NCBI GenBank assembly: GCA_976551045.1
Contig: CDPCPM010000571.1
Coordinates: 372,001 to 436,000 of the forward strand
DNA: 64,000 bases
Source: Glaucostegus cemiculus
Lineage: Eukaryota
Direction of reading: 5' to 3'
Below the pieces are notes generated by a model. That model did no database searches. It saw nothing but the letters and a program-made list of their open reading frames with translations, and had not been told where the DNA came from. A program made the translations under genes and the position numbers. This document shows, piece by piece, positions 1 to 64,000 of the stretch; the stretch's first letter is position 1, and each line of letters begins with the position of its first letter.

Positions 1-330
1 GAAGCACCTTAGGCATTAGAGGCACTATACTATACTTCTGCTAAACATTTCCCCATAGTAGGGTTGTCTAAGTCTACAGGGCATAAGTTAAGGCCAGAGG
101 GGTTTAGAGGAAGAATTTTTTCACCTAGAGAATGGTTAGAATCTGCAACGCACTGCGTGAGGTGCTGGAGGCAGAGACACTTTCATCATTTAAATGGTAC
201 CTGGACTTGAATCGCCAAGGCTATGGATCACGTGCTGGTAAATGGGATTAATGTAGATGCAAACTTGATGGCTGGCATAGACTTGGTGCACCGAAGGTCC
301 TGTTTCGGTGTTGTACGTTTCTATAAATCA
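1..330 (+). mobile_element. CR1-type LINE 3' fragment
   Basis: Degenerate CR1 3' end (RGH..K..RNFF-type coding remnant, gaaggtcctgtttc..gttgta tail). Confidence 0.75.
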
Positions 331-799
331 TTATTATGTATTTTAATAAGTTGGCTGGTTATTGGAATTTTCCTGGAAGCAGTCAGCCAACAAGAAAGAG
401 AATGCAACCGTAACTCTTGGAGGTAGAGCTAGGTCTATCTCGTGATGGGAGACTGTAAAATCAAGTTGATCCACTGTTGTCTTGGTAACCCGATCCGGAA
501 TTCTCCTTTCACTAGCCTGACTCACTGTCAGAACTAGAAGGATAAATAAGAACTAGAAATCTTTCCCTTTCACTCTGGATGGCCCTGACAAGTTAAGCAT
601 CAAAGGGGTGGGTAATTTTCACTGGACAAAGGGCAAGAAATTTGAAGTGTTCACTGTGTTCCTTAGACTTGGCTCTTTCCAACCTGCTCCTACATCCCCT
701 GCGGTGAAGTTAAATGGTAAGCATATTCTGTACCAGGCTAACTATGTGGCATCTGCTTACAATGACGACTTTATACGAATGCAATTTACTATGAAAAGA

Positions 800-1940
800 A
801 ATGAAAACAGAAAATACTGGAACCACTCAGCAGGTCAGGCTGCATCTGTGGAAGGAGAAGTAGAGTTAACGTTTCCGGTCAAAGACCTTGGTCAGAGTTG
901 GGAAGGAGAGAAAAAGCTGCAGGGAGGTGGGGGAGGGATGGATAGGACAAAGGGAGTAACTCTGATAGGCCGAGGACGGGGTTGCCCTGGAGATGAGCTA
1001 TATACCAGGTCACCTGGTTGGTGGGTTAGTGGAGGCAGTTAGGGAAAGGGAACACTGTTAATAAAAAGCTTTGAAATGTGGGCATTTAGCAAGTGAGAAC
1101 ACAGACAATGCAGGAGCTGTAAAGGGCTGCAGGACATGCCCAGTATGTCAGGCTGTGCTAATGGAGAGAGAAACACTGATCTAAGATCACAAATGGATGA
1201 AATGGCCCATTCTGCTACAGACAGGGAAAGCAAGTTACCTGAAGACGTAGAATTCAACACAGTCCGGGAGACTCCAATGTACCCAGAGAGAAGATGGCAT
1301 GCTGTTCCTCAAGCTTACGTTAGACCTCGTTATAACAATACAGTAGCCCACAGAGAGGTCGGAGTGAGAATGAGATGAAGAGTTACAGCAGTAAGTAACA
1401 GGAAGCACAGATGTCACTCCTGCAGACTGAACACAACTGCTACTCTGTCAACTAACCTGCAAATGGGTTTTCAGTGCTGAGAAGACCACATCGTGAACAC
1501 CAAATGCAGTGCCTAAAAGTTTGAGTGAATGATTGCTTCATCAGGAAAGACTATTTGTATTGCTGGATAATGGGAAGGGAAGAGGTAAAAGGGCAGATAA
1601 ATGGTCTTTGACAAGAAAGGTTAAATCTGTTCCTCTTTCCACAAACATTACCTGACCAGCTGATCATTTCCAGCATCTTCTGTTTTTACTTCAGATTTCC
1701 AACATTTGCAATTTCTGATTTTCACTTACTGTTAAAAGAAACCATTTAGTTTTGCACAATTCCCAAACAAAGTCAGGACACCATTAAAAAACAGGAAATG
1801 TTCACGTCAGGCAGCACGTGACGAGAGAAACATCGCTAATCTGAACCATCTGTCTCCCCTCCATTGGTGTTACCCGACCTGCTAAGGATTTCCAGCATTT
1901 TCTGGTTTTATTTCAGATTTCCAGTATCCACTGCATTTTT
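800..1940. mobile_element. Penelope-like remnants with inverted terminal repeats
   Basis: Terminal motif (ctcagcaggtcaggctgcatctgtgga) at ~825-870 and inverted copies at ~1620-1720 and ~1850-1940; internal sequence resembles other PLE copies in the window. Confidence 0.6.
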
Positions 1941-2996
1941 GCTTCAGAAGATCCACAGATCACCTACACAGCGAAAGACAATTCTGTCCTGGGTTCCATC
2001 ATGAGGACAAGAGCATTATTCCCTTTCTACCTAATATTTTACAAGGGGACTTGTTTGTTAATCCACGAGTTGAATCGTTCCTTGAATATAGTGAATGATC
2101 TGTCTATTTGGGTTAACAAACACAAACCAGCCACAAAGGAATTCATGGACTGTGCACAAAAGAATAAATTTCTTAACGTGTCAAGTTCAAATTTTCCTAA
2201 CCGGATTAAACACATCTAAAATACCTATTCCTCCTTCTTACATTGTCATTTTATTGCACTCAATAATTAATATATTGCTGCAATCATTTAAAAATGGGTT
2301 TCGTACATTCCCCTTCCTCTGTCATGCAATTCAGCAGTAATCAGTATGGTTAGTGTTGGGTTATCATTTTTTGATTTTTTTTACAGCAACAACCTCAAAT
2401 CTGTACTAGCAGCTTAATGCTATGACTCTGCTTATGGGTAAGAACTTAAAGGAGGAAGTTAAGAGCCACTTGTAAGTACATATATCACAGGCCACATGAA
2501 TTATAAATGCATGTATGAGTGCTGACAACTATACAAGTCACAGTTACTGTTCCCCAGCATCACATCCCATCCACATCCCCTGGCCTTGTGACTGCTTTTT
2601 GTAAACACTCTGGGCAAGTCATTGTAAACAAACTTTCAGCAGGTCCAGATAAGGATGAGACTCAAATGTTCCTAGAACACTGCTGACAGATGATATTTCT
2701 TGCTTAATCATGTCTTACGTTTGTGGCCCTTGAATACAAGCTACATGCTCATCAAATTGCAGTCTTCTAGCTGCTGGAATATTGCCTCGTATATTTAAAT
2801 AAACATTGCAGAAACATACCAATTTCTATTGCTCCAGCCACCAGTGCAAATGTTTGCCTGCTTATTGGGGCATCCATCTGCCGTTCCCAGTGGATAATGT
2901 TTGCAGCCAATTTCACTGTGGGGGAAGCCTTTACTTGCAAGGCCTCAGCCTGATACTGCTTCTGATCAAACTACCTGCTCCAAAGTTCCTGGGTCC

Positions 2997-3104
2997 GTGG
3001 AGTGGTCGTGAATCTCAGGTGAAGAAGCAGTGGTGAGAGAACCAGTGTGGTGCGATGTAAATGTGTCTGGGGTGGGGGGTGGGGGGTGAAACGTGCAGAG
3101 GTGG
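2997..3104 (-). promoter_or_regulatory. YCAY cluster downstream of exon 9b (putative NOVA intronic splicing enhancer)
   Basis: 11 YCAY tetramers on the transcript strand within ~108 nt, starting ~27 nt after the weak gtactt donor. Confidence 0.55.
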
Positions 3105-3130
3105 GTACGCGAGGAGAGGTGCCCAAGTAC

Positions 3131-3250
3131 CTCTGAATACGGGACCAGGCTCAAAATCAAAGACAATGTCATTGGGGTAAGATTGCAACAAAGGGCTGGG
3201 AGTCCGGGAGCGGTACTTCCTGAGGCACCTGACCGGCTGCGTCAAGGGGC
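3131..3250 (-). CDS. BRAF: BRAF alternative cassette exon 9b (exon 10 in older nomenclature)
   Basis: cacag|GC...AGAG|gtactt; 120 nt, phase 1-1; PLTQPVRCLRKYRSRTPSPLLQSYPNDIVFDFEPGPVFR, matching the 40-aa insert of mammalian and avian long B-Raf isoforms. Confidence 0.95.
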
Positions 3251-4228
3251 CTGTGGGAAGAGAAAAGAAAAGGAGTAAAGGAACAGGGAAAGAAAACCCT
3301 GTAAACAGGGCTCCTTCCTATTGGAGAAAAAAAAATTGTAGGATTTCAGCTGGGAGACCTTCCCTTGTTTCGTACAGTGCATGTCCATCAACAATTCTTT
3401 CTGGTGAAAGAGCAGAGTCTACATTTCTTATATACACACACTGGTCCCATTTAATCCCTGCTGGCCAAACCCTCATTCATAAATCATCTGGGAAACATAC
3501 AAGTGGACAGACATCACGGCTTTACAACCGGGCTACACCTCATGTCATGGTGGTGCTCAACAATGTGCTTTGCCGTAAAGGAGCTCTGGGCTTAAAATGG
3601 GATTAATACATAGCTTTTAGCGTTTTGCTTTATTCCTCTTAAGAATAACAGCAGAGTTATTTGTAATTTGTCAATTGTAATTCCTGCTAATTTCACAGGA
3701 AATCAATACTATAAGAATGGAAAATTTGGGCTGATCACATCACACAGCAATTTCTAAACAGATTCCTAAAATGAACTCTCCCTTGATACCCACTCCCACA
3801 CTGAAAGCAACATGGTTTGGAGAGTGTCACCTCACACTGTAGTTACTAGTCACCGGGGCACTCTCAAAATACTTCAGCTAGTAAATGTAGCTCAATTGAG
3901 CCTATGTAGAAGGTAGAAATCCAATCCACCATATGTGTGCTCAGACAGATAAACTCACTGAAGAAAGCTACAGCAGTGGTGACAGTATCTGGCAACTCTG
4001 AAAAGTTAATTATCTTCCCTTCCCGTTTGGCTCTGAAACACAGCTAATGAAAGCACAGATAATGAAAAAGATTTCATTAAAATCATAGGGTTGTTAAGGG
4101 TCAGATTTTCTAGCTGTGCTCCCCTAAAATGTAAATCAGCAAAGACATAGTTACAAATAGCAACCTTCCAAATTGTGGTGGTCAAATGGTGCTGGCAGTT
4201 GTGCCATTAACAGCACTGTAGCATCAAA

Positions 4229-4339
4229 AGTAGAGTGAACCATGATTCCCTCACACCCTACTCCGAAGAAGACTAGTGGCACCAGTAGAGTGAACCGTGA
4301 TTCCCTCACACCCTACTCTGAACACGGCTAGTGGTACCA
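4229..4339. repeat. 55-bp tandem duplication
   Basis: agtagagtgaaccRtgattccctcacaccctactcYgaa... starts at 4229 and again at 4284. Confidence 0.9.
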
Positions 4340-4764
4340 ATGGCTTCTCACTTGCTGGCTACAGCAATGACCACAGGTCCTCCTATATGCTCCACGGGTT
4401 GTGCTGGAGCTGGACAACAGGAAACCGTTGGGAATTTAGGTGTATGACCTTGACAAGTAAAACCATTAACTGAACAACAGAATTTGTCAATCTTACTGGG
4501 ATCAATGGGGAGGACACAACTTGAAATTATTCCAAAAACCTAAAAGTTCAATGAGCCACATATACAGGCAGCTCAACAGGGTCCCTTATTGGTGCCCTCA
4601 CTGATCATAACAGATTTCAGGCACTGTGATTGTGTTAAAGAGGGTTTACTTTTAAGTCAGATTGGGATCCTACTCTTCATCCACAATGTGGGCATGGAAA
4701 CCATCAAAGAGACAGGATCAGGCTCAATTCTGACGCCCTCTGTGATCAAAGAGTTTACTGACCT

Positions 4765-4818
4765 ATACCCAGGACTCTTGCTTGGGATGAAATACCCAGG
4801 ACTCTTGCTTAGGATGAA
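4765..4818. repeat. 27-bp tandem duplication
   Basis: atacccaggactcttgcttRggatgaa x2. Confidence 0.9.
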
Positions 4819-5763
4819 GCAAGAGGGCAAGTCACCTGCCAGCAAGGAATCAACTTCTGGGAACGAGACTGGGGAGAAAGGATATTTAAAGAAAAATCAA
4901 AGGATCCCAGAAGTGCTTGGTTTGATTTTATTTCTTTATAATAGGAAAGCTAATGGCTTTAAGCAAGCCCAACAACAATGGCATTGCTGCCTTGCATCTA
5001 CCTACCTTGATATTTCTTCCATTACCCTCGTGTCAAAAATAATTGTTACATTAATATTGAAGTGCCCTTTCATTAAGATAGTTGGCATTACACTATCAAA
5101 ACTAAGCACCCCATTGACATGGGACCACAGAGGGCACTGTAAAGAATCAGGGGCGTGTGAGGAAAAATATTTTTTAAATACAGAAATTGCCTATGAGCCA
5201 GAACTCTGCATGCAAGGACAGTCAGGCACAGCTTTGAGAAGGGAACTGGATGAGCAATTGAGGGATAGCTACTTGCAAGGCTACAGGGAAACAGCTTATG
5301 GCCTCCATCTGTGCCATTCTGAATCTACTGTGCTAGGAAGGATGGGAAATCCAGTTTAAGACTTAAACTATAAGCCGAGATAAGACACAGTGTGCCACAT
5401 ATTAGCATTCCACTATGACTATTTGTTCTAAATCCAGGTCATTCTGGGGAATCCTGGCTCATAGGCAAAAATGCCCTAATATAGCACTGTACAGCATAAA
5501 TTATTAACTTTGCCCAGAGTATTACCTTATCTGCAAGCTGGGCATTTTGAGAAGCACAAACTTCATGCAAGAAACTGACAAGGTAACTTTTTGGGAGGCA
5601 GAGAGAGGGAGGCAAAGAGAGAGGGAAAGAAAGAAAAAGAAAGGAGGAAGTAAAAGAAAGAAAAAGTATACAACAGAACCAGAAAACCTCAATCTCACTT
5701 TAAAAACTCCCTTCAAGAAACTTGTAAAGCTTTAGGAGATCAGATTGTCACAAATGCTCTTAC

Positions 5764-5803
5764 CTCCATCACTGCGCTGTAGATCTTGGTCTCGGATCAG
5801 ACC
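5764..5803 (-). CDS. BRAF: BRAF exon 9
   Basis: ttccag|GGT...GGAG|gtaaga; 40 nt, phase 0-1; GLIRDQDLQRSDG versus human DLIRDQGFRGDG. Confidence 0.93.
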
Positions 5804-6459
5804 CTGGAAGGCAAGAAGCAAATATCAGCCATCCCATCACACTGACTTGCACTGCTAAGAACTGTTTGCAGTTGGATTACTGGAAAAGATGCGCTTCTGT
5901 TGCAACTGGGGGGTTTCACCAGAGGGGGCAGGTTTAAGAGTTCGAGGGGCATCATGGTTAACCACTATCAGCACCTCCTTCCCAGCAGAGTTTTATATAC
6001 AGCATGCACCAATTCTGTTTAGAAGACTGATAAGCGCAAGGTTTATTTAAACAAGCTATGGGAATCAGAAGAGTTTCAGACTGCAACATCTGTACCAATT
6101 TAAATGACCTCAGCCAAGTACATCTGGCATTTGGGCAGGCTTGGGGGAAAACATCCAGCCACGGTTCTCATTCTGTAAAACTAGAACACCCATTTAGGGC
6201 TCAGGAACCAACATCAGGCTTCTGTTATGTTGCCAAGGTGAAATGGCCTCCCCATTTTCACTGCCTTGGCTTCCACGTGTACAGTGGCTTGACGATGACC
6301 AAGGAGACAAAGCCTCCAGGTGAGGTGGGTGAAAGGGTCTCGCAGGATTATCAACCAAATGAACAGAGCAAGAAAGATGCATGACACAATGTCATTATGT
6401 ACCACATAGTTAAATCGCTATTTCCCCCATCTACTGATCAGATACTGTAAAGAGCTATC

Positions 6460-6790
6460 TCAAAAGTCTTCACACTCAGTGACATACTTTTGAATAGCAG
6501 GATATCTGGTTGCCAACTTCCAATAAGAGCAGAAAGATAAGCCACCTTGCCAATTGTTTTGGAGCACTGTTTGAGGAATAAGTATTAGCCTGAACAACAG
6601 GAAAAAACTCCCTTGTTCTTGGGACTGTCAGAGGCTACCTCAGTGCAGATGGATTTTCCTTAACAATTCATCTGAAAGACAACACCTCCAATAGTACTGT
6701 GCTGGCATGGCTCAATTATGGGCTCTAGGGTTTCAGCTTAAGTTCTTCTAACCTGATGAAGAACGGTATCAGTGAGCATAGTCAACACTG
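6460..6790 (-). mobile_element. Deu-domain SINE remnant (SacSINE1/AmnSINE-like)
   Basis: Shares gaataagtattRgYc.g.a and catYYgaaagaca blocks with the copy at 11350-11720; resembles the reverse complement of the Deu domain. Confidence 0.5.
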
Positions 6791-6848
6791 CAGAATACTT
6801 ATCCCACTGAACACTCAATGGCAAACATCTGATGCGAGGGATACTTAC

Positions 6849-7008
6849 ATCAATGTTGACCTGCTCGATCGTGTTGAGATGTACATTTGGAGCGGAGGAT
6901 GACCTGTCCCTCTGTCCAAACTGATTGCGTTGGTCTTCTTCCCCGGGTCTGAAAGGCTGTGGAATTGGGATGGATTTTGTTGGGGAGGCGACGGGGTGAG
7001 AGAGGGAC
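6849..7008 (-). CDS. BRAF: BRAF exon 8 (CR2, 14-3-3 site RSSSAP)
   Basis: cgcag|G...ATTGAT|gtaagt; 160 nt; [53 protein letters not shown]. Confidence 0.98.
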
Positions 7009-7769
7009 CTGCGAACACAAAAATATCCATTCCATTCATAGTCTCAGCAGCAGGTCGGCTTTCCATTTGTCTTCTTGCCATTTGTCCTCCCAACCCAAGC
7101 TGGAGTACAGTACCACAGGCAACAGCTCCCTCTCACACTATGATACTCGAGGAACTTTAGCATTTCAACAAAGCTGTTATGCTGGACAGGAAGAGAATTC
7201 AACCATGAGAAGTGGCTATTATGAAGTACCGAACAAGGTGAGACCAGGAATTAATTCTGAGACCAGTGTAGTACACCTACATGGCAAATGATTTAATGCT
7301 CAGTGTGCTATGTGCACTGCTTCCAAGATAGTTCCTGAACAGCATATTATTTTGTCTGTGGGAAGAGTGGTAGTAAATGGTTCCAAATGCATGTGCTCCC
7401 TTGGCCCACTTCAACCTCTATTTCTGTCCTTCAGTCTCATCCCTCATTATCACTTCGACCTTTCTTCCTCCTCTCCAATCTCCTTGCCACTCGTGATAAT
7501 AAACTTAAAAACAGAAGAAAAGAAAGTAGGCAGTAGATTACAAGTAGCCATGTCCCCAGTGTTGATTCTTGACGCACCACAAGAGACAGCCGGTCAATCT
7601 GAAATGGCCCATTTATCAATAATCTTTCTGCATTTGAGACAATCCTCGATCCTGGCCAATATATTACCCTTAACCCAGTGAGCTATTAATTTTAATGACA
7701 CCTTATTGAGTACCTTTTCAAAATTCAAATATTCTTTTATTGGCTCCACTTGATCTGCCTTAATGTACT

Positions 7770-9090
7770 GGGAACAGCACAGCCCAATTTGTCCATGCCA
7801 ATCAAGTTACCTACTTGAGTTAGTCCCATTTGCCTGTATTTGTCCCATACCCCTCTACATCTTTCCTTTCCATGTACCTGTCCAAATCTCTCCTAAATAC
7901 TTTAAATGTACCTGTATCTACCGGTTCCTATGACAGCTTGTTCTACATACCGACTATCCTCTGTGTGGAAAAAGTTGCCCCGCAGGTACCCTTTAAATTC
8001 TTCCCCTCTCATCTTAAACCTCGGATCTCTTGTTTCAGACTCCCCTACCCTGGGAAAAAGACCATGACCATTCACCTTATCTACACCCCTCATGATCTTA
8101 AAAAGTATAAGGTCACCCCACAGCCTTCTACACTGCAAGGAAAAGGCCCCAGCCTATCCAGTCTCCTTATAACTCATGCTCTCCAATCCTGGTAACATCC
8201 TTGTGAATCTTTTCTGCACCTTTTCTTGCTTAATGACAGTCTTCCTATAGCTGGGTGACCAGAACTGCACATGACACTCCTAAATGTGGTCTCACCAACG
8301 ACTTGTACTGCTGTAACATGGTGTGTCAATTCTCAATGCCTTGACCAATGCAGGCAAGTGTGCCAAATGCCTTCTTCACTACCCTGTGTCACTACTTTCT
8401 GGAAACGATGTACTTCCCTCCTTAAGTCTCTGTGTTCTATAGGGCCTTGCCATTTACTGAACAAGTCTTGCCCTGTTTTTAACTTCCCAAAATGTAACAC
8501 TTCGTGCTTGAGCAACTTAAGTTCCATGTGCCATTCCTTGGTCCATTTTCTCAGTTGATCTAGACCTTGTTGTAATCTTAGGTAACCTCTTTACTGTCCA
8601 CTGTACCACCAATTTTGGTGTCATCTTACTTACTAACCATGCCAACTACATTCTCATCCAAATCGTTAATACAGCTGATGAACAACAGTGGACCCAGCAA
8701 CTATTCCCGCAGCACAGCGCTGGTCACAGGCCTCCAAACTGAAAAACAATCCTCCACTATCACTCCTTCCACCAAGCCAATTTTGTATCCAATTGGCCAG
8801 CTCACCCTGGATCCCATGTGATCTAACCTTCCGAACCAGCCTACCATGTGAGACCTTGCCAAAGGCCTTACTAAAGTCCACATAGACTTTAACCATCCTG
8901 CCCTTGTCAATCTTCTTGGTCACCTAAAACCTCAGTCAAATTCATGAGGCACAACTTGTCATGCACAAAGCTGTGTCTATCCTATTGAATTCTTGCCTTT
9001 CCTGATGCAGATCAATCCCGTCTCTTAGAATCCCCTTCAATAATTTTCCCATCACTGATGTTAGTCTCAACAGTCTGTAGTTCCCTGGCT
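7770..9090 (-). mobile_element. CR1 LINE, 5'-truncated and degenerate
   Basis: ORF fragments VYVDFSKAFGKVSHGRLVRKVRSHGIQGELANWIQNWL and FKIMRGVDKVNGHGLFPRVGES. Confidence 0.9.
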
Positions 9091-9859
9091 TGCTGGTTAT
9101 ATCCTTGGGTACATCATTACTTGGAAAAAAAAAAATTTCACTTCAAAAATCTATATTGACTTAGAATACCAAGGCAAGATGAGAAAAAATGTTGCACGAC
9201 CACTTCCTTAACAATGATTTCCAGCATTTACCTGTGATGAATGACATGCTAACTGGCAATATTGTTCTCCTATGTGGCCATTTCATTGATCAGTGATGTT
9301 ACATTTGCTACTATCTAATCAACTGGGATTGATCCAGCATCTAAGGAATTTATAAAGGTCAGTATTGCATTAACAATCTCTGCAGCCAACTCTCTCAGAA
9401 ACCCCAGCATTTCCTCAGCAACTTCTCTCTCTCCACACTCAATCCTACACATTCTCTCACTCTACTTTATTGTCTCACCTCCCACTTCTCATCACTATTC
9501 ACCTCCACCACTTCCTCCTCTCACCTCTCATCCTAATCCCCTCACTAATCCTTTCTCCTCCCCCCCCCCACCCATATGACAGGGGCTCTCACCACCCGGG
9601 AGGCCCTTCCTCCAAATTCATCATCCAGATTAGGATTCAAGGAAGGCTTAAATCTCAGTAATGTTTACCGCTGATGGGTTGACAGGTTATAAATTGTACT
9701 GAATCCAGTGAATAGCCGAGGAGGATCTATACTCAGTTCCTTCTGTTACAGCCTCAATGTCATGGATCACACTGAATATTTGCAATAAAAAAAATACTGA
9801 AAGAGAAACTAACCCCACCTTGTCTACATGGCCTGCAGTTCTACAGGTCACATCACTTC

Positions 9860-10520
9860 AAGTACTATTTAAGCATGACAATGGTAAATGTCTCTACCAC
9901 CCTTTTCATCAGTGAGCTCCAGGCACCTATTTTCTTTTTTTTTCCCTCCATTTCTTTTCTAAATCTTCTTGGATTTTGACCTTTCTGCTCTGGACAATAA
10001 TCCTTCCTAATTATCTTTGACCCTCATAACCGTATGGCACCTCAATTACATCTCTGTTCAGCCACCTCTGTTCCAAAAAAAACACTCTCAGCCTATCTCA
10101 CTTTTGCTCACTGCTACAATCTTCCAGTACTGAGAACATCCTCACAAATCTCCTTTTCACTCTCTCCAGTGCAACAACATCTTTCCTGTAAAGCGGTGAC
10201 TAGAACTGTAAGCAGTGCTCAAGCTGTAGTCTAGCTGGTGTTGTACGCAGTTCTGGCAATATCCCCCTCTTCCTGTATTCTATGTCTCCAAAAGCAAAGC
10301 ATCCCACATGCCTTTTTAACCACCTTATCCACCTGCACTACCATTAAGAATCTATGGACAAACACTGCAACTTTCCTCTGTTCCCCCCACACTTCTCAGT
10401 ACCCTTTGTCTGCAGTAATACTGTTACTGGATTGAATTTCATTCATTATTTTTCCACCCAGCTGACCGGGCCATTTATATCTTCCTGCAGTCTAAAGGCT
10501 TCCTCTTAGGTCAACCACGT
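9860..10520 (-). mobile_element. Old CR1 LINE fragment
   Basis: Degenerate match to the CR1 3' region seen at 7770-8560. Confidence 0.6.
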
Positions 10521-10619
10521 GGCCTTCTGTGAGAGGTGGCAACATCCTCAGGACTATTCACTATGCTGCAGTCACGTACTCCAAACAGTGATGGTCATTC
10601 ACTGATTTTATGTTTTGTT

Positions 10620-10930
10620 AACGACACAGGAAGAGGCCATTTAGGGCACTGAGTCTATGCCAGCTCTCAGAGCAATCCCACTGATCCGTTCCCCTACCAA
10701 TGTCTACGCAACCCAAGCTCTCTGTCATCACTTCAATTTTCCCGTCAACCACCAACATTAAACAGTAACTCTACCAGCAGTCCTTTGGGATGTGGGAAGA
10801 AACTGGAGCACCTAAGAGAAATCCACACGGTCACAGGCAGAATGTGGAAACTCCATACAGGTGGCACCTGAGGTCAGGACTGAACTCAGGTCACTGGAGT
10901 TGCAAGGCAGCAGCACTGTCCTCTGTGCCG
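10620..10930 (-). mobile_element. tRNA-derived SINE (HE1/V-SINE-like)
   Basis: gggatgtgggaagaaactggagcac...gtcacaggcagaatgtg.aaactcc core recurring through the window. Confidence 0.75.
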
Positions 10931-11092
10931 TCCATGGCACGATGCATGGGGGAGCTCCTCACTGAGTCCTGGACAATGCACAACGGAAGAGGTGCGAGAC
11001 CCAGAGAGGGAATGGAAGAGCCACAGTCGAGAGAAGGGGTGAGTGCACCAGAGAGCGACTGGAAGTGAGCGAGCATCCTGAGAACAACTTAC

Positions 11093-11212
11093 CCTGTGGA
11101 GTCAGAGGGTGGGACCGATGGATACATCCCTGAGCCAGTTGGTGTTCCTATGGATGATACATCCTCTTGGGTAATTGGATGGTTCTCATAGATTCGTGAA
11201 AGAATTAGCAAA
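11093..11212 (-). CDS. BRAF: BRAF exon 7
   Basis: ttccag|T...ACAGG|gtaagt; 120 nt, phase 2-2; (D)LLILSRIYENHPITQEDVSSIGTPTGSGMYPSVPPSDST(G), colinear with human exon 7. Confidence 0.93.
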
Positions 11213-11349
11213 CTGGAAAAAGATTGGAAAATAATGAACAAGGTAGCGTGAGGGAATGGGAAAAGGTTTCAGAAACTTCAGCAATATTGCTTCAATTATT
11301 TTTGGTTAACAAACTGAAAACACTCTACTGAGAAACAAGGATAACTTCA

Positions 11350-11720
11350 CTTTATATTGTGCCAATTAAGTAGCTTTGAAGTGCGTTGCCTATTGTAACA
11401 GAGGAAATGCCACATCTATGAACAGTAAGCTTCCACCAGGAGGGCTGTGATAATGACCACACAATGTATTTTCACAATGTTGACTGGGGAGTAAGTATTG
11501 GTCAGGAAACCAATTATAGTTTCCCTTTTATTTTCATACCAGTGCCATGAGCTCTTTCACATCAACCTGACAGGACAGGTAAGGCACTGGTTTAATGTTT
11601 CATTCGAAAGACAGTACTAAGTAATGAATTTTAATGGCAGTCTGGATATTTTTGCTTAATTCCCTGGAGTTGAACCCATGAACCTTTAAACCATGAAATA
11701 AGAGTGCTACCCAATGTTCT
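11350..11720 (-). mobile_element. Deu-domain SINE remnant
   Basis: agtgccatg...tttcacatcaacctga...ggtttaatgtttcattcgaaagacag is the reverse complement of a Deu-domain-like core, followed by a tRNA-like head (ttgaacccatg). Confidence 0.6.
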
Positions 11721-12530
11721 GTGGCTTATATTATGTAATAAAACATCTCATAAATATGCTTGGTGAAAAACTATACAGTAATCAGCAGAGGGGGACCATG
11801 TTACCTTCAAAGACTAAGTACAATTACCATTACCATGATTTGAAGTCTCAGGGGTGCAATTCCCAGAGCAAATTCTTGAACAAATTACATTGACATCCCA
11901 TCTGAAATGAGTCAATGACCTTTTCTTCTATTTTATACATGCATCTGTTCCAAGCTATGCTGGTACATTTGTCATAGCTACATCCAACGTAACTGCACTG
12001 TGTAATGAATTGACCTGTATGATCGGTTTATAAGACAAGCTTTTCACTGTACCTCTGTACAAATGACAGTAATAAACCAATACCATGCCTAATTGTTCCA
12101 GATGGCACAGAACTCCAGTGAATCAAACAAGGGTAACAGATGTAAACCTAGGCTGGGCATGGGCACGAGGTTCCTTTCACCAAAGGAAATTGGGTTTCTA
12201 CAACAATCCTTAGTCATTTCTGGTGTCAGCCCACAAATAGTCACAATGCTTGAGTTGACTTTGAATCCAACCTCTGGGTCCCGTCAAGGACCAAAAACTA
12301 CAAAGTCTTTCCTTTCAGCTTTTCACTGAGCTTTTAAGCTTATCAGACGAAAGTAATGGAAAGGCATTGATTGCTCCTGTTGGCCTGTGCTTGAACCTAT
12401 TTAATTACAAGGGTTCATATGAATGTAGCTCCTTTTTAACTCCCATCCAACCTCAGTCAAATGCTTTAAATAATAATCGTTCCCAAAACAATAGACCCCA
12501 CCGTCTCCTTTGTAGTGCCAATGTACTTAC

Positions 12531-12679
12531 TCTAGCTGGTCAATATTCACACACATGAGGGGGACTTCTGTGCTACAGCGTTGGTGGAACTTGTACCCGC
12601 ATGTCTGACAACGGAAACCCTGGAACAGCAGTTTACGGCAAAAATCGCAGAACGCCAGTGTGAAAAAGGTCTTTCGAAC
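12531..12679 (-). CDS. BRAF: BRAF exon 6 (C1/cysteine-rich domain)
   Basis: ctccag|GTT...CTAGA|gtaagt; 149 nt; [49 protein letters not shown]. Confidence 0.99.
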
Positions 12680-13339
12680 CTGGAGGGGAGAGAAGTGAAA
12701 GTCAGAGCCCAACAGGAGGAATCTAACACTGTAGTCACAATGGCAGCCAACAGATAGATGACATTCCCACTGCTCTGCGGATAGTAGAGACTTGTTCAAA
12801 ATGGGTCACAACCATCACCTTTTTAGATAAGTGCAATCAGACATCATTTCAGTGCCATCATGGTGATTTCAGCAAAGATTAATGGCACATGTGACTGCTA
12901 CTACAAAGAATGCCCAACAATACAATAAACAACATGTTGCATTTATATAGTGACATTTATATAGTGACTTTAATATCACAATTCAGACCACAGTACTTCA
13001 AAGAAATACAAGGCGACAAAAATTGATACTGGGCCAAAGGAGGGGAAATTCGGACAGACAAATGATTTTAAGGGCAGACTTGGCACTGAAGTTTAAGGAG
13101 GGAACTTGAGAGCTTAGGGGCAAGATGGTTAAAGTTTCGGCCAATGATGGAAGCAATGAAAATCAAGGATACATGTGGCATTAAAATTGATGGTCTTATT
13201 TTTCCCCCAAACTTAAGGCTTGCTTTCTTTATCATTTTTGAAAAGAACATCCAATCTCATCCCACCTACATTTACGGCTTTTCTGACTGCCCCTGCCAGT
13301 ATCCTGCTCAGAGCCCATGGATGTCCAGTCCCTCTGCAC

Positions 13340-14820
13340 CTTCATCCCACATCAGAATCTCATGAGTGCCTTTCACTTCATCCTCCAACAGAGACTTGGC
13401 CAGCTCCTCCATTATCAACCTACGGTGCCTGGCAGAGCTCACCTGGGTCTGAGCTATGCTCGTCTCTACAAGGGGCATGTGGAACAGTCCTCCTTTCAGA
13501 CCTGCTCCTTCACACTTTTTCTCCCCCCCAGTACACTGCTGATTCCATCGGTCCTGCTTCCTGATGGTCTGCAGAACTCAAAAGCTTCATGATCTTTGTT
13601 GCCAGTTCCCACATTCGACTCTTCCCTTCCCTTGTTTCAGGTTAGCAACCAGTATCCACGACCTCCGTGGACTCCCAGACTTCTTCTTACCCTTCAGGAC
13701 AATTCCATTCTCTCATGTTCTGTCTCCACTGCATCTCTTCTGACAATGCCACCTTCCATCCAGTGCTTCTGATAGTTCATTTTCCCTCAGCCATGGTTTC
13801 CTTTTCACTGTAGCTGATGATGCTTTAAGTCTATCAGTCCCACACCCGTCCTCAAACTCTCTGCTCTTACCCGGAACATTTCTAAGGCTCCCAGGTGTCT
13901 TCACCTGCCACTCCACCAAATTCCACATACAACAGATCATTTGCTATGATTTCCAACACTTCTGACATTATGCTCTGACCAAACACAAGTTCACCTCCCC
14001 CTTCAGCAGTCTAAAGCCACCTCTCTCCCTCCGCAACACTTGGGTCCACATTTCCATTCCTCTTCTTGTGGTACCTTCACATGCAATCACAGGAGAGGCA
14101 ATAGCTGCCCATTTACCCCTTTACTTTCCACAATCCCAACAGTCCTTCCACATGAAGCAGTGATATATTTGTACCTCTTGCAATTTTGTGTGCTGCAGTC
14201 AATGTTCACCACGTAGCCTCTTCTACATTTGGGAAACCAAATGATTGAATGACTGAATAGCAGAACACTATTGTTCAGAGGAAGGCCAGCTCTGAGCTTC
14301 CAATCATCTGTCAGCTAAATTTTCTGTCCCACTCCCCCTTTCATGTCTTTGGTCATTTGCATTTCCGGCAAAATGAATGAATAGCACCTCCTGTTTACAG
14401 TTGGAACATCACAGCATTCGGGACCCCAAAATTAATTCAACAACTTCAGATAACCAGCAATTCCAGCCATATATCTCATACTTTCAGAGCTTTTTCTCCC
14501 CCCTCACCTCCTCAGTATTTCAAATTTCATCTCTTATTTACATCACCTTTCTACCCCTTCTCAGGTGACATCACCACCACTTTGTTGTCATTTAATCTCT
14601 TCAGGTCCCCACCCAGTCACAGATCTTCCTTATTGCCCCCTCCACTTCCATTGCAACCTAAAATCTATTTCAGTCCTAACTTCTCCCATTTCTGATAGGT
14701 GAAACCTGAAATGATAAGTCTGTTTCTCTCTCTGCAGATGCTGGCTGACCTGCTGAGTATTTCCAGCATTTTTTGACCATGTTTCAGATTTCCAGTATCG
14801 GCAGTACTTTGCATTTGGAT
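13340..14820 (+). mobile_element. Penelope-like element (decayed RT, GIY-YIG endonuclease and terminal repeat)
   Basis: Remnants of the SYA.L..G.VEQ RT motif (~13440-13490), C..C..LFYI.ET GIY-YIG motif (~14190-14240), terminal motif gatgctggctgacctgctgagtatttccagca. Confidence 0.75.
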
Positions 14821-15267
14821 AGCTTTCACTTGGTCATTTGCATAGTCCTCCCACTGTTACCCCCAGTCATGCAGGAGCATGTCATAGTACCTCCAGTGGT
14901 ACCCAGAAACTAAAGTTGGCATAGAATTTGGGCATTTCAACAAGACAACTAGTGATGAGGAAGTCAAAGTACCAAGCACACCCATATCCAGCTGGCAATA
15001 TTCAATCCGCACCAGAGATTCCTTGTAGAATGGAGAGTGACACCTAGACAATCTATCAGTGGCACTGAGGCTGATGTCCTTTCCCTAACACAGCTATGTC
15101 TCCCCATTAGACCATAGCAGATGCTAGCCCACCAGATGTCAGTATGGCTCAAGGATACTGTGCCATAGGTAAACGGTGAAAGTATTCTAAACCAAGTAAA
15201 GGCTTACCTAAAAAACTCCAACTATTTATATATCATAAGTAACCTGCTGAGAGTCACAGACACTCAC

Positions 15268-15370
15268 AAAGTTGTGTGTGGTTAGTGGAACGTGCTCCAG
15301 CACCTCCACCTGCAGCTCCTCTCCTGTTAACCATGACATATCCGTGTCCCAACCAATCGGCTTCTTCTCC
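15268..15370 (-). CDS. BRAF: BRAF exon 5 (end of RBD, start of CRD)
   Basis: tttcag|GGAG...AACTTT|gtgagt; 103 nt; [34 protein letters not shown]. Confidence 0.98.
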
Positions 15371-16959
15371 CTGAAAGCAACACAAAACTCAGTTGGCACC
15401 GATTAGAAACTGGATGGAGGCTTCTGGCATTCTACAAAAACATAAACCAGGCTAAACCGAATGGTGCTTTCCTTAAATCAAAAGCACTGCATGGAAAAGC
15501 ACGCTGCAATTTCCTAACATCTAGCTAGATAAATATGATCAGGGCGAGCATTTCAATTACGGAGAAGACCAATGCAATCAGCACTTAACCCTAAATTCAG
15601 CTGGCGACAGCAGCTTGCTCTCAGCCAGTATTCCTGCTGTCCTTTTCTTCAGGACCCACACGTACTACGGATCCAGATCCAATGCAAAAACCATGGTTCT
15701 CCACAGGTACAAAATGACCCAGCGCCACAGTGTCGCGGAGAGCGGGAAACAAAAAATCAATCAGGGAGCACAACCAGAGACCACAGCTTTTGTGCCAAGC
15801 TTCTAATGTAACCTTCAACATCAGACTACGTCTCCAAGATTACAGTCAGTACAGAGCTAGGTTACGTGCTGTGTCTTAGATTTTCTGTTTCTAATCAGGT
15901 TTTGTTTTGCCACCAACTTGGACAGTGGAGTTCAATGATTCCTGCGCTTTTGGTGTGCAAGAGGATGCATGCTGGTAGTTAAACACAAGGCAGCAGCCAG
16001 GTTTGACGAGAAACAAAATAATTCAGAGTTAAAATTCAACTGAATTTAATAAATCGGTCTCTTTTCATGGTGCATATTCCCACACTATGGGTACTTACAA
16101 CTAAACAGTGCAATTTGATACATTGGCAAGGGTTACCAAAGGGATCTGTACTTAGATATACCTGGCAAAACAAAGTAACAACACCATAACCTCTTTTTTT
16201 TTTACTTGATTTATTGCAAACATGCAGGCTTGCCCTCTGAGGACCTAAGAGCACTGGCTCCAATCGTAAGGGTATGTACATTCACCCATCGTGTAATTGG
16301 CCCTTTAGCCTCCTAGAAGAGGAAACCTGGAGCGGTAAAGCTTACAATTCACCGTCCCCAACCAATCCTGTCCCCTCGCTAATTTAAAAAAAAATGGATA
16401 GACCAAAAATTTATTTGCACCACAGGCAAGCATGAACTGAAAGGACTGGAAGGTTTGATGCTGTTACACAAGTACCTGAGATTTGATAACCCACCTGAAG
16501 CCCTTTACTTTGGTAGCTTAAGGATTACACAACAATAGCTACTATTAGGGCTAGCTGCTATAAAAAATAGTCAAGATCAGATATAGCACTGTTCATCTGA
16601 ATGACTAAAAATGTGAACTCTGCTCATTCCATCAGTTGCATCTTAAAAAGGAATCAGAATGAAAATTACAAATATGTGTTGAGAATGCACCTCAGCAGAA
16701 AAGCTTAGCACTGTGACAGGAATAAATAAACAGAACCAGTTATTTTCATTTTAAGCAGTTTAGTTCCTCTTGTTAGTGGTTACAGAAAAGTCCTCTGAAT
16801 AAGTCAGGCATCTGAGCACACAACAATTTCTAGACAATTTGTAATAAATCAATGCCAGCAACCAGCTAAAAATATAATAGCAAATTCCAAAGTGCCCAAA
16901 ATACCAAAATATATCCCAGTGCAAACAATGTAATGTAAACAATGACTCAAACATTAAGA

Positions 16960-19780
16960 AAGGAAAAAATTAAGGTACAAATCAAAGCTAGCTAGAAATG
17001 TTAAAAACAAATAGAAAGGGTTAAAGCAGATAGTTAAAAAAAAGTTAACAGAGTGAGCATTAGTCCTTCAGAAAGTGAGTCTGGGAAATTAAAAATGGAA
17101 AATAGATGTCAGATGAATTAAACAGGTTTTCACTAAAGGGGATAAAAGGAATATCCCAAATATACAGTGACATGCAAATATTTGGGCACCCCGGTCAAAA
17201 TTTCTGTTACTGTGAGTAGTTAAGTGAGTAGAAGATGAACTGATCTTCAAAAGTCGTAAAGTTAAAGATGAAACATTCTTTTCAACATTTTAAGCAAGGT
17301 TAGTGTATTATTTTTGTTTTGTACAATTTTAGAGTGAAAAAAGGAAAGGAGCACCATGCAAAAGTTTGGGCATCCCAAGAGATTTGAGCTCTCAGATAAC
17401 TTTTACCAAGGTCTCAGACCTTCATTAGCTTGTTAGGGCTATGGCTTATTCACAGTCATCATTTGGAAAGGCCAGGTGATGCAAATTTCAAAGCTTTATA
17501 AATACCCTGACTCCTCAAACTTTGTCCCAACAATCAGCAGCCATGGGCTCCTCTAAGCAGCTGTCTATCACTCTGAAAATTAAAATAAATGGTGCCCACA
17601 AAGCAGGAGAAGGCTATAAGAAGACAGCAAAGTGTTTTCAGGTAGTTGTTTCCTCAGTTCATAATGTAATTAAGAGATGGCAATTAAACGGTGGAGATCA
17701 AGTTGAGTTCTGGGAGATCAAGAAAACTTTCCAAGAGAACTGCTCGTAGGATTGCTAGAAAGGCAAATCAAAACCCCCGTTTGACTGCAAAAGACCTTCA
17801 GAAGATTTAGCAGACCCTGGAGTGGTGGTGCACTTTTCTACTGTGCAGCGACACCTGCACATATGACCTTCATGGAAGAGTCATCAGAAGAAAACCTCTC
17901 CTGCATCCTCACCTCAAAATTCAACATCAGAAGTTTGCAAAGGAACATTTAAACAAGTCTGATGCATTTTGGAAACATCCTGGGGACTGATGAGGTTAAA
18001 ATAGAACTTTTTGGCCGCAATGAGCAAAGGTATGTTTGGAGAAAAAAGGATGCAGAGTTTCATGAAAAGAACACTTCTCCAACTGTTATGCACGAGGGTG
18101 GATCGATCATGCTTTGGCCTTGTGTTGCAGCCAGTGGCACGGGGAACATTTCACTGGTCGAGGGAAGAACGAATTCAATTAAGTACCAGCAAATTCTGGA
18201 AGCAAACATCACACCGTCTGTAAAAAAGCTGAAGATGAAAAGAGGATGGCTTCTACAACAGGATAATGATCCTAAACACACCTCAAAATCCACAATGGAC
18301 TACCTCAAGGCACAAGCTGAAGGGTTTGCCATGGCCCTCACAGTCTCCTGACCTAAACATCATCGAAAATCTGTGGATAGACCTCAAAAGAGCAGTGCAT
18401 ACAAGACGGCCGAAGAATCTCACAGAACTAGAAGCCTTTTGCAGGGAAGAATGGATGTAAATTCCCCCAAACAAGAATTGAATGACTCTTAGCTGGCTAC
18501 AGAAAGTGTTTACAAGCTGTGATAATTGCCAAAGGGGTTGTTACTAAGTACTGACCACGCAGGGTGCCCAAACCTTTGCTTCGGGCCCTCTTCCTTTTTT
18601 GTTATTTTGAAACTGTAAAAGATGGAAATAAAAAAGTAATCTTGCTTAAAATATTAAAGAAATGCATCATCTTTAACTTTATGCCTTTTGGAAATCAGGT
18701 CATCTTTTACTTGCTTAGCTTTTCACAGTAACAGAAGTTTTGACCAGATATGCCCAAACCTTTCAATGCCACTGTTAGGAATTGGAAAAGAAAGGGTACT
18801 CAGAAAAATTGCAATCACCAAGGAACTGGTTCTGAGCAAACTGTTGAAGCTGTGCTCTGGCAACTCTCTGGGTACTGATGGACTTCATTCTGGGGTCATA
18901 AAAGTGGCCATTGAGATAAAATAGTGAAGGTAACTCCTTTATTCAAAAGGGAGGGAGAAACTACAGGCTAATCAGCTCAACATCAGTCTTGAAGAATATA
19001 AAGTCAAAGTCGAGTTTATTGTCATACGCACAAGTACATGTATGGACAGGTGCAATGAAAAACTTACTTGCAGCAGCATCACAGGCACAGAGCATCACAT
19101 ACACAACATTCATAAGAAAGTCACAAGAATGTTTGAAGCCACTATTAATGATGTTATAACAGGGCACTTAAAAAATTCAGATGTCATCAGGCAAAAGGGG
19201 AATCATGTTTGATTAAGTTACTGGAGTTCTTTAGAAGTAACTTATCTGTGGATAAAGGGAAGTCAGTGGGGTTATAAGATAAAGTGCCACATTATTGCGG
19301 AAAAGAAGGCTCATGGCATAGAGATTTCCTATTAGTCTGTGTGGAAGTCAGGCTAACAGGAAGCAGCAAGCAAAAATTGGGTCATTTTTTTTGGGTTGGC
19401 AAGTTGTAACGAGTAGAGTGCCACAGGGATCAGTGATGCAACTTCAACATTTTACAAGTGACTTGGATGAAAGCACTGAAAATACAGATGATAAATTTGT
19501 TGATGACAAAGGCAGGAAAGTTAGTTATGAAGAGGGAATAGGGAGGCTACATAGGTTCAGTTAGGTGAATGAGTAAAAATCCAGCAAATTAAGTATAATG
19601 CAGAAAACATGAAATTATCTGTTTGGCACTAAAAATAAAAAGGAAATTATATAAATAGTATGAGATTTCATTGCTTTGTAACGCAGAGGGATCTGGATGT
19701 CCCAGTACATAATTTGCAGCAGGGTAGTATGTGGGTACACCAAGTAATTGGGAAAATTTAACAGAATGTTATAGTACGAA
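16960..19780 (+). mobile_element. Old CR1 ORF2 remnant hosting the Tc1 and a short Rex-type tail
   Basis: CR1-like sequence on both sides of the Tc1 (ITKELVLSKLLKL..S.G.DGLH; gtgccacagggatcagt = GVPQGS). Confidence 0.7.
17165..18774 (+). mobile_element. Tc1/mariner DNA transposon, full length, IR/DR-type TIRs, disrupted transposase
   Basis: TA|CAGTG...CACTG|TT; ~210-bp imperfect TIRs each with two gcaaa..tttgggca.ccc repeats; transposase from ATG 17543 to TGA 18554 with GTDE, QQDNDPKH and SPDLNIIENLW motifs, broken by frameshifts. Confidence 0.95.
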
Positions 19781-19789
19781 CACTGAATT

Positions 19790-20395
19790 TTCCAATTCAG
19801 GTAACCCACACTCCGTATGCTCCTTGCTCTCCCCATCTGGTTCTCCCCACCCCTCAACACATCACCCAGTTTCATTCACCACCTCCTCCTGGTTCCATCT
19901 GCCTATCATCCACGTGCACCTTCTGGTTCCCCTAGCCTCTCCCCCAACTGGGTCCATCTGCCCATCATCCATCCCTCATCTGGTTCTACATCACTGTCCT
20001 AACTTATCAGATTCCAGCATCTGCAGCCTCTTGTTTCCACACATCACCTTCCAGCCACTGTATCTACCGCCACCCTTCCCTTCCCCCCCACCTGGCTATA
20101 TCTGCCCCCCTTCCTTCTCCGTCTCTACCTATCACCAACCAGCCACTGTCTCACGAATCAACTGCTCACTGTCGCCTACCTGGATCCATCTGGCCATCAT
20201 CTCCCCCCTCACTCAGTTCCACCCATCATCTGCCAGCCCCTGCCCCTGCCCCTCCCCTCCTTATACTGGCTATCTCCCCTCTACACTCTCAGTCCTGATT
20301 CAGGATCTTGAATCGAAATGTCAACTATCCCTTTGGCTCCTCAGATGCTCCTTGACCCACTGAGTTCCTCTAATCAGTTGTTTTTTTTTGCTTCA
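19790..20395 (+). mobile_element. Penelope-like 3' region and terminal repeat
   Basis: C-rich tract ending ctgattcaggatcttgaatcgaaatgtc...gatgctccttgacccactgagttcct; reverse-complement homologue at 44440-44850. Confidence 0.7.
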
Positions 20396-20471
20396 GAATG
20401 TTATCATTTATTGTTAAGGGGAACTGAAGACTGAAGTAGGGACATTATGGCCCAGTTGTATAGGGCATTGG

Positions 20472-22985
20472 TCAGAATCAGAATCAGTTTTATTGTCACA
20501 ACCATATATGCATAGGAGCGAGATACCGTCCTCCTCAGGTGCTCGTCCCATTAAATAACATAACAACCAACAGAGACACACAGACACACTTGACAGAATA
20601 AACATTAAAAAACATTAAACATTAAAAACTACGGAAGTTAAAATTAAATTAGTACACAGATTAAATTAAAAATGGCCAGTAAATAAATAAATAGTTATTA
20701 AAGTGAACGGGCTGGTGTCGGGCATTTAAAGTGCTGGTGCATTTCTGTGCACCTAGCATCTCTTAGTGTTAACAAAGGAAGATGGAGGGACGAGAGAGTT
20801 TGCAGTTCTGATGGCTTGCGGAAAGAAGCTATTGTTCAGCCTGGTCGTTCTTGCCCTGATACATTTAAGCCTCCTCCCTGATGGCAAAATTGTGAAGAGG
20901 TGGTGGGAGGGGTGAGAAGGGTCGGCCATTATGCTTTTGGTCTTCCTCACACAACGGTCTTTGTATATGTCTGCGAGGGATGGAAGCGAGACACCTATGA
21001 TCCACTCCGCAGCCCTAACTATCTTCTGGAGGGACTTCCGCCCAGCAGCTGAGCAGCTTCCAAACCAAACAGTGATACATTGAGTTAGGATGCTCTCAAT
21101 GGTCCCCCTATAGAAGGCTTTCATGACGGAGGGATGGGGGTACGCTTTCCTCAGTCTCCGCAGGAAGTAGAGGCATTTCTGAGCTTTCTTCGTGAGGGCC
21201 GTAATGTTAGTGGACCAGGTCAGGTCGTCGGTGATGTGCACCCCCAGGAACTTGGTGCTGCGTATTTGTTCCACAGCAGACCCGTTGATGGTCAGCGGGG
21301 CGTGCACACGGTGACCCCTCCTAAAATCCACTATCATCTCCTTGGTTTTATCCACATTCAAGGAGAGGTTGTTGTCATAGCACCACACGGCTAGTTGTTT
21401 CACCTCCTCTCTGTAGTCCAACTCATCGTCATTCATGACAAGACCCACCACTGTTGTGTCATCGGCAAATTTAACAATGCGGTTGGAGCTGGATCTGGCC
21501 TCACAGTCGTGAGTCAACAAGATGAACAGGAGCAGACTGAGCACACAACCCTGTGGGGAGCCAGTGCTCAGTGTGATGGTGCTTGAGCTGTTTTCACCAA
21601 TTTTGACTGACTGCGGCCTACAAGTTAGAAAATCCAGTATCCAGTTGCAGAGAGGAGAGTTAACGCCCAGAGCGCTCAACTCCTTGATTAGCTGTTGCGG
21701 GATGATGGTATTGAAAGCGGAGCTGAAGTCGATGAATAGCAGTCGGCAGTATGAATCCTTCTTCTCTAAGTGATATAGTGCAGAGTGCATGGCAGAGGAG
21801 ACTGCATCATCGGTGGACCTGTTTGCCCGATAAGCATACTGATGAGGATCCAAGGATGGGGGGAGGATGGCTCTAATGTGCTTCATAACTAGCCTCTCAA
21901 AGCATTTCATGACAATCGGGGTTAGAGCTATGGGACGGTAGTCATTCAGACACATTGGAGGAGACTTCTTAGGAACAGGTATGATGGTGGCAGATTTTAG
22001 GCACTTAGGAACAACAGCCTGCTGTAGGGAGATGTTGAAGATGTCAGCCAGTACATCTTTAAGCTGGTCCGCACAGTCCCTAAGTATCCGCCCCGGTATG
22101 TTATCCAGTCCCACAGCCTTCCGAGGGTTAACCTGTAAAAGGGCTTTCCCCACACTGGCTGGGGTGAGTCTCAAAGCCTGTTCTGTTCTTCTGGCGAAGG
22201 CCAGGCTTTCGAGGCAGGTGTATTGTTCATGGCCTCAAACCTTGCATAAAATTCTGGGGTAGAGCTTTGTAGTCAGTGATGACCTGGATTCCCTTCCACA
22301 GGCGCCTCGCATCCCTGTCGTTGGTGAAATTATTATTTATCTTTTCTGCGTATTGTCGTTTTGCCTTTTTAATACCCCGAGACAGATCTTTCCTTGCAGA
22401 CTTCAGAGCTCCCTCATCCCTCGCCCTGAAAGCTGCATCTCTGGTACGTAGCAGACAGCGAACCTCCCCAGTCATCCAGGGCTTCTGATTTGCCCTCACT
22501 GTAATCACTCTGTCCACAGTTACATCCTCAGTGCACTTTCTGATGTAGCATAGCACAGAGTCTGTATACTCTTGGATATCAATATGGTTGTCCTGAGTGG
22601 CTGCCTCTTTGAAGGTGTTCCAGTCCATAGTTTCCAGGCAGTCCTGCAGGGCTAAGACTTTTCCTTCAGGCCAAACCCGAATCAGTCTCTTGACTGGTTT
22701 GTCCAGTTTCACCTTAGGTCTATAGGCAGGCTTTAGCAGAATGGAGATGAGATCCGATGAGCCCAGGTGAGGGAGGGGGGATGCTCTATATGCCTCCTTC
22801 ACACTGCTGTAAACCTTATCCAGTGTATTATTCTCTCTGGTCGCAAAGTTTATGTGTTGGTGAAACTTAGGCAGGACTGTCTTTAGATCTGCGTGGTTGA
22901 AATCCCCCAATACAATGAAGAATGCATCAGGATGAGCGGTCTGTTGTTTACTGACGGCATCATATAATTCGTTCAGTGCCTCTTT
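20472..22985 (-). mobile_element. Rex1/Babar non-LTR retrotransposon, 5'-truncated, young
   Basis: ORF 22227-~22985 with the C-terminal part of an APE endonuclease (LGDFNH, NTLDKVY); uninterrupted 473-aa ORF 20753-22174 with RT ([31 protein letters not shown]); 3' GACAATAAAA plus (CTGATT)n tail. Confidence 0.93.
20753..22174 (-). CDS. Reverse transcriptase ORF of the Rex1/Babar element
   Basis: 473 aa open, all RT subdomain motifs visible. Confidence 0.85.
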
Positions 22986-23350
22986 AGGGGTCTTGACAGG
23001 CTGGAGGAGAAAGTTGAGGTGGAAAGGATGCTCCCTCTTGTGGGAGACTCCAGAACAAGGGGTCAATATTTAAAGACAAAGCGATGCCCCTTTCATACAG
23101 AGATGAGGCAATATTTCTTTTGTCATGTGTCCTGGTCTTTGGAACTTTATTCCTCAGAGGGCAGTGGAAAAACAATCACAGTGGTTATTTTTAAAAGCAG
23201 AGGTAGATAGACTCTTGATAAGCACGGAAGATAAACATTACCAAGGGAAGGCAAGAATGCAAAACTGAATTCACCATTAGATCACTCATGATCTTACTAA
23301 ATGGCAGATCAGGCTCAAGGAACTGAGCAGCCTATGCCTGCTCCTAAATC
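22986..23350 (+). mobile_element. CR1 3' end (continuation of the host CR1)
   Basis: ERMLPLVGDSRTRG...YFF and CR1 3' UTR. Confidence 0.8.
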
Positions 23351-23619
23351 ATACATATGTCCATTTCAACTGCTGCTTGGATTCATCCGCAAGCTTTCTA
23401 AGTAGACGAGAGAGGAACATGGTAAACATTGTCCATGTCAGTCAGGCACTAAAAGGGATTAACTGCACTGAAAGCAGAACAAGCAATGACAGGAACTTTT
23501 ACAGTCACAACAGGAGTCAATTATGACATCTTCAACTCTGATAGCTGAGAAATCACTAATCCTACCAGTATCAAACAGAGAAATCACTGACAACCAACCA
23601 AGAAATCCTATAGTAGTTT

Positions 23620-24070
23620 GGTACGATAGTGCAGAGGTTCAGTTACTGGACTAGCAGTCAAGTTCTGGACCAGAGGCACAAGATCAAATCCCACCTTGGT
23701 AGCTGGAAAATGTAAGTTCAAGTAATTGAGTAAATGTAGAATAAAAAAAAAACACTAGTCTCAGCAATGGTAACTGTGAAACGACTGGATTATCAAAAAG
23801 TCCCATCTAATTCACTAATTCGAGGAAAGAACTCTGTCATCGTTACCCACTCTGGCACTCGGTGACTCCAGAGACACTGTCAGCTGAAGCTGCATCTGGT
23901 GACACCAACAATGCTAGGCTGAATGGAGGTGTTTCAGTAATTCCTCCATCAGTCTCGTTTGGAGACCACAATGAATCTTAATTACCTGCTCAGTTCTGGA
24001 GTTAGACAGACAGTAACACATCAGTGTTGCCAGCAATGTCCACATCCCATGAATAAATGATGAAAAAAAG
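23620..24070 (+). mobile_element. SINE with a tail shared with the second LINE family
   Basis: ttactggactag...caaatcccacc..ggtagctg head and gccagcaatgtccacatcccatgaat tail; homologous head at ~47670. Confidence 0.55.
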
Positions 24071-24089
24071 AATGACGACAAACTGAGTA

Positions 24090-24860
24090 ACTAGTTGGTT
24101 CATTTTTGGGACCTGGACATTGCTCACAAGGCCAGCGTTTATAGCCCACGTGTAATTGCCATTGAGGTGGTGCTGCTGAGACAGCTTCTTGAACCACTTC
24201 TTGGTGCTGATGGGAAGAGAGTTCCAGGATTCAGGACCAGCGATGTATTTCTAAATCAGGGTGACAGTGTGAATTGGAGGGAACCTCGTCAGTGATGCCG
24301 TTTTCATACGCCTGCTAGCCCAAGCTGCCTTGGTCGTGGAGATCATGGGTTTAGAAGGAGCTATCAGAGTAGTTTGGGCGAGTAACTGGAGTGCATTTTT
24401 ACATGGTACAGAATACAGCCACTGTGGAAGGAATAAACGCTTAAAGTAATGGATGGCAATTGTGCCAGCAGCTTTGCCCTGGACGGTGTTAGAGGCTTCT
24501 TGTTTGGAGCACTTACCCTGGCACGTAGACAGTACTGCATCACGCTCCCATCTTGTGCCTTGTAGATAATGGAGAGGCCTTGGAGCGCCAGGAGGCAATT
24601 CACCTGTCACAAGATACCCATCCTGCGACCAATTCCTGTAGCCTATTTATGTGGCTGGATGAATTGAGTTTCTGGTCAGCAGTGACACCCATGATGTTGA
24701 TGGTGGGGGTTGGGGGTGGGGTGGGTAGGTTCAATGATGGTAATGCCATTGAATGTTAAAGGTAGGTGGTTAGAAAGTCTCTGAATGGAAATGAGCATTG
24801 CCTGGCACTTCTGTGGTAAGAATCTTACCTGCCACTTCTCAGCCCATGCCTGAATGTTGA
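24090..24860 (-). mobile_element. CR1/L2-superfamily LINE 3' fragment (second family)
   Basis: IYKAQ..SVMQY and NIQAWAEKWQVRFLPQKCQAM remnants; homologues at 34790-35530, 36050-36390(+), 48250-49750 and 53910-54450. Confidence 0.75.
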
Positions 24861-25090
24861 CTTCTGCTGCTGACAGCAAACCAAGGGGTCATATACATAG
24901 TGGTGCATCAATCCTAGTCGCTACCAGACTGGAGCAACAGCATGCAAAGGGAAATAACTTCACACCTGCACAACTTGGCAAAACATTTTAAGGTTAACAG
25001 GCAACAGCTATTCAGGGGTCACAACTCCTCATTCCTATAGTGGCAATCCCCTCCCCACAGCACAGTGCCCCCACTTGCTAGACCACTCAC

Positions 25091-25194
25091 CCATCCTGTG
25101 TTCTGTAGACTGCACAGCAGTCCGTCGTCAGTCCCCTCATCATCAGAGCTTTCTTTAGGCTGTCTCGCACCGTTACCCCACATCGTGCTGGAAC
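25091..25194 (-). CDS. BRAF: BRAF exon 4 (Ras-binding domain)
   Basis: ttctag|GTT...GATGG|gtgagt; 104 nt; [35 protein letters not shown]. Confidence 0.98.
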
Positions 25195-26669
25195 CTAGAA
25201 AAGACAACAGAGATTTAATACGTAGCATATACCATTGCTGCTATTTCTCTCACACTGCCTGCTGACACTGTTGAGCCAGCCAGAGCTGCAAACAATGACA
25301 ACAAAACTCTGGAGTCAGAATGGAGATGATGCAATAATTCCTCCATCAATGATTTCTGGTGACCCTGCTGCTGTGGAGTTTCTAAATGACCGTTGCAGAC
25401 TCCACTGACACCACAGTGCCAGCCAAGAACTTGAAAGTTGGACAACAGGAGACTATATTTTAGAGCAAACAAAACTTACAGAGGCTGTTTATAAGAAGTC
25501 TGTAGCAATACTAAAAACTTCAGCAATTTCCCTATAAAATTGGTGCAATTTCTCCAGAAAATAGTTATTGGAGAATAACGCCACAATACAAATTGTGTAT
25601 AAAATAAATCTCAGTGATTTTCAGCAATGTGGGCATTACCGACAGGGAATCATCTCTATTCTAAAAGCAGAGTCACTACAGAGCAGACACAAAATTATAG
25701 CTGACCCTTAATCGCTGACTCACAGCAAAAAGAACTGTTGTCAGGAATTCAACTGCTCCTTTAGTATTTTATTCCCATCCATTTGTTTTAATCTAATAGC
25801 CCCACAATTAAGTTCCTTTCACTTCAACTTGAAGCATTGCATTTAAACAGCGTTGTTTGCAATAAACACAAAACAATGCATCAGGCTGAAGATTGTTTGA
25901 AGTTGTTACATGTGGAATATCAGCAACTGATTTTCTGTAAATCAATAAAAATGCTGGTATATTTCAACCATGAAACATCCCACACAATCAAAACTTTTCT
26001 GCAACATCAGAAATAGGAATTTCTTTCAAACTCCACCTCCTACACAGCTGAGGACTAGCATCTGATTAGGAGAGCTGTCCCACAAATTAGTCAACCAACA
26101 GCCTGACATAATTATACTCAGATTCAGGAAGCTCAAAACTGGGCATCCACAGGACGCTGTGGATGCTTGGCAGCATAAATATACATGATCATTACATTAT
26201 AATCCATAACCTCATGGCCTGGCACATTCCTTTCTCTACTCTGGTTACGTCCTAACAAGGCATCCCGCCAAAGGGGCAAGCCTTGTGGGACACCTGGCAA
26301 GAAGTGGTCCTGGAAGTCTTCACTTCAGATCCCATGAGGATAGTCTCCTCATGACATTATGTACAACACAATCCCCACCTCATTATTACGCTACCCACTC
26401 AGTGCTACTCCTCCATGCTACACTTGGAAAAAGTACTGCAAAGAGAAAGGGCACAGAATGTACTGTAAGTCAGGGATTTCATTGTCCATCACTGAGCGGC
26501 TTGGTAACAGCACTACTGACCAAGGGGACCAAGCCCTGTAGGATATAGCTGCCAAATTTTGTCCACTGTAAATAGTGAATGAGCCAACATGAGGGATAAT
26601 CTTACTTGACCTTGTCCTCACCATTCTATTGGCAGTAGAGAGCATTGGTAGAATGCACAATGCTACAAT

Positions 26670-27090
26670 GAAAAGGATTGCAAGAGGCTGCAGAGGGTTG
26701 TAGACTCAGCCAACTCTGTCACTGGCAGAACCCCCCCCCCCCACCAACCAACACCCCTCCATCGAGGGGATCTTCAAGAGGTGGCACCGCAAGGTTGTGG
26801 CTTGCATCACTAAGGACCCTCACTATCCAGGACATGCCCTCTTCTTGTTACTGCCATCACAGAGGAGGTACAGGAGCCTGAAGACCCACACTCAATGATT
26901 CAGGAACAGCTTCTTCCCCTCCGCCACCAGATTTCTGAATAGTCCTTGAACCCATGAATGCTACCTCGTTATTCCCTTTTTTGCACTATTTATTTTGTAA
27001 TTTATATTAATTTTGTCTTTGCGCTGTACTGCTGCCACAAAACAACACATTTCACGACACACAGGTCAGTGATAATAAACGAGACTCTGA
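26670..27090 (+). mobile_element. Rex1/Babar 3' fragment
   Basis: aggaccctcactatccaggacatgccctcttc...ggaggtacaggagcctgaagacccacac; tail gataataaac. Confidence 0.8.
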
Positions 27091-28054
27091 GACATGACCA
27101 CTGCACAATCCTTGCGGGGAGAGAATCTCATCTTCACACCAAAGACGCTCTCCGCCGTATGTCAAACTGCAATTATGCTCAATAGGCTAATCTCAGAACT
27201 GGCCTGGCAGCTCAGAACTAGGCATTCATGAGACATTATGAAAGTTCAGCAGCATAAATGTACACCACCAAAAGCTTCATGGCCCAGCATCTCTCTTTCT
27301 CTACCATCAAAACCAAGCTAGGGAATCAACTCCAGTTCAACAAGGATTGTGAAGGATACAGACGTCTTGTTATCAATGAGGCAATAAGTGAAAGGGAAAT
27401 AAGATCATAGCAGTGTTTAAAACAACTGGTGAATAAAGCAGAAAGGTGAGAATAAAATAGGTGAAACAGCCCAACAGGACCATGCAAGCATTCTCTTTCA
27501 TTTCCAGGCAACAAATGATCTAGAGCAACAACTTGCAATTACTTTTAATATAACAAAATATCACTAAATATCAGCAATGATGTATTTATTTAGCATTTTT
27601 AGTAAGTCTCAAGGTGCTTTACAGGAGCATTCTAAAAATTTCAACCACCAAGATGCAAGAGGAGGTATGAAGCCAAATGATAAAAAGCTTGCATTGATGA
27701 AGAAAGGAGAATGGTGCTTCTGGAGAACGTACAAGGGGAGATAGAAAAGATATGATGGAAAAATACAACGTCAAGCCCAAGGCAGAACCATTTTGGGTTA
27801 GAGGGAGGAAAAGGAGGGAGAATCAGCTAATCAAATATTTGCGGAAGAGAAAGGTTAGCGTTTATCTCAAGTCAGGCTGATGTTACAATAATGCGCCACT
27901 TTTGGCAGAAAATTACAAGGCCCCCGTAGCATTTTGTGTGTTCCAGTCAGATTGGTCTGTAAATGAAATATCTTTTCAAGCCTGCTTCCTTTGGATATGG
28001 GAGGTGAGTTGAGGCCCATACCTGCAGTCAGAGTAACAGGGACAAATGGTTTTC

Positions 28055-29110
28055 ATAGAACCGTAGTTGTAAAGCACAGATACAGGCCCCTTCAGTCCAC
28101 CTCAGCCATGCCAACCATGATGCCTATGAATACTAATCCCATTTGCCTGCATTTGGCCTGCATCCCTCCACACCTGTCCTATCCAAGTCTCTGTTCAAAC
28201 ATCTTTTAAATGTTGTAATTGCACCTGCCTCCACTGGCAGCTCATTCACTACCCTCAGATCTCGTTTAAGTTTCTCCCCTCTCACTTTACTCCTGTGCCC
28301 TCTAGTTCGAGACTCCCCTACCCTAGGAAAAAGAAACTGACCATATAGCCTATCTATGCCCCTCAATTTCATTGTCACCCTGTGAGAACAAATCCAGCCA
28401 ATCCACCCTCTTGTTACAAGTAAAACCCACCATTCCAGACAACATCCCAATGAGTTTCCCCCCTGTATTGCTACCACATCCTTCCTGTAGTGTGGCAAGC
28501 AGAACTGTAGACCATATTCTAAGTGAGGTCTAACTAATGTTTTGTACTACTGGTATTGTGGACCATGGCAGAGGCAGAAACGAAGACTTGTTTGAGGAGA
28601 CTGGTAGCAGTATGAATCATAGAACACTATGGCACAGTATGGGTCCTTCGGCCCACAATGTTGTGCCAACATTTTATCCTGCTCTAAGATCTATCTAACC
28701 CTTCCCTCCCACACAGCCCTCCATTTCGCTATCATTCGTGTGTCTATCTGACATTTAAGAGACTGTCCCTACTGTATCTGGCCCCATAACCTCTGTTGGC
28801 AGTGCATTCCACACACCCACCACTCTGTGTAAAAAATTACCTCTGACATCCCCCTTATATCTTCCTCCAATCACCTTAAAATTATGTCTCTGACTATCCA
28901 CTCGATCTATGTCTCTTATCATCTGGTACACCTCTATCAAGTCACCTCTCATCCTCCTTACCTCCAAAGAGAAAAGCCCTTGCTCGCTCAACCTATCCTC
29001 ATAAGACATGCTCTCCAATCCAGGCAGCATCCTGGTAAATCTCCTCTGCACCCTCTCTAAAGCTTCCACATCCTTCCTACAATGAGGCGACCAGAACTTA
29101 AACACAATCG
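28055..29110 (-). mobile_element. Two adjacent CR1 3' fragments
   Basis: ORFs with FWSPHCRKDVEALERVQRRFTRMLPGLE and LFPRVGESRTRGH. Confidence 0.9.
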
Positions 29111-30568
29111 TAAGACCCAAGGCTAGACTGCATAGATTTTCAGTGTACATAAATTGGACCATCTCTCCCACAATGCCCATACAAAGGAACACAGGAGGTA
29201 GCAAGATTGGAAGAATTCATAAAATCATAATCAAAATTTGTCACCGAACTGCCTAAGAAGATCAAAGAGATAGGTTTGATGGTGGTCTTGAAGGTGGTGA
29301 GAGATAGAGAGCAAGAGATTTCAAGAGGAACAAAATGCTCTATGCTCAGGCTCAACTACATATGGATGATTTGATTAATAAATCAGTGAAGCAATCAATC
29401 TTTCAGATCAGTCAGGGACTGCCTAACGATCTAAGGAAAACTGTGAATTTATCCTATGAAACATCAATAGCCTTGATGCAATGATTAACAGCACCTGATT
29501 TTGGAGGCTTAGCACCAAGCCTTTTGTCAAACTGTTTCATTAGACTGAATTCTGTAAAATGAAATCACCAGTGATCATTAACACCCTTACCCCTAACTGG
29601 GCCAGGATCCACAAGCGCACCTTCTCTCTGGCCTTCATCTTATCAACCACCAGAAATTCAGCTGTTTCCAATTGTCCCCAGCCCACCTCAACAGCTCCAG
29701 TACAGTGAAGCATTACCATGTCCCAGTAGCAAGAGCCAGGGACGGGATAGATGTTACAATGCTGGGTGAGCTGGGACAACAGCTGGCATGAAGAGATGGA
29801 GCTGCTGCATTAGCAGAATTGCTTTGTTAGGATGAAAACACCAGAGAGAAGGTAACCTGTGCATAAGACAAGTCTACTTGCCAGCTTTGTCTAGCATTAA
29901 CTTTGCAATATACAGTGCATTCCAAGTATGTGTAAATTATCGTAGAGCAATAATGAACAAAATGGATCTCAGGGAGCAAACCATCAGGCCACAGTTTCTT
30001 CTCATCTTTTTTCCACCTGAACTTTAATGGCAACAGATCAGCAAATTGAAGCTCAGTTTATGTGGAGTAGATTACATAGTCAATTGGACAGCAAATTTTA
30101 ATAGGGTTCATGAGTAAGGGGGTGGAGTGGAGATATCCTCAGTACGGCACATGGAAAGGGAATGCATTTAGTGGAGGAATACCGGGCATACAAACAGGGA
30201 CCAGACAGATGAAGGGGGGCACGTCAAGCACATAACATTGGGGACATACTGAATGAGATTGAGTCGCACGTGAATGGGTGGACCATGAATGCAAGGTTTG
30301 TTTAGGGAACACATCAGAAACACAAACTGAAAATGCTATTAGCAAGATGAATACAGGAAACAACCTCCAAAACAAAAAAAAATCTGTCTGTGGTTAGGAG
30401 TTATAGGTGCATATAGGCGATGTTAAGGAAATACATTTGTATTATGTCCACGAAGGTCCACAATACAAATTACCTTATCGTTTTCCGTCTTCATGAACTT
30501 AGGACCACTTGTTGGCCTGTAGTTGTTCCTCAGAATCTCATGTCACGCCCTTGACCGTATTTACTCAC

Positions 30569-30826
30569 CACTGTCCTCTGTTTGTTGGGCAGGAAGACTC
30601 GAACAATGGGTTTCTGAGGCGATTTGGGGTTGGCCCTCGAACTGTCATTTGGGTTCTGTAACAGGCTTGGAGAGTTCCGAGTGACAGAAAGGTGAGTGCA
30701 GGGCTCCATCAAGTCAGTGTTGGTGGGGTTAGTGTTTGTGAACTCCGTGCCATTGCCAATGGACTCCAACAATTGCTGTTCACGCTGCTGCAATGCATCC
30801 AGCTTGCTTGTGTACTCTTCATATGC
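30569..30826 (-). CDS. BRAF: BRAF exon 3 (end of BRAF-specific region, start of RBD)
   Basis: ttccag|GCA...ACAGTG|gtgagt; 258 nt; [22 protein letters not shown]...[21 protein letters not shown]. Confidence 0.98.
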
Positions 30827-31099
30827 CTGGAACACAATTCAGAATGGGAATTAATCAGCAACTGAAGAATAGTAATCACTTGTTGCAGTGCTCCACAGAG
30901 AAAACAGGCCCTTTGGCCCATCAAGCACCCACTACACCAAACCTATACTAACCCCTTTCTATTTTCTGCATGTTGCCATGAACTCTGCCCAGATTCTGCC
31001 ACTTACCTACATTTTACAGTAGCCAAGTAACCTACCAGTCCAGCACATCTTTGGGATGTGGGAAGAAACCTTATATCACAGATGATACAAACATTGCTG

Positions 31100-31755
31100 A
31101 GGAGTTTACAGAAAGATATTTTCCAACTGGTAAGTTGCGCAAAGGAATGGCAGGTGGAACTTAATCCTGATAAGTGTGAAGTGATGCATGTTAGGAGGTT
31201 AAAAAAAAAAAGAATAGTATATAGATAATGAATGGTTGGGCCCTTGGGGAGTACCGAGGAACAGAGGTACGGTGGTGTACAAGTCCAAAGATCCTTTACC
31301 ATGGTAGCACGGGTAAAGGCGGCACAAGGATGCTAGCCTTCGTTAGCTGGGGCACAGAATACAAGAGCAGGGAAGTTATGGTGCAGCCACATTCTGGTCA
31401 CACACTCTAGAAAGAACAGGAGTGCACTGGAGAGTGCAGAGGATAGTGCCTGGGATGAAGTGCCTCTGTTATAAGGAAATACTGAATGGGCTGGGCTTGT
31501 TTTCCTTGGTGCGGAGAAGGCCAACAAGGGACCCGAATAGTGACATACGAAATTGAGGGACATCGAGCAGGTGTTGGAACCTGAAACACATCGCCTGGGA
31601 GGGTGGTGGAGGCAGAAATTCTCAGAACATTTAACAAGTGTCTAGACGAGCACTTGCATCACCAATAATTGAAGGCTGTGGACCAAGTGCTGGTAAGTGG
31701 AAGGAATGCAGATGGTTGGGTGAAAGGCCTGTTCCTGTGTAGTATGACTCTATGA
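31100..31755 (+). mobile_element. CR1 3' fragment flanked by halves of a tRNA SINE
   Basis: CR1 remnant (WQVE.NP.KCEVMH); SINE parts at ~30890-31070 and ~31760-31890. Confidence 0.7.
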
Positions 31756-33899
31756 AATCAGAACACCCAGGGAAAATCATAGCAGTCACAGGGAGAATGT
31801 GTAAACTGCAGACTGACAGCACCAAGGTCAGGATTGAACAGGGTCAGATCTGTGAGGCAGCAGCTCTACTAACTGCGCCACTGTATTGCCCAATTTGCAG
31901 TAGTATTAATATAGAGTAGGTGAGATAAGTCAAAACAAATTACTTCAGACATGTGCAATTTGGCCAGTTAACAATTTACATGCACAAATATCAATAATAT
32001 ATTAATATACCATGTGAAACATTATTTTGAATAATCTTCAATTGAAACCATCACTTTAAACCTGTGACGATTACTCTAAAGCTCAGTACCAATTATTTGG
32101 GAAATCAATTACCAATCGCAGAATTATACAATGCATCAAAAGATCTTCTAATGCATCAAACCTGCGCCTGCTCTTCACAAGAGCTTTCCAACTCGTTCAC
32201 TCCCTGCTCTTCCCCCACCCCCACCCCCCCAGAGTCCTGAAACTTTTCCTCTTCAGGTATTTATTGAATTCTCTTTTTTCCAGATATTGTTGAATCTGCT
32301 TTCAGGCATATACAGATCAGGTCCCTTTTGTTTTTCAAATTTTAAACTTTACTTTAAAGTGGGAGGAAACTGGAGCACCGGTGGAAACCCACACAGACAC
32401 AATCTCCTCACAGAGAGCGACAGGAATTGAACCTCAATCACCGGCACTGTAATAGCGTTATGCTAACCACTACACTACCGTGCTGCCTTCTTTGCTTATT
32501 TCCTTAAACTTACATTCCCTCGTCATAAAGCTTCCAGCCAGCAGAAAGCAGTCTTCCTTATTCGTTCAAATCCTTTTCAAAATTGACCACACCTCTTTTA
32601 CTGTGGCCCCATGGCCTTCTCTGCTTTAAGAACATTCCTGGATTCTCAAGTCTCTCCATGTATTCAAAATACGTCAAGGCAGTAAAGACATGGCTCCGGT
32701 CGCATGCGTTAATTCCCTCAGTGACAGTCAGAAGCTTGCTAGGTCTGTGCATAATTTATGAAATCGGAGATAACTGCTTGAGCGTGACACAAGTTCCTTC
32801 GGAGCCCTTGGCTGATGAGGTGGTACAAAAGGGTTGGGTTGGTGGTAGAGAAAGAGGATTAGAATTTCATCACTGTAAAGGTGGCAAGGAGACACCTGGA
32901 TGCTGGTGGACAAAACTGGTTGCAGTGGTCCCCATGGTCAAAGTGCCCGATATTGAGGGCAGGATTGAAGTGGGGCGTAAGAGGTGAAAAACAATCAACA
33001 TTTTAGAAGTTCTGAAATCACACCTGTAAATGCCTGGGTTTTAAAATCAGCCATGACAGGATGTCCAACCTCTAATTCAAACCTGTATCTCCCCCAAACT
33101 GATGGCATTCCCTGCAGATTCCAGCAGTGAACTGGGGAATCGTATAAAAAAGGAAATCTTGCCCTTCTTGCGTCTTCAAATTTCATTCACATCCATTTTG
33201 GTTTATTCATTCAACCCTGTTCCAGTGGAGCACATTGCGTTTAATTTTGCACAGGTGAGGAAGTAAGGTGTGACCATATATATAACTAATGAAAAAAATA
33301 CCATGCATGCAAGCCCCTGACTCAAGACCACGTGGACCAGGTGGTGATTACTGTGTCTGGAACTTCATTGCAAGCCAATCATACTAAACAATTAGTGTGC
33401 AGTTTATCTTAAACAATGAGTATGAGGTTTGTCTTTGTATCTCAGGCTCCCCAATTGAAATCGGCGTAGTCGCATTGTTTAAGTGTGTGACAAGGACTGT
33501 ATAAATTAATGTCTTCCCCTCTGTATTGTGAGACCTCTGATCAAGACTCTGCATGAGAGTCAGGAGCATTCTCTCTGGCAGTATACTGCTAATAAATGTG
33601 TTTTAACAGAATTAATCTGTGGCACTGTGTGATTTTGCAGCAGGCAGGAGTGGGAACTTAAAATTGGGATAACATAGGTACCAAGAGGGCAGTCTGAATG
33701 GACAGTGAGATAAACTTTGTATTAAGTAGTTAGTGCATACAGTGGGAAGTGTGCACTGAGAATGTTATGGCAATCTAGCCCGTGTACAAATGATGACCTG
33801 ATTCTTGCAGCTAGACAAACTTGCATGCAAATATCCATCTTTAGTCAGCATAAAATCCCTCCAATCCAATATTAATTTCATGTGCCCAAGCCCTAGGGA

Positions 33900-34220
33900 T
33901 CATATAGCAGAGCAAGAGTTGGTGTGGGCGCTAGAGTAGGTTTGGAACAAGGGCTATACCACGTAACCAACAAAAAGACAGGCATAGCTGGGGACCACGC
34001 AACTACCCGTGGCTACACCTTTGATTAGAAGAATGTGGGAGGAATCAAAAAAGAACAAGTTCTGCCAGGCAGATGAGTGATTGGGGGAAGAGAACGGTTT
34101 GGGTCTTTGTTTCAGAAAGAAATGGACGACCTTAAGACCTTCCTGATGGGATAGAAATTGGATGCCCATGGTAAAGTTGAGGCAGCTGGGTCTGGGGAAG
34201 TGGAAGTATGCTGGAAGTGA
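33900..34220 (-). mobile_element. Penelope-like RT fragment
   Basis: IKGVATGSCVVPSYACLFVGYV. Confidence 0.8.
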
Positions 34221-34789
34221 ATTGGATTATGTCTGCATAATCTAAACCACACTAGCAATTAATGAATATTATGGAAGGTTCAATCTACATTAAGCCAAGC
34301 TGTATTTGTACATGGTGAATGCTAATAATGAGGACTTAACAAGAAAAGTGCTTTATTTTCCCTTACAAATATTTCCTACTTTCATGGTGCAGATGAAGCA
34401 GGATTGTATAAAATTTAAAACAAAAAGCTTTGACATTCAAAGGAATTCAGATAAAGGCAGTAAGCATCTGTTTACATGTGGAACCTTCCCTCCAAGTTAA
34501 TCAGAGTATCTTACCACGTCTAGCATTTGATACTGCAGGCACTTAGCTGGAACTATGAATGTAACCAGAGCTGTTGGTTCATAGAGAACAAATTAAAAGC
34601 ACACAGTACTTCACATCACTATTGGAAGCATCCAACAGGACATAAACACCTTCTCTCTTCACCAGTTGTAGATAAAGTGGCTGCACCAATTAACACAAAC
34701 CAAACCAAACCCTCTTCAATCTGTCCCAAGAATCAGACATTCAAGCCCTTGCACAAGGATGGCTTGTGAACTTTGGTTTGCTTTAATGA

Positions 34790-35530
34790 TTTATTTACTT
34801 GTTTTTGGAACCTGGGCACCAATGACGAGGACAGCATTTATTGTCGATCCCCACCTGCCCTAAAGAGGTCACGAAGAGCCATGTCCTGATCCACTGAAAT
34901 CCTTCAGGCAAAGGAACTCTCACAGTGTTATTGGGCAGGGAGATAGAGAATTTAGACCCAGCGACAATGAAAGTGAAGGTCAACAACATATTTCCAAGTC
35001 AGGACCATGTAACTCAGAGGGGAACCTGCAAATGGTGTTCCCATGCACCTAGTGCCCTCCTGCTTCTTAGTAGGAGAGGTCACAGGTTTGTAAGGTTCTG
35101 TCAGCGTAACCTAGGAGAGAACAGCAGTGCATTTTGTAGATTGCACAGTGGGAGGAATGAACGGTTAGTGTAGTGGGTGTAGTATCAGTGAAACAGACTA
35201 CTTTGTCCTGGGTAATGTGGAGCTTCTCAGCATTTGTTGGCACTGCACTCATTCAGTCAAATGGAGGATATCCCATCACATTCCTGACACTGGGTTTGTG
35301 GATGGTGAAAAGGCCTTGGGGTGTTAGGGGGTGGGTCACTCACCACAGACACCCAGCCACTGACCTGTTCATCTGGTCAATAGTAACCCCCAGGATGTAG
35401 ATAGTGGCAAATTCAGCAATGGCAACGCCATTGATTATCAAGGGTAGATGATTAGACTCCCTCTCCTTCGCACTTTTATGGCGAGAATATTAACTGGTTA
35501 CTCATCAGCCGCTGCTTGAATGTTATCTAG
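34790..35530 (-). mobile_element. CR1/L2-superfamily LINE 3' fragment (second family)
   Basis: Colinear with 24090-24860. Confidence 0.7.
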
Positions 35531-36449
35531 TGTACACTATGACGTGTTCTACACCCCTCCTCTACACAGTCTAGAAGAGCAGCATTGAAGGGGTCAGGGT
35601 AGGAGGTGGACATTCAGCCTAACTAAATGCTTCTGTTCCATACAAGCACCTCTTAACCTACTTCATCTCAACCCATTTGAATTAACCTCCTAAAGCCTTT
35701 CTACTTCCGGGTACTCATTCCCTTTCTCTAAATGCATTTATGCAATTTGCCTTAACCATGCCATGTGATAGCAAGTTCCACATTCTCACTTACTGTACAG
35801 TTTCTATCTGAATTCCTTACTACCTTAATTAGTGACACCCTTTCAGGACCTTTTTCAGGCCAACTGTTAGCTGACCCTTTTTCTAGATAAGAGGTGTCCC
35901 AGTTGATACTTAGTAGTTCTCAGCACTGGGAGCATCCTTGTGATCGCTTTTGTGCCTCTCCAATGCATTTATGTCCTTATTATAATATGGATAATGAACC
36001 TATCCATCGTAGTCCAACAAAGTTCATTCAAAACGCACTGCAACAGTGCATCTTGGAATATGTGACAACCCTCCTGAACTGTGAGTTCCACCAGCTCGAA
36101 GGATCAGGGCAGCAGGTGTGTGGAAACAGCATCATCTGCAATTTCCTCCCCAAAATATACACCTGCCCGACCGAGGTATGTTGCTCTTTCTTCACGCCAT
36201 TGCATCAAAATCCTGGAACTCTCTACCCAAGAACATAGTGGGAGTACCTACTCTACAATCTACCTACTCCCAATAGACCAATACAAGGACTATAATGGCT
36301 TAAGGAGGCAGCTCAGCACCACCCTCTCAAGGAGAGATAAAGATGGGCATTCAATGGGCCTTACCAGGGCACCAACATCATCTGTCTGAATAACACTACA
36401 CAGTCTAACAATTTTTGTCTTTCAATTCCATTCCTCCATAGATGAAAAT

Positions 36450-36662
36450 CGAAACAATTGCAGGTGCTGGAAATTTTAAGTAGAAGTAGAAAATGCTGAA
36501 AAATTTAGGTCAGGAGGCATCTGTGGAGAGAGGAACAACTGACGTTTCAGGTCTGAGACCCTTCGTCAGAGCTCAGTGAAAGGGATGCAGACCTGAGACA
36601 GTCATTGCTTCTCTTTCCTTGGATGCTCCCTGACCTGCTACATTTTTCCAACATTTTCTATC
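36450..36662. mobile_element. Short palindromic element made of two inverted Penelope termini
   Basis: gaaaatgctg...ggtcagg.ggcatctgtggagagag...tttcaggtctg.gaccctt mirrored by aaggg.tgcagacctga...ttcctt.gatgctccctgacctgct...catttt. Confidence 0.7.
36537..36573 (-). ncRNA. Penelope-type minimal hammerhead ribozyme motif
   Basis: Minus strand AGCT-CTGACGA-A-GGGTC-TCA-GACCT-GAAAC-GTC-AGTT: intact CUGANGA and GAAA boxes, stem II, palindromic ACGT stem III, GUC site, 4-bp stem I. Confidence 0.7.
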
Positions 36663-37029
36663 CTTCACAGATGAATCCTAGTATAGGTTTGATATTTTTT
36701 GATTTTTTTTAAACTTGCGTCATTCCTTAGCCACCTTTGACACACATGCACAATATCCACCCCATAATGTTTCGTTCTGGCCCAGCTTGGGAAATTGGAT
36801 ATGATTGTAAGTTGTGAAGAGGGCATAAGGAGGCTGCGGAGGACTATAGACAAGGATCTAGTATGTGGAGGACATGTTGAAAAAATGTGAAACTGTCCTC
36901 TTTGGCAGAAGAACGAAAAAACATACCATCTGGATGGTGGGAGATTTTAGAGCTCTGAGATGCAATAGGAATCTACATGATTCACAAAAGGTTAAAATCC
37001 AGGTACAAGTAATCAGAAGAGCTAATCGA

Positions 37030-37955
37030 GTGGTATTGGTATTGGTTTATTATCATCACTTGTACCGAGGTACAGTGAAAAGCTTGTCTTACAAACCGAT
37101 CGTACAGGTCAATTCATTACACAGTGCAGTTACACTGAGTTAGTACAGGTAAAAAACAGTAACAGTACAGAGTAAAGTGTCACAGCTACAGAGAAAGTGC
37201 AGCACAATAAGGTGCAAGGTCACAACAAGGTAGATCGTGAAGTCATAGTCCATCCCATTGTATAAGTCAACCGTTCAATAGTCTTATCACAGTGGGGTAG
37301 AAGCTGTCCTAAGTCTGGTGGTACATGCCCTCAGGCACCCTTCTACCCGATGGAAGAGGAGAGAAAAGAGAATGTCCCAGGTGGGTTGGGTCTTTGATTA
37401 TGCTGGCTGCTACACTAAGACGAGAGGTAAAGACAGAGACCAAGGAGGGGAGGCTGGTGTCCGTGATGCGCTGGGCTGTGTCCAAAACTCTCTCCAGCTT
37501 CTTACGATTCTGAGCAGAGCAGTTGCCGTACCAAGCCATGATACATCCAGATAGGATGCTTTCAGTGGTGCATCAGTAAAAGTTGGCAAGAGTCAAAGGG
37601 GACAAACCAGATTTCTTTAGCCTTCTGAGAAAGTAGAGGTGCTGATAAGCTTTCTTGGCCGTAGCATCCACATGATTTGACTAGGACAGGCTGTTGGTGA
37701 TGTTCACTCCCAGGAACTTGAAGCTCTCAACCCTCTCCACCTCAGCACCATTGATGTAGACAGGTGCATGTACACCACCCCCTTTCCTGAAGTCAATGAC
37801 CAGCTCTTTTGTTGACATTGAGGGAAAGGTTGTTGTCATGACACCATTCCACTAAGCTCTCTATCTCCTTCCTGTACTCCGACTCATCACTGTTGGAGAT
37901 ACAGCCCACAAAGGTGGTATCATCTGCAAACTTGTAGATGGAGTTAGAGCAGATT
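37030..37955 (-). mobile_element. Rex1/Babar 3' fragment inserted into a CR1 copy (36780-37030 and 37955-38510, +)
   Basis: WYGNCSAQNRKKLERV...LPSGRR; KFADD remnant at ~37920; tail gataataaaccaatacc. Confidence 0.85.
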
Positions 37956-39499
37956 GTTTATTGCTAGGGGAATTAAGTACAATAATGGGGAGATAATGCC
38001 TCAGTTGTATAGGACTTTGGTGCAACCACATCTGGAATACCGTGTGCAGTCTTGGTCTGACTTCAGGAAAGAGGGTTGTCTAATGAGAGGTTGGACAGGC
38101 TAGGATTGTGGTTGCTAGAGTTTCAATCAGAGGGAACTTGATTGAAACATTCAAGATCAGGAAGAGGCTTGACAGTGGTGAGGAAGTTTCCTCTTGAGGA
38201 AGAATCTAGAAGTAGGAGGTCACTGTTCAAAAATAAAGGGCCGCCAATTTAAGGCAGAAATAAGGCGATATTTTTTCCTATCAGAAGGTTGTTCATCATT
38301 GGAAGTCTCTTCCTTAAAGGGCGGGGAAAAGGGAGCCCTTGGATGTTTTTAACCCAGAGACACTGATGTTTAATAAGGGGGGGTAATAGGTTATTAGGGG
38401 TAGAGGGGAACATGGAGTTGAGGTTACAATCATAATCTTATTGAATGGTGGGCAGGCTTGGGGGCTGAACTGGGTGCTTACTTCTGCACCTGATTCACAC
38501 GTTTGCATACTCAGTGGAGCAAAGAAATAAGATTTAGTTATTTCTAGATAGAGTGCTGCTGGCAGCCTTGTAAAGCAGAACGTTTTGTCCGCATTTGCTG
38601 GTTTTTCTTCATAGCTCTCATTATTGGGCTGCTGCTGCTTTCTCCTGGAAAGTAAAGTAACACTTGCATTATTCGACAGTGCTTTTCTTTTTGTGGCCCA
38701 TGTGTGATTTGCTGCAGGAAGTGTAGAAGCAACTGGATGCAGGAGGCCCTCGCTTTCTTTTGGATCAATACAGAGATCGATGGGAGGGAAGCCATCAGTT
38801 TTTAAATTTACTGAAATATGGTGTTGTTCCTTTGCTAACAGCTCTTCCAGCTAAAAAGAATTCATTAGCAACACACCTTGAGAAGCCTTTTTACTAAAAT
38901 GTCTCAGCGAGATAATTAAAGTGTGTGTGGAGATACAGAGTGGAAATTGTTGCCTTTAGTTTAGGCAAAGCTTTTGCAGCAGCATGTTTTCCAGTCTTAA
39001 CAATAGGCTAGTCTGTGATTGGAGTGTCCTATTTTAATTGGCGTCTGATGATTTATAAAGGAGAGGAAAACAGAGGCTGAGGTGCTAGTGGTTGCCAACA
39101 GGATGCCTCCAGTCTTTAGTTGCCACTAAGTTGTTCTGTGTGCTGACTCTCATTTTAGTCCTGACTGATACTTGATTGCTGAGTTGTGAATATGCTTGCG
39201 ATTTTAACCACCTAAATGGCTCCTTCAGCCAGCATTACTCAGACTTCCAAGGAACAGATGCCTGCTACCAGTCCAAGTCAAACAAACACAGGGCTCAATC
39301 GCAATGAAAGACTTAGAACAAAACTAAGGGTGCAACTGCTGATGCAGATGTACAATAAATTCTGCAATAACTAAGACATGTACTTAATTGGCTTGCCGTC
39401 ATATTTCTGATACAGTACTGCTCACAGTACAACTAAATTTATACTAGATCCAACAGCTGTGATTTTAATTTGAAATGTAATGAGGTCTTCATAATCTAT

Positions 39500-39770
39500 A
39501 ATTCAAGTATAAGATCTTTATTAGTCACATGTACATCAAAACACACGTTGAAATATATCTTTTGTGTAGTAATTTTTGGGAGGCAGCCTGCAAGTGTCGC
39601 CACACTTCCGGCACCAACATAGCATGCCCATAACTTCCTAACGTGTACGTTTTTGGAATGTGAGGGGGAACCGGAGCACCCGGAGGAAACCCACACAGAC
39701 ACACGGGGAGAATGTACAAACTCCTTACAGACAGCGGCGGGAATTGAACCCGGGTCGCTGGCGCTGTCCA
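39500..39770 (-). mobile_element. tRNA-derived SINE with Rex-type tail
   Basis: B-box ggttcaattccc; tail gtacatgtgactaataaagatc. Confidence 0.8.
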
Positions 39771-42372
39771 GAATCACCAACAGCACTATCCAAGGAGGCA
39801 TCGGACTCTACTGGCCAGCCCCACTGCTGTATGATCAAGTCCAATGCTTTGTAGTTTGCTCCTGATTCAGGAGTTGATAATGCTCTCAGCCCTACTCAGA
39901 ATATATGAAGGTATGAGGCTTAGTTTTGTGTCAATTTCCAGGTTTACTTGTGTGAAAAGCGCTTATTGGTATACCTTTTGCCCCAATGTACAAAAAAATA
40001 CCTATATCAGGTGTAACGACAGATTTAGTAATAGCAAACACCCAGTTCTATTGTACTGTACTGTTTTTTCCATCATGGGCATGGATGTTAGATATTGTGA
40101 AATGATGATTATGAAACACTGGTGACAAGTTGGAATATTTTATTCTAGCATTGTGAAGCTGCATCCTTGTAGTTGGCCTGCATCCTTGTAGTTGGCCTGC
40201 ATCTTGGTCTGTTTCCAAGACATATGGGTTTGAGAGTGGGAAATCTGCATCAACATTAGTATAGGCATTTGTAAGCACAGCAACAAGGCAAGGGCTTTAA
40301 CAACAGATGGGCCGAGGCAGGGCAAAGAGGACAGTGTTTTTTGCTTGGCAAAGCCATTAGATGTTGTGGAACCAAGGCAGATAAATGAAGTTGAGATACA
40401 GATGAACTATGATACAAGAGAAGGATGGAACAGGCTTAAGGAATGAAAGCCCACTCTTGCTCCTATGCTAGTGAGATGAAATTATGAAATACCTGAAGCT
40501 TAGTTCAGGGTTGAAGAAGATGCCAAGATTGTGAAGAGTCTGGTTCAGTCTGGAGCACTGGTGAAGGAAGAAAATTAAATGAGTGGTAAGATTCCAACAC
40601 TTGTACTAGGAGCCAAAGACCACTGGAGCTCATCCAAAGCAGTTCTGTCCTGACAGCAGAGCGCTTGATATGGAAAAGTTTCTGAAACTGTGAAGGAGAG
40701 GTGAGATGTTTGCATGTCTTCTTGGTGGTATATTCATTTGTTAGCATGCTTTCTCTCGAGTCTCAACAAATCAGATCAGCACAACAGGGTTACAGGATGA
40801 CAACCTTGAAGCAGCAAATCACTGGGGAAGGTCGACAATGGAGCCTGACATTCTCCGAATGATCTCCCAGCACATTACCTTAATCCTGCAAAAGCATGTT
40901 TGAACTGGTTGAACAGTTAAAATTCAATTTAATTTGTAAAACGGTATTTTATGAAATATTAATGGACCAAAAACACAGACAGAATGACTCTCCTCAGCTG
41001 CTAAGGAGTTAGAAACACCGGTTACAAAAAAGAAATCAAAATATAAAAACATAATTCTCCACATTTTAAAGGAAGGAAACGGAGCATATGGAAGAAGTTA
41101 AAATGGAAGGATATGTTGGGGGGAAGGGTTTAGATAGCTTTTAGGTGAGGTTTAAAGGTCCGCACAACATTGTGGGCCAAAGGGCCTGTATTGTGCTGTA
41201 CTTTCTATGATTATAGGAAACCATTATTAGCTTGTTTTATTCTGTATCATTGTAGTCACATGTATAAAGACACAAGTGCACAAAAGTATCTGGTCATTTA
41301 CATCTGATTTAACATGCTTCCAGACTGTCAATCCAGAACTCCCAAAAGATAAATTGTACACCACTATTTTAGATGTCCTACATAAAAAGTACCAAGCAAA
41401 TACAAGTCCATTGCTACAACCTGGTCTCTGACAGCATAAGGGTCATTAGATAAGGTAATGCTCTGCAATGCACAAGGAGATGTACAACTACCACAGACAC
41501 ACACCTGCCTGCAATGGGATATTAAAAGTTCCTCTTGTATCACACAAGAGTACCCGTGTCACAGTGTTTCTCCTTCCAAATACTAGGATAGATTTCCCCT
41601 TTTCCTCAGTCTTTGTATTTAGAAGAACACACCTCCAAAAGGAGCCATTCCCTCTCAGACACTCTGGTTCACTCATTCCCAACCAATACTCAGCGCCCCG
41701 TTCCCTGTCACCTTCTCATCTCCCTTCCTACCATTAAAAACATCCAACACCCTTTCAGAGTGAAATAGCAAGTTAATTGTAATTCTTTTAACACAATATA
41801 CTGTAATAGCTGACATTGATACAGTTCCTTCATCAAGGGGAAGCAATGGTTTTGTTCAATTATGACCCTGAGCTTCGGGTCAACTTTGAATCTGCATCCC
41901 ACTCGCACTCTGGTCTATCTATCCTCAGACAGCTTAAGGAACAGTACCTCATCTTCTCACTGGTCATCTGCTGCTAAACTGTAGTGAATACGGTTGTGCT
42001 GGTTGGTTCAAGAACCCAATGGTTGAAGGGAAGTAGCTGTTCTTAAACCCAATGGTGCGGATCTTTAGGCTTGATCAAAATCTCTGAACTAAGACTGCTA
42101 CATTACAATGTGCAGCTGGCCATAAAGTGTTTTGGGGCACCCAAAGGCCATGAATGGCACTGTATACATGCAGGACTTCCTCCAAAATTGCTGACAGACC
42201 TCAATTGTAATTGCAGGTTCTAGCCACTAGGTGGTCCCATAAGGTGAAATTCTGACCCATTTCTTCCAACTTGGTCACTATTTTCCATACACAGCAAGAA
42301 AACACAGTCAGCAACCAATTGCAGACGATTCTCTAAAGGAAGTGACTTTGGTTAAAAATTCTCTGCACTCAC

Positions 42373-42474
42373 CTCTAGGTAGATAGAAGGTGGGTTATGA
42401 TCCCCTCCAAACTTGTCCAACAGCGCTTCAATGTGCTCTTGAGTTAGTTTGATCATCTGCTTGATGTTCCAGAC
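42373..42474 (-). CDS. BRAF: BRAF exon 2 (BRAF-specific region)
   Basis: gcacag|GTC...CTAGAG|gtgagt; 102 nt; [34 protein letters not shown], near-identical to vertebrate BRAF and absent from ARAF/RAF1. Confidence 0.98.
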
Positions 42475-42614
42475 CTGTGCAAGAGAAAATGCAAAGCAAG
42501 TTAATTCAAGCCTAGAGAGTTGCTTTAGAAAAGCGAGTGAGAAAGAGAGGGAAAGTACATCCTCAAAGGGAGCCCAGGTTCATTTCTCTCCCCCCACCAT
42601 TAGAGATGTCAGCC

Positions 42615-43091
42615 TGTTGTGAGTGAGAAAACAGATTCGATAGGTTTCAAAAGGACACTGAACACAGTCTGGCAGTAAATGGTTTATTTATAAAAGATGA
42701 GCATGGGAAAATGGTAACGGGAAAATATACACACACACATCGAACTAGGTACATACAATCAAGGAAAAACAATACGATACCCGCCACCCCTTGACTCAGT
42801 GCAGGCACGGCTCTGTGCTACAAGGGACACTAATTAAAATGCTCCCAACCCTTTAACAGTGCACACCCCACCAACGACCTCTCCAGTGCCGTTCCATGGT
42901 TTTACGCACTTAGGTCTCTTTGAAGCTCCTTGTGACAGTTTATGAAAAATATATTCACCAGTGCCTGTGGTGTATCCACCACTATTTGTATTTTGCTGTA
43001 TCCAGTTATTTTGTATCTGATGTTGTGGTAAATTAAGAGTTTCAAAGAATTGCTTTCCCACAATATTTGCGGTGCGCACTTACCCACAACT
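42615..43091 (-). mobile_element. Putative solo LTR
   Basis: Termini TGTTGTGAGTGAG and CTTACCCACAACT form an imperfect inverted repeat; AATAAA on the minus strand at 42683-42688; no clear TSD. Confidence 0.45.
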
Positions 43092-43779
43092 GCAAAGGGA
43101 CGGCAATCTGGCGTTCTGCCACTAAAACCGCAATGCTAAATGTACCCTGGAATCCAAGCAATCTCAACAGCTAGACTTCAAACAAAGGCTTAGAATATCT
43201 CCCTGTGGAATGACTTGGGGCATTTTGCCAACAGACCACAGAGGCGGCTTTAGACGTCAGACTAGACTTGACTTTGAAGCATTTTGGCAACTTGCCAGCA
43301 ACTCTGTCAGGAGGCCAACACCGTCCAAATAAATCCAAGGTGGGTAAATGGTCGATTTATATGTTAGACTGTATCTAGCTGAACAGTGGAATGTATTTGA
43401 GGGGTGAATGAACAACTTTTGTTCTACATCTCGTATTCACTGAAAATGGACACAAAGTTTGATGCAAGCCTTGACAGTGTTGGACAACTTCTCATTCAAA
43501 GCATAAATGTATCTAATGCATCTCAGACTGGATACATATGCATATGTATTTGATTACAAATAGAAATGGATTGCAAAATGAACCATATCTAACTACTGGA
43601 GACACAAGAGACCGCAGATATCTAACCACTGCTGGACCAGCCCTAGCAGACTTTACTAGGAAGATCCCGACCATCCACACTGCCCTAGTGTTATACAGCA
43701 ACGGTACTGTAACACTATTACATAGAAGTGGACCTGCAAACTCAAGTACTGTTATATGGTGAAAAGGTAAGGTATAAAG

Positions 43780-44076
43780 TAAGATATCTTTATTAGTCAC
43801 ATGTACCTTGAAACAGACAGTGAAATGCATCTTTTGCGTAGAGTGTTCTGGGGGCAGCCCACAAGTGTCGCCACGCCTCTGGCGCCAACATAGCATGGCC
43901 CGCAACTTCCTAACCCGTACATCTTTGGAAAAGTGGGAGGAAACTGGAGCACCTGGAGGAAACCCATGCAGAAATGGGGAGAATGTACAAACTTCCTATA
44001 GACAGTGGCGGGAATTGAACCTGGGTCGCTGGCACTGTAAAGTGTCACGCTAACCACTGCACTACCGTGCCTGCCC
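43780..44076 (-). mobile_element. tRNA-derived SINE with Rex-type tail, full length
   Basis: 5' ggcacggtagtgcagtggttagcg (A box), ggttcaattccc (B box), tail tttcactgt...ggtacatgtgactaataaa. Confidence 0.85.
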
Positions 44077-44439
44077 ATAATCCACACCCAATAATCCTGT
44101 ATGTCAGGGAAAGGACGATACCCATTAGACCACAGTAGCATTGCAGAGTCAAACAAGTTTCTACCAGTACTTTATGCCAGTATCACACAGTGACCCACCT
44201 GCACCCACAAGTACTGTAGCCCCGTGCATTTTAGTAGCATCTATGTACCCATGTTACAGAGTACAAAAGCCAGTAATCATAGCAATACAATGTACCTACG
44301 TTATGCAGTGTCTCATCTGCACCAATCAATGCTGTAGTTAGTGCTCTATAGTGATGGTTCTGTATCTACCAGTATTTACACCTGGTTTGCAGCACCAATC
44401 CTGAACTTCAGTATTGTACCCCATTGTTCAGTACTGACT

Positions 44440-46550
44440 GAGACACAGGAGACCGCAGATGCTAGAATATAGAGCAATAGATAAACTCAGCGGGTCAACC
44501 AGCATCTGTGGAGGCAAAGGAATAATCAATGTTTCAGGTCAAGACCCTGCATCAGGACCAAGGGGAGATGGCCAGTATATTGAAGTGAGTAGGAGTGTTG
44601 AGAGTGGTTGGTAGGTGATAGGTGGAAATATAAAGAAAGGGGGGAAAAAAATACCAAACAGAGCTCAGCACGGGAGGGGAAGGGAGAGAGAAGGGTAGGG
44701 ACAGAGGCTGGTAGGTGATGGGTGGAATCAGGTAAGGGAGGGACAATGGGCAGATGGAACCAGGTGGGGAGAGGATAGGAATGGTGAACTAAGGGAGAAA
44801 AAACCCAGGTGGAGAGGTATTTGGGTGATGGGCAGATGGAACTAGGGGAGTGGACGATGAGGCTGGCTTACACCAGATTGGGGGAGGTGCACGTGAATCT
44901 CTGCCTCACCTGGAAGGATTGCGAGGGAGGAGGTGTAGGGACAGGAGTTGCGCCTTCTATGGTTGCAGGGGAAAGTGCCGGGAACAGACATGGAGGGGTG
45001 GTGGGACCATTGGAGCTGGCAACAATGGCGATATGTTGGATGCAGAGGCTAGTGGGGTGGAGGGAGAGAGCTGGGGGAACTCTCTCTGTTCTGTGAGAGG
45101 GTGGGGGGGGTGGTACAAATGTAGGGGAAATGGAGAAAATGCAAATGAAGGCTCAATGAACTACAGCAGGGAGTCCATGTTCTGTGAAGGAGGAGGACAT
45201 TTCAGGAGTCTTTGAGTGGAAAGCCTCACCTTGATAGCAGATGCAACAACAGACAGGGTAAGTTACAGAGGCACAGTGGAAGGAGAAGTAGTTGAGGTGG
45301 CTGTGGGAGTCAGTGGGTTTACCATGGATATTGAAGGTTAGTTTGTCTCTTGAGATGGAGACAGAGAGCCAGAAAAGGAAGAGAAGTGTCAGAAACAGTC
45401 CGGGTGAACTTGAGGGCAGGGTGGAATTGATGAGTTCCACACGAGTGCAGAAAGCAGTATCACTGCAGTCATTGATGTAGCTGAGAAAAAGATGGGTAGA
45501 GGTGGCAGAGTAGGTTTCAAGCAAAATCTGTTCCATGTAGCCAACAAAAGGCCAATGTAGCTGGGGCCCCTGGCTACACCTTTGTTTTATAGAAAGTAGG
45601 AGGGAAGATATCGTGGGAAATTGCAAGTTCTCACAGGCAGATGAGTGCTGGTGGAGGGGAACCGGTTGGGTCTTTCCTCCAGAAAGAAACAGAGGACCCC
45701 CAAGACCTTCCTGATGGGGGAAGGAGGTATGTAGAGACTGGACATCCATGGTAAACATGAGGTAGTTGGGACCATGAAGTTGGAAGTTGTCAGAATGGTG
45801 GAGGGCATGAGGGGTGTCCCAGATGTATGTGGGAAGGCAGGGGGAGATCAGATAGAGTGAAGGTATGGAGAGATGAGTTCTGTGGGGCAAGAGCAGGCAG
45901 AAACAATGGGTTTACTAGGACAGTCCTTTTTATAGTCCTTGGGTAAGAAATAGAAGCTGGCTGTGCAGGGTTGAGGCACTATCAGGTTCTGGAGGGGAGA
46001 TCACTAGTAACAGTGGTGAGTGCGTGGGATGGGCTGCCAGTGGATACGATAGGGTTTTTTTAAGAGACTTTTGGATAGGTACATGGAGCCGAGTAAAATA
46101 GACGGCCATGGGTAAGCCTAGTAATTTCTAATGTAGGGACACGTTTGGCGCAGCTTTGTGGGCCGAAGGGCCTGAATTGTGCAGTAGGTGTTATGTTTAT
46201 GATAAAGGGAGAGGGTGGCCTGGTGTTTGTTAGTGGGGTCATGGTCCAGGGAAAGACACGAGGTGGTGTCCGAGAGTCTGGCCTTTGCAAAGTAGAGCTC
46301 AGTGTACCAGACCACAACAGCATCACCTTCATCTGTGGGCTTGATGACGAGGGTGGGATTAGTGCAAAGTGAGCCGAGGGTTGCACGTTCAGAGAGGATG
46401 ACACTGGAATGGGCGAGAGGAGCAGAGAATTCAAGATGGTCAATGTTACATTGGCAATTGGAAATGAAAAGGTCAAGAGAGGGGAGTGCTGGAGACATGA
46501 GAAAGGGTTGTCCATGGAGAGATGATGATTCCTCACTGAAGAAATAGACA
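44440..46550 (-). mobile_element. Penelope-like element (decayed), with a CR1 tail inserted at ~46050-46200
   Basis: VIKPTDEGDAVVVW, FTMDVQSLHTS.PH, YINDC and KPTDSH..LNY motifs; terminal repeat at 44440-44560. Confidence 0.85.
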
Positions 46551-47770
46551 TGGAGGTGAAGGTAAATACTGACAGTCTTGCATATATCACTACTTCATCC
46601 TGTTATAGCACAAGCAGTTCAAGTCTTGTACCCACAAGTATCTGCTGTCCGAATACTAGTGACAGATTTTGTATCCCAGTGCTGAACCACGAACTATGCT
46701 CACTGGTACCATATTCCAGTGTATCAACCTGGACTCTCTATTTCAATACCCTTACCTTTCCCAGTCTAGGACCACAAGGACAGGGATTAAACAATACGTC
46801 CCTCAAGCTTGCTCCACCATACAAGGGCATCATTAATGACGTGATCCAACTCATCTCATCAATACCTTTCATAATCAAAAATCCATCAACCACTGCCTTA
46901 AAATAAACAAGTCACCAGAATCAATTGCACTTTGTAGATGAGTACTTCCTACTTCCAACACTCTTTATACATAGAAGCATTACCCAACCACTCCTGAAAG
47001 GCTCAACTCATTACTAAACCGTGCCCACTACTCCTAGGTGCATTGAGGAAAACCTCAGTTCCACTAATATCATGAAAACATCAGTTACCCTCTGATAATC
47101 CACACTCTGGGAACTTTTGCGGTGCCAGAAGAGCAGATTTTTGAGACTACTGAATGCAACTCGTATCATCCTCCAAGGTGAAACATTCAAGGGCATCGCA
47201 CCCTGGGCCTTGGTTCCAGCCGCGTACACAAACCTGACCACAGGTTCCTGACCACCCACTCCTCCCCCACCACCACCCACTCCTCCCCCACCACCCTCCA
47301 GCTCAACCACACACCTGGCCCATGCAGTCAGCAATACACAGCCAACCTCACAAGTACACAGATAACGAGGACTTGTAGTGTACTTATGAGCAACCCAGAT
47401 GCAGGACTACTGGGATTTCTGAATGATGAAATACCAGATGATTCGAGTTTTACTGTACAATTGTGAAAAATCTATGTTGCAATTCCTCCGATATGCATTA
47501 AACTAATATTGTACCCCACTATAACATGGCAACAGATCTGTATCAACCAGTTACTAAATCCAAGTGACACGTGATCTGTAGTCTCCCATAAAGTACCCCA
47601 GTATTATGCAGTAATGCAACTGTATTCATTACAATGTGACAGCTCTGTGATCCAGCAATACTGGGAATGATAACATGGTTGTTAGATTACTGGAGAAGTA
47701 ACCAAAGCTGTGGACTGAAGATTCCAAAGCAAGAGTTCAACTCACAGCATGGCAGATGTAGAATTTAAAA

Positions 47771-48010
47771 TTCAGTGACATGAGAAATATTCTTGTCCAT
47801 TTACAGCACCATAATACTACTGAATTGTCATTGAAAACCAATCCGGTTCATTCAGTGACATGAGAAATATTCTTGTCCATTTACAGCACCATAATACTAC
47901 TGAATTGTCATTGAAAACCAATCCGGTTCATTCAGTGACATGAGAAATATTCTTGTCCATTTACAGCACCATAATACTACTGAATTGTCATTGAAAACCA
48001 ATCCGGTTCA
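47771..48010. repeat. Perfect 80-bp x3 tandem repeat
   Basis: Identical units at 47771, 47851 and 47931, each starting and ending in ttca. Confidence 0.97.
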
Positions 48011-48249
48011 CAGAGACACAATAAATTCTGCAGATTCTGGAATCTAGAGCAAGAGACAAAAAGCGCTGGAGGGACTCAGCAGGTCAGGCAGCATCCGTGG
48101 AGGGAAATAAATAGTTGCCGTTTCGGGCTGAGACCCTCCATCAGGACTAACATGCTGTCCTTATCAAGTCTAACTCATGTGCCTCCTAAATCATAGCAAC
48201 TACTCAGTGATTTTGTTTTAAATCATTTTTTGATTTTTTAGTAAATTTA

Positions 48250-49750
48250 TTTTTTCAGATTGTGAACACCACCAGCAAGGCCAGCAGTTATCGCCCATCA
48301 CTAATTGTCCTTGAGAAGGTGGTGGTGGTGGTGAACAGTTTTCTTGAACTGCTGCAGTTGTTTTGGTGAAGGTACTCTTGCTCCATTGTTGGGAGTTACA
48401 GGATTTAACCCAAACAACAATGAAGGAATGGCAATATTTTCCAAGCCAGGATGGTGTGACAGGGGAAAGTGGGGTGGGTGGGGGAACCGGGAGGAGATGT
48501 AGGTGGGGAAGGGGAAGGAGGGAGGGAACCTACAATGGTAGCTGAAAATCAAAAGCCTTCAAATGAAATGTTAACTTTCTCCTTCCACAGATGTTACCTG
48601 ACTTGCTAAATATGACCAGCATTTCTGTAGGGTGTTGCGTGAACATACCAGCCTTGCCCTTCTTAGTGGTAGTGTTTTCTGGTTTGGGAAGTACTGTTAG
48701 AGCAGCCCAGGTAATTGCAGTGTATTTTTCAGATGGAACACAGTGCAGCTTACTGTGTACTGGTTATGGAAGGAATGAATGTTTAGGGTAGTGGATGAGA
48801 TGCCAATCATGTGGGTTACTTTGTCCTAGATGATGTTGCACTTCTTGAGTATTCTTGAAGCTGCTGCACCATCCAGGTAAATGACAATATTCCATCATAC
48901 TCTTGATATGCCCTGTAGATGATGGAAAGGATATGGGGTATTGGGAGGCAAGTTGCTCACTTCAGGATATCCACCCACTAACCTGCCCTGTAGTCACAGG
49001 CTTCATTTCTGAGGAGCTGCGTTTAGACATGAATACTGTGCATTCATCAAACATCCCAACTTCTGACCATGATGGAAAAGAGGTAATTGATGAAGCTCAA
49101 GTTAGTTGGGCCTCAGATTCTGCTGCCGGGAAGCCCTGCTGAGGTATGGTTCAAACCAGTGGAGTGCTTCCGCATGATGCCCATTTACAGCGTTTTACCA
49201 GGGCTCCATGTCAAATACAGCCTTGACATCTGGGTCAATCGCACACCTATGAAATTCAGCTCCTTAGCATATGCCTGAACCAAGGTTGTGATGAGGTAGA
49301 GCCAAAGGGTTCTTTGCAAAATCCAAACTAAATTCTGGTGAACAGGTTATTAGTGGGCGTTGCTTGATAGAACTTCAAACACCTTGCTGTCGAATGAAAG
49401 TAGACTGATTGTGTGGCAATTAGTCAGTTTAAATTTTACCCTCTGTTTTGTGGTCAGGATATGCCCAAGCAATTTACCACATAGATGGCAAGTAGCTGCC
49501 AGTGTTGTAATTGGTTTGGGACAGCTTGACTAAACACACATCTGATCAAGTGCAAATCCTTGGCAGTACAGCTGGAATGTTGTCGGACACTGTATTCTGT
49601 AGCCTATACTGTATCTAAATTTCTTTGCTGTTTCTTGACATCATGTGGACTGAATCAAGGTGACTGAAGACTGGCTTCTTTGACAATAGTGAGGTCCATT
49701 ATCCACTCCATACTTCTGGCTAAACATAGTCGCAAATGCCTCAGCCTCAC
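48250..49750 (-). mobile_element. CR1/L2-superfamily LINE fragment (second family)
   Basis: 3' end matches the 24090, 34790 and 53910 copies. Confidence 0.65.
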
Positions 49751-50629
49751 TGTCAGCATTCATATGTTGTTCCATTATATACAGGTTGACCTGAGATTAA
49801 TCTCTCACTGTGCAAGGCTGGGAAACACAGACTCCAGAGTGGGACAACAAAGAGGGAAAGGAGGAAAGAAGCTAAGAGGGGTCAATGAGGGAAGAGAGGG
49901 CCAAGATGGGATGATGAGGGATGAAGAGTCAGATGATGGTACTTAGAGGAAGGAGGGTTGCGGGAGGTAGGACCAGAAGGGAAAATAATCACGAGTCTGT
50001 ATCCATGAGTGTGGGGTCACAGAGCATCTTAGTATTCTTGCTACATCTGTTCCGCAGAGTCTGGTCTCCAATTGTCTTAGAACTGCTTGCCACCGGAGCA
50101 AAACCTCACTCTGTTGAGACCTAATGGTAGCCGGTGGCAATGGCCACCCCTGGCATAAGGAGTGGAAACAGGTCACCCTTCATTCCAAAGGAATGTCCGA
50201 AAACCACAGAAGGGTGACAACTGTGGTGGTCACAGTCAAAGGTGCAAACTTTCAGGTCAGTAACAGAACAGGGTCATTGAGAGGATTATCAACTCCGTAC
50301 TTAAGCAGAGGCAACTGCGGGAAGGGAACAAAAATAATACATCTATAGGACTTCTAAAGAAACCTGATAGCTCATGGGAATTAACAATTAATTAATGTTA
50401 ATTACTCTGTTTCCTCTGACAGCAGCCCCTCATCCTGATGTTACTTACATTGCAGGGTCGAAATCAATTCAATTTTGGTCATTTCAAGTTTCTAGAGTAG
50501 TCTAATGTATTTTGACAAGCAGGAAAAGTTAACATTTACCTTCGGGGACAGCAATATACTTGGGTAGGATTAATCCTGAGGTTTAACAATGTTTCCCCCC
50601 CCATTATACTGATATATTGCAAACATTCT

Positions 50630-50940
50630 GGAGCAGCACAGTGACACAGCTCATAACAGCTGCTGCCTCACAGTTCCAGTGGCCCAGTTTCAATCCTGAC
50701 CTCGGGTACTGCCTACGCAGAGTTGCATGTTCTCCCCGTGACTACGTGGGTTTTCTCCCACACCCCAAAAATGTAGGATTTCGGGTTGATTGGCCACCAT
50801 GAATTGCCCTTAGTAGTTGAGTGGTAAGTGGTAGGGTCTTGGGGGGGGGGCATGTTGATGGGACTGTGGGGAGAATAAAATTGGTTAAGATGACTGTAAA
50901 AGTGGATGCTTGTTCATCAGTGAGAGCAGTGGGCCAAAGG
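50630..50940 (+). mobile_element. tRNA SINE (HE1-like, CR1-type tail)
   Basis: Head gcagcacagtg...ttcaatcctgacctcggg, core tgcatgttctcccc, tail gtgggccaaaggg. Confidence 0.75.
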
Positions 50941-51410
50941 GTATTGGTTTATTATTGCCACGTACTGAAATACAGTGAAAAACAGTTTTGAAAGACATCC
51001 TTACAGATCATTTCAAAATGCAAGTTCTTTGTGGTAGTACAAGGGAAGAGCCACAACAGAACGCAGAATAGTGTTACGGTTACAGAGAAAGTGCAGTCAG
51101 ATGATAAGGCACAAAGGCCATGACGAAGCAGATTGAGAAGACAAGAGTTCATCTTTAACATACAAAGTCCGTTCAATAGTCTTATAACAGCAGGACAGAA
51201 GCTGTCCTTGAGACTGGTGGTACATGTTTTCAAGCTTTTGTATCTTCTGGCCGATGGAAGATGAGAGTGTGTCTGGGGTGGGAAAAGTCTTTGATTATGC
51301 TAGTTGCTTTTCCGAGACAGCGGGAAATGTTATTCTCACGGGGGGGAGGCTGGTTTTTGTGATGGAGTAAGCTGCGTCCACAACTCTGCAATTTCATGCA
51401 GTCTTGGGCC
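50940..51410 (-). mobile_element. Rex1/Babar 3' fragment
   Basis: KTCTTSLKDSFCPAVIRLLN; tail gcaataataaaccaatac. Confidence 0.75.
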
Positions 51411-53019
51411 TCTTTCTGTGCTGTAACTTCTCTGACTGTGACATATTGAGATCATGTTCTTGACCCCATAATTGATCACCAATCCAATGGAACAAAGCTA
51501 CCCTCTCTCAGAGAAGGTCTGGACTTTACACGAGGGGCAGGATTCAAGAGCTGTCACATTTAAAATCAAACCAAAGAGAGAAAATCCTCAGTTCAGTCAA
51601 AGGAAAAAAAAATTGTAAATGGCAGAAAGTATAGCTCAGTTCTCTGTTGAGGATATAGTGCCATAATAAATCTCCTATACTCCCAGCTGCAGACTAATCC
51701 TGGTTAAACAAGATACCACAGAAAGAATAAAATCTATTCATTTCATTCAGCCTTTCCACCACCCCCTCCTCCCCCTTTTCATAGCCCAACATTTCATTTT
51801 CCAACCTTCCTATGAGAAATTTTTGGGTTACTAAGTAATAATTAGTTGGCTACCACAGGGACCACTGCCTGAGACTCAACTATATACAGCCTATATTACT
51901 CTCTTAAATAAAGGGACTGAGTGTATTGTGGTCAAACTTGCTAACAGTGCAAAGATGAATGGGAAAGCACATTGCGAGGAGTAACTTAAGAAACAGCAAA
52001 AGACCATTCAGCTCCTTGTGCATGATTCAATAAGACCATGGCTGATCTTTTACCTCGGTGCCATTTTCCTGTACTAAGCCCTTATCCTTGATTATGTTAA
52101 TATCAAAAACACCATCAATAGTTCAACACAAAAGCCAGATACAAGCCAGACATAAACCACAGATTCATTACAGCGTCTAAATCAATAACTCGAAGAATCC
52201 AAACCTCCCAGAAACAAGGAGGTGGAGGCAAACAAAAATAATCTTAAGAGGGATCAGAGCATTGGAAGAATATGAATGGTGGGATGCCACTACTGATAGA
52301 ACTACACCTGTAGGGCAGGTTATTTCACATGGAGTTGGAGATCACACAGACTGTAATTTGATTGAGGTCACTGCATTGTGTTGCATCAGTAGATCGATAC
52401 TGGCTAAAATCATACGCCAGAAAAAAAACCCAAAAATTCCATTCCAAGGGATCACTTAAAGGTGGAATTAAAATGAAAAGTAGGCATGAGGAAGATGCAA
52501 GCTACGCAAGGCTGCTTTCGTGAAATCTTTGGCATTAGGTGGTTGGGCTAGTGAAGAGTTAATAGAAAATTAGCATGGAAAATTAGCAGAGATGGAGGAA
52601 AGATAACCCAGTCACAGACACAAAAGCAATAAGATGCACTGGTGTAATAAAAAACAAGGTTAGTTTGGTCGTAAGTAAGAAAGATGTCCCAAAACTCTGG
52701 TGGAGCGTACTGGTTACAGGTAACTAACAAACAGAACCACAGTAATTTCTTGTCACACAGACATACTGTCTGGGGAACTATAATGTCTGATAAACTATTC
52801 TAAAGGTGGAGAAAATGATGCAGGAACTAACACAGGCAGCCAGGATACGATACACAGGATGGCTACAAAACTGGATAATGGGGTTTAGTTGTCAACGTGT
52901 GGTTTATTCAGCAAAAATTGGTGGTTTCTGATCTGGGGTAAAAAAAGAATAGCATAATGGGTGATTTTGTGTGAGACAGTGAAAATGGGAAAGGGAAAAA
53001 AATGGGGAAAGGGTGGGCA

Positions 53020-53910
53020 AGTAGTGGAGGCTGGCTATCCACCCTTTCCCACTCCCACCAATCCACTCAGGTTCTCTATTCATCCATTTTATCCCTCTGC
53101 ACCCCCCTCCCCACTATTGTCAAGTCTAGTTACCCTTCCCTGCCTCGTTCCATCTAACCATCACCTGTATACCTATCTACCTGGGTATTTTTCCTCCCTT
53201 AGTTCACATATCCTATCCCCTCTCCCACCTGTCCATCATCCCTCCCTTATCTGATATCACCTATCACCTTCTGTTCACCCCTCCCTCTCACCTCTTTACA
53301 ATGGCGACCTTCCCTCCACACATCACAATTCTGATGCAGGATCTCAATCCGAAATAACAATCATCCCTTTACCTCCACAGATGCTGCTTGACCTGCTAAG
53401 TTCTTCTAGTAGCTTTTTTTTTTGCTGGTAGAGACTGGTTGGTCAGTCAGTCAAGAGAGGAAGGCTAGCTGGTTGGCTGGGGAAGGGAGGCAGGGAGGGT
53501 GGAACAGATGGATGGAGCAGCCAGTGGGTAAGGACGAGGGAGGGAGGCAGGCCCGGGCCAGCAAGACAGGGACAAAGCACAGGTGGGCAAAGAAGAGAGA
53601 GATGGAGATAGGCAGGTGGAGGAGCAGTGGGAGGGTGAGAGGGGGAATAATGAGAGGACGGTGGGACAAGTGGCAGGGCAAGGACAAAAAGTGCAAGTGG
53701 TTAATGCACAAAAGGGTCTGAGAGAGAGCACATCTTGTAACTTATGCAAGATTCTGCCTCCTGATGAATAAAATCCATCCTTGAACCAACAATTTGACTG
53801 TTGACCTGAAATGCTGACTGTTTCTCTTTCCACCAGAGCTGGCTGACCTGCTGGGCATTTTCTGTTTTTATTTCAGATTTCAAGTATCTGAAATGTTTTG
53901 ATTTTCAGTT
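53020..53910. mobile_element. Penelope-like terminal fragments
   Basis: C-rich and G-rich tracts with terminal motifs at ~53331-53410 and ~53800-53890. Confidence 0.6.
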
Positions 53911-54450
53911 CGACTTTTATTTATTCATTCAAGGGATGTGGGCTTCGCAGGCTAAGCCAGAATTTAATTGCCCATCCCTAGCTGCCCTTGGGGAGATGGT
54001 CATGAACTGTTTTCTTGAACTGCTGTAGTATATAGGTGTGATTATACCGACAATGTTGTTAGTGAGGGAGTTCCAGGATTTTGACCCAGCTACAGTGAAG
54101 GAACAATGACATATTTCCAAGACAGGACAGCCTGTGGTTTGGAGGGCAATTTCCATGTGATGGCATTCCCCGTGCTTTTGCTGCCTTTGTCCTAGCTGGT
54201 AGAGGTGGTGGGTTTGGAAGTTGCTGTCTGAGGAGTCTTGGTGAATTGCTGCAGTGCCTCCTGTCGATGGTACAAACTGTTGCTACTGTGCATTGGTGGT
54301 GGAGTGAGTGAATAACTGTGGATGGGGTGCCTATCGAGTGGGTTGCTATGTCCTGCATTGTGCCGAGCTTCTTGAGCATTATTGAAGCTGCACGCATCCT
54401 GGCAAGTGGGGAGTATTCCATCGCACTCCTGACTCAAGCCTTGACGACGG
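53910..54450 (-). mobile_element. CR1/L2-superfamily LINE 3' end (second family)
   Basis: MEYSPLA.M.AA...LKKL.T.QD.A...IG. Confidence 0.75.
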
Positions 54451-54499
54451 TGAGAAACTGAGTCACTATCACAGACGGACTGGCCAGTTCTGATGCAGC

Positions 54500-55110
54500 T
54501 GGATAAAGCACCTTGCCTGAACTTGCAGAATTCAATATTGAGCTTAGAAGCCTGCAACATACCCAGATGGAAGACAAGGTACTGTTTCTCAAGCTTGTGT
54601 TGGGAATTATTGTAATAGTTCAGAAGGCCACAGAGTGGGAGTGTGATGGAGAATTAAAGTGGCAGGGAACGGGAGGCTCAGTGGTGTCTCCGCCAGCTGA
54701 ATGCAGGTGGACTGTATAGCGGTCACCCAGTATGTGCTTGGTTTCTCCATGTTAGAGTTGTGAATAATATATGCATTACACCAGTTTAGAGAAAGTGCAA
54801 GTGAATCTCTACTTCACCTGGAAGGCCTGTCTGGATCTCTGGATGGTGAGAAGGGAAGAGATAAAAAGGCAACTGCTCTACTGTGGAATGTACAGTTAGA
54901 GAGGGAGTGTTTGGTGGACCAGGAAGTTGCAAAGGAAGTAGTCCCTTTGAAAGGTTAAAAGGGGAGGGGAGGGAAAGATGTGTCTGGGGGTGGAATCACA
55001 TTGAAGTTGGCAGTATTACAAAGGATGATCTGTTCAATGCAAAGGTCAGCGGGTGGAAGATGAGGGCCAGGGAAACTCTAACCTTGCTATGTCCAGAAGG
55101 AGAGGAGTTG
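54500..55110 (-). mobile_element. Penelope-like GIY-YIG fragment
   Basis: Homologous to ~1240-1590 and 61820-62320. Confidence 0.65.
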
Positions 55111-55174
55111 ATGCAACCACCAGCACTGTGTACTAACAATCACCTTCAATATATCAGCATAACCTTTGCTTGAT

Positions 55175-55820
55175 TGAGTTGGTAGTAAAGGTGGCAAATG
55201 CAATGTTAGCATTATTTCAAGGGGACTAGAATATAAAAGCAAGGATATAATGCTGAGGCTTTATAAGGCATAGGTCAACATTTGGAATATTGTGAGCAAA
55301 TTTGGGCAAGGATAAGCAAGGAAGGATGTGCTGGCCCTGGAGAGGGTCCAGAGGAGGTTCATATGAATGATCCTAGGAATGAACAGTTTAACATATGATG
55401 AGCACTTGCTGTCTCTGGGCCTGTACTCAATGAAGTTCAGAAGGATGGAGGGAGATCTCATTGAAATCTACCAGATACCAAAAGACCCGGATAGAGTGGA
55501 TGTGGAGAGGATGCTTCCGTTAGTGAGAGTGTCTTGGATCCGAGGGCACAGCCTCAGTAAGGGAACATCCCTTTAAAGCTAAGAGGAGGAGGAATTTCTT
55601 CAGCCAGAGGGTGGTGAATTTGTGGAATTCACTGCCACAGAGAGATGTGGAAGCCAAGTCATTGGGTGTATTTAAGGCAGAGATTGTTAGATTCTTGATT
55701 GGTGAGGGGGTTAGTTATGAGAAGGAAGAAGAATGGGATTTTTTAAAATTCAGCCACGACTGAATGACAGAGCAAACTCAATGGGCCGAATGGCCTGATT
55801 CTGCTCCTTTATCTTATGGA
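55175..55820 (+). mobile_element. CR1 3' fragment
   Basis: LERVQRRF..MI.GM..LTYDE.L..LGLYS..FRRM.GDLIE. Confidence 0.85.
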
Positions 55821-55829
55821 GGAAAAGGA

Positions 55830-56430
55830 TATTTGAAGATCAAAACCTCATATCTGACATTGTCATGCATCTGAGACCTGGACCAACTATAGCAGTCACA
55901 TTGAAAAAATATCATCAATATTGTCTCTGCAAAATTCTCCAAATTCACTGGAAGGATGAGCATATTTACATCAGCCTCCTCTCCCAGGCCAACGTCCCCA
56001 GCACCAAGGCCCTAGTTACATTCAGCCGGCTATAGTGGACAGACCATATCATTCACAACCTGAAATTAGACTCCTGAAACAGACACTCCATTCTTTGCTC
56101 TGTTGTGGGAGGGGATTACCAGGTGAACGAAGGAAATAAGTGAAGTATTTGATCAAAGCTTCTTTGTGAATGATATGGTCTGCCCATCATGACTGCTCAA
56201 AGGGGGGGGGGGGGGGGGGGAGGTTGGTGGTGGTGGGGGGGATGGTACAGAGAATCTCAAGGCCGTGCAAAGGGAACTCAAAGAAACTTGCATGTGCATG
56301 TTAAAAAAAAACTACACACCATCTCCTACCCCATCTGTGAAAGAGTCTGCAGTTTCACATTGAGCTCAACAGCCACTTTAGAACCCACAAAACTGGAGTA
56401 TAAGCAAGCCAGAGACTATCTAAGGAGATG
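55830..56430 (+). mobile_element. RTE-clade LINE 3' fragment
   Basis: Remnant ASETWT.Y..H..KYHQ.CL.KIL.IHW...SQANVPS typical of RTE/Bov-B C-termini. Confidence 0.6.
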
Positions 56431-56929
56431 AAGATACCAGCAGATACAGCGATAGGCTTGTACAACAGTAGCTTACTTTCAATACTCAGCAGAAAGTCCC
56501 AGTGTTACATCATGGCCCATCAATACTATATAACAGAGTTCTACCACAAAAGTGTATGATCACGTACAGCTCCCTATTCCAGATGGTACTAAATCCCAAA
56601 ATTGTCCAGTGAGAGACCTCTGCCATCATTGACCTAACTCAGTAATATGCAGTTTAATCCTATACTGACCAATATTACGCCTGTTTTATGCAGCGATTGA
56701 TCTGTACCCACCAGTAAAGTAGCTTAGCATTAAACAATGATAGTTCTGTACCCAGTGCTGTACACAGGCAATTCTGCGTTTGCCAGTCTGGAGCTCGGCA
56801 TGGTATAATGAAAGATATGTTCACACCACAAGTGTACCCAGTATTATGCAATGACAGTCCCTTCCCTGCTGGTACAGTACTCCATTGCTACACAGTGAGA
56901 GACACAAACCACCAGCAATGTACTCCACT

Positions 56930-57950
56930 GCATTCACCTCCACACTAACCGTCAGCACAGGCGTACTTCAGGGTTCCGTGTTTAGCCCCTGCTCTACTCT
57001 TTCTATAGCCATGACTGTGGGGCTAAGCATACCTACAGCGCCATCTACAAACTCACCAATGACACTACTGTTGTTGGCAGAAGCACAGATAGCAATGTGG
57101 CAGCGTACGGGAGTGAGATAGGTCAGTTGGTTGGGTGGTGTTGTAACAACAACCTTGCACTAAATGTCAGCAAAACCAAGGAAATGATTGTGGACTTTAG
57201 AAAGGGGAAGTCAGACGAACATGCACCAGTCCTCATTGAAAGGTCTACAGTGGAAAGGTGAGCAGCTTAGAGTTCGTAGGTGTCAACATCTCGGAGCATC
57301 TATTCTGGGCCCAGCACATAGATGCAACCATGAGGAAGGTGCACCAGCATCTCTACTTTCTTAGAAGTTTAAGGAGGTTTGGCATGTCATCAAAGACTCT
57401 GACAAACTTCTATAGAATGTACAGAGGAAAGCATTTTGACTGGTTGCATCAAGGCCTCATATAGAAACTTAATGCACAGGAATGCAAGAAGCTACAGAGA
57501 GTGGTGGACTCGGCCAGTTCCATCATGGGTACAGCTCTCTCCACCATTGAGGACATTTACAAGAGGCGACGTCTCAGGATGGTGACATCCATCATCAGGG
57601 ACTCCCACTGTCTGAGCTGTGCCCTCTTCTCAATGCTGCCATTAGGCAGGAGGTACAGGAGCATGAAGACCCACACCTCAAGGTTCAACAACAGCTGCTC
57701 CCCCACTGCTGACAGGTTCCTGAAAAAACCCTAACACTACTTCAGATTACATTTTTTTCCCTCTTTCTCAACTTGCACTAATGTAGTTATGGTTTTTTTG
57801 TCATGCAAGTTTATGTATAATTTATGCTAATTTAGTTTTATGCTAATTTATGTTAGTCTTGTATGCAATGAACTGTACTGTACTACTGCTGCAAAAAGCT
57901 AATTTTCATGGCATTTATATATAATTGCCTAGGAAAATAAACTTGAACTT
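56930..57950 (+). mobile_element. Rex1/Babar 3' fragment
   Basis: STGVLQG, LYFLRSLRRFGMS and LPLGRRYRS remnants; tail aataaacttgaactt. Confidence 0.85.
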
Positions 57951-58719
57951 GGTTATCTACAGGGCATGCATTTAAGGCGAGAGAAGGCAAGTTCAAAGGA
58001 GATGTGTGGGACAAATTTTCTCATCTTAAAAACTGTGTTTATGTTTTTCTTGTGAATGCTGCTTATCTGATGCTGTGTGCCTGTGACGCTGCTACAAGTA
58101 AGTTCTTCATTGCACCCCTGCACACATGTACTTGTGCATGTGACAATAAACTCGACTTTAACAGGTGCCTGGAATATGCTGCCAAGTGTATTAGTGGAGG
58201 CAAATACTATAAAGGATCTTAGATAGGCATGTGAATGTAAAGAAAAATGGAGAGAAGTGGACATTGTGTATGCAGGAGAGATTAGTTTAGTTAGGCATTT
58301 AATTACTAGTTTAATTAGTTCAGCACAACATCATGGTCCAAAAGGGCCTGTTCCTGTGCCACACTGTTCAATGTTCTACAGTGATTGATCAAATGTCCCA
58401 AAATGATATTCCCCTCTATTACCCAACAAGATATCCACCAGTACCATCTTCACAGTGACTGACCAACACCTGTAAGCATCATATCTATCACGATGAAATG
58501 GTATGAGTTTTGTACTCCAATGTTACAGTGATCAATTTCCATCCATCTGTATAGTACCCTCATTTTATACACTGACACACCTGTATCCAAATTTCATAAA
58601 CTATACTCAAGTCCACTGGTACTGTATCTCAGCACTACACTATTACAGAACTGCATCTACCAATAGTACAGCCATGCTCTAGAGTGACGATCAGTACTTG
58701 CTGGTATAAAATAACACAC

Positions 58720-60140
58720 TATTATCAGAATAAGGATCAGGTTATCTCTGACGTGTCATAAAATTTACTGTTTTGCAGCAGTACAGTGCAAGACAAAAGT
58801 TACTGAAAGTTTCAAAAATAAATAGTGCAAAAGAGGAATAACGAGGTAGTGTTCATGGACTGTTCAGAAATCTGATGGCGGAGGGGGAAGAAGCTGTTCC
58901 TAAAACATTGGGTGTGGGCCTTCAGACTCCTGTACCTCTTCCCCGATCATAGTAATGCAAAGAGGGTCCTTAATGATGGTTGCTACCTTCTTGAGCCATA
59001 GCCTCTTGAAGATGTCCTCACTGGTGGGGTGGGTTGTGTCCATGATGGAGCTGGCTGAGTCCACAATCCTCTGCAGCCTCTTTCGATCCTGCGCATTGGA
59101 GCCTCCATATCAGGCGGTGATGCAATCAGTCAGAATGCTCTCCACCGTACAGCTGTAGAAATTTGCAAGGGTCTTTGGTGACATACTGAATCTCCTCGAA
59201 CTCCTAATGAAGTAGGGCCATTGGCGTGCGTTCTTCATGATTGTATCAATGTGTTGGGCCCAGGATAGATCCTCCGAGATGTTGACACGCAAGAACTTGA
59301 AGCTGCTCACGTTTTCCACCGCTGACCCCTCAATGAGGACTGGTGTGTTCTCTCCCGACTTCCCTTTCCTGAAGTCCACAATCAATTCCTTGGTCTTGCT
59401 GACATTGAGTGTGAGGTTGTCGTTGTGACACCACTGAAGCAGCTGATCTATCTCACTCCTGTATGCCTTCTCATCATCATCTGCGATCCTGCCAACAACA
59501 GTGGTCTCATAGGCAAATTTATTGATGGTGTTTGAGCTGTGCCTAGCCACACAGTCATAAGTGTAGAGAGAGTAGATCAGTGAGCTAAGCACGCATCCTT
59601 GAGGTGCACCTGTGTCGATTGTCAGTGAGGAGGAGATGTTATTACCGATCCGCACTGACTGTGGTCTCCTGATAAGGAAGTTGAGGATCCAGTTGCAGAG
59701 GGAAGTACAGAGGCCCACGTTTTGAAGCTTGTTGATTAGTACTGAGGGGATGATGGTGTCGAATGCTGAGCTGTAATCAATAAACAGCAGCCAGACGTAT
59801 GTTTTGATGTTGTCTATGTGCTCCAGAGCCAAGTGGAGAGTCAGTGAGATTGCATTCGCTGTAGATCTGTTGTGGCGGTAGGCGACCTGCAGCCGGTCCA
59901 GGTCCCTGCTCAGGCAGGAGTTAATTCCAGCCATGACCAACCTCTCAAAGCCCTTCATCACAGTAAGTGAGAGCGCTACTGGGCGACAGTCATTGAGGCA
60001 GCTCGCCCTGCTCTTGGGCACCAGTGTGATTGATGTCCTTTTGAAGCAGGTGGGGACCTCAGACCACAGCACTGAGGTTGAAGATGTCCTTGAACACTAC
60101 AGCCAGTTGGTCAGCACCGGTTTTCAGTACCCTGCCAGGT
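58720..60140 (-). mobile_element. Rex1/Babar fragment with a 320-aa RT ORF
   Basis: [29 protein letters not shown]; catalytic FADD mutated to FAYE. Confidence 0.9.
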
Positions 60141-61419
60141 ATGCTTAAGGTTGCTCAATATCCAAAAATAAAAGCAAAAAATGCTAGAAATACTAAGGAG
60201 ATACAGCAGCTCTGTGCAGATAGAGATGAGGTTGATGATTTGTCATCGGAACAGAATATAACAGGTTCTATTCAGGTAAACAAGAAAAGAAAATGTCTAC
60301 ATTAAAAGTAGGAGGCAAAAGAGATTAGATACTAAAAAGGGACTGGGTCTTACAACAAAGGGGCATGGTAAAGGAACAAATGATGGGTTGAAGGGAAGTA
60401 CAAATGGTAACATATTTCAGAACCAACAGGTGCTGATAGTTGTCATAACCAACAGCTGGTTTACACAAGTTGTTGAATTCAATGGGACAGTGTAGGAAAG
60501 GAGGTGGTAAAGGGGTGGGTGTCACATCTCCTGGGACTTAACAGGTATGTGTCACCGGAATGGGAGGGATGATTTAAGAGTGGACCAGGATATTGCAGAG
60601 AGGATTGCCCCTTGTGAATGGTGAAGGGATGTGTTTGGTAAATGGTATCGTAGTGGAGGAGGCGTAAATGGTGGAGTAAGAGGCAATAACGAGGGAAATC
60701 CATGGGGGCTCTGTTGAACACTGCTGAGGAAACACATTGGAAATGACCCATCAGAAATGGTGTGGCAGAGATGTTAAAACTGGGAAAATGGAATGGATTC
60801 CTTACAGGAAGTGGGGTCTCAGGAAATATAGGCTGTGTGGCAATTATTGGGCTTTGGAGAATATTGGTGAACACAGCATTTCCAGAAGTGAAGATCAAGG
60901 AAGAAATGGACAAAGTCGAGAGATTTACCTTGTGAAGTCAGGAGAATAGTTGGAAAGCTTTCCCAGTTTAGGGCGAGAGCAGAAAATGATATGCAAATAT
61001 TATACAATGCTTCCACCTTTACTGTACTGTGATATTACACTGCAACAAGCCTGTATCAGCTGATAACATTTTAAAGTGCACCTGTACCTACCAATAATAC
61101 ACTATTGTGTTATTAAGCACTAGAGGACACTACTGCATACAAATATCTTGTTAGCAAAATACATCCATATCCCCCACACTATTCACTAGTGTTATACCAC
61201 ACCAGTAAATATATGGAGTGATATACATATTGGCAGACCAGTATCATTACATTATTATACAATGACAAACCCAGATCATCAAGTACTATACACAAGGCTT
61301 ATGCAATGATAGATGCGAACCCTCCATGACAATGTTGGCACAACACTGTGGGCCAAAGGGCCTGTACTGTACTGTACTGTGCTGCAATGTTCTATGCTCT
61401 AATACTAAAGTGGTATTCT

Positions 61420-62320
61420 ACAATAAAAACAAAAATGCTTGAAATACTCAGGATGTCAGGTGGCATCTGTGGGAAGAGAAACACAGCAAATATTTCAAGT
61501 CAAAGACCCAGAAAACAGGAAAACAAAGCTCGTTAAGCTGCAGGGGGAGGGGGCAGAGGAGGAGGAATGTCTCTGAAGAGGTAACACTGGTGGGGTGACC
61601 ATGGGGACAAACTGTAAACAAAGTTACCTTGTCAGTAAGTGAATGGGAGCAGTTAAAGAGTGAGAACTTACACAGGACAATGTCGGAATTGCAAAACACA
61701 GAGCAGGAAGACATCCCCAGCAGGTCAGGCTAGGCCCATCCTTCAGTCACAGAGACAGAAAAAAATAAAAAACAAAAAAGCCGAGCCAGTGTCACAGATG
61801 GATTAAGTGATACAGACATACAAGTTATCTGAAGTTGTAGAATTCAACATCAAGTCCAGAAGGCGGCAATGTCCCCCGGACAGATGAGGTATTGTTCCTC
61901 AAGCTTGCATTGGGGCTTATTATAATGGTGCAGGAGGCCACAGACCAACAGGTCAGAGTGGAAGTGTGACAGAGAATTAAAGCGGCCGACAAGAGAAAGT
62001 TCAGGGTCGTCCCTGTGGACTAATGCAAGTGCTCCACAAAGTTATCACCCAGTCTGCGGTTAGTTTGGAGACTACGTTGTGAACATGGAGCGCAGCACAC
62101 TAGGATGCAAGTGAATCACTACATCCCCTAGAAAGACTGTCTGGGTTCCTGGATAGTGGGAAGTCATAACGGGAACAGTCCCTGCCAAATACTGAAAGGG
62201 GAGGAGAGGGGATAATGTTCCTGGTGGTGGAATCTCTTTGAAGGTGGTGGAAATTATCGTGAATGATCTGTTGAACGTGGACACCGCTGGGGTGGAAGGG
62301 AGGTCCAGGGGTATGCAACA
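61420..62320 (-). mobile_element. Penelope-like terminal and GIY-YIG fragment
   Basis: Terminal motif aaatgcttgaaatactcagg..gtcaggtggcatctgtgg; VQQII..NFHHLQRD.TT..I.PSPP remnant. Confidence 0.7.
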
Positions 62321-63399
62321 CCCTAGGAATATCCTAATATCAATGACTGCATATATCAGACAAGTATCACAAATTCTACATGAGATACAGTAGCAAGTCT
62401 ATACCTGCTAATACTATATTACAGTGCTATAACTTCAGTACATTCTGAAGAAAAATCGTCAACCTAAACCGTCATTTGCATTGCTCCTTCCATTCTGACC
62501 TGCCAGTAGTTCCATTAATTTATTTTTTTCATTTTATCGACAAGCCATACCTATGATGACAGTACCCCCTTTCATATATAGCAATGCATCTGTACCACTA
62601 AATACTGTGACCCAGAATATAATAAACTTTTATAAAAAGTAGTTTACATCACCAAGATATAGCATAACCACTAATGCTATAATCCTATAAAAAGTAAAGG
62701 ACTAGTACCAAGCCCCACTGTCAAAAACAGACATGCACTTTTGATATTTTGACCACTACCCAACAGTACAAGTTATACTGTACAAGTAACTGCAAGATTA
62801 CACAATAACACATCTCCACAAAGATTCTCAATGACATGGTGGCACTACACCCCAATGTTACGGTAACCAACATGCACCTGTCAGTAATGCGCCCCCATTG
62901 TTCTATTGACAGCTCTGCATGGCCAAGTGCAGTCCCCCATTGGTACACAGAGCTGTATCCAGTAGTGCAACACTCCAGGTTTAAAATAAGAGCTCTGTCC
63001 GTTGCCCCAGTGTTTTACTCTGGTCGAGCAGCACCTGCCACTACTGAAGTCCAAAGTTATAAAGCGATAAGAACTGTAACCACCAGTAAAGTATCCCATG
63101 TAATAGTCACAGACATGCATTTCCCCCCCCCGCCCCCCATGATGTAGCCCAGTCTCTCTCTGTCACACACAAACACCTATAATCGCATAGAGTGAAAACC
63201 CTAAAACCCTCCTGCACTGTACCTTGGCACTATAGTGACAGATCTCATGCATCAGCTCTGTGTCAGTGTTACATCGTGGCAAATGCGTGCTGCAGCCCAG
63301 TGTTTGCAGACAGTGACAGACTGTTCCCACCCCCCCCCCCCCAGCTCTGTGCACAGCTTAACCGCCAGCCACACCGGGAAGTAGTGCTGGGTGTCCCAC

Positions 63400-64000
63400 A
63401 GCTGAAGTGGCCCCTGGGCACCGTGCGACAGCCCGGGCCGCCGCCGGGTCACCGGGACAACCTGCCGCCCGGTCCCTGCCGAGTTTGAAAGTCCCGCTGC
63501 CGGAGTTGATGCCGGGACCGGGAACCCGGGTCGCCGTCCCGCAGCCACCGAGTGACAGTGCGGGGCAGGGGGCGGCGGGGGTGTTCCCACCTCCCTCCCT
63601 CCTCCCACCCGGACCCCGGGCCCCGGACCCCCGCCCGGAGCCGGGCTGCAGCCTCTCACCCGGGGGCCCGCTCTCTGAGGCCCGGGGGAGGGGGGGGGGA
63701 ACAAGCGGAGCGGCCGCTCACCCAGCGCAGCGCCGCGCCCCTCCCTTCCCACCCCCGCCGGCCCCCGGCACTCGCCTCCTCCGACACGCTGAGGGTCTCC
63801 GCCTCGTCCCCCGCCGGCTCCATCAACTCCTCCGGCCCGTTCAGCGTCGGTGGGGTCGGGGCTGGCGGCCGCCATCTTACAGCGCAGGGACAGGGCCGGA
63901 CGTGGACGCCAGAGCTCGCCGCCCGGTGACGTCATGCAGTCTCGGTGACGCGTAACCCCTCCCTCTCTCTCCTCCCTTCATCCCGCCCCCCGCTGGGGAA
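63400..64000 (-). promoter_or_regulatory. CpG island / BRAF promoter with CRE, YY1 and GC-box motifs
   Basis: Very GC- and CpG-rich against an AT-richer background; TGACGTCA at 63927-63934, TGACG at 63946-63950, CCGCCATCTT over the ATG, CCCGCCCCC at ~63982-63990. Confidence 0.8.
63776..63875 (-). CDS. BRAF: BRAF exon 1 (coding part); frame anomaly and GC donor
   Basis: Start context TAAG-ATG-GCG (ATG 63875-63873) in a CpG island. The +1 frame reads PTLNGPEELMEPAGDEAETLSVSEE, resembling human LFNGDMEPEAG...IPEE, and ends GAG GAG|gcgagt at 63776. ATG to donor is 100 nt, not a multiple of 3. Confidence 0.75.

Follow-up and report, generated by a model that had tools for sequence, protein, structure and literature searches.

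The closest described counterparts of the motif analysed here are the minimal hammerhead ribozymes (min-HHRs) of metazoan Penelope-like elements (PLEs). A single min-HHR shows no cleavage and dimers cleave weakly (Cervera and De la Pena 2014, PMC4209133); the same paper calls the G10.1-C11.1 pair highly conserved, yet this pair is absent from its descriptor. As for the elements themselves, the accessible parts of PMC3846280 and PMC8557442 describe an insertion layout with inverted ends, junction palindromes, a one-sided tail of 30-40 bp and target-site duplications. According to the available portion of PMC11167929, the PLE protein of Anolis both nicks and extends the two strands, initiates at two positions, which define the tail, and uses mainly uncut RNA; the hammerhead of this element cut only when the protein was present. 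Hammerheads are also found in host introns, and the accessible part of PMC6155905 describes conserved ones of amniotes, located in RECK and CTCL introns. Our literature search, with most subscription journals, Repbase and supplements outside its scope, returned nothing on the BRAF locus or on palindromic PLE hammerheads of cartilaginous fish.

Results

A hammerhead motif on the sense strand of BRAF intron 2

The window, i.e. the whole 64-kb stretch of DNA that was analysed, contains two exons with PDB matches to B-raf (E 1.5e-17 and 8.5e-32). The exon 42474-42373 encodes residues 47-80, and the exon from 30826 carries B-raf onward from residue 80. The splice sites flanking the intron between them are canonical (GT...AG).

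30827..42372, minus strand: BRAF intron 2 (from PDB exon matches and splice sites; numbering by human residues)

This intron is 11.5 kb long, and the motif lies near its middle, about 5.7 kb from either end, on the BRAF sense strand. The exon matches and the splice sites thus confirm the location proposed in an earlier note made from the sequence alone. Read on the minus strand from 36573 to 36537, the motif is composed as follows.

36537..36573, minus strand: minimal type I hammerhead motif
36573-36570, minus strand: stem I 5' strand, AGCU
36569-36563, minus strand: core box, CUGACGA
36562, minus strand: extra A of the motif
36561-36549, minus strand: stem II, GGGUC UCA GACCU
36548-36541, minus strand: GAAAC-GUC
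36540-36537, minus strand: stem I 3' strand, AGUU

Stem I has 4 bp (AGCU/AGUU) and stem II 5 bp, each with one G-U, and stem III is reduced to the palindrome ACGU. C17 corresponds to 36541, with the predicted cut between 36541 and 36540. The minus strand reads exactly as the earlier note had claimed, for letters, stems and cut site alike. The published min-HHR definition comprises a CUGANGA...GAAA...UH core with an extra nucleotide after position 9, a helix I of 4-5 bp, a formable helix II, a palindromic 15.2-16.2 and no helix III, and the motif has each of these. All 13 of the 13 core letters are kept in the BRAF intron copy, CpG included, and no other site in the 64-kb window matches a pattern that combines the two core boxes with the ACGU palindrome. 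A search against Rfam gave no hammerhead family at the gathering score, nor among 10 matches up to E 10. The pair 10.1-11.1 is a G-U wobble, as in 11 of 26 distinct intact copies, and this wobble likely results from CpG decay.

Several other frames related to mobile elements were observed in the window. A decayed Penelope-like element in BRAF intron 1 (about 44450-46600, minus strand) has broken RT frames at 45153-46602 and a same-strand pseudo-LTR (pLTR) arm 600 nt downstream of them. LINE-type reverse transcriptase frames are located in BRAF introns at 20753-23069 (minus strand; RVT_1, E 3.5e-33), where one frame is open over 493 aa and looks young, and at 59110-60096 (minus strand; RVT_1, E 1.9e-23). 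A frame at 17953-18351 (plus strand) resembles what is presumably a Tc1/mariner transposase fragment.

The motif ends the long arm of a palindromic element

The motif constitutes the inner end of the long arm of a 218-nt head-to-head repeat (36443-36660).

36443..36573, minus strand: long arm, 3' part of a PLE pLTR, bearing the hammerhead and a long tail (profile match 36570-36456, E 1.1e-24)
36572..36660, plus strand: short inverted arm, a second, decayed copy of this pLTR end (profile match 36579-36662, E 3.1e-14)
36569..36574, no strand: head-to-head junction, GAGCTC palindrome (from sequence)
36432..36446, plus strand: left copy of a likely target-site duplication (13/15 nt match the right copy)
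36661..36675, plus strand: right copy of the likely target-site duplication

The outer boundary of the long arm was set from the sequence and the flanking repeat, and the inner boundary of the short arm is approximate. The long arm falls into subfamily A, one of four groups, with 77% identity to the A consensus. In the short arm, which is transcribed ahead of the hammerhead on the BRAF strand, the hammerhead core is broken and the tail is about 30 nt shorter than that of the long arm. The inner AGCT of the junction forms the 5' strand of stem I, in the four letters directly preceding the junction, and the last 4 nt of the left duplication copy overlap the element end. No ORF is present between the arms. 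The arms are complementary at 70% over 57 nt plus an outer 17-nt pair, and the fold of the palindrome has a z of -6.3, with 0/200 shuffles equally stable. The palindromic element of about 210 nt that had been noted is thus real, with a length of 218 nt.

Contigs of four other organisms cover the locus with about 91-95% identity and carry the insertion at the orthologous site in all four cases, one of them spanning 36200-36884 unbroken, which indicates that the insertion is older than those splits. Among the listed differences from these organisms, at a locus where paralogous contigs dominate the depth, one is inside the motif: all four relatives have A, not G, at 36571. The change converts stem I position 2 from U-G to C-G and, since all four relatives have A, the C-G pair is specific to this lineage or individual. 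At a change of about 4-5% per branch, we estimate that some half of lineages would retain the 13 letters by chance, and an intact core in four close relatives would therefore carry little weight.

The arms follow Penelope-like reverse transcriptases

PLE-type RT relatives were searched with a decayed reading frame from elsewhere in the window, and 20 of the 150 loci listed were picked for score or long open frames. At 16 of these 20 loci a same-strand arm lies within 1.7 kb downstream, against an 18% background (p 3e-9), while an opposite-strand arm was near one of the 20. Frames from four RT loci all gave weak RVT_1 matches, and one of the four a weak C-terminal GIY-YIG match, in each case below the Pfam curated cut-offs; Pfam returned nothing meaningful for three out of three of the window's own decayed PLE pieces. 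A cysteine cluster precedes the GIY-YIG region in the RT-locus frames and, by analogy with the description in the accessible part of PMC8557442, suggests a PLE of Neptune or Nematis type. The location of pLTRs beside an ORF with RT and GIY-YIG thus holds at the family level, the BRAF copy itself being without an ORF. Arms near the 20 RT loci belong mostly to groups B and D, with one A-type arm, and the direct parent element of the BRAF copy was not found among these loci. Judged by its sequence and its origin, the BRAF motif is a member of the known PLE minimal hammerheads, and the PLE minimal type I hammerhead proposed by the earlier note is supported on both counts, the arms being downstream of PLE-type RT.

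The arm profile has 16 matches in the 64-kb window. In a sample of 1.37 Mb, made of 137 10-kb stretches spread evenly (not drawn at random) over 19 large contigs out of 1,511 in all, it identified 304 arms, with 0 in the reversed control. The density of 222 arms per Mb extrapolates to about 630,000 genome-wide, and arms occupy about 2% of bases in the first 77 stretches. Four arm groups (A-D) are distinguished; the BRAF copy is nearest to A, the oldest, whose members average 71% identity to the A consensus. An exact 29-nt pattern of core plus stem II matches the BRAF locus alone, so there is no near-identical young sibling.

In the arm consensus, profile positions 35-52 and 83-101 each form a pyrimidine tract with a terminal CAG and thereby resemble 3' splice sites. 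Judging from these letters, arms on the sense strand of a host intron could be used as cryptic acceptors.

The layout of the BRAF element recurs among the sampled arms. Of 50 arm pairs that lie close together, 40 have a head-to-head orientation, and 30 of these 40 consist of one long and one short arm (p 0.001). High-scoring flanking direct repeats of varied lengths were found for 8/40 pairs and for 0/40 mismatched controls (rank test p 0.0006). The BRAF element itself has the features of EN+ PLE insertions, namely head-to-head ends, a one-sided tail and a target-site duplication. Since 183 of the 304 arms begin in profile positions 1-10, most copies run through the cut site, consistent with the use of uncut RNA by the Anolis PLE protein, as given in the accessible part of PMC11167929. 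Truncation at the ribozyme cut site was considered as a source of arms and rejected: 15/304 arms start in bin 31-35, and each of the two adjacent bins has 9 starts.

Such a palindrome could also represent a non-autonomous family spreading as a unit, in a MITE-like or retrozyme-like manner, rather than a by-product of PLE insertion. Indeed, 80 of the 304 arms are in head-to-head pairs, and several subfamily C pairs have a similar centre. However, inner truncation points and junctions vary across the 40 head-to-head pairs, which points to repeated PLE-insertion by-products more than to one mobile palindrome. Besides, most arms are solo, the flanking repeats vary in length and the arms are asymmetric, as in PLE insertions, and the best of 40 scored relatives of the BRAF element is 73% identical over nearly its full length. 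A retrozyme-like family is further opposed by the missing tandem head-to-tail layout, with 3 + 5 same-strand pairs out of 50. We consider such a family improbable; for the non-autonomous PLE derivative suggested in the earlier note, no separate family is needed, the junctions being different among the 40 pairs.

Intact cores are common and the core decays like the tail

Genome-wide, 6,718 sites match the exact intact-core pattern, compared with 3 for the reversed pattern; the arm sample contains 5 intact cores vs 3.2 expected, and about 14% of 64-kb windows are expected to hold one. A second intact sense-strand core is present in BRAF itself, 59 kb downstream (L233, near 7919, minus strand; G000:C571, about 349,900), and a further one is antisense (L234, near 9006, plus strand), both of group B. 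This search covered the window and 120 kb downstream, the span of the remaining kinase exons.

Intact cores are dense on contigs C2 and C7, many of them of group B, with at least 22 on the 4.9-Mb C2 against a genome mean of 2.4 per Mb.

Conservation of the core was compared with that of the tail in the 154 of 304 arms that cover both, at non-CpG core positions; since this selection prefers arms whose first box is good, it is biased toward finding excess conservation. The group consensus is matched at 1361/1613 core sites (84.4%) and 4924/5957 tail sites (82.7%; p 0.11). In group A the values are 622/781 (79.6%) and 2175/2814 (77.3%), with p 0.17; group B gives p 0.48, and in group D the core is less kept than the tail (p 0.10). 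On the other hand, the core is better kept in group C (257/287 vs 934/1129, p 0.005, one of four tests). Overall, therefore, the core is no more conserved than the flanks across copies, the outcome that the earlier note had named as speaking against its proposal, with group C as the exception.

In group C, which makes up 29 of the 154 arms, C replaces A at core position 9 in 27/29. Examples are found in the window at 44555-44451 (minus strand), 48144-48025 (minus strand) and 53330-53425 (plus strand), as well as at L085 and L112. Group C may represent either a naturally occurring variant of the core or a lineage that spread in spite of a dead ribozyme.

Independent site decay predicts 4.1 intact cores among the 154 arms, and 5 were observed. 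For group A about 1% is expected (0.68 of 73) and 0/73 was observed. With 73 per 1.37 Mb, group A arms extrapolate to the order of 150,000 genome-wide, so that more than a thousand intact ones are expected. The BRAF copy is thus a rare survivor, and ascertainment explains its intact core, although this does not disprove selection.

The motif is predicted to misfold

In the 37-mer alone, CUGACG is predicted to pair with CGUCAG over the cut site in 90% of the ensemble, and the hammerhead fold lies 7.3 kcal/mol above the ensemble; among 30 other intact copies, namely the first of the 6,718, the median is 1.8. Within the whole element the gap reaches 22.7 kcal/mol; the other copies, taken with 100 nt on either side, have a median of 8.5 and a highest value of 22.9. 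For the double-hammerhead homodimer, the energy exceeds that of two monomers by 18.5 kcal/mol, compared with a median of 5.5 and a range of 1.7-20.3 for the other copies. For all six transcript lengths, the probability of stem I is 0.000 and the GAAAC-GU strand is mostly paired. These folding energies ignore tertiary contacts, kinetics and proteins. A search for a compatible dimer partner in the gene, covering the window and a further 120 kb downstream, gave none, the stem I strands of L233 mismatching those of the BRAF motif at or beside the first pair. The calling of the motif 'intact' in the earlier note is thus correct for its letters and not for its predicted fold, in which the core box pairs across the cut site. 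Its suggestion that the decayed opposite arm could sequester the motif agrees with the whole-element gap and the loss of stem I. On these predictions, the BRAF copy is probably inactive.

Could the host nevertheless have adopted this copy? Such a ribozyme would cut BRAF intron 2 in the cell, aided by protein or co-transcriptional folding, like the intronic hammerheads of amniotes. In favour of this, the motif has every core letter and is read in the sense orientation, the lineage-specific substitution at 36571 replaces U-G by C-G in stem I, four related organisms carry the same insertion and, in the accessible part of PMC11167929, a protein can switch on a PLE hammerhead. Against this, the motif has no stem III and no visible tertiary-contact loops, and is predicted to misfold as monomer, as dimer and in context. 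The sole other intact sense-strand core found in the gene, 59 kb downstream, has mismatched stem I strands, and cores of this kind are expected at the frequency per window given above. The amniote intronic hammerheads, by contrast, have been described as deeply conserved and as having tertiary contacts. We therefore regard adoption by the host as very unlikely. The same low credence is given to a domesticated ribozyme in the full sense, i.e. a PLE hammerhead that is fixed at one intron site in five or more related species, is maintained by selection and, once a protein has opened the hairpin, cuts nascent BRAF RNA, so that a retrotransposon ribozyme would control a growth-signalling gene. If true, this would show that a minimal ribozyme which depends on dimers can work by itself within a host gene.

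That the hammerhead likeness is a chance sequence within the repeat is hardly credible: the lack of an Rfam hammerhead match and a covariation not above shuffles (60/500 as high; 31 intact copies, 26 of them distinct, a pattern-chosen and closely related set that makes the test weak) would fit with it, but the 6,718 vs 3 pattern matches, the 84% of stem cells paired in intact copies vs 13-44% in slid controls, and the presence of every listed published min-HHR feature at the 3' end of a PLE argue against it.

Discussion

The BRAF element is likely an old, extremely truncated head-to-head PLE insertion. Its hammerhead letters were probably kept by chance, and it is not predicted to cut BRAF pre-mRNA. 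A PLE protein would have nicked the target, and the end of an uncut element RNA would have been copied twice, one cDNA with a tail of roughly 30 nt and the other without. The two short cDNAs would then have been linked in head-to-head orientation immediately 5' of the hammerhead, and neutral decay would since have brought the copy to about 77% identity. Within BRAF pre-mRNA, the core is predicted to be paired, either to the strand of the cut site or to the arm upstream, and a partner for the dimer required by such ribozymes is predicted to be missing.

In this genome about 2% of the sequence is pLTR ends, about 1% of these ends keep an intact core, and the core decays at the rate of the tail. 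Given this baseline, an intact-looking hammerhead in any long intron of such a genome needs evidence from orthologues or cleavage before it is called functional. BRAF as a host is a coincidence at the expected rate, the motif being one of thousands of look-alike cores. The self-cleaving RNA of special interest that had been suspected in this proto-oncogene transcript finds no support, since such cores are common, their frequency matches neutral decay, the predicted fold is worse than that of most other intact copies and no compatible dimer partner was found in the gene.

Comparison with known systems shows the following. Animal non-LTR retrozymes, in the accessible part of bioRxiv 10.64898/2026.07.22.740005, are also non-coding, carry a type I hammerhead, originate from PLE pLTRs and occur in introns. 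They consist, however, of head-to-tail tandem units with a hammerhead each, whereas the BRAF element is one inverted pair. Identity with a non-LTR retrozyme was accordingly rejected: there are no tandem units, and one inverted pair and one core are found in 64 kb. With the amniote intronic hammerheads, as presented in the available part of PMC6155905, the BRAF motif shares its place on the sense strand of a host intron.

The likeness to EN+ PLE insertions, as described in the accessible parts of PMC8557442, PMC3846280 and PMC11167929, includes head-to-head inverted ends with a junction palindrome, a tail on one end and a target-site duplication of about 8-16 bp; with no ORF between its arms, the BRAF element differs in being the shortest form of this layout. 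With the metazoan PLE min-HHRs of PMC4209133, whose main text names genomes other than those of sharks or rays, the BRAF copy differs in its 10.1-11.1 pair, G-U and not G-C, and in the predicted competing 6-bp pairing of the core. It shares with them the CUGANGA and GAAA core with the extra nucleotide between 9 and 10.1, the helix I of 4-5 bp, the palindromic 15.2-16.2 and the absence of helix III, as well as the location at the pLTR end, the thousands of solo copies per vertebrate genome and the occurrence of opposite-strand pairs close together.
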